From a virus (Duplodnaviria; Heunggongvirae; Uroviricota; Caudoviricetes): a stretch of DNA of 5,671 bases. A model generated the notes under the pieces. The model made no database searches and was not told where the DNA came from. It saw only the letters and a list, made by a program, of their open reading frames with translations. Position numbers and translations under genes: made by a program. The stretch lies in IMG/VR virus record IMGVR_UViG_2663763286_000017; one strand, 5' to 3'. Numbering within the stretch: the first letter of the stretch is position 1; every line of letters starts with the position of its first letter. Below are positions 1 through 5,671 of this stretch, one piece after another.

Positions 1-272
1 ACTATGCAGATGATGGCTGGGCTGAGGCGGACAATAACATCGCTGAAAATGCGTTGCGGATGGTCAGTCTGGGCCGCAAAAACTACCTGTTCTTCGGTTC
101 GGATCATGGAGGAGAGCGGGGAGCGCTGCTGTACAGCCTGATCGGGACGTGCAAACTGAACGGAGTGGAGCCAGAAAGCTACCTCCGCTATGTCCTTGAC
201 GTCATAGCCGACTGGCCGATAAACCGGGTCGGCGAACTGCTCCCCTGGCGCGTAGCACTGCCGACTGAATAA
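1..272 (+). CDS. IS66-family transposase (TnpC-type), C-terminal fragment; 5' end outside window
   Basis: Frame beginning at nt 3 is open from the window edge to TGA 270-272. Translation ...YADDGWAEADNNIAENALRMVSLGRKNYLFFGSDHGGERGALLYSLIGTCKLNGVEPESYLRYVLDVIADWPINRVGELLPWRVALPTE matches the conserved C-terminus of IS66-family transposases (GRKNxLF..GGERxAxxYSLIxTCKLNxVxPxxYLxxVL...NRxxELLPW), from memory. Track ORF 54..272 is the same frame starting at an internal TTG. Confidence 0.85.
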   Translation, partial: YADDGWAEADNNIAENALRMVSLGRKNYLFFGSDHGGERGALLYSLIGTCKLNGVEPESYLRYVLDVIADWPINRVGELLPWRVALPTE

Positions 273-310
273 CACATCCCCGTCAATACGGTTCTTGCTG
301 CACGCTTACG
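1..310 (+). mobile_element. Right end of an IS66-family insertion sequence (body extends left of window)
   Basis: Transposase gene ends at 272; CGCTTAC at 304-310 is the reverse complement of GTAAGCG, the terminal motif I recall for IS66-family inverted repeats. Exact terminus (309 vs 310) is uncertain. Confidence 0.55.
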
Positions 311-385
311 CTTTTTAGAGGCCAACAACTGGTTGAACATATTCCCCGTCTTACCGCCGCCAATATACGACCAGCGCCCCCACAT
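311..385 (-). pseudogene. Possible 5' stub (25 codons) of a Q-like antiterminator gene truncated by the IS66-family insertion
   Basis: Minus-strand ATG at 385-383 is preceded by AGGGA 9 nt upstream and encodes MWGRWSYIGGGKTGNMFNQLLASKK up to the IS boundary. The WGxW N-terminal motif resembles the N-terminus of Q933W-type antiterminators (..LERWGAWA..), from memory, and the position after the ybcO-like gene matches the nin-Q order of lambdoid phages. The match is weak. Confidence 0.25.
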
Positions 386-468
386 GCGCAGTTTTCCCTG
401 AATCCAGACACTTTCCAGCGTGGTGAGACGAAGGTGCTCTCCGCTTTTTCCTGTGTTCGTTGGGTAAA

Positions 469-759
469 TCATAAATAACCGTCCTTTCTCCAGATCTCTT
501 GTGTGCGAAAAACACCTTCTGCATGCATCAGGCGCAATTCTTCTTTGGTGTAATCGCTGGTTTTTACTCTCCCGTCGATTAAATCGTGGCATGAGTTACA
601 GGCAATCGCCGCCTGCATATCGTGTGGTTTTGTCGCTGTTCCGCACGTCCCCGCCAGCCTGTAATGCGCCAGCACAGAAGTTTCGGGATTGTGATTGCAG
701 TAGCCAGGAATTCTGACTGTGCACATCTGCCCCCGCGCCGCTTTACGTAAATCCACCAT
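469..759 (-). CDS. YbcO-like (DUF1364) prophage protein, 96 aa, Cys-rich putative metal-binding/nuclease-family protein
   Basis: ATG at 759-757, TGA at 471-469. Protein MVDLRKAARGQMCTVRIPGYCNHNPETSVLAHYRLAGTCGTATKPHDMQAAIACNSCHDLIDGRVKTSDYTKEELRLMHAEGVFRTQEIWRKDGYL has five Cys and resembles E. coli DLP12 YbcO (96 aa) as I recall it. Its start overlaps the upstream gene's stop by 1 nt (TAATG). Confidence 0.75.
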   Translation of the reverse strand: MVDLRKAARGQMCTVRIPGYCNHNPETSVLAHYRLAGTCGTATKPHDMQAAIACNSCHDLIDGRVKTSDYTKEELRLMHAEGVFRTQEIWRKDGYL

Positions 760-1358
760 TACGCAAACTCCAGTAACTGCGCGGCCACATTTTCGACTTC
801 CTCCGGAGAGGAAAATTTACGGAACAGGATCCAGTTCCACAGCACATTCAGTACAGATTTATAAACCTGCTGAAACTCGGTTTCGTCCATGTTCGCAAAT
901 GCGATAGATTTTGCCCTGCGCCCACGACTACCGTCCGGATAAAAATGTTCGGTGTAAAATCCGGCCTGAATGGTTACCCATTCGCGAAAAGCGTCAAAGG
1001 ACTTGAGTAAGGCCGTATCCCGGGTTCTGCAAGTCGTAACGGTGTTAAGGTATTGCTCTGCGGCATCACTCAGGGCTGGCGTATGTTCCCGACCTACTGA
1101 TTCGCACAGGAAATCAACGAAACCGGACACCAGTTCTCGTTCGCGAGGCGTGATCGCCCCACCGTTCGGAGTCCAGTAATCGAATCCCAGTTGCAGGAGT
1201 TTGAAAAAACGCTTGTGGAACGCGTAGTTACGCACTCGCTTAAAGTCCGCGTGTATCCACTCACCTATTTTGATTTGATGCAAAAAATCGCAACTCTCCG
1301 GCGTCGCCGGGAGAAGTAATCCGGAAGAGGTTTGTTTGACCAGTTGTATATGCGCCAT
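759..1358 (-). CDS. DUF1367-family lambdoid prophage protein (nin region), ~199 aa
   Basis: Track ORF 759..1370 begins at TTG 1370; the in-frame ATG at 1358-1356 has GGAGA 5 nt upstream and is the more likely start (MAHIQLVKQTSSG...). Stop TAA 761-759. Family call (..KIGEWIHADFKRVRNYAFHKRFFKLLQLGFDYW..) is from memory; about 57% GC in a 100-nt sample. Confidence 0.65.
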   Translation of the reverse strand: MAHIQLVKQTSSGLLLPATPESCDFLHQIKIGEWIHADFKRVRNYAFHKRFFKLLQLGFDYWTPNGGAITPRERELVSGFVDFLCESVGREHTPALSDAAEQYLNTVTTCRTRDTALLKSFDAFREWVTIQAGFYTEHFYPDGSRGRRAKSIAFANMDETEFQQVYKSVLNVLWNWILFRKFSSPEEVENVAAQLLEFA

Positions 1359-1417
1359 TGCTGTCTCCAATGGCGCTGTAGGTTGCCAGTTGTTCAGGCT
1401 GGCTTACGAATTATAAC

Positions 1418-1591
1418 TCATTCCCGAATCACCTTGAAACCGAGCCTTTCAAGATATTCAATGAATGCCTCGATAGATAAAATTACATGATTATCAGGGA
1501 TTAACGTTGCGTAGATAACTTCCCCATTCTCAACGCGCACAGCATAGAGGCCATTTTCACTAAAAATTTCACGCAATTCTTCGATTTTCAT
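1418..1591 (-). CDS. Small hypothetical protein, 57 aa, acidic, soluble-looking
   Basis: Not in the supplied track (below its size cutoff). ATG at 1591-1589 with GGAAGGA 8-9 nt upstream; translation MKIEELREIFSENGLYAVRVENGEVIYATLIPDNHVILSIEAFIEYLERLGFKVIRE; stop TGA 1420-1418. About 40% GC in a 100-nt sample versus ~57% in the next gene. Confidence 0.5.
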   Translation of the reverse strand: MKIEELREIFSENGLYAVRVENGEVIYATLIPDNHVILSIEAFIEYLERLGFKVIRE

Positions 1592-1672
1592 CAACAGAAT
1601 CCTTCCAGATAAATAGCACTCCCCTGCTCGGGGTCCATCCCTCTTCTCCCTGCGCGCTACTTAAGTGCATCG

Positions 1673-1700
1673 ATTCTAGTCAGGCATACCCGCTTATCAA
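1673..1700 (-). promoter_or_regulatory. Putative sigma70 promoter for the 57-aa ORF / nin-like genes
   Basis: Minus strand reads TTGATA (revcomp of 1695-1700), a 16-nt spacer, then TAGAAT (revcomp of 1673-1678); predicted transcription start near 1665. Sequence match only. Confidence 0.35.
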
Positions 1701-1750
1701 CAAACGAAGGTCGGTTTAGTGGAGGAATCGGCTAAAACTTGATCTGTTAA

Positions 1751-1780
1751 AGTAAAAAACCCGCCGAAGCGGGTTTTTTG
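1751..1780 (-). terminator. Rho-independent terminator ending the three-gene operon (symmetric, potentially bidirectional)
   Basis: AAAAAACCCGC-CGAA-GCGGGTTTTTT: a GC stem (1760-1764 / 1769-1773) flanked by an A-run and a T-run. On the minus-strand transcript the hairpin is followed by UUUUUU, a few nt after the TAA of gene C (1787-1785). Confidence 0.8.
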
Positions 1781-1784
1781 TATA

Positions 1785-2177
1785 TTACATACTCTCAATG
1801 TCATTTTTTAGTGAGTGCTTGTGTAACTCCATGGAGTAATCAACATCACGAAGAGTTTTTTCAATCTGCTTGCTTCTCAGGGTGGCAAGCGCATTATCAA
1901 TTGACACTTTTTCTTCATCTGAAGCATCAGCTCTCATTTTCGTAAGAGTCTTACGAGCCCTTGCCACATCCACCTTGAAACGTACGTCCTCTATGCTAGG
2001 TACGTTAACAAACGTAAGAAGTAGCAAAAAGAAGTGAGCAATAACAACAGCAACCCCAGGGAGAAATGCGTTGATATCAGCAGGTAACCCAATATATGCG
2101 CTAGCCTTGACCAATAGGTAATTTGCCACCGGTGTGCACCACGCTTGGCTTGCAACATACTTAGATTGTTGAATCAT
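1785..2177 (-). CDS. Gene C of unknown operon: 130-aa predicted membrane protein (two hydrophobic helices plus charged coiled-coil-like tail)
   Basis: ATG 2177-2175 overlaps the TGA of gene B (ATGA); GAGG lies 6 nt upstream. Hydrophobic segments VANYLLVKASAYIGLP and FLPGVAVVIAHFFLLLLTFVNV, then a K/R/D/E-rich tail. Stop TAA 1787-1785. No family recognised. Confidence 0.7.
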   Translation of the reverse strand: MIQQSKYVASQAWCTPVANYLLVKASAYIGLPADINAFLPGVAVVIAHFFLLLLTFVNVPSIEDVRFKVDVARARKTLTKMRADASDEEKVSIDNALATLRSKQIEKTLRDVDYSMELHKHSLKNDIESM

Positions 2178-2413
2178 GAAGTGCCTCGCGTTAAATCACG
2201 CTGAACCTCACTCAACGTGGACGCGAGCTCACGTGCATCCTTTGCATCCAACTGAACTTCGCAATAATGCCTAACTCCACATCGATCTATATAAGTAAAT
2301 TTGAGTGTCTTACTTGGTTTAAGCCAAACCAAAAAATGATATACAGCAAAACGAGCCAACATAAAGGCGGCAACAAAAACCGTAATCATCAACATGACAC
2401 TTAAATAAGGCAT
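2174..2413 (-). CDS. Gene B of unknown operon: 79-aa small membrane protein (N-terminal TM, polar C-terminal tail with two Cys)
   Basis: ATG 2413-2411 lies 8 nt after the TAG of gene A; hydrophobic N-terminus LSVMLMITVFVAAFMLARFAVYHFLVWL; stop TGA 2176-2174 overlaps the start of gene C. No family recognised. Confidence 0.65.
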   Translation of the reverse strand: MPYLSVMLMITVFVAAFMLARFAVYHFLVWLKPSKTLKFTYIDRCGVRHYCEVQLDAKDARELASTLSEVQRDLTRGTS

Positions 2414-2421
2414 ATTATTAC

Positions 2422-3309
2422 CTATACGATTCGACGTTCAGCTGCGGCGCGATGCCGTACAACCTGCGTGATAATGTATGCTGGATTCCCCAATACACCA
2501 TTAGTTTCTTTGACTCTTTTTGTCACATTCACTACAAAAAGATCATCTTTACTGAATGACGCTTCGTTTAAATTTACTCGCTCAAGAAAACCAGCATCCG
2601 CCATCTTAACCTTTACATCCTCGCCGTCTGGCAATACCATCCTCCAATCTGTATCGGAAGTAAAGCTCAGCTTAGAAAACTTGACGTTTAAGGTCAATGA
2701 GTCTTCATGTGTATGTTGTACAACCGTATTATTCACTTTTTTAAAAGAAACAGATTGCTCTTGCGAAATAGAGACAATCTCCTCCCCACTTGAGTTTTTT
2801 ACTCTAAACGACGAGTTTTTTTCAGTTTGCAGAGGAGTGTGTACCAATTTACTCATTTCATTGCGGATCGTAGAGTTTGTAACGAGCTTTTGTACGTCAT
2901 TTGAACACTCAAATCGCTCATTATCAACAACAAAAGTCGCTCGGTTATTGGCTTCATCTATAACAACCTCATGTGGCTTTCGCCCTCGCAACCATTCTAC
3001 AACCCCAACCAAACTCCCAGCACTTGCGCCGGTGGCAACAGAAAGCCCCAAGAGTTGCAAAGTAGATAAACTACCCAAAACAGAGACAAGAACAGTAAAA
3101 GATCCTTCCTGAATTGCCTTAATACTAACCCTAGTTGTTGCAGTCTCACCGTGGATAATTTTCTCTGCATTATCAATCAAATTACTTAATGAAGACAGAG
3201 CATCACCAAGCATTTTAGCATCGATCTCATTATTCGCATATGCATCCCCAGCATATGCAATCTCAAGCTCTGTTACCTGTTGGTCGGTCATGAAGTTCAA
3301 CTCCACCAT
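2422..3309 (-). CDS. Gene A of unknown operon: 289-295 aa protein with a central small-residue-rich hydrophobic segment; function unknown
   Basis: Long minus-strand ORF. The first ATG (3309) has no Shine-Dalgarno; the second in-frame ATG (3291-3289) has GGTGGAG 9 nt upstream and is the likelier start (MTDQQVTELEIAYAG...). Stop TAG 2424-2422. Sampled GC is ~35% (2701-2800). No Walker A, HExxH or other catalytic motif seen by eye. Confidence 0.75.
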   Translation of the reverse strand: MVELNFMTDQQVTELEIAYAGDAYANNEIDAKMLGDALSSLSNLIDNAEKIIHGETATTRVSIKAIQEGSFTVLVSVLGSLSTLQLLGLSVATGASAGSLVGVVEWLRGRKPHEVVIDEANNRATFVVDNERFECSNDVQKLVTNSTIRNEMSKLVHTPLQTEKNSSFRVKNSSGEEIVSISQEQSVSFKKVNNTVVQHTHEDSLTLNVKFSKLSFTSDTDWRMVLPDGEDVKVKMADAGFLERVNLNEASFSKDDLFVVNVTKRVKETNGVLGNPAYIITQVVRHRAAAERRIV

Positions 3310-3384
3310 AAAAAATATGCAAAATAATTAACAGTATTTTCACTTTATGGCGGGTGCGTTGAGGATGCCTGACACATCAGAGGT

Positions 3385-3403
3385 GGCGGGGGTTTACCCC
3401 GCC
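3385..3403 (-). other. GC-rich stem-loop in the hok 3' UTR (7-bp stem GGCGGGG/CCCCGCC, 5-nt loop)
   Basis: Perfect inverted repeat 3385-3391 / 3397-3403, starting 8 nt downstream of the hok stop. No U-tract follows on either strand, so it is not a canonical intrinsic terminator. Its position parallels the 3' hairpin of plasmid R1 hok mRNA, from memory. Confidence 0.5.
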
Positions 3404-3410
3404 TGGTCTC

Positions 3411-3566
3411 TTACTCCTCAGGTTCGTAAGCTGTGAAGACAGCGACCTCCGTCTGGCCGGTTCGGATTCGTACCTCGCAGAGGTCTTTCCTCGTTACCAG
3501 TGCCGTCACTATGACGGTTAAACAGATGACGATCAGGGCGATTAACATCGCCTTTTGCTGCTTCAT
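3411..3566 (-). CDS. hok: Hok/Gef-family type I toxin (51 aa; closest to HokD/RelF in my memory), with an in-frame mok-like upstream extension to 3623
   Basis: ATG 3566-3564 preceded by AAGGAGAAG; protein MKQQKAMLIALIVICLTVIVTALVTRKDLCEVRIRTGQTEVAVFTAYEPEE has the Hok architecture (TM helix, then RKDLCE..R...EVA.F.AYE). Stop TAA 3413-3411. Track ORF 3411..3623 (70 aa) is the same frame from an upstream ATG, i.e. a mok-like leader ORF that here is in frame with hok. Confidence 0.88.
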   Translation of the reverse strand: MKQQKAMLIALIVICLTVIVTALVTRKDLCEVRIRTGQTEVAVFTAYEPEE

Positions 3567-3579
3567 AGCCTGCTTCTCC

Positions 3580-3608
3580 TTGCCTTTCGGCGCGTAAGAG
3601 GCTAACCT
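3580..3608 (+). promoter_or_regulatory. Putative sok-type antisense promoter (TTGCCT-17-TAACCT)
   Basis: Plus-strand TTGCCT (3580-3585), 17-nt spacer, TAACCT (3603-3608). Position and sequence parallel the R1 sok promoter as I recall it (TTGCGC-17-TATCCT), inside the start of the mok-like ORF on the opposite strand. Confidence 0.4.
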
Positions 3609-3614
3609 ACATGT

Positions 3615-3690
3615 GCAAGTCATAGATATGGCCTCAGATTAATGTTAAGCGTCTTGCCGGACGCGTAATGTTAACTGGGGCTTTTCTCTA
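3615..3690 (+). ncRNA. sok: Putative Sok-like antisense RNA (type I antitoxin), roughly 65-75 nt
   Basis: Plus-strand transcript from about 3615 would be complementary to the mok-like start and Shine-Dalgarno region of the hok mRNA. It contains a long imperfect hairpin (3641-3653 / 3660-3672, one A-G mismatch, loop TTGCCG) followed by GGGGCTTTTCTCT (3677-3689). Ends are estimated, not measured. Confidence 0.4.
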
Positions 3691-3737
3691 TCTGCCGTTG
3701 GTGTTCATGCCCGAGGCAGATAGCCTCAAGCACCCGC
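3688..3737 (-). promoter_or_regulatory. hok mRNA 5' leader elements: tac-like stem-loop and 5' fbi element pairing with the mRNA 3' end (3350-3364)
   Basis: Minus-strand RNA 5' end reads GCGGGUGCUUGAGGCUAUCUGCCUCGGGCAUGAACACCAACGGCAGAUAG, with a 9-bp hairpin CUAUCUGCC...GGCAGAUAG (3688-3696 / 3716-3724). The 5'-most 14 nt (3724-3737) are complementary to 3350-3364 (GCGGGUGC/UUGAGG against CCUCAA-C-GCACCCGC, one bulged nt), as in the fold-back-inhibition pairing of R1 hok mRNA. Confidence 0.55.
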
Positions 3738-3741
3738 AGCA

Positions 3742-3769
3742 ATTCTACTTAACTCTCGCTTTACCGCAA
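3742..3769 (-). promoter_or_regulatory. Putative hok promoter (TTGCGG-16-TAGAAT)
   Basis: Minus strand: TTGCGG (revcomp of 3764-3769), 16-nt spacer, TAGAAT (revcomp of 3742-3747). It places the transcription start at about 3735-3737, right at the 5' fbi element. Confidence 0.45.
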
Positions 3770-3781
3770 ACCGTTTTTACC

Positions 3782-3803
3782 CGATATGGGAATTCCCATA
3801 TCG
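3782..3803. repeat. Perfect 22-bp palindrome CGATATGGGAATTCCCATATCG, about 13 bp upstream of the hok -35
   Basis: Read directly: 3782-3792 is the exact reverse complement of 3793-3803, centred on GAATTC. No U-tract follows on either strand, so an operator for a dimeric DNA-binding protein is the more likely reading. Confidence 0.5.
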
Positions 3804-3811
3804 TAATGAAT

Positions 3812-3916
3812 TCAGTTCCCTAGTCGATCCATCAAAAACACAACCAGGCAGTAAACGCCCACAACAGCAATAACAGCCAGCGCACCTTCCATTGCCAGTG
3901 AAATATCATCCGACAT
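3812..3916 (-). CDS. Tiny hydrophobic ORF, 34 aa (single predicted TM helix)
   Basis: Not in the track. ATG 3916-3914 with AAAGGAGGG 4-5 nt upstream; translation MSDDISLAMEGALAVIAVVGVYCLVVFLMDRLGN; stop TGA 3814-3812. Confidence 0.4.
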   Translation of the reverse strand: MSDDISLAMEGALAVIAVVGVYCLVVFLMDRLGN

Positions 3917-3951
3917 ATTCCCTCCTTTGGTGTTAATCCCGGCGAACGTTT

Positions 3952-4035
3952 TTACCCCCACCGACAAATAACATATACTAAAAAAGCGATAGCCATAGCA
4001 ACGCCTGTAATTGCAAATGCTTCAGGCCAGTTCAT
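3952..4035 (-). CDS. Tiny hydrophobic ORF, 27 aa (single predicted TM helix), translationally coupled to the DUF551 gene
   Basis: Not in the track. ATG 4035-4033 overlaps the TGA (4034-4032) of the upstream gene as ATGA; consensus AGGAGGT lies 6 nt upstream; translation MNWPEAFAITGVAMAIAFLVYVICRWG; stop TAA 3954-3952. Confidence 0.45.
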   Translation of the reverse strand: MNWPEAFAITGVAMAIAFLVYVICRWG

Positions 4036-4616
4036 TGGCGCACCTCCTGCGGCGGTTCTGGTAGCGGCATCCAGTCGGTTACATTGCGGCTCTGTGTTTC
4101 GAAAAATTCATCACCATCACGGACTACATCAAAAAACTCACCGTCTCGATATTGCGCATAAAGAACGAATGCGCCATCACATAAAATAATTACGTGCTGA
4201 CAGTCATCCGGCATTCGCTCACTACAGCTTATCCAACCATCCAGAGTTACCGGATAGTTGGTTGACGTTTCCGAGATTTCCCGAAAATTATTGGTTGACG
4301 AACCCTTCTTTTCCCGAAAGTTTCCAGCCTGAAGCATGGCGGCGCTGTCTGGCGGGGCAGCATATAGCGGCACGTATATTTCCGGTTCCTTATCAGCACC
4401 GGGTTGCTCTTCCAGTGAGAATGTCTTTCCGGTAAATCGATTCATATAAAGCACGGGCTCTGCTTCCAGCGAAGCCTGAGCAACAAGGGCCAGTGCTAAA
4501 TCCAACTCAATTGCCTCGAGAGAATTTTTGAATGCTGTCTGTTTTACTGCAAATTTCATCGCCTTTACATTTTCACTAACATGACTGATTAACTGCTCTT
4601 TTGTAAAAGTGGTCAT
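4032..4616 (-). CDS. DUF551-domain prophage protein (~194 aa from ATG 4616; track ORF extends to GTG 4676)
   Basis: C-terminal region ...DGWISCSERMPDDCQHVIILCDGAFVLYAQYRDGEFFDVVRDGDEFFETQSRNVTDWMPLPEPPQ matches the DUF551 signature (W-I-S...MPLPEPP at the C-terminus of prophage proteins), from memory. In-frame ATG 4616-4614 has AAGGAGA about 6 nt upstream; the track start at 4676 is GTG overlapping the upstream stop (GTGA), so both starts are possible. Sampled GC ~55%. Confidence 0.7.
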   Translation of the reverse strand: MTTFTKEQLISHVSENVKAMKFAVKQTAFKNSLEAIELDLALALVAQASLEAEPVLYMNRFTGKTFSLEEQPGADKEPEIYVPLYAAPPDSAAMLQAGNFREKKGSSTNNFREISETSTNYPVTLDGWISCSERMPDDCQHVIILCDGAFVLYAQYRDGEFFDVVRDGDEFFETQSRNVTDWMPLPEPPQEVRQ

Positions 4617-4672
4617 CTCATTCTCCTTTGATGCGAATGCCAGCGACAATTGAAGCCTGATAGCTAATTCAC

Positions 4673-5068
4673 TCACAGTACCGCCTCCTGAAAATTGCCC
4701 TGATAGAACGCCAGTACACGCAGCATAACTTCACTCTTCCGGCACTCGCCACAGATTATGTTCTGTTGTCTGTCGTAGCGGCGTATTTCTCCGTCTGGTA
4801 ACTTTCGAATCAATGTCTGGTCGGTTGTTTTCTCCGCTGCCTTACGCCATACGCGATACACCTGTTCTGATGTAAAAACACCGTATTTACCGGGCATGTA
4901 TAAATCGCCACAAGCCAGTACATCCACAAGGCAACGTCTGACTGAATGCCAGCCTGCTCCCGTCGCTCTCTCCAGTTGTGATATCGTCATGCGTTCATTT
5001 TTGCGTACCAGCCCGATAATTCGGGCCTTCAGTTCTTCACGCTGTTCGTGTGTAAAAGGTTTCGCCAT
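4673..5068 (-). CDS. Hypothetical prophage protein (~131 aa from ATG 5068; track ORF starts at TTG 5083), possible HTH segment
   Basis: ATG 5068-5066 has GGAGG 5 nt upstream (MAKPFTHEQREELKARIIGLVRKNERMTISQLERATGAGWHSVRRC...); stop TGA 4675-4673. No family confidently recognised. Confidence 0.6.
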   Translation of the reverse strand: MAKPFTHEQREELKARIIGLVRKNERMTISQLERATGAGWHSVRRCLVDVLACGDLYMPGKYGVFTSEQVYRVWRKAAEKTTDQTLIRKLPDGEIRRYDRQQNIICGECRKSEVMLRVLAFYQGNFQEAVL

Positions 5069-5083
5069 AAGCGCCTCCGGCAA

Positions 5084-5290
5084 TCACTTTTCCGACACAA
5101 TACGACCGGATGAATCGACAATCTGCCGAACAATATCCCGGTGCTTGTTCAGCTCCCGCAGCGCGGCGCAGACTCGCTCCCACTTCTGAACATCACTTTT
5201 CGCCCTGCGCAGCGCCAGGTTTGCCCTGCGAAGGGACGGAAAAATCAGCTCATCTGCTTGCGTTTCGGTAAACGATGGCAACGGCTGCAC
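5084..5290 (-). pseudogene. 3' portion (~68 codons) of a phage gene interrupted by the IS629-like insertion
   Basis: The minus-strand frame is open from 5290 to TGA 5086-5084 and continues without a start codon into the IS terminal sequence. Track ORF 5084..5383 takes its first 31 codons from inside the IS end, so the native 5' part must lie beyond the IS. Confidence 0.5.
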
Positions 5291-5671
5291 TGAACCGCCC
5301 CGGAAATCCTGGAGACTAAACTCCCTGAGAAAGAGGTAAACAGGATGACTAAAAATACACGTTTTTCCCCCGAGGTCCGTCAACGGGCAGTTCGTATGGT
5401 TCTGGAAAGTCAGGGCGAATATGACTCACAATGGGCGGCAATTTGTTCCATTGCCCCAAAGATTGGCTGTACACCAGAGACTCTGCGTGTGTGGGTTCGT
5501 CAGCATGAGCGGGATACCGGGAGTGGTGATGGTGGACTCACCACCGCTGAACGTCAGCGTCTGAAAGAGCTGGAACGTGAAAATCGTGAACTGCGCCGCA
5601 GTAACGATATCCTTCGCCAGGCTTCCGCTTATTTTGCGAAGGCGGAGTTCGACCGCCTCTGGAAAAAATGA
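5291..5671 (+). mobile_element. Left end of an IS629-like (IS3 family) insertion sequence; body continues right of window
   Basis: The terminal sequence TGAACCGCCCCGG... begins at 5291 (IS3-family ends start with TG) and orfA starts 54 nt inside. The orfA protein matches IS629/IS1203-type OrfA, from memory. Confidence 0.8.
5345..5671 (+). CDS. IS3-family transposase OrfA (IS629-like), 108 aa, HTH DNA-binding subunit
   Basis: ATG 5345 with GAGG upstream; protein [108 protein letters not shown]; stop TGA 5669-5671. The A-run GGAAAAAATGA at the 3' end is where an IS3-type -1 frameshift into orfB would be expected. Confidence 0.9.

Follow-up and report, generated by a model that had tools for sequence, protein, structure and literature searches.

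A probable variable slot between DUF1367 and hok/sok in a Rac/Qin-type lambdoid prophage, with rem and a three-gene candidate defence cassette as two independent modules

Among the described systems closest to the locus treated here are phage morons, as defined in the Hendrix/Juhala concept ("The moron comes of age", PMC3594210): extra DNA between elements that are adjacent in relatives, with a GC content unlike that of its neighbours and ending in a terminator. Hotspots for defence systems have been reported in P2-like phages and P4 satellites, including the P2 gpA-portal hotspot (Rousset et al. 2022, PMC9122126). For hok/sok loci, the pairing of the two ends of the hok mRNA has been described in the tac/fbi concept (PMC9841398). 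Finally, the PDC entries of PADLOC are predictions that have never been verified experimentally, and two PDC systems other than the one discussed below were tested and showed no activity (PMC12409345).

The window, that is the whole stretch of 5,671 nucleotides analysed here, contains an AT-rich tract which probably represents a variable slot of a Rac/Qin-type lambdoid prophage with two independent modules: the old small gene rem and a three-gene moron (A-B-C), the latter being a portable candidate defence cassette. The low-GC observation itself was confirmed, the tract being contiguous at 1401-3350 (~41% GC compared to ~50% in the backbone). The best two-boundary GC segmentation ran from 1406 to 3350, and at 50-nt resolution from 1401 to 3350 with a log-likelihood ratio of 22.9, a value reached by 0 of 2000 block permutations (maximum 17.2). 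In 100-nt windows the tract differed from the DNA outside it (Mann-Whitney p=1.4e-4), and GC3 was 0.36-0.40 in the four AT-rich genes versus 0.44-0.66 in the backbone genes. The hand counts of the first-pass annotation on 100-nt samples were exact at 2701-2800 (35%), 1441-1540 (40%) and 4301-4400 (55%), as well as at 1601-1700 (53%), which upholds the normal-GC spacer placed there between two AT-rich coding segments; they were slightly off at 1001-1100 (54%, given as ~57%) and 3441-3540 (57%, given as ~55%). The backbone GC of ~55% claimed there is too high, the measured value being ~50%, since the samples happened to fall on GC-rich spots. By segment, GC amounted to 50.5% in the left backbone (310-1417), 38.4% in the rem ORF (1418-1594), 48.9% in the spacer (1595-1776), 40.8% in the insert (1777-3346), 51.7% in the hok locus and 48.8% in the right backbone (3831-5344).

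The interval between the DUF1367 gene and hok appears to be a variable AT-rich region, and these two loci would be its anchors in a Rac/Qin-type lambdoid prophage of E. coli. Its elements are the following:

759-1370, minus strand: DUF1367 gene, the conserved anchor bounding the variable region on the left (Pfam PF07105, E=8e-97).
1418-1594, minus strand: rem, a small AT-rich prophage gene (phrog_340, E=1.4e-18).
1673-1700, minus strand: sigma-70-like putative promoter upstream of rem, TTGATA-16-TAGAAT (10/12 consensus match).
1754-1779, no strand assigned: hairpin with perfect 11-bp arms, AAAAAACCCGC-CGAA-GCGGGTTTTTT (inverted-repeat search).
1777-3346, minus strand: inserted cargo (moron) of 1570 bp (empty-site relatives; 40.8% GC).
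3347-3735, minus strand: hok/mok/sok locus, conserved right anchor (Pfam HOK_GEF, PF01848, E=3e-23; Rfam RF01794, 108 bits with a gathering score of 59).
3351-3363, minus strand: fbi element, hok mRNA 3' end (pairing in the minimum-energy fold).
3411-3566, minus strand: hok, part of the 3347-3735 locus.
3411-3623, minus strand: mok, overlapping hok.
3561-3735, minus strand: leader/sok, part of the same locus.

The ORF previously described as encoding 57 aa is rem, which is 57 aa long when read from the ATG at 1591 and 58 aa when the TTG at 1594 is taken as start. A 58-aa "Rem" is annotated at the same position in phage Rac-SA53, to which the rem of the window shows 80.8% DNA identity, and both its homology and its position between DUF1367/ydfU and hok match the Rem of Qin/Rac prophages. 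The promoter-like site upstream of it, which may drive rem, falls in a spacer that is conserved among the empty-site relatives. It had been suggested that rem and the three-gene operon form a single acquired cargo block (1418-3340), with the question whether they always travel together; we consider such a block extremely improbable. Both parts are AT-rich with similar GC3 (0.36-0.40), the best single low-GC segment covers both, and a mosaic junction is seen at 1417 in some relatives; however, rem occurs beside an empty site in three prophages (L002, L007, L008) and in phage Rac-SA53, being kept at 94-98% identity in the empty-site prophages (92-98% for rem plus spacer), and beside a Doc cargo in L004, and at least seven further contexts (L006, L129, L133, L136, L141, L144, L146) have the operon but no rem. 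Moreover, rem is divided from the operon by a conserved spacer of ~50% GC that carries a promoter-like site of its own, and by a terminator. Because each is found without the other, the two do not make up one cargo, and the empty-site and rem-less loci effectively rule the block out.

Rem can instead be regarded, from these comparisons, as a probable backbone module outside the insert, and as an exchangeable AT-rich module of separate acquisition, because homology to the window breaks off just there in other relatives: collinear homology stops at 1416-1417 in two of them (L088, L095) and homology stops at 1381 in three (L035, L047, L068). Altogether, mosaic junctions in relatives were found at 1381, 1417, 1524, 1665 and 1687. 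The first module (1418 to ~1753) would thus be a common but exchangeable part of the backbone, made up of rem and its own promoter. The left edge formerly placed at ~1417/1418 holds as a mosaic breakpoint in other relatives, but not for the operon, whose true junction lies at 1776/1777.

This junction, within the terminator tail, and the right one at 3346-3350, just before fbi, were obtained by alignment to related prophages lacking the insert, as the first-pass annotation had advised; its prediction of a right edge immediately beyond the 3' end of the hok mRNA was correct within a few bases. L007 and L008 carry window 310-1776 and then continue from 3344 and 3350, respectively: in L007 position 1776 is joined straight to 3344, in L008 position 1775 is joined to 3350, and the right junction at 3350 was likewise found in L002 and L003. 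As in the definition of a moron, the cargo is absent from related phages with otherwise collinear flanks, and its base composition differs from that of the surrounding genes. The deduced empty-site sequence was found in 95 of 5426 complete E. coli genomes (at least 80% coverage in one place), and the insert in 4 of the same 5426. With empty-site relatives at hand and at least ten unrelated cargos using the same slot elsewhere, the idea of foreign cargo at a fixed prophage site stands.

It could be argued that the three genes are ancestral to the prophage lineage, that the "empty" sites are deletions and that the low GC follows from gene content, namely small membrane proteins. The cargo bears no mobility signature and two of its three proteins are hydrophobic, as this reading would have it; but the order fbi, 4 nt, hairpin is what is usually seen, whichever of several unrelated backbones lies to the left (99 of 117 loci; thousands of genomes), the cargo was found in only 4 of the 5426 genomes, homologous trios occur in unrelated phages and islands and are each time richer in AT than one flank or both, and the gene of protein A is equally AT-rich although this protein is soluble. 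An ancestral origin is therefore judged very unlikely, insertion here versus deletion elsewhere being argued from frequency and parsimony rather than from phylogeny.

Delivery by a transposon, or by an integron-like or site-specific mechanism targeting the terminator hairpin, is only slightly less improbable. In its favour, 13 loci have a second copy of the ~22-bp hairpin beyond the cargo (Doc, Rosmer, HTH-M78, lipoprotein), reminiscent of a target duplication; in the window, however, the hairpin is present as a single copy, and the 4 nt separating the hairpin from fbi were replaced, not duplicated. No terminal inverted repeats or target duplication were found at the insert ends, no transposase ORF within 1777-3346, and neither a transposase nor a recombinase in the cargo or next to it, so that a transposon origin was rejected. 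Insertion by another route is preferred: the cargo most likely arrived by prophage-prophage recombination in which hok and the short hairpin served as the two flanking sites.

The second module (1777-3346) would accordingly be a rare 1.57-kb A-B-C moron, co-oriented with hok and lying between the fold-back element of the hok mRNA and the hairpin. The hok/sok locus itself has all features of a type I toxin-antitoxin system, namely the Hok peptide, the overlapping mok, the sok/leader RNA and tac-fbi pairing. The ends of the hok mRNA were placed by the Rfam match and the tac/fbi fold: in the minimum-energy fold of 3735->3347, the 5' GGGUGCUUGAGG is paired with the 3' CCUCAACGCACCC (z=-6.5). In L001, hokD was annotated by PGAP at the matching place. 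The hairpin adjoins the hok 3' end in 99 of 117 IMG/VR hok loci, and most E. coli genomes with a match have it directly joined to hok, their matches beginning at the hairpin. In the window, the perfect hairpin with its T-run lies 5 nt past the stop of gene C, and thus provides the terminator expected of a moron, though it normally ends hok. Judged by this arrangement, the hairpin at 1754-1779 is normally the hok terminator and here appears to end the three-gene operon. An RsmY match at 1755-1832 (20 bits, with a gathering score of 57) corresponds to this terminator hairpin and not to an sRNA. The displacement raises the question whether the hok mRNA 3' end must stay close to the fold-back element.

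The insert contains three genes:

2422-3291, minus strand: gene A, 289 aa, PDC-S42/LAPAL family (homologs all start at MT...).
2174-2413, minus strand: gene B, 79 aa, one N-terminal transmembrane helix (hydropathy; phrog_27630, E=6e-13).
1785-2177, minus strand: gene C, 130 aa, hydrophobic N-terminal half and helical C-terminal half (hydropathy; phrog_26468, E=2e-9).

In the ORF list gene A extends to 3309; the shorter form follows the start shared by all homologs. Gene B, which was left unannotated by PGAP in identical genomes, starts 8 nt past the gene A stop, and the start of gene C overlaps the gene B stop (ATGA). A consensus scan between 3291 and 3350 found no promoter for the operon, inspection by eye gave weak candidates only, and the region upstream of the operon shows little conservation when the window is compared with L006. 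Transcription of A-B-C by read-through from hok is plausible.

Protein A matched the PADLOC PDC-S42 profile (E=1.2e-46, 279 of 295 residues), the only PADLOC match in the cassette, and belongs to a family of >4,000 sequence clusters, the size of which was understated by a first word-indexed protein search (31 clusters). A tblastn search with protein A against 50,697 phage records returned one weak match, in a Vibrio phage. The predicted structure of protein A, of high confidence and with no solved relative, comprises an OB-like domain. Hydropathy peaks at residues 65-100, which hinted at a membrane hairpin, but the model built from a deep alignment folds this segment into the globular core (pLDDT >85 for most of it), and protein A was rejected as a membrane protein.

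Genes B and C are conserved partners of A in seven contexts, and the trio stays together at identities as low as 26%; in two loci (L135, L143) gene A stands alone. The contexts comprise an Enterobacter island, a lambdoid Q-holin site, Mu-like phages, a phage immunity region and the P2 gpA-portal hotspot, the last with the trio of 26% identity, and in every context trio GC is 2-13 points below that of at least one flank. On the strength of these occurrences, A-B-C seems to be a portable unit of temperate phages that recurs at accessory-gene sites.

The slot at hok holds a comparable variety. In a survey of ~80 IMG/VR loci, which were picked by the exact hok 3' pattern and do not form an exhaustive census, ~41 were empty (13 with the rem backbone and 28 with the p92 backbone) and the rest held at least ten different cargos. 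Those found in other prophages include Rosmer (RmrA and RmrT, E=4e-201 and 7e-93, as well as a second Rosmer variant), a type IIG restriction-modification enzyme (REase_MTase_IIG, E=5e-234), Doc, HicAB, a BOF protein, a lipoprotein and others, and Fic/Doc, HicA toxins, BOF and M78 appear among the cargo annotations. As in known hotspots, conserved anchors thus enclose many unrelated arrangements, with known anti-phage systems among the cargo. Nothing specific describing this slot was found in the literature on hok-adjacent hotspots or morons. Because it already holds Rosmer, type IIG restriction-modification and toxin-antitoxin modules, the slot could serve as a source of new defence genes from the prophages of E. 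coli, Shiga-toxin-producing strains included, and it is easily searched from the fbi fold-back element to the DUF1367 or DUF968-type gene. Moreover, a simple GC scan can locate moron boundaries almost to the base, composition having flagged here an accessory slot delimited by recombination.

As to function, the most likely role of A-B-C, which we put forward tentatively, is that of a lysogen-expressed anti-phage or superinfection-exclusion system: protein A, soluble and with its OB-like domain, may be the sensor of infection, with B and C, both small membrane proteins, acting on the membrane. It is more doubtful whether A-B-C is an undescribed three-component anti-phage (abortive-infection/exclusion) system, with a soluble OB-like sensor and two small membrane effectors riding the constitutive hok transcript in lysogens, and the hok 3' end an undescribed defence hotspot of Rac/Qin-type lambdoid prophages. 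No phage-challenge test of the cassette was found in the literature searched, nor any mention of "PDC-S42" or "LAPAL motif". The cassette is compact (1.5 kb), belongs to a large family and recurs in lambdoid, Mu-like and P2-like phages, where it occupies accessory slots; testing it would cost little.

Alternatively, the trio may have no part in defence and be a lysis-control, membrane-remodelling or virion-associated module of phages that happens to occupy accessory slots, which we consider rather unlikely. The NCBIfam name of the protein A family is "putative phage structural protein", the two partners are small membrane proteins like holins and spanins, and the trio immediately precedes holin-SLT in one Mu-like phage and lies next to a holin in E. 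coli H26 and, in L141, between Mu G and the protease/capsid genes, inside a Mu-like head-gene block. In H26, however, it is on the strand opposite to the lysis genes, no holin or spanin Pfam matches were found in the trio, and it is optional in otherwise collinear phages. It is also found at places related neither to lysis nor to structure (in the hok slot and the P2 gpA-portal hotspot, behind a CI repressor, in a genomic island), and the other cargo at the hok slot is defence or toxin-antitoxin.

Compared with the described systems, the insert is, like a phage moron, extra DNA of deviating GC that lies between elements adjacent in relatives and ends in a terminator, but it differs in having no recognisable promoter of its own and in using the displaced hok terminator, so that it may simply prolong the hok transcript and not be a unit in its own right; the hairpin that formerly ended hok would now end the cargo operon. 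As in R1 parB and chromosomal hokD, hok, mok, the sok region and the tac/fbi end-pairing are intact; in contrast to these loci, the customary terminator is 1.57 kb away, so that full-length hok mRNA must acquire its 3' end in a different way. The hok slot resembles the hotspots of P2-like phages and P4 satellites in being fixed between conserved anchors and in receiving many unrelated cassettes, including validated defence systems, but it lies in a Rac/Qin-like lambdoid phage and is anchored by DUF1367 or p92/DUF968 on one side and by hok/sok on the other. The trio was not found among the systems cloned by Rousset et al. (PMC9122126), and identity with their "3HP" (hp+hp+hp) of E. coli E1114 was rejected, its proteins being of ~340/360/228 aa compared to 289/79/130 aa in the cassette, with the A motifs absent from all supplementary tables. 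PDC-S42 models match protein A and all 76 sampled relatives (76/76); the "S" in the PADLOC name is read here as marking a candidate of one gene, whereas A is accompanied by two conserved small membrane-protein genes in the window and in seven other contexts. Lambda RexAB offers an analogy only, as no sequence or fold homology of A-B-C to RexA/RexB was found: both consist of a soluble protein of ~280 aa and one or more small membrane proteins, and both are optional accessory cassettes of prophages. In lambda, rexA lies directly downstream of the CI repressor gene, and one protein A relative is likewise found directly after a CI-type repressor.

The genes in the window belong to a fragment of an E. 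coli lambdoid (Rac/Qin-type) prophage, and those of interest all lie on the minus strand:

469-759, minus strand: YbcO/DUF1364 gene
759-1370, minus strand: DUF1367 gene
1418-1594, minus strand: 58-aa ORF
1785-2177, minus strand: 130-aa ORF (gene C)
2174-2413, minus strand: 79-aa ORF (gene B)
2422-3309, minus strand: 295-aa ORF (gene A, as in the ORF list)
3411-3623, minus strand: hok/mok
beyond hok/mok, minus strand: DUF551, DUF977 and a DUF1627 fragment, in that order

The ORFs of 130, 79 and 295 aa are tightly packed: 8 nt separate the stop of A from the start of B, and the stop of B overlaps with the start of C. Gene A in fact begins at 3291 (MTDQQ...), the start shared by all homologs. Judged by eye, the transposase gene whose 3′ end occupies positions 1-309 (ORF 54-272, ...NYLFFGSDHGGERGALLYSLIGTCKLNGVEPE...) is of the IS66 family; prophage homology begins abruptly at 310, so this element has disrupted the DUF1133 gene, which lies ahead of YbcO in relatives. 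At ~5291-5671 the DUF1627 gene is broken by an IS3-family element, with an IS1203/IS629-like orfA from 5345 and an ALIL frameshift pseudoknot at 5626-5671 (49 bits). Among complete genomes the closest is F3113, where an IS1203 copy lies further along instead and splits a YdaU-family gene.

The first-pass annotation had described 1418-3340 as a low-GC tract, which is essentially the optimum of a two-boundary GC segmentation (1406-3350). In 50-nt blocks the optimum was 1401-3350 with a log-likelihood ratio of 22.9, a value that none of 2000 block permutations approached beyond 17.2; the AT-rich tract is thus real and statistically solid. The hand counts behind that description were within 3 points of the exact ones, but the backbone, put at ~55% GC, was computed at 49-52%. 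GC content is 40.8% in the insert carrying A-B-C, 38.4% in the 58-aa ORF and 48.9% in the spacer between them, and GC3 ranges over 0.36-0.40 for the four AT-rich genes, against 0.44-0.66 for genes of the backbone.

Empty sites gave the exact junctions. In strains 2013C-3342 (L007; L-handles denote loci compared with the window) and BCE049 (L008), window positions 310-1776 are directly joined to 3344/3350 onward, and strain 2014C-3061 (L002) and phage PPompW (L003) have the same right junction. Base by base, the empty site reads ...AAAAACCCGCCGAAGCGGGTT-AAGT-GCGGGTGCGTTGAGG..., while the window reads ...AAAAAACCCGCCGAAGCGGGTT, then the insert TTTTGTATATT ... CACTTTATG, then GCGGGTGCGTTGAGG..., which delimits an insert of 1570 bp (1777-3346), in agreement with the modular acquisition proposed earlier. 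Neither terminal inverted repeats nor a target duplication were found at 1777-3346. In 95 genomes a single place covered ≥80% of a synthetic empty-site query (58-aa ORF, spacer and the hairpin at 1754-1779 joined to hok); 4722 genomes had any match, most of them aligning from the hairpin onward. The cargo probably arrived by recombination with hok and the hairpin serving as homology.

The hok leader/sok region was located at 3561-3735 (Rfam, 108 bits), which places the hok mRNA start at 3735. In the minimum-energy fold of 3735 to 3347, the 5′ end GGGUGCUUGAGG pairs with CCUCAACGCACCC at 3363-3351 (z=-6.5); in hok mRNAs the elements that pair in this way are known as tac and fbi (PMC9841398). 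The right edge had been predicted at ~3350, just after the mRNA 3′ end, and the cargo indeed starts 4-5 nt past fbi. In 99 of 117 IMG/VR hok loci fbi is directly followed on its 3′ side, with few bases between, by a hairpin, CCCGCCGAAGCGGG, and because a U-run follows it on the hok strand, it is most simply read as the putative hok terminator. Three loci (L049, L079, L108) carry at this place a longer stem-loop with a ~20-nt loop insertion (CCCGCCGAAACGCTGAGAGATCACAGCGATGGGCGGG). In the window the hairpin is 1.57 kb from fbi, the last cargo gene stops 5 nt before it, and no terminator-like site was found between fbi and gene A; the cargo has therefore come to lie between hok and its putative terminator. 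Its expression by read-through from hok is plausible. A hydrophobic ORF of 34 aa (3812-3916, minus strand; part of a 51-aa ORF, 3812-3967, in the ORF list) is conserved beside hok, just upstream of its promoter region, and annotated in many genomes as the hypothetical protein WP_001278450.1.

The 58-aa ORF, which had been suggested earlier, as a 57-aa ORF, to share the cargo, does not belong to it. It matches phrog_340 (E=1.4e-18) and, with 80.8% DNA identity, a 58-aa gene annotated as rem in phage Rac-SA53, where the order is DUF1367(irsA)-rem-hok and the site is empty. Together with its upstream spacer, which contains a promoter-like site (TTGATA-16-TAGAAT, 1700-1673), rem is 92-98% identical in empty-site relatives, and in strain 13E0780 both lie beside a Doc cargo; rem and the trio are independent of each other. 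The proposed left edge at ~1418 is accordingly not the boundary of the trio cargo, but it is a breakpoint: homology of L088 and L095 to the window stops at 1416-1417, with a different AT-rich segment in place of rem. In L035, L047 and L068 homology ends at 1381, further breakpoints lie at 1524, 1665 and 1679-1687, and DUF968-type backbones may or may not have small genes resembling rem (55-64 aa, 36-43% GC) in the position of rem. These shifting breakpoints and optional genes identify 1418-3349 as a variable region of separately exchanged modules between the DUF1367 and hok anchors.

The slot is a hotspot. Among 80 IMG/VR loci with ≥2.5 kb left of hok, it was empty in 13 rem-type and 28 DUF968-type backbones. 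Elsewhere it held a Doc-family toxin with a small ORF (Fic/Doc confirmed by profile search), a 130-aa lipoprotein, a BOF/YgiW protein, HicAB, an HTH gene with an M78 peptidase (profile searches confirm BOF, HicA and M78), two different Rosmer systems (RmrA/RmrT, E=4e-201 and 7e-93), a 181+110-aa pair, a 693-aa type IIG enzyme (REase_MTase_IIG, E=5e-234) and, in one locus (L048), the A-B-C trio. Sampled cargo regions have 42-44% GC. In 13 loci the hairpin is kept next to hok and a second copy lies past the cargo. Two direct ~22-bp copies surround Doc, Rosmer, HTH-M78 and lipoprotein cargos (L019, L025, L026, L042, L096 and others), those of L004 lying at 2973-2996 and 3815-3838 of that locus; the window cargo has the distal copy only. 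Recombination at the hairpin could account for the doubling, as could selection for each unit to carry a terminator.

The trio itself is portable. Its order and sizes are kept down to 26% identity in alignments, and it was found in an Enterobacter hormaechei island, on the opposite strand between Q and holin in a lambdoid prophage, upstream of holin-SLT and between G-like and protease/capsid genes in Mu-like phages, in a phage immunity region, and between gpA and the portal gene of a P2-like prophage, an interval defined as a hotspot by Rousset et al. (PMC9122126). Wherever it occurs, its AT content exceeds that of one flank or both. In the E. hormaechei island (L129-L132) the opposite-strand neighbour of the trio (3747-4499) encodes 250 aa with an OB-fold ‘tRNA_anti-like’ domain; the island also has genes for a resolvase and a VapE-like primase, and may be another accessory/defence cluster. 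In the P2-like prophage (L146) a DUF8209 and DUF1493 gene pair (2978-3732) immediately upstream of the trio may be a separate two-gene cassette.

According to hydropathy, B has one N-terminal transmembrane helix, and C is hydrophobic over its N-terminal half, with a helical tail. No Pfam domain was found in gene A, which matches phrog_3243, PADLOC PDC-S42 (E=1e-46; also matched by 76/76 sampled relatives) and the NCBIfam ‘LAPAL motif-containing putative phage structural protein’ (E=1e-61). An exhaustive profile search returned 4497 cluster representatives, nearly all of 280-320 aa. Without its partners, gene A was seen following a CI-type repressor and, in a Halomonadaceae genome, adjoining UvrD and AAA_15 genes. 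The NCBIfam name suggests a structural role, and some trio contexts adjoin lysis or head genes; moreover, PADLOC PDC entries are unverified candidates. Protection of the lysogen would nevertheless fit the location of the trio in four kinds of accessory/defence slot, the candidate status of protein A in PADLOC and the combination of one soluble protein with small membrane proteins.

On this reading as lysogen protection, the trio represents a compact, widespread three-gene defence candidate. It is distinct from ‘3HP’, a system reported by Rousset et al., and is absent from the constructs tested by these authors. The hotspot at the hok 3′ end is cleanly delimited and apparently undescribed. The architecture of one soluble protein with small membrane proteins is loosely analogous to RexAB, to which the trio has no homology. 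As a moron occupying a prophage hotspot, the cargo is unremarkable in kind.

Follow-up and report, generated by a model that had tools for sequence, protein, structure and literature searches.

A three-gene prophage cassette of Escherichia coli, probably an anti-phage system, encoding a distant homologue of MichelleMyBell gp29

What is a compact block of three genes with low GC content doing next to hok in a lambdoid prophage? The window analyzed here, the whole 5,671-nucleotide stretch of IMG/VR record IMGVR_UViG_2663763286_000017, carries such a block on its minus strand, and we refer to the genes as A, B, and C. An earlier note, made from the sequence alone, took all three products for membrane proteins and proposed that they form an undescribed, horizontally acquired module for phage defense or exclusion. 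On balance, we think that these three genes make up a mobile anti-phage cassette, which a lambdoid prophage carries as a moron, and that it represents a gammaproteobacterial variant of the MichelleMyBell (MMB) gp29-gp30 type of defense.

RESULTS

Layout and insertion site of the cassette

The three ORFs were found where the earlier note had placed them, as one tight unit (Table 1). Since the length and the sequence of each are kept at many loci, they are more than chance ORFs. A plus-strand ORF of 214 aa (2468-3112), which is antisense to the conserved gene A, was not taken as a gene. The start that had been proposed for A, ATG 3291 and not 3309, was borne out by the PGAP call (870 bp) and by an alignment in which 23 of 23 homologues start at the equivalent methionine; its GGTGGAG Shine-Dalgarno motif occupies 3307-3301, the GGAG being 9 nt upstream of the start codon. 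Between the stop codon of A (TAG, 2424-2422) and the ATG of B lie 8 nt, and the TGA of B overlaps the ATG of C as ATGA, both as first described. Judged by the sequence, B and C appear to be translationally coupled.

Table 1. Features of the cassette and its borders in the window
Feature	Position	Strand	Description
Gene A	2422..3291	-	289 aa; gp29-like / PDC-S42 / NF053583 protein
Gene B	2174..2413	-	79 aa; predicted N-terminal TM helix + polar domain
Gene C	1785..2177	-	130 aa; two predicted N-terminal hydrophobic helices + charged helical C-terminal half
Inserted cassette	1776..3349	-	~1.57 kb when compared with the empty site; both window junctions aligned with L041
AT-rich leader	3292..3349	-	Travels with the cassette; insert boundary from the empty-site alignment
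Intrinsic terminator	1754..1779	-	AAAAAACCCGCTTCGGCGGGTTTTTT at 1779-1754; fold -15.7 kcal/mol

The insert comprises A-B-C with 58 nt upstream and 9 nt downstream, and it sits between hokD and the backbone terminator of a lambdoid prophage. The corresponding empty site is present in another E. coli strain (BCE049), in which the 3' region of hok adjoins an identical hairpin. The flanking genes were identified as hok/sok, DUF551, DUF1367, and YbcO, in agreement with the earlier assignments. The GC content of the cassette is 41.5%, compared with about 50% around it, and positions 2701-2800 have the 35% that had been counted by hand. The contrast is thus real, but it amounts to about 8 to 9 percentage points and not about 20, with flanks lower than had been counted (hok, 52%; DUF551, 46.5%; DUF1367, 50%). 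The low GC content, the precise indel boundaries, and the empty site together support the view of the block as a moron gained by horizontal transfer. It was present in 4 of 5,426 complete E. coli genomes, while 3,040 of the 5,426 matched the flanks only.

The terminator consists of a 5-bp GC-rich stem (CCCGC/GCGGG) extended by A-U pairs, a UUCG loop, and a U6 tract. The hairpin that had been assigned to the module is real and ends the operon, yet it is not the module's own: it is prophage backbone sequence, common to prophages that lack the module, because the same hairpin lies directly next to hok in the E. coli strain without the cassette. Upstream of A, the leader contains the motif AGTGAAAAT at -53; 8 of 20 loci have AGTGA(A/T)4 between -53 and -81, against an expectation of 0.034 per 150 nt. 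The leader is a possible promoter/operator; scans for a consensus sigma-70 promoter upstream of A gave nothing convincing.

Gene A encodes a member of a catalogued family

Profile searches revealed that A matches model PDLC05015 of the PADLOC candidate PDC-S42 over 279 residues (157.6 bits; E value, 1.2e-46), with residues 13-291 aligned to positions 4-294 of the 302-position profile. The same model is matched by the Orbaceae, Vibrio, and L033 proteins and by MichelleMyBell gp29 (E value, 1.6e-16). A also exceeds the cutoff of NCBIfam NF053583 (208.6 versus 60 bits) and matches phrog_3243 end to end, and subthreshold matches to DUF7946 were seen in 17 of 45 members of the A family; in the one member examined, from Vibrio, this match covers the N-terminal ~70 residues. 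At 50% identity, the family falls into at least 2,851 clusters, and all of them are about 290 aa in length. The description of the module as new is thus true of its three-gene form only, since the A family is already catalogued in PADLOC, NCBIfam, and PHROG. These entries, including the NF053583 label "LAPAL motif-containing putative phage structural protein," are names without a tested function; the literal string LAPAL is absent from A, in which the equivalent site reads LGDAL. Our literature search found no paper naming PDC-S42, "LAPAL motif," or DUF7946, and the text of the DefensePredictor preprint gave no sign of the A family among those tested.

A contains a Gly/Ala-rich hydrophobic stretch at residues ~65 to 101 and a conserved C-terminal V-x-R-H-R-A-A motif. 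The AlphaFold model is alpha/beta with OB-like beta-barrel region(s), and the hydrophobic stretch is not modeled as a TM helix. The Kyte-Doolittle value of this stretch is 1.85 here, 1.5 to 1.6 in the Orbaceae and Vibrio proteins, and 1.09 in MichelleMyBell gp29, and the TM threshold is reached only in some enterobacterial members. The view of A as an integral membrane protein was therefore rejected, there being no TM helix in the model and no conservation of hydrophobicity at the TM level; A is probably a soluble cytoplasmic protein. Foldseek comparison of the model with the PDB returned nothing with a TM score above 0.2, and comparison with BFVD returned only uncharacterized phage proteins.

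A is a distant homologue of gp29, and B and C differ from gp30

The gp29-gp30 defense of cluster N mycobacteriophages was reportedly described by Dedrick et al. in 2017 (Nat Microbiol 2:16251), and MMB_gp29_gp30 is the DefenseFinder name of the MichelleMyBell pair. According to secondary sources, defense by the MichelleMyBell prophage, which experiments have shown to guard lysogens against other phages, is abortive infection-like, with adsorption and injection proceeding (PMC6426606), and lowers the plating of Tweety by 4 to 5 logs (PMC8549241). Toxicity is ascribed to gp29 in PMC11856565, where gp30 is called a putative membrane protein. Alignment of A with gp29 by hhalign gave a probability of 96.3% and an E value of 1.7e-9 over 267 columns, end to end. 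An HMM built from enterobacterial sequences only matched gp29 at an E value of 3.8e-5 for a 1.8-billion-sequence database, and mycobacterial relatives at 1e-8. On these alignments, A is a full-length distant homologue of MichelleMyBell gp29. The identity of about 20 to 23% is remote, and function can drift at such a distance.

The second component of the MMB system, gp30, is a bare 2-TM hairpin of 67 aa. B is a predicted single-pass membrane protein, in which the TM helix is followed by a conserved polar domain of ~45 residues (P33 invariant; D43 and G46 near-invariant). C is a predicted helical-hairpin membrane protein: its second hydrophobic helix scores as a strong TM segment (residues 33-63, Kyte-Doolittle), its AF2 model is all helical (H2-29, H39-56, H62-84, and H87-129; pLDDT, 71), and its coiled-coil tail would be cytoplasmic by the positive-inside rule. 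C matches phrog_26468 (E value, 2.1e-9), and its homologues share contigs with A homologues. Neither B nor C had a match in PADLOC, NCBIfam, or Pfam, the only matches being to PHROGs without an assigned function, and hhalign found no similarity of B or C to gp30 (probabilities, 0.5% and 0.1%). A, B, and C all lack a catalytic motif, and searches of Pfam and the PDB gave no informative match for any of them; the Pfam hits EACC1 (0.17) and DUF1659 (0.034) were dismissed, nothing being above threshold for any of the three.

The cassette and the MMB pair share a large protein that is homologous over its whole length (gp29 homologues being ~300 aa), a small membrane protein gene directly after or overlapping the large gene, and a position in a temperate phage away from the modules for virion formation and replication, the prophage location being confirmed here. 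They differ in that gp30 is replaced by two unrelated proteins, B (one TM helix plus a small domain) and C (two hydrophobic helices plus a coiled coil), and in host phylum and carrier phage types. No gp30 homologue was found directly downstream of or overlapping A; the small membrane proteins there correspond to it by analogy.

Conservation and carriers

Co-occurrence of the three genes in other genomes, which the earlier note had suggested checking, was evident: the A-B-C order and sizes are kept in 31 of the 31 loci listed, with C shortened near a contig end in one of them. Four further A-B-C loci are a frameshifted E. coli copy, a Vibrio PM2-like element, an IMG/VR prophage, and a Pseudomonas megaplasmid, the last at 27% identity. 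At all gammaproteobacterial loci examined, down to that identity, A is followed by B and C, whereas actinobacterial A homologues have a gp30-like 2-TM ORF downstream instead. PDC-S42 is defined as a single-gene candidate; in the loci examined, A is never alone. At least six types of carrier were seen (lambdoid, Mu-like, P2-adjacent, and Vinavirales-like [PM2-like] elements, a VapE island, and a megaplasmid), and the cassette thus passes from one mobile element to another, unrelated one. In a scan of viral sequences, P0100 gave no match.

DISCUSSION

Homology of A to gp29 and its membership of PDC-S42 make defense the best reading of this locus, and the cassette is a probable anti-phage system in E. 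coli. Also in favor are the conserved A-B-C order, the variety of carriers, the precise insertion next to hok with its patchy occurrence in E. coli, the low GC content, and the membrane topology signals of B and C. The earlier claim of a defense or exclusion role is partly supported. In the mechanism that we propose, which is modeled on the MichelleMyBell reports, A would be a cytoplasmic sensor/effector docking on an inner-membrane B-C pair. The OB-like barrels and the conserved C-terminal basic motif of A are candidate ligand-binding surfaces, and its Gly/Ala-rich stretch may make contact with the partners or with the membrane. A heterologous phage would trigger the A-B-C complex on infection, and the infected cell would then suffer toxicity linked to the membrane or stop growing, that is, abortive infection, so that adsorption and injection would proceed but no progeny would be made. 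The toxic effector could be any of the three proteins, and B/C may either restrain A or execute the response.

The scheme resembles the logic of RexA/RexB, a soluble sensor with a membrane effector. Lambda RexA/RexB, mycobacteriophage Sbash gp30/gp31, and Gordonia phage CarolAnn gp43/gp44 confer abortive infection-type exclusion of heterologous phages (PMC6426606 and PMC6426596). The likeness, a prophage-encoded soluble protein with membrane protein(s), is one of functional analogy only, and partner number and topology differ. No match of A, B, or C to a Rex family was found in Pfam, PADLOC, PHROG, or NCBIfam, as the earlier note had judged.

Several observations count against the defense reading. 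The defining MMB partner, gp30, is absent, and B/C are dissimilar to it; the similarity to gp29 is remote, and neither a catalytic motif nor an informative Pfam or PDB match points to a function. Further, the neighbors in the sampled loci are not known defense genes, NCBIfam carries a structural label, and in several phages, lysis genes lie directly downstream of the cassette.

The cassette could instead be a toxin-antitoxin, addiction, or other lysogen-fitness moron, in which a toxin, A, is restrained by B/C and the carrier is stabilized or host physiology altered, with no dedicated anti-phage role. The description of gp29 as toxic (PMC11856565) would fit this, as would insertion within hok/sok, a classical addiction module, and the presence of megaplasmids and small islands among the carriers. 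The neighborhood points the same way: neighbors in five loci included no known defense genes and gave no convincing defense-island signal. We nevertheless consider such a role unlikely. The only experimentally studied relative, MMB, is reported to give heterotypic phage defense, and the PDC families, PDC-S42 among them, come from genes that lie inside BREX/DISARM/type I RM loci (Payne et al., bioRxiv 10.1101/2024.01.29.577857). Toxin-antitoxin logic is, moreover, compatible with abortive infection, and this alternative is therefore partly a subcase of the preferred explanation. Somewhat less probable still is superinfection exclusion at the envelope, in which inner-membrane B and C, with A, would block entry of incoming phage DNA without killing the infected cell. 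Two small predicted inner-membrane proteins encoded in a prophage suit this idea, and comparable small membrane proteins act so in other phages. P22 SieA, T4 Imm, and HK97 gp15 are small membrane exclusion proteins. Charlie gp32 is another (PMC6426606). Exclusion proteins usually act alone, however, whereas the conserved core of this family is the ~290-aa, predicted cytoplasmic A, with interchangeable membrane partners, and the homologous MMB system is reported to allow adsorption and injection (PMC6426606).

A module of the phage life cycle, structural, morphogenetic, or lysis-accessory (for example, a holin/antiholin-like or spanin-like set), is very improbable. It is suggested by the NF053583 name, by the class II holin-like topology of C with its two helices, and by the holin/endolysin genes that directly follow the cassette in L033 and in the Mu-like prophages of Orbaceae. 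Among holin and spanin families, the only matches were to Rz-like spanin PHROGs at E values of 0.15 to 0.16, which are not significant, and in E. coli, the lysis cassette lies separately, ~6 kb away, complete with its own holin, lysozyme, and lysis protein. The distribution of the cassette argues against the structural role named by NF053583, since copies occur on a VapE island and a megaplasmid, where genes for virions or lysis are missing from the surroundings, and in both tailed and tailless (Vinavirales-like) carriers, while the module was found in just 1 of 50,697 sequenced phage records and is missing from most otherwise similar lambdoid prophages, including one with a precise empty site. 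This suggests that the structural name is misleading.

Our result joins three families that have separate names, namely, PDC-S42, the NF053583 "LAPAL structural protein," and the gp29 of DefenseFinder MMB. It also indicates that PDC-S42, listed in PADLOC as a single-gene candidate, is a three-gene unit in Proteobacteria, which changes what needs to be cloned to test it, as A alone may be toxic or inactive. MMB gp29-gp30 is a poorly understood defense that so far has been treated as an actinobacterial curiosity, and an E. coli version would open its mechanism to E. coli genetics and standard phage panels. A broader idea, which we put forward only tentatively, is that gp29-like/PDC-S42 proteins form a very widespread abortive-infection core with a membrane module swapped by phylum (gp30 in Actinobacteria and B plus C in Gammaproteobacteria). 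The OB-like barrels of A would sense a phage nucleic acid intermediate or protein, and the partners would permeabilize the membrane, following a logic like that of RexAB but of independent origin and far commoner than Rex. If this were true, the E. coli O157-type cassette would be its first genetically tractable Gram-negative example. The module resides in prophages of O157:H7-type strains and may thus shape phage infection of these strains, including that by Stx and therapeutic phages.

Organization of the A-B-C module

Inspection of the minus strand revealed the three co-oriented genes A, B and C where the earlier note had placed them, with both the short gap between A and B and the B/C overlap seen in the sequence, and with a strong hairpin plus U-tract after C. 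The start that it had proposed for A also was borne out, since A is annotated at 870 bp in an identical genome (PGAP), the equivalent Met-Thr is the start in all aligned A homologues, and a GGTGGAG lies upstream.

Features of the window and their positions
Feature	Position	Strand	Remarks
Insert (A-B-C)	~1776-3349		both junctions aligned to the BCE049 empty site
A	2422-3309	-	maximal ORF; real start ATG 3291
B	2174-2413	-	79 aa; starts 8 nt past A stop
C	1785-2177	-	130 aa; starts within B stop, as ATGA
GGTGGAG	3307-3301		upstream of A start
AGTGA(A/T)4	3336-3344	-	-53 from A start
Hairpin plus U-tract	1779-1754	-	folds at -15.7 kcal/mol
hok 3' stem-loop	in 3350-3410		GGCGGGG-TAAA-CCCCCGCC; no U-tract
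ORF downstream of terminator	1418-1594	-	58 aa; GC 38% (low)
ORF antisense to A	2468-3112	+	214 aa
IS66-family transposase C-terminal fragment	54-272	+	DDE_Tnp_IS66_C, 6e-18
IS3-family OrfA	5345-5671	+	about 96% to IS1203
DUF1627 gene	5084-5383		truncated by the IS3 element

The hok and nin-like neighbors claimed for the module were identified as hokD with sok RNA (Rfam, 108 bits), DUF551, DUF977, DUF1367 and YbcO, and the region is the nin-like region of a lambdoid prophage. The GC contrast with these neighbors is real but only about half the size first given: GC is 35% in 2701-2800, as had been counted, and 41.5% over the whole module, compared with 52% in hok, 46.5% in DUF551, 50% in DUF1367 and ~50% in both flanks.

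A-B-C is a discrete insert

The flanks are adjacent to each other in E. coli strain BCE049, an empty site (L041), and comparison with this site showed that the A-B-C block is a discrete insert comprising the three genes, 58 nt of AT-rich leader and 9 nt past the C stop. The module was carried by 4 of 5,426 complete E. coli genomes, whereas ~3,000 matched only the flanks (~55-77 bp). Three carriers are O157:H7-type strains (100% identity); the fourth is a canine strain (84%) with the module in a different lambdoid prophage, hokD again being adjacent. In E. coli, the module and hok/sok co-vary as one ~2-kb block (1756-3782 matches another locus, L002).

The terminator hairpin also is present at the empty site and is therefore backbone sequence, so that the cassette lies between the hok 3' stem-loop (compared with L041 1480-1660) and the one terminator with a U-tract that is found downstream of hok. 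Because the insert splits the two, the hok transcript may enter A-B-C; module-bearing prophages may show such read-through or altered hok 3'-end formation or regulation. The motif AGTGA(A/T)4 was found 53 to 81 nt upstream of A in 8 of 20 loci from varied genomic contexts (the window, L002, L003, L012, L014, L016, L027 and L035), against an expected 0.034 per 150 nt. The motif may represent a promoter or operator carried along with the cassette.

The three genes are co-inherited

Co-occurrence and synteny, the check that the earlier note had called for, are kept well beyond E. coli. A-B-C loci were found in Enterobacter hormaechei VapE/resolvase islands, in an Orbaceae Mu-like prophage (directly upstream of its holin), in Serratia beside P2-like tail genes (with B left uncalled in the annotation), in 28 IMG/VR contigs (identity down to 35%), in a further prophage (~30%), in a Vibrio PM2-like (Vinavirales) integrated element, adjoining its integrase, and in Pseudomonas megaplasmids of 370 to 450 kb (27%). 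In these homologous loci, A and B are 0 to 24 nt apart, B has 79 to 85 aa with one N-terminal TM helix, and C, which usually abuts or overlaps B, has 123 to 161 aa, with a pair of hydrophobic helices ahead of a charged helical tail. C homologues, found independently, share contigs with A homologues. A, B and C are thus real, co-inherited genes. At one IMG/VR prophage locus (L040), a 270-aa two-TM protein encoded downstream of A-B-C (4740-5552) weakly matched PADLOC 2TM_IV (1.2e-6); it was the sole defense-like neighbor among ten neighboring proteins tested.

A is related to MichelleMyBell gp29

A Pfam search returned no family for A, but A matched the PADLOC candidate PDC-S42 (E 1.2e-46), phrog_3243 (a PHROG of unknown function) and NCBIfam NF053583, "LAPAL motif-containing putative phage structural protein." The candidate PDC systems were drawn from genes embedded in loci for BREX, DISARM and type I RM (bioRxiv 10.1101/2024.01.29.577857). 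A profile built from 24 enterobacterial and Orbaceae A sequences recovered 2,851 clusters (50% identity) at E<=1e-3, nearly all of ~290 aa and matching end to end. In the top 150 representatives, the one clear domain fusion noticed was a 430-aa protein (P0054) with a ~145-residue extension ahead of its A-like region.

A Vibrio record annotated "MMB_gp29_gp30__gp29" pointed to mycobacteriophage MichelleMyBell, whose gp29 (310 aa) aligned with the A profile over 267 columns (probability 96.3%, E 1.7e-9) and matched the same PADLOC model (1.6e-16). An enterobacterial-only HMM also recovered gp29 (E 3.8e-5, scaled to 1.8 billion sequences), and Mycolicibacterium relatives reached 1e-8 with it. As described in two reports, the MichelleMyBell prophage defense behaves like typical abortive infection, and incoming phages still adsorb and inject (PMC6426606); it reduces the plating of Tweety by four to five orders of magnitude, and Tweety gp54 counteracts it (PMC8549241).

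Whereas A is homologous to gp29, neither B nor C showed similarity to its partner gp30. This 67-aa protein is a two-TM hairpin, and its gene overlaps the gp29 gene at the latter's end. The same 67-aa ORF, uncalled, lies at two further actinobacterial A homologues (Mycolicibacterium and Plantibacter). This distribution, gp30 in Actinobacteria and the unrelated B plus C in Gammaproteobacteria, makes A the family core and the membrane module lineage-specific.

Predicted properties of the proteins

The AlphaFold model of A (mean pLDDT, 76) predicts a soluble alpha/beta protein in which the regions at about 108-176 and 192-281 show the strand-helix order expected of beta-barrels. Its hydrophobic segment of ~35 residues does not hold up as a conserved TM region: residues 65-101, which carry a GxxxGxxxG pattern, are the least confident stretch of the model, and hydropathy is TM-like in some enterobacterial members only (1.85 here, 1.5 to 1.6 in Orbaceae and Vibrio, 1.09 in gp29). 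The segment may contact the partners or the membrane, but A is probably not an integral membrane protein. The most conserved positions are G63-S64-F65, R143, P153, W216, D232, F235, K248-D249-D250 and V277-x-R-H-R-A-A; in agreement with the first reading, A contains no known catalytic motif.

In B, a single strong TM helix precedes Lys-rich sequence, suggesting an N-out/C-in topology by the positive-inside rule; one Pro is invariant in B, and an Asp and a Gly are nearly so. C is helical throughout. Its strong TM helix (33-63), after which come an Arg/Lys-rich helix and a long tail, also helical, suggests a hairpin whose tail is cytoplasmic; P40, in the segment between the two hydrophobic helices, is near-invariant.

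Possible function of the cassette

Homology, synteny, mobility and membrane signals together favor a prophage-borne, gp29-type antiphage cassette, which probably would act by abortive infection through the inner membrane; this is the best-supported reading. A would be the sensor, and B and C would make or control the membrane output. Entry exclusion is an improbable role for the cassette, and an addiction or toxin-antitoxin-like moron that serves no dedicated defense purpose is unlikely. The NCBIfam name would suggest a structural or lysis-accessory role, but this is very improbable, since islands and megaplasmids that lack virion genes also carry the cassette, which is found in tailed and tailless elements alike, is present in 1 of 50,697 phage records, and is dispensed with in sister prophages.

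The module is not categorically new, because databases already list the A family and experiments link one of its distant members to defense. The description of the system as undescribed stands only for its three-gene form: what appears new is this conserved form, in which two unrelated membrane proteins accompany A, its spread over Gammaproteobacteria and several element types, and the tie between PDC-S42, NF053583 and gp29. We found no publication drawing these links, and a recent screen might have tested a member. An E. coli cassette would open an unsolved defense mechanism to E. coli genetics.

Other features of the window

Nothing supports the ORF antisense to A as a gene; most likely it arises from the codon composition of A. 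The 58-aa ORF just downstream of the terminator has no family match and was rejected as a cassette gene: part of it is a pseudogene fragment in the PGAP annotation of both module-bearing and empty-site genomes, placing it outside the cassette. IS sequences lie at both window ends. Collinearity with strain F3113 is lost at ~310 and a second time between ~4883 and 5290, and homology to IS3 begins at 5291; the source prophage is thus a relative with a different pattern of IS disruption.

Follow-up and report, generated by a model that had tools for sequence, protein, structure and literature searches.

Evidence for a structurally complete hok/sok-type type I toxin-antitoxin locus of the HokD lineage in a lambdoid prophage of Shiga-toxigenic E. 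coli

Results

Identification and setting of the locus

The region 3349-3769 of the window, which is the whole 5,671-nt stretch of DNA analysed, is very probably an intact canonical hok/mok/sok type I toxin-antitoxin (TA) cassette. It would represent the HokD (RelF) lineage in full length, and lies in the nin region of a lambdoid prophage carried by Shiga-toxigenic E. coli. The sequence elements are all present and intact, a closed fold is predicted for the mRNA, the helix formed between its tac and fbi elements covaries, and a tested homologue exists. These results support the structural completeness of the locus as a hok/sok-type TA module. The original prediction, made from the sequence, was that a complete set of hok/sok-type elements is present and that the locus may be functional. 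Every element of this set is found where it was predicted, with evolutionary support in addition, and the suggestion of function is a sensible one, since prophage Sp5 has an experimentally working type I TA system, hokW-sokW, that is 93.8% identical to this locus (PMC8621323). The locus is already known, its RefSeq annotation being hokD, and is an ordinary hok/sok cassette.

The prophage around the cassette is IS-riddled, and is disrupted at both ends of the window by IS66-family and IS3-family insertions. relBE is absent from the 5,671-nt window according to the ORF list and a Pfam search, which bears out the earlier statement that no relBE lies upstream of hok in the window. A full leader, matched by Rfam RF01794, is present instead.

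The ORF directly downstream of the hok locus (2422-3309, (-) strand, 295 aa) matches PDC-S42, a candidate defence family of PADLOC, with an E value of 1.2e-46. Together, hok/sok and this PDC-S42-like gene might form a prophage-borne anti-phage defence islet, in which hok/sok would trigger abortive infection instead of serving as an addiction module. The presence of a Doc toxin in the same slot in other strains is consistent with such an islet, as is the reduction of T4 plating by R1 hok/sok, in the form in which this report is quoted in PMC8621323. However, the neighbour slot varies across strains, whereas hok itself is constant, which argues for independent cargo genes and not for a functional unit. 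In addition, PDC-S42 is only a candidate system, and a genome-wide survey is reported to show no enrichment of hok near defence systems (bioRxiv 10.1101/2025.08.07.668861). A defence islet is improbable on this evidence.

The Hok toxin and the mok leader

The hok toxin CDS (3411-3566, (-) strand) encodes a HokD-type protein of 51 aa. Its assignment to the Hok family, as originally proposed for the ORF 3566-3411, is confirmed by a match to Pfam PF01848 (HOK_GEF) with 81.6 bits (cut-off 22; E=2.9e-23). The ORF also matches PHROG 251 'MokW-like host killing' (E=2.8e-33), and its PGAP name is hokD (WP_000813254.1). The NCBIfam Hok models match it as well, but with scores under their strict cut-offs. 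It has the character of a Hok/Gef protein, a small hydrophobic ORF of ~50 aa with the conserved LCE motif. The CDS is identical in nucleotide sequence to that of K-12 hokD, and the 51-aa protein is the same as K-12 HokD. The hok Shine-Dalgarno (SD) sequence AGGAG (3576-3580, (-) strand) lies within a stretch that is invariant in all aligned loci, including K-12 hokD. HokD served as a toxic control in another study (bioRxiv 10.1101/2025.08.07.668861). By homology, Hok of this locus would be toxic and would be neutralised by Sok.

The mok-like leader ORF (3411-3623, (-) strand) encodes 70 aa, and is in frame with hok, with which it has a common stop codon. Its start had been assigned to 3623, and the SD sequence GAGG (3635-3632, (-) strand) is located 8 nt upstream of this ATG. 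A homologue of this ORF is annotated as 'MokW-like host killing' in phage VT2-Sakai. GAGG is found at the position of the mok SD in eight of the nine loci compared, the exception being K-12 hokE. The mok reading passes through the hok SD and the hok start codon. For R1, the dependence of hok translation on mok translation has been demonstrated (PMC9841398).

The mok-to-hok start offset is 57 nt at this locus, which places the two ORFs in frame, whereas the canonical R1-type allele has an offset of 58 nt and a 70-aa Mok that is out of frame with hok. The R1-type reference sequence was checked against PLSDB and gives 100% matches in many IncF plasmids. Thus, the original contrast with R1 is correct as far as the R1-type allele is concerned, but does not distinguish the locus, since mokC, mokA and mokW are also in frame. 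In the K-12 annotation, mokC and hokC share a stop codon, and likewise mokA and hokA; MokW is annotated as a 70-aa in-frame ORF, as at this locus. An in-frame mok was therefore rejected as a novel trait. The mok frame flips by 1-nt indels between near-identical loci. Because the frame of mok relative to hok varies across the family, it is not a defining feature.

Promoter and predicted fold of the mok-hok mRNA

The promoter-like site of the hok/mok mRNA (3742-3769, (-) strand) consists of TTGCGG (3769-3764), a 16-nt spacer and TAGAAT (3747-3742), as originally predicted. It matches the consensus at 8 of 12 positions, and both hexamers are identical in Sp5 hokW. A -10 hexamer of the TAnnAT type is found at the equivalent place in hokB, hokC, a P1-like locus and PPompW. 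A generic sigma-70 consensus scan of either strand placed neither this promoter nor the Sok promoter described below above the threshold. The credibility of both promoters rests on homology to hokW/sokW and on the conserved positions of the hexamers, rather than on consensus strength.

The predicted full-length mok-hok mRNA is ~389 nt long (3349-3737, (-) strand). Its 5' end is placed by the distance to the -10 hexamer and by position 1 of the Rfam model at 3735, and its 3' end by the end of the fbi helix. Rfam RF01794 matches the hok strand at 3735-3561(-). The score of this match is 108.4 bits (E=9.7e-25), where the gathering score is 59, and the model is covered over its full length, positions 1-157. 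Although this model is named 'sok', it has the sense of the hok mRNA and ends at the hok AUG. Because it matches the hok-mRNA strand, the match is evidence for the leader and not directly for an antisense transcript, and was rejected as proof of the antisense RNA.

The full-length mRNA folds with a minimum free energy (MFE) of -163.8 kcal/mol (z = -7.4), and none of 100 shuffled sequences folds as well. Folding had been suggested as a check of the original prediction; the 389-nt fold closes the 5' end to the 3' end, and the 5'-3' helix is contained in both the MFE and the centroid structures. The full-length R1-type positive control adopts the same closed fold. In the MFE structure, the ucb or anti-SD box AGCCCC (3677-3682, (-) strand) is the partner of the mok SD. 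GCC.C (3681-3677) pairs with G.GGC (3635-3631) through G57-C107, C58-G106, C59-G105 and C61-G103, while C60 stands unpaired opposite A104, so that a C.A mismatch is left. The equivalent in the R1 geometry is C74 opposite A106 (PMC9841398). The mok SD is thus predicted to be sequestered by the upstream anti-SD in the closed form.

After loss of the last 20-45 nt of the mRNA, the MFE structure contains a 5' local hairpin, GUGCUUGAGGC-UAUCU-GCCUCGGGCAU (3707-3733, (-) strand), the counterpart of the R1 metastable hairpin. In R1, tac transiently forms a hairpin with the sequence just downstream (PMC9841398). The tac-like hairpin originally noticed at the mRNA 5' end is real as a hairpin at 3733-3707, but it corresponds to the R1 metastable 5' hairpin and not to the tac/ucb stem. 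In the 3'-truncated mRNA, analysed by MFE and base-pair probabilities, the 5' end moves into this local hairpin, the tac/ucb stem is not reproduced, and the predicted accessibility of the mok SD is almost unchanged. Because the R1-type positive control fails likewise in truncated folding, this method cannot decide the opening step.

The GC-rich 3' hairpin GGCGGGG-UAAAC-CCCCGCC (3385-3403, (-) strand) folds with -16.8 kcal/mol (z = -3.4), and is conserved in the alignment with variation in both loop and stem. It presumably protects the 3' end of the processed mRNA, as judged from the role of its R1 counterpart (PMC9841398).

The tac/fbi helix

The tac element GCGGGUGCUUGAGG, which is the mRNA 5' end (3724-3737, (-) strand), and the fold-back inhibition (fbi) element CCUCAA[C]GCACCCGC (3350-3364, (-) strand) are complementary over 14 bp, interrupted by a single bulged C (3358). 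Fold and duplex prediction agree with this pairing. The duplex energy is -26.4 kcal/mol, which is matched by none of 300 shuffled tails. The tac sequence is the same as the 5' end in the hokW primer YO-351, and hokW and K-12 hokD have the fbi sequence without any change. In 17 of 19 diverse loci, the fbi helix is located 45-50 nt past the hok stop codon. The 14-nt, one-bulge pairing of the mRNA 5' end with 3350-3364 that had been proposed is thus confirmed in sequence, fold and conservation.

Covariation was analysed by tabulating pair types for each helix position from duplex predictions; the bulge shifts one column in hokB. Related loci were searched for with a 3-member Hok alignment. Compensatory (double-sided) changes are found at helix positions 6, 9, 12 and 14. 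Such changes and the conserved position of the helix are seen in Photorhabdus, Pantoea, Kluyvera and hokB. This compensatory evolution indicates that the RNA structure is under purifying selection.

The Sok antisense RNA

The Sok promoter-like site (3580-3608, (+) strand) consists of TTGCCT (3580-3585), a 17-nt spacer and TAACCT (3603-3608), and matches the consensus at 7 of 12 positions. The original prediction that this site would drive an antisense RNA across the mok start agrees with the present analysis, in which the site is present and the predicted RNA spans the mok start. The hexamers are the same as those of the sokW promoter, including the TAACCT -10. Mutation of the sokW -10 from TAACCT to GAGCCG (primers YO-421/422) silences sokW and abolishes antitoxin activity, and sokW RNA is detected on northern blots (PMC8621323). 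Of 23 loci, 19 have a TTGnnn-17/18-TAnnnT pattern at the corresponding position.

The predicted Sok RNA (3615-3691, (+) strand) is ~71-77 nt long, rather than the ~65 nt estimated earlier. It would begin with a single-stranded 5' tail of 15 nt, followed by a hairpin of 52 nt (3630-3681), and would end in a CUUUUCUCU tail; its folding energy lies between -28.6 and -29.7 kcal/mol (z between -4.4 and -5.0). Its start at 3615 and its end at ~3685-3691 are placed by analogy with K-12 sokC, the annotated start of which is 8 nt into mokC. The predicted RNA covers the mok start codon and the mok SD with full complementarity, and would therefore be a cis-encoded Sok that overlaps the mok initiation region. 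Its architecture (free 5' tail, hairpin and U-tract) and the promoter position are conserved in other genera.

The 24-nt segment that contains the Sok 5' tail and the mok start (3609-3632) is 64% identical to hokW, against 100% for the adjacent 106-nt leader. Because of this low identity, the two Sok RNAs may not cross-neutralise.

As a separate observation on paralogues, the Sok recognition segment is hypervariable, and differs in every within-genome pair of leader-bearing paralogues examined.

Comparison with known systems

The closest tested system is hokW-sokW (mokW) of the Stx2 prophage Sp5 / VT2-Sakai / 933W of E. coli O157:H7, the nucleotide identity given above extending over 98% of the locus. 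It is toxic, is rescued by Sok and produces a detectable Sok RNA (Takada et al. 2021, PMC8621323). The two loci are 100% identical in the 106-nt 5'UTR, the hok SD region and fbi, agree in the promoter hexamers of hok and Sok, have a mok of 70 aa in frame with hok, and are both located in lambdoid prophages. They differ in the Hok C-terminus (...VFTAYEPEE at the present locus and ...VFVDYESEK in HokW), in the flanking genes and the prophage, and in the 3' hairpin, which is 3 nt shorter at the present locus. None of the regulatory elements carries a disabling change relative to the functional hokW-sokW.

Plasmid R1 hok/sok (parB) is the paradigm of type I TA systems. Its parts and their order agree with those of the present locus, and run from the promoter through tac, ucb, the Sok-complement hairpin, the mok SD/ATG, the Sok promoter inside mok, the hok SD, hok and the 3' hairpin to fbi. 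Its closed fold is predicted to contain the tac/fbi helix seen here, the C.A mismatch between the mok SD and the anti-SD recurs, and RF01794 matches both loci. The Sok promoter is at the homologous position, with TTGCGC-17-TATCCT in R1 and TTGCCT-17-TAACCT here. In contrast, Hok of R1 is only ~39% identical, mok of the R1-type allele is out of frame, as described above, and the Sok hairpin of the present locus is longer by ~18-20 nt. R1 hok/sok is a plasmid addiction module, whereas the present locus is prophage-borne.

K-12 hokC (gef)/mokC/sokC resembles the present locus in an 82% identical Hok, a homologous 5' leader and a mokC in frame with hokC. Differences are the IS186 that follows hokC, the lack of fbi pairing, a shorter Sok hairpin and another Sok -10.

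K-12 hokD (relF) of the cryptic prophage Qin shares with the present locus the identical hok CDS, the hok SD, the fbi box, a close 3'UTR and the same type of prophage neighbourhood. The identity ends 14 nt upstream of the ATG, from where relE sequence follows. K-12 has lost the entire region upstream of window position 3580, with Phok, tac, ucb and mok as well as the Sok gene and its promoter; relBE stands in its place, and the K-12 hokD locus gives no RF01794 match. The contrast that had been drawn with the K-12 relic is thus correct, and the class of K-12-type relBE-hokD relics is ruled out for the present locus, which has a full leader and no relBE. The locus is the undisrupted form of the K-12 hokD lineage.

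Precedents for decay are provided by K-12: hokD stands in a fusion behind relBE, IS150 interrupts hokA, and IS186 follows hokC and hokE. The locus could accordingly be a hok relic of the same kind as these four K-12 loci, with an essential regulatory part broken, and IS elements are also present in the window. However, these elements are confined to positions < ~310 and > ~5290, far from the hok locus. The RF01794 match extends from end to end, while the K-12 relics are without an RF01794 match or fbi pairing. Moreover, fbi, the 3' hairpin, both SDs, mok and both promoters align undisrupted to hokW and to loci in other genera; the alignment to other hok loci had been suggested as a check, and reveals no disruption of promoters or leader. 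A decayed relic is extremely improbable, and this interpretation was rejected in view of the full-length RF01794 match and the undisrupted alignment to hokW.

Discussion

The following mechanism, including the transcripts themselves, the 3' processing, the translational coupling and toxicity in the native context, is inferred from R1 hok/sok and Sp5 hokW-sokW. A weak constitutive promoter would produce a stable mRNA of ~389 nt, which would be closed by pairing of its first 14 nt (tac) with the 3'-terminal fbi box. While the mRNA is closed, the upstream AGCCCC box would hold the mok SD GAGG, and neither mok nor hok would be translated. Slow 3' trimming to the GC hairpin would remove fbi, upon which the 5' end would refold, and the mok ribosome-binding site and the Sok target would be exposed. 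Ribosomes translating mok would traverse the hok SD and switch on hok. The short-lived Sok (~71-77 nt), transcribed from the opposite strand, would bind by its free 5' tail across the mok start, so that mok translation is blocked and the duplex is marked for RNase III. When Sok synthesis stops, the 51-aa membrane toxin would be made.

Candidate physiological roles are prophage retention, a lysis aid on induction as reported for hokW, and phage exclusion. A hokW-like role in phage release may be moot here, because IS elements disrupt the host prophage at either end of the window. Chromosomal hokA, hokB and hokC with intact elements cause no post-segregational killing (PSK), as quoted in bioRxiv 10.1101/2025.08.07.668861, so that structural integrity is no guarantee of classical PSK activity. 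The locus might likewise be a structurally intact but physiologically silent prophage passenger, transcribed under full repression or too weakly expressed, with no role in PSK, defence or lysis. The same source cites neither PSK nor rifampicin-induced killing by the three intact chromosomal loci. The sub-consensus character of both the hok and Sok promoters, the degradation of the surrounding prophage by IS66-family and IS3-family insertions, and the redundancy suggested by a median of 2 and up to 10 hok/sok loci per E. coli genome also point in this direction. However, the regulatory elements are all kept, without a disabling change relative to functional hokW-sokW, and the compensatory evolution of the tac/fbi helix points to purifying selection on the RNA structure. 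Furthermore, identical promoters are present in hokW-sokW, for which both expression and a phenotype have been demonstrated (PMC8621323). A silent passenger is therefore rather unlikely.

The intact cassette has little importance as a discovery, being a textbook hok/sok cassette that is annotated as hokD. Of the complete E. coli genomes, about 74% contain the locus over at least 80% of its length, and the copy in E. coli 13E0780 (NZ_CP020106) is 100% identical. An intact HokD-type locus is thus no surprise, being the common state in E. coli. Its value is that it shows K-12 hokD/relF as it was before relBE displaced the regulatory half.

It is possible, and proposed here tentatively, that the segment 3609-3632, which comprises the Sok 5' tail and its target, is a fast-evolving specificity cassette. 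If its divergence insulates paralogues, each Sok would neutralise its own hok only, and up to 10 co-resident prophage and plasmid loci could act independently. The toggling of mok between the in-frame and out-of-frame states would then be a neutral by-product. The present locus and hokW-sokW form a natural pair of paralogues that differ almost only in the Sok recognition segment, and are suited to tests of cross-talk avoidance between co-resident type I TA modules.

Elements of the cassette

Every element of the hok/sok cassette that the original prediction listed is present where it was placed, as judged by direct reading of the minus strand at window 3200-3900. On this strand, the promoter-like site of the mok-hok mRNA, Phok (3769-3742), consists of TTGCGG (3769-3764), a 16-nt spacer and TAGAAT (3747-3742), and the predicted mRNA 5' end, tac (3737-3724), reads GCGGGUGCUUGAGG. 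The mok Shine-Dalgarno (SD) sequence, GAGG (3635-3632), is followed by the ATG (3623) of a 70-aa mok-like ORF, which shares its stop codon with the 51-aa Hok ORF (3566-3411); the hok SD, AGGAG (3580-3576), lies before the hok ATG. A GC-rich hairpin (3403-3385; GGCGGGG-UAAAC-CCCCGCC) is followed by the fold-back inhibition (fbi) box (3364-3350), CCUCAA[C]GCACCCGC; apart from one additional C at 3358, this box is reverse-complementary to the initial 14 nt of the mRNA. The plus strand carries the promoter-like site of the antisense Sok RNA, Psok (3580-3608), consisting of TTGCCT (3580-3585), a 17-nt spacer and TAACCT (3603-3608). The Hok ORF matches HOK_GEF in Pfam (E=2.9e-23) and PHROG 251, 'MokW-like host killing' (E=2.8e-33), and PGAP names the toxin gene hokD (WP_000813254.1).

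Leader, closed fold and promoters

On the minus strand, 3735-3561 scores 108.4 bits against the Rfam model RF01794 ('sok'; gathering score, 59), a match that covers model positions 1-157 of 157. This match validates the leader, and not the antisense transcript, because the model runs in the sense of the hok mRNA, its final columns being the hok AUG. Since a model named 'sok antitoxin' marks the hok leader, Sok could be mis-stranded by annotation pipelines.

The predicted 389-nt mRNA folds at -163.8 kcal/mol (z = -7.4), with 0 of 100 shuffles as stable, and the long-range pairing that had been proposed is borne out as a 14-bp 5'-3' helix in both the MFE and centroid structures. An R1-type hok/sok sequence, which matches many IncF plasmids at 100% identity, served as a positive control and is predicted to close in the same way. 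In the fold of the window mRNA, an upstream AGCCCC box pairs with the mok SD, with C facing the A of GAGG, which is the anti-SD geometry of R1 (PMC9841398). When the mRNA is truncated at its 3' end, the predicted structure has a local 5' hairpin at 3733-3707, and predicted accessibility of the mok SD does not increase; the same modelling likewise fails to open the R1 control. The 5' hairpin that had been called tac-like corresponds best to the metastable hairpin of R1.

The antisense RNA, predicted to start at 3615, opens with a free 5' tail of 15 nt, after which come a hairpin of 52 nt and a U-tract (z = -4.4 to -5.0). The credibility of Phok and Psok rests on homology, because they match the consensus at 8 and 7 of 12 positions, respectively, and a generic sigma-70 scan reports neither.

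Comparison with hokW-sokW and K-12 hokD

The hokW-sokW system of prophage Sp5 (VT2-Sakai) is 93.8% identical to the locus across 98% of the query. It shares with hokW an identical (100%) 106-nt 5'UTR, hok SD region and fbi box, the Phok hexamers are unchanged, and the Psok region differs from that of sokW only at one position in the spacer. The published hokW primers YO-349 and YO-350 and the YO-351 homology arm match the window exactly. HokW is toxic and is neutralised by sokW expressed from its own promoter, sokW RNA is detected by northern blot, and hokW-sokW promotes lysis and phage release following induction (Takada et al., PMC8621323). Mutation of the sokW -10 hexamer abolishes protection (PMC8621323), and this hexamer, TAACCT, is the same in Psok of the window. 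The identities with hokW, together with the end-to-end match to RF01794, essentially exclude that the locus is a decayed relic.

The K-12 hokD CDS is nucleotide-identical to the hok CDS of the window, but this identity ends 14 nt upstream of the ATG (window 3580), beyond which relE is found, and a search of the K-12 hokD locus with RF01794 gives no match. Therefore, the contrast that had been drawn with the K-12 hokD relic is correct. The window holds the HokD lineage in its undisrupted form.

Reading frame of mok

It had been claimed that mok, unlike that of R1, is in frame with hok. This holds against the canonical R1-type allele, in which a 70-aa Mok is out of frame with a 58-nt offset, but not in general. 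K-12 mokC/hokC and mokA/hokA are annotated with common stop codons, the annotated MokW is this very ORF, 70 aa long and in frame, and mok is likewise in frame in an IncFII plasmid with a Hok identical to that of R1, so that an in-frame mok is rejected as a novel feature. In close relatives, a 1-nt indel, AAAGG[T]CAAGG, toggles the mok frame relative to hok, as exemplified by phage Rac, a P1-like plasmid prophage and hokB. This indel, located at 3579-3585 and at the homologous positions of three hok loci (L007, L008 and L009), switches the frame among loci that are ~88-95% identical, falls inside the Psok -35 hexamer and turns TTGCCT into the more consensus-like TTGACC. Such flipping fits the report that the Mok peptide itself does not matter, whereas translating mok as far as the hok SD does (PMC9841398).

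Conservation and proposed mechanism

Relatives were represented by 54 loci fetched from genomes of other species. RF01794 matches 20 divergent ones among them, all at full length. Of these, 19 were analysed, and in 17 a box situated 45-50 nt past the hok stop pairs with the initial 12-14 nt of the leader. Among 17 distinct versions of this helix, compensatory double-sided changes occur at positions 6 and 9 (both U-A to C-G), 12 (A-U to G-C) and 14 (G-C to A-U), and K-12 hokB behaves likewise. Of 23 loci, 19 have the Psok pattern TTGnnn-17/18-TAnnnT and the layout of tail, hairpin and U-tract at the homologous position. Hok loci near-identical (96-100%) to that of the window occur in assemblies that carry the labels Veillonella parvula MAG, Acinetobacter idrijaensis and Xanthomonas pisi (L022, L032 and L038), and a locus in an 'Actinobacillus phage' record (PP818812.1) is 95% identical; these labels most likely reflect contamination, mis-binning or mislabelled hosts, not true host range.

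No part of the cassette is missing or disrupted, folding predicts the closed form, and the helix covaries. The presence of a complete hok/sok-type locus is confirmed, and the evidence supports how it was interpreted, apart from minor corrections. The canonical hok/sok cycle explains the locus best: the full-length mRNA would first adopt the closed form, its 3' end would then be trimmed, the trimmed mRNA would refold, hok translation would be coupled to mok translation, and Sok would block mok translation.

Genomic setting

The window belongs to a lambdoid prophage of Shiga-toxigenic E. coli (STEC) and lies in its nin region. The gene neighbourhood comprises DUF977, DUF551, hok, a variable cargo slot, DUF1367 and a YbcO nuclease. 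In related genomes, a ydaT/ydaU/ydaV replication module is located farther upstream. O157:H7 strain F3113 is the best overall match (98.7%). Homology to other prophages is limited to ~310 to ~5290, and both ends are insertion sequences, with an IS66-family transposase C-terminus (54-272, plus strand) in 1-310 and an IS3-family (IS1203/IS629-like) OrfA (5345-5671, plus strand) in 5290-5671, indicating that the prophage is interrupted on either side of the gene block. Possibly, the cassette is intact yet physiologically silent: the host prophage is IS-riddled, and intact chromosomal hokA, hokB and hokC loci gave no post-segregational killing (PSK), as quoted in bioRxiv 10.1101/2025.08.07.668861.

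The hok/sok cassette is already known and very common. Of 5426 complete E. coli genomes, 4020 have a locus covering at least 80% of its 422 nt; the number of related places per genome has a median of 2 and reaches 10, and several cattle and veal STEC strains carry identical copies of the locus.

The variable slot that separates hok from the DUF1367 gene is filled by three minus-strand ORFs, one at 2422-3309 and two small ones at 2174-2413 and 1785-2177; in strain 13E0780, a Doc (death-on-curing) toxin gene and a small ORF occupy it instead. The ORF at 2422-3309 (295 aa), next to hok on its downstream side, hits PDC-S42, a candidate defence family in PADLOC (E=1.2e-46), and PHROG 3243 (function unknown), with no match in Pfam. 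One may speculate that hok/sok and the PDC-S42-like gene form a defence islet, but a survey (bioRxiv 10.1101/2025.08.07.668861) reports that hok is not enriched close to defence systems. Just upstream of Phok, a small minus-strand ORF (3812-3967) with a hydrophobic C-terminal half (…AVIAVVGVYCLVVFLMDRLGN) has no match in Pfam, PADLOC or PHROGs; at the corresponding place, PGAP has a 34-aa hypothetical protein (WP_001278450.1). The small ORF contains a terminator-like hairpin (3861-3845).

Variable segment at the Sok tail and mok start

The 24-nt segment at 3609-3632, which covers the Sok 5' tail and the mok start, is 64% identical to Sp5 hokW, whereas its flanks, including the adjacent 106-nt leader, are 100% identical. 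In a comparison of six loci (L014, L026, L037, L017, L019 and L027), this segment also differs among leader-bearing paralogues residing together in E. coli ECMA0423 and in Shigella flexneri SFBU1023. This pattern suggests that the segment may be a specificity determinant against Sok cross-talk, as such hypervariability would be expected if paralogues are insulated from one another's antitoxins.

Follow-up and report, generated by a model that had tools for sequence, protein, structure and literature searches.

Two micro-genes on the minus strand of a 5,671-nucleotide stretch of Caudoviricetes DNA (IMG/VR record IMGVR_UViG_2663763286_000017; the whole stretch is referred to below as the window) are probably real protein-coding genes in the early region of an Sp6-like prophage, with single-pass inner-membrane peptides of 27 and 34 amino acids (aa) as their products. 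The 34-aa ORF is a real coding gene that is already annotated and has been reported as translated. The 27-aa ORF reads, from the pattern of its conservation, as a genuine coding sequence under purifying selection in its own frame, and belongs, as a new member, to a widespread family of phage genes that annotation almost always misses. The association of the 34-aa family with hok is one-way: in the loci examined, the family always stands directly upstream of hok/sok or a remnant of it where the contig reaches that far, and many hok loci occur without it.

Genomic Context and Translation Signals

The window matches E. coli 2013C-3264 and many O157, O145, and O55 genomes at 99.9% identity, and is truncated at both ends by IS fragments. 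It is a lambdoid prophage stretch from Shiga-toxin-type E. coli (an Sp6-like STEC prophage), and the locus is the rightward early region, i.e., the genes lying between those for replication and the Q antiterminator. Gene assignments were taken from Pfam and from the annotation of a near-identical (99.9%) locus, L001. On the minus strand, the order is a truncated DUF1627 gene, DUF977, DUF551, the 27-aa ORF, the 34-aa ORF, mok/hok/sok, a three-gene insert, DUF1367, and YbcO; both micro-ORFs are thereby placed in the early region, with the replication genes on one side and the DUF1367/YbcO genes on the other. The features on which the analysis draws are as follows.

4032..4676, minus strand: DUF551 (EaA-like) gene (Pfam PF04448, E 7e-20; PGAP annotation in the 99.9% identical locus)
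4042..4048, minus strand: Shine-Dalgarno AGGAGGT of the 27-aa ORF, 6 nt before the ATG (direct reading)
3952..4035, minus strand: 27-aa micro-gene of the "M-x-WPEAF + one TM helix" phage family (sequence, family pattern, pN/pS)
3947..3957, with a second copy at 3772-3782: 11-bp direct repeat, GGGTAAAAACG on the minus strand (sequence comparison)
3920..3928, minus strand: Shine-Dalgarno AAAGGAGGG of the 34-aa ORF, 3 nt before the ATG, conserved in subtype A (direct reading)
3812..3916, minus strand: 34-aa micro-gene, subtype A (WP_001278450.1/ECs_5710/XECs145; PGAP and published Ribo-seq)
3782..3803, no strand: 22-bp perfect palindrome CGATATGGGAATTCCCATATCG, after the 34-aa stop codon and before the hok promoter
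3742..3770, minus strand: putative hok promoter (-35 TTTGCG at 3770..3765, 17-nt spacer, -10 TAGAAT at 3747..3742)
3561..3735, minus strand: hok mRNA leader/sok region (Rfam RF01794, 108 bits, E 1e-24)
3623..3411 (mok) and 3566..3411 (hok, nested), minus strand: mok with hok (ORF list; Pfam HOK_GEF, E 1e-23; hokD according to PGAP)

The window contains 82 ORFs of at least 20 aa, so the length of a micro-ORF is in itself unremarkable. A perfect GGAGG lies 3–16 nt upstream of 6 of its 237 candidate start codons, and both micro-ORFs are among these six, more than chance would give. When the minus strand is read, the AGGAGGT 6 nt upstream of the 27-aa ATG and the overlap of this ATG with the DUF551 stop codon are found as claimed, as are the coordinates of the 34-aa ORF and its upstream motif. 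The position directly upstream of hok is likewise confirmed by the Rfam and Pfam matches listed above.

The 27-aa ORF and the WPEAF Family

The product of the 27-aa ORF (4035..3952, minus strand) is MNWPEAFAITGVAMAIAFLVYVICRWG. Its Shine-Dalgarno lies within the last codons of DUF551, whose TGA overlaps the ATG of the micro-ORF as ATGA. A GGAGG-type site (GGAGGT or GAGGTG) occurs at the same spacing in lambdoid relatives and in P1-like SJ46, where the preceding genes differ; in members of the family that have diverged further, other purine-rich sites are found instead. A programmed -1 frameshift fusing DUF551 to the 27-aa frame was considered and rejected, as no slippery heptamer is present and the micro-ORF follows many unrelated genes.

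The minimum gene length in Prodigal is 90 nt, and the 27-aa ORF, at 84 nt including the stop codon, is usually missed by gene callers because it is too short; the exact 27-aa sequence is found in one GenBank protein record (ETJ68712.1). The earlier view that both ORFs are unannotated and fall below gene-calling cutoffs is thus right for the 27-aa ORF and wrong for the 34-aa ORF, which PGAP calls as the hypothetical protein WP_001278450.1.

Full-length matches to the 27-aa peptide at 52–70% identity were obtained by tblastn in 97 phage records, including 933W, VT2-Sakai, BP-4795, and Min27. Moreover, a degenerate DNA pattern for M-x-WPEAFAI matched more than 120 IMG/VR viral contigs against about 0.2 expected by chance, the latter being our own estimate, which takes into account how many bases the pattern specifies and assumes a size for the collection. 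These pattern matches yielded 17 distinct WPEAF-family peptides of 22–34 aa, all of which have a hydrophobic tail, even where the DNA 3' of the motif has diverged beyond alignment. The divergent members include those of the P1-like Salmonella phage SJ46 and of several metagenomic contigs, and the motif survives both through synonymous changes and across unrelated phages. In almost every context, the ATG and the stop codon of the preceding gene overlap, these preceding genes being different and unrelated, and the next gene starts 1–9 nt after the micro-ORF stop. A scan of species-representative genomes with the 27-aa pattern returned only internal stretches of unrelated large proteins, and this collection is therefore uninformative on the host range of the WPEAF family. 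One possible longer relative was seen in the same scan, in a metagenome-assembled genome of Pseudobdellovibrionaceae.

Selection on the frame was assessed in nine relatives, chosen mostly by nucleotide similarity in order to avoid circularity. Pooled pN/pS is 0.38 in the 27-aa frame, whereas the two alternative frames give 0.99 and 1.65; the variable columns fall 10/8/20 by codon position, the third position being the most variable, and all nine relatives have exactly 27 codons with a fixed stop position. Of 118 loci selected by way of the adjacent 34-aa ORF, 117 have an intact 27-aa ORF, and one allele carries an in-frame 6-nt deletion. Disrupted alleles occur elsewhere: phages POCJ13 and 75/02 Stx and two E. 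coli genomes have a TAG at codon 3, and phage 689R5 has a 1-nt deletion at codon 2, where annotators called the shifted frame instead. The existence of such alleles indicates that the gene, though real, is dispensable. The commonest allele, that of Sakai Sp6, has an Asp in mid-helix.

The 34-aa ORF: Annotation, Translation, and Family

The product of the 34-aa ORF (3916..3812, minus strand) is MSDDISLAMEGALAVIAVVGVYCLVVFLMDRLGN. The exact sequence is present on about 1000 contigs, and an identical protein is encoded by ECs_5710 (YP_009502606.1) in prophage Sp6 of O157:H7 Sakai. In a study of this strain, Hücker et al. (2017, PLoS One; PMC5597208) reported XECs145 as a novel translated gene; their call is an upstream-extended reading of 162 nt that contains the whole 34-aa ORF and enters the end of the 27-aa ORF. 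In LB, XECs145 has an RNA RPKM of 79.1 and a footprint RPKM of 346.1, with a ribosome coverage value (RCV, footprints over RNA) of 4.35 and a coverage of 0.99 (PMC5597208, Tables S2 and S10); the corresponding values in BHI are 121.3, 150.1, 1.14, and 0.84 (PMC5597208). The product was predicted to have one transmembrane helix and to reside in the inner membrane, and was given no function; the link to hok and the 27-aa ORF went unremarked (PMC5597208). Sakai coordinates shift by 144 nt between genome versions, and the 34-aa sequence is identical in both. O157 genomes carry several near-identical copies of the region (at 3–6 places per genome in most of the O157 matches listed), so that the Ribo-seq reads cannot be assigned to a single locus.

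Ribosome profiling and synonymous-substitution analysis had been named beforehand as checks on both ORFs, and the refuting conditions set with them come out in favour of the original prediction. Ribosome occupancy is documented for the 34-aa ORF in the published data (PMC5597208); the 27-aa ORF is not covered as a unit of its own, as the Sakai footprints reach no more of it than the final ~25 nt, which the over-extended XECs145 includes. The substitution pattern supports the 27-aa frame (pN/pS 0.38), and the signal of the 34-aa frame is weak. Conservation of the frames in related prophages, on whose failure the prediction was to be abandoned, is observed for both, as each stays open in the related loci.

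The protein query for the 34-aa family was a 51-aa TTG-extended reading, which is probably not a real protein. With this query, and with the 34-aa peptide itself in HMMER against 1.84 billion representatives, the relatives recovered were all from E. coli and at least 78% identical, and plasmids gave only 9 matches to the family; from these searches it appears to be a narrow family of E. coli phages. Weak tblastn matches in phages Tritos, Evi, mEp460, and HannyBb form a second subtype (B), which in the two phages inspected (Tritos and HannyBb) reads V(V)LVLKCALAIAAVMAIYCLAVVLMDRLSD. In these two, subtype B is preceded by a separate AGGAGG or AGGAG, begins with GTG, and lies directly upstream of hok/sok, in surroundings that are otherwise unrelated and contain neither a DUF551 gene nor a 27-aa ORF. 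The alignable part of subtypes A and B begins only at about codon 12 of A and extends to the stop codon; the Shine-Dalgarno, the start codon, and the N-terminus are unrelated. Two independent 5' ends that each supply an in-frame start argue for translation of the helix as its purpose.

The selection signal of the 34-aa ORF nonetheless seems modest, weaker than that of the 27-aa ORF. Variable columns fall 6/2/11 by codon position in subtype A and 4/6/9 in subtype B, with most variation at the third position in each. The polymorphisms comprise 15 synonymous and 26 non-synonymous changes against an expected synonymous share of 26%, a somewhat enriched synonymous class, and dN/dS between the subtypes is 0.44, at which frame 0 is not separable from frame +1. 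The frame is full-length in 24 of 25 haplotypes (12 of 13 in subtype A and 12 of 12 in subtype B), the remaining one ending two codons early, and in one allele the ATG is replaced by GTG, which is still a start codon. An overlapping 25-aa ORF (3909..3832) that shares the same Shine-Dalgarno was also considered and set aside; it is not preserved in subtype B, and its frame shows no enrichment of synonymous changes.

The hok/sok Neighbourhood

The promoter-like element at 3742..3770 would be expected to drive hok, and a homologous element, TTGGCG-17-TAGAAT, was detected by the promoter scan at subtype B loci. The palindrome CGATATGGGAATTCCCATATCG would form, as RNA, a hairpin of -14.5 kcal/mol (z -3.7) that has no U tract; it is present also at hok loci that have no 34-aa ORF. 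The two copies of GGGTAAAAACG bracket a 175-bp segment that holds the 34-aa ORF, its ribosome-binding site, and the palindrome. Loci of the 933W type have one copy of the repeat and no 34-aa ORF, the 175-bp segment being extra in the window.

Among 171 members of the 34-aa family in the loci examined, a Hok ORF follows 220–260 nt downstream in 142. For the other 29, the contig ends before hok in 11, and the 6 inspected among the remaining 18 have variant Hok sequences or hok remnants. The reverse relation was gauged in 75 phage hok loci, sampled by the hok 5' motif: 31 (about 40%) have the 34-aa family, 11 an adjacent 27-aa-family ORF (the 933W arrangement), 4 another small two-helix ORF, and 29 (~39%) no small ORF. 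In over half of the sampled loci, a short transmembrane ORF ends 8–40 nt before the -35 element of hok. In the Qin prophage of K-12, hokD follows relBE and no micro-ORF is present, and the minimal hok/sok region of plasmid R1 is not known to need an upstream small ORF. Given R1 and the ~39% of loci that have no small ORF, the data do not call for a functional tie to Hok.

Peptide Properties and Comparison with Known Systems

Each peptide is essentially one hydrophobic helix, as originally proposed: the best 17-residue Kyte-Doolittle means are 2.48 for the 27-aa peptide (residues 7–23) and 2.95 for the 34-aa peptide (residues 13–29). Both sequences combine this one hydrophobic stretch with polar or charged ends, the pattern of single-pass membrane peptides, and both products are predicted to insert in the inner membrane with a single pass. 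The charges on the N- and C-terminal sides are -1/+1 in the 27-aa peptide and -3/0 in the 34-aa peptide. By the positive-inside rule, the acidic N-terminal tip and the C-terminal Arg of the 27-aa peptide suggest an N-terminus outside and a C-terminus inside; the charge pattern of the 34-aa peptide differs between subtypes A and B, which leaves its orientation ambiguous.

Searches of Pfam, PHROGs, NCBIfam, and PADLOC gave no family match for either peptide, only transmembrane matches at noise level, and no PDB chain was matched at E up to 10. In a Pfam scan at E up to 10, neither peptide matched HOK_GEF (PF01848), and local alignment of the peptides to Hok was no better than that of shuffled sequences (p ~0.1). 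Common ancestry of the two ORFs, or of either with Hok, was tested and was not significant. Rfam at E up to 1 returned sok (3561-3735) as the sole RNA family in the window. Antisense promoter-like sites lie at 3892-3919 and 3951-3979, promoter-like sites as a class being at chance level (3 found against 2.1 expected), and neither an antisense RNA nor a type I-style structured leader beyond sok was found in Rfam or in the promoter/terminator scan. A literature search on the peptide strings, on DUF551, and on small ORFs near hok found no functional description. The originally suggested roles of toxin, membrane-protein regulator, or exclusion factor are thus far speculative.

The closest known counterpart is XECs145/ECs_5710 of Sakai Sp6, which encodes the identical 34-aa protein at the corresponding site, flanked by a DUF551-type gene and mok/hok, and differs in the longer 162-nt call from a start further upstream (PMC5597208). 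Hok/Gef, TisB, Ldr, ShoB, ZorO, and DinQ are alike as small hydrophobic single-helix peptides; unlike in these type I toxins, the ribosome-binding sites of both ORFs are strong and accessible, and one of the ORFs is operon-coupled. Holins and antiholins, superinfection-exclusion peptides, and YdfD of Qin are also short phage transmembrane peptides from early or lysis operons. A holin would belong to a lysis cassette with endolysin and spanin and would have a charged C-terminal cytoplasmic tail; both ORFs lie outside such a cassette, the peptides end in RWG (27-aa) and DRLGN (34-aa) with no charged C-terminal domain, and no PHROG match rises above noise. MgtS, AcrZ, MgrB, PmrR, KdpF, and CydX resemble the two peptides in size (~20–50 aa), in the single transmembrane helix, and in having short interface motifs, whereas they have no sequence relation to them, and both micro-ORFs are phage-borne. 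By analogy, action like that of such small membrane-protein regulators (MgtS, AcrZ, etc.) would be the most plausible mode for both peptides.

Alternative Explanations

The conserved part of the 34-aa ORF could instead be a cis-acting element of hok (e.g., an upstream promoter element, an insulator, or a weak terminator against read-through) in which the frame is incidental. Such a reading would suit a family that occurs only directly upstream of the hok promoter, whose A/B homology is confined to the promoter-proximal 3' two-thirds, whose coding-selection statistics are weak, and in which terminator-like hairpins are marked inside the ORF in both subtypes. Of these hairpins, however, the one in the window ORF (-5.4 kcal/mol, z +0.49) is no stabler than shuffled sequence and is out of register with that of subtype B, and terminator-like sites are at chance (2 found against 1.5 expected). 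By this measure, a terminator inside the ORF does not explain its conservation in the window. Two unrelated 5' contexts that each supply a Shine-Dalgarno and an in-frame start, a frame kept at full length in 24 of 25 haplotypes and shortened by two codons in the other, and coverage by ribosome footprints (PMC5597208) also speak against an incidental frame, and we regard the cis element as improbable. For the 27-aa ORF, the comparable proposal is that it serves as a ribosome relay between DUF551 and the next gene, the peptide sequence being irrelevant. The ATGA overlap in many contexts, a next gene within a few bases, and the loss of the ORF by nonsense or frameshift mutations would all be expected of a relay. 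A pN/pS of 0.38 in this frame only, a fixed length and stop position, and a WPEAF motif kept through synonymous changes and in unrelated phages, always followed by a hydrophobic helix, would not, and an in-frame deletion allele also exists; the relay is accordingly rated quite improbable.

It is also rather unlikely that one or both peptides are type I toxins with unrecognised antitoxin RNAs, forming a membrane-toxin cluster beside hok. The size and composition range of TisB, Ldr, ShoB, ZorO, and DinQ includes peptides of 27–34 aa with one hydrophobic helix, so both products would fit among them, and a real type I system adjoins both ORFs. The recurrent knock-outs at codons 2–3 of the 27-aa ORF are as expected for a harmful peptide, and a weak antisense promoter-like site (plus strand, 3892-3919) overlaps the 34-aa start. 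Promoter-like sites are nonetheless at chance level (3 against 2.1 expected), the rough subtype B counterpart of this antisense site has, by eye, a poor -10, and Rfam shows no antitoxin besides sok. Exposed, strong ribosome-binding sites, one of them on an operon-coupled ORF, are the opposite of repressed structured leaders, and neither peptide is significantly similar to Hok or matches HOK_GEF. The RCV of 4.35 for the 34-aa ORF in growing, uninduced cultures with no apparent harm adds a weak argument against strong toxicity. That both ORFs are chance open frames with no function would accord with the 82 window ORFs of at least 20 aa and with the ease with which a hydrophobic, T-rich frame stays open, but is contradicted by the evidence from conservation, coupling, ribosome-binding sites, and Ribo-seq, and is very improbable indeed.

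Proposed Mode of Expression and Action

With both ORFs taken as coding micro-genes, the following sequence of events is proposed. Ribosomes that finish DUF551 at the ATGA would restart on the strong Shine-Dalgarno inside its last codons and produce the 27-aa peptide, in which a conserved N-terminal M-x-W-P-E-A-F is followed by a variable, predicted transmembrane helix. The 34-aa peptide would be translated from its own Shine-Dalgarno, its family travelling only as the upstream neighbour of hok/sok. With low confidence, and by analogy with known small membrane proteins, both peptides might bind a larger membrane protein or (mildly) perturb the membrane. The 34-aa peptide might, as a further tentative suggestion made because its family is exclusively tied to hok, act with or on Hok or hok expression upon prophage induction. 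A bolder version, in which the 34-aa peptide (or the 27-aa peptide in 933W-type phages) is an unrecognised membrane partner in phage hok/sok modules that tunes Hok, is judged unlikely, albeit it would explain both the absence of the 34-aa family from places other than hok loci and the frequent presence of a short transmembrane ORF just before the hok promoter.

Significance

By their sequences, both peptides look like ordinary phage membrane microproteins, and beyond the hok link they would be two more among the very many small phage membrane proteins reported. If the present reading is true, the standard annotation of STEC prophages, Shiga-toxin phages such as 933W among them, misses a conserved 27-aa WPEAF family, and the hok/sok cassettes of lambdoid phages have a regular and so far unnoticed companion. 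HokW has been reported to help the release of the Stx2 phage Sp5 (PMC8621323), and a membrane peptide tied to hok could thus bear on lysis timing and on the output of toxin phage. The exclusive association of the 34-aa family with hok is the one lead worth following.

Direct repeat and palindrome upstream of hok

The 34-aa ORF, a one-helix peptide gene directly upstream of hok/sok, is held in a 175-bp segment that is flanked by the two copies of an 11-bp perfect direct repeat (GGGTAAAAACG, as read on the minus strand), and the hok promoter is closely preceded by a 22-bp perfect palindrome:

3772-3782 and 3947-3957, the two repeat copies
3782-3803, palindrome CGATATGGGAATTCCCATATCG

At 933W-type loci, in which an ORF of the 27-aa family sits next to hok, the repeat occurs once and the 34-aa ORF is absent; taken together with the flanking copies, this arrangement suggests gain or loss of the segment as one unit. 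The palindrome is also present at hok loci without the 34-aa ORF, and as RNA it is predicted to form a hairpin of -14.5 kcal/mol (z -3.7) without a U tract; it could serve as an operator, or in RNA processing or recombination.

Neighboring genes and window ends

Between hok and the DUF1367 gene, three minus-strand genes are found:

2422-3309, minus, 295-aa protein that fits PDC-S42, a PADLOC model for candidate defence genes (E 1e-46)
2174-2413, minus, uncharacterised 79-aa protein
1785-2177, minus, uncharacterised 130-aa protein

The 295-aa protein has no Pfam match, and the two proteins that follow it both have the appearance of membrane proteins by eye. In E. coli 2013C-3264, where the locus is otherwise near-identical, a Doc-family toxin occupies the slot; the three-gene stretch looks like a swappable insert of defence or accessory genes.

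Other features concern a start codon and the ends of the window:

4673-5083, minus, DUF977 ORF, listed with a TTG start at 5083
54-272, plus, C-terminus of an IS66-family transposase, assigned by eye (IS fragment, 1-272)
5345-5671, plus, IS3-family orfA, assigned by eye (IS fragment at the other end)

The DUF977 frame contains an in-frame ATG at 5068 with GGAGG upstream, which may be the true start rather than the listed TTG. The DUF1627 gene is truncated at the orfA end, and within orfA a near-threshold Rfam match to the ALIL frameshift pseudoknot (5626-5671; 49.2 bits versus a gathering score of 50) is clipped by the window end.

Small ORFs and their alleles at hok loci

The Rfam 'sok' model match at 3561-3735 lies on the minus strand, the one that corresponds to hok mRNA, and transcription of Sok RNA is expected from the opposite strand; the match shows the locus and says nothing on the orientation of the antitoxin.

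Among IMG/VR hok loci, hok is in some phages preceded by a small hydrophobic ORF of 59 aa (MKNALQFLFVAFWLF...MAVMCIEYWR), the product of which has a two-helix appearance by eye. This ORF differs from the other small ORFs, and thus at least three unrelated kinds of short transmembrane ORF end just 5' of phage hok promoters.

Within the 27-aa family, the commonest peptide allele is MIWPEAFAITGVAIAIDFLVYVICRWG, found in Sakai Sp6 (L305:1544-1627) and 41 IMG/VR loci, with an Asp halfway along the predicted helix in place of the window peptide's Ala. Knock-outs of the family concentrate in the first codons (related loci L003, L004, L005 about 1226-1310, L299, and L307:399-480); codon 3 is changed from TGG to TAG in two different sequence backgrounds, and codon 2 carries a 1-nt deletion in phage 689R5. 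These early-codon knock-outs could reflect decay, or counter-selection of the peptide in some hosts.
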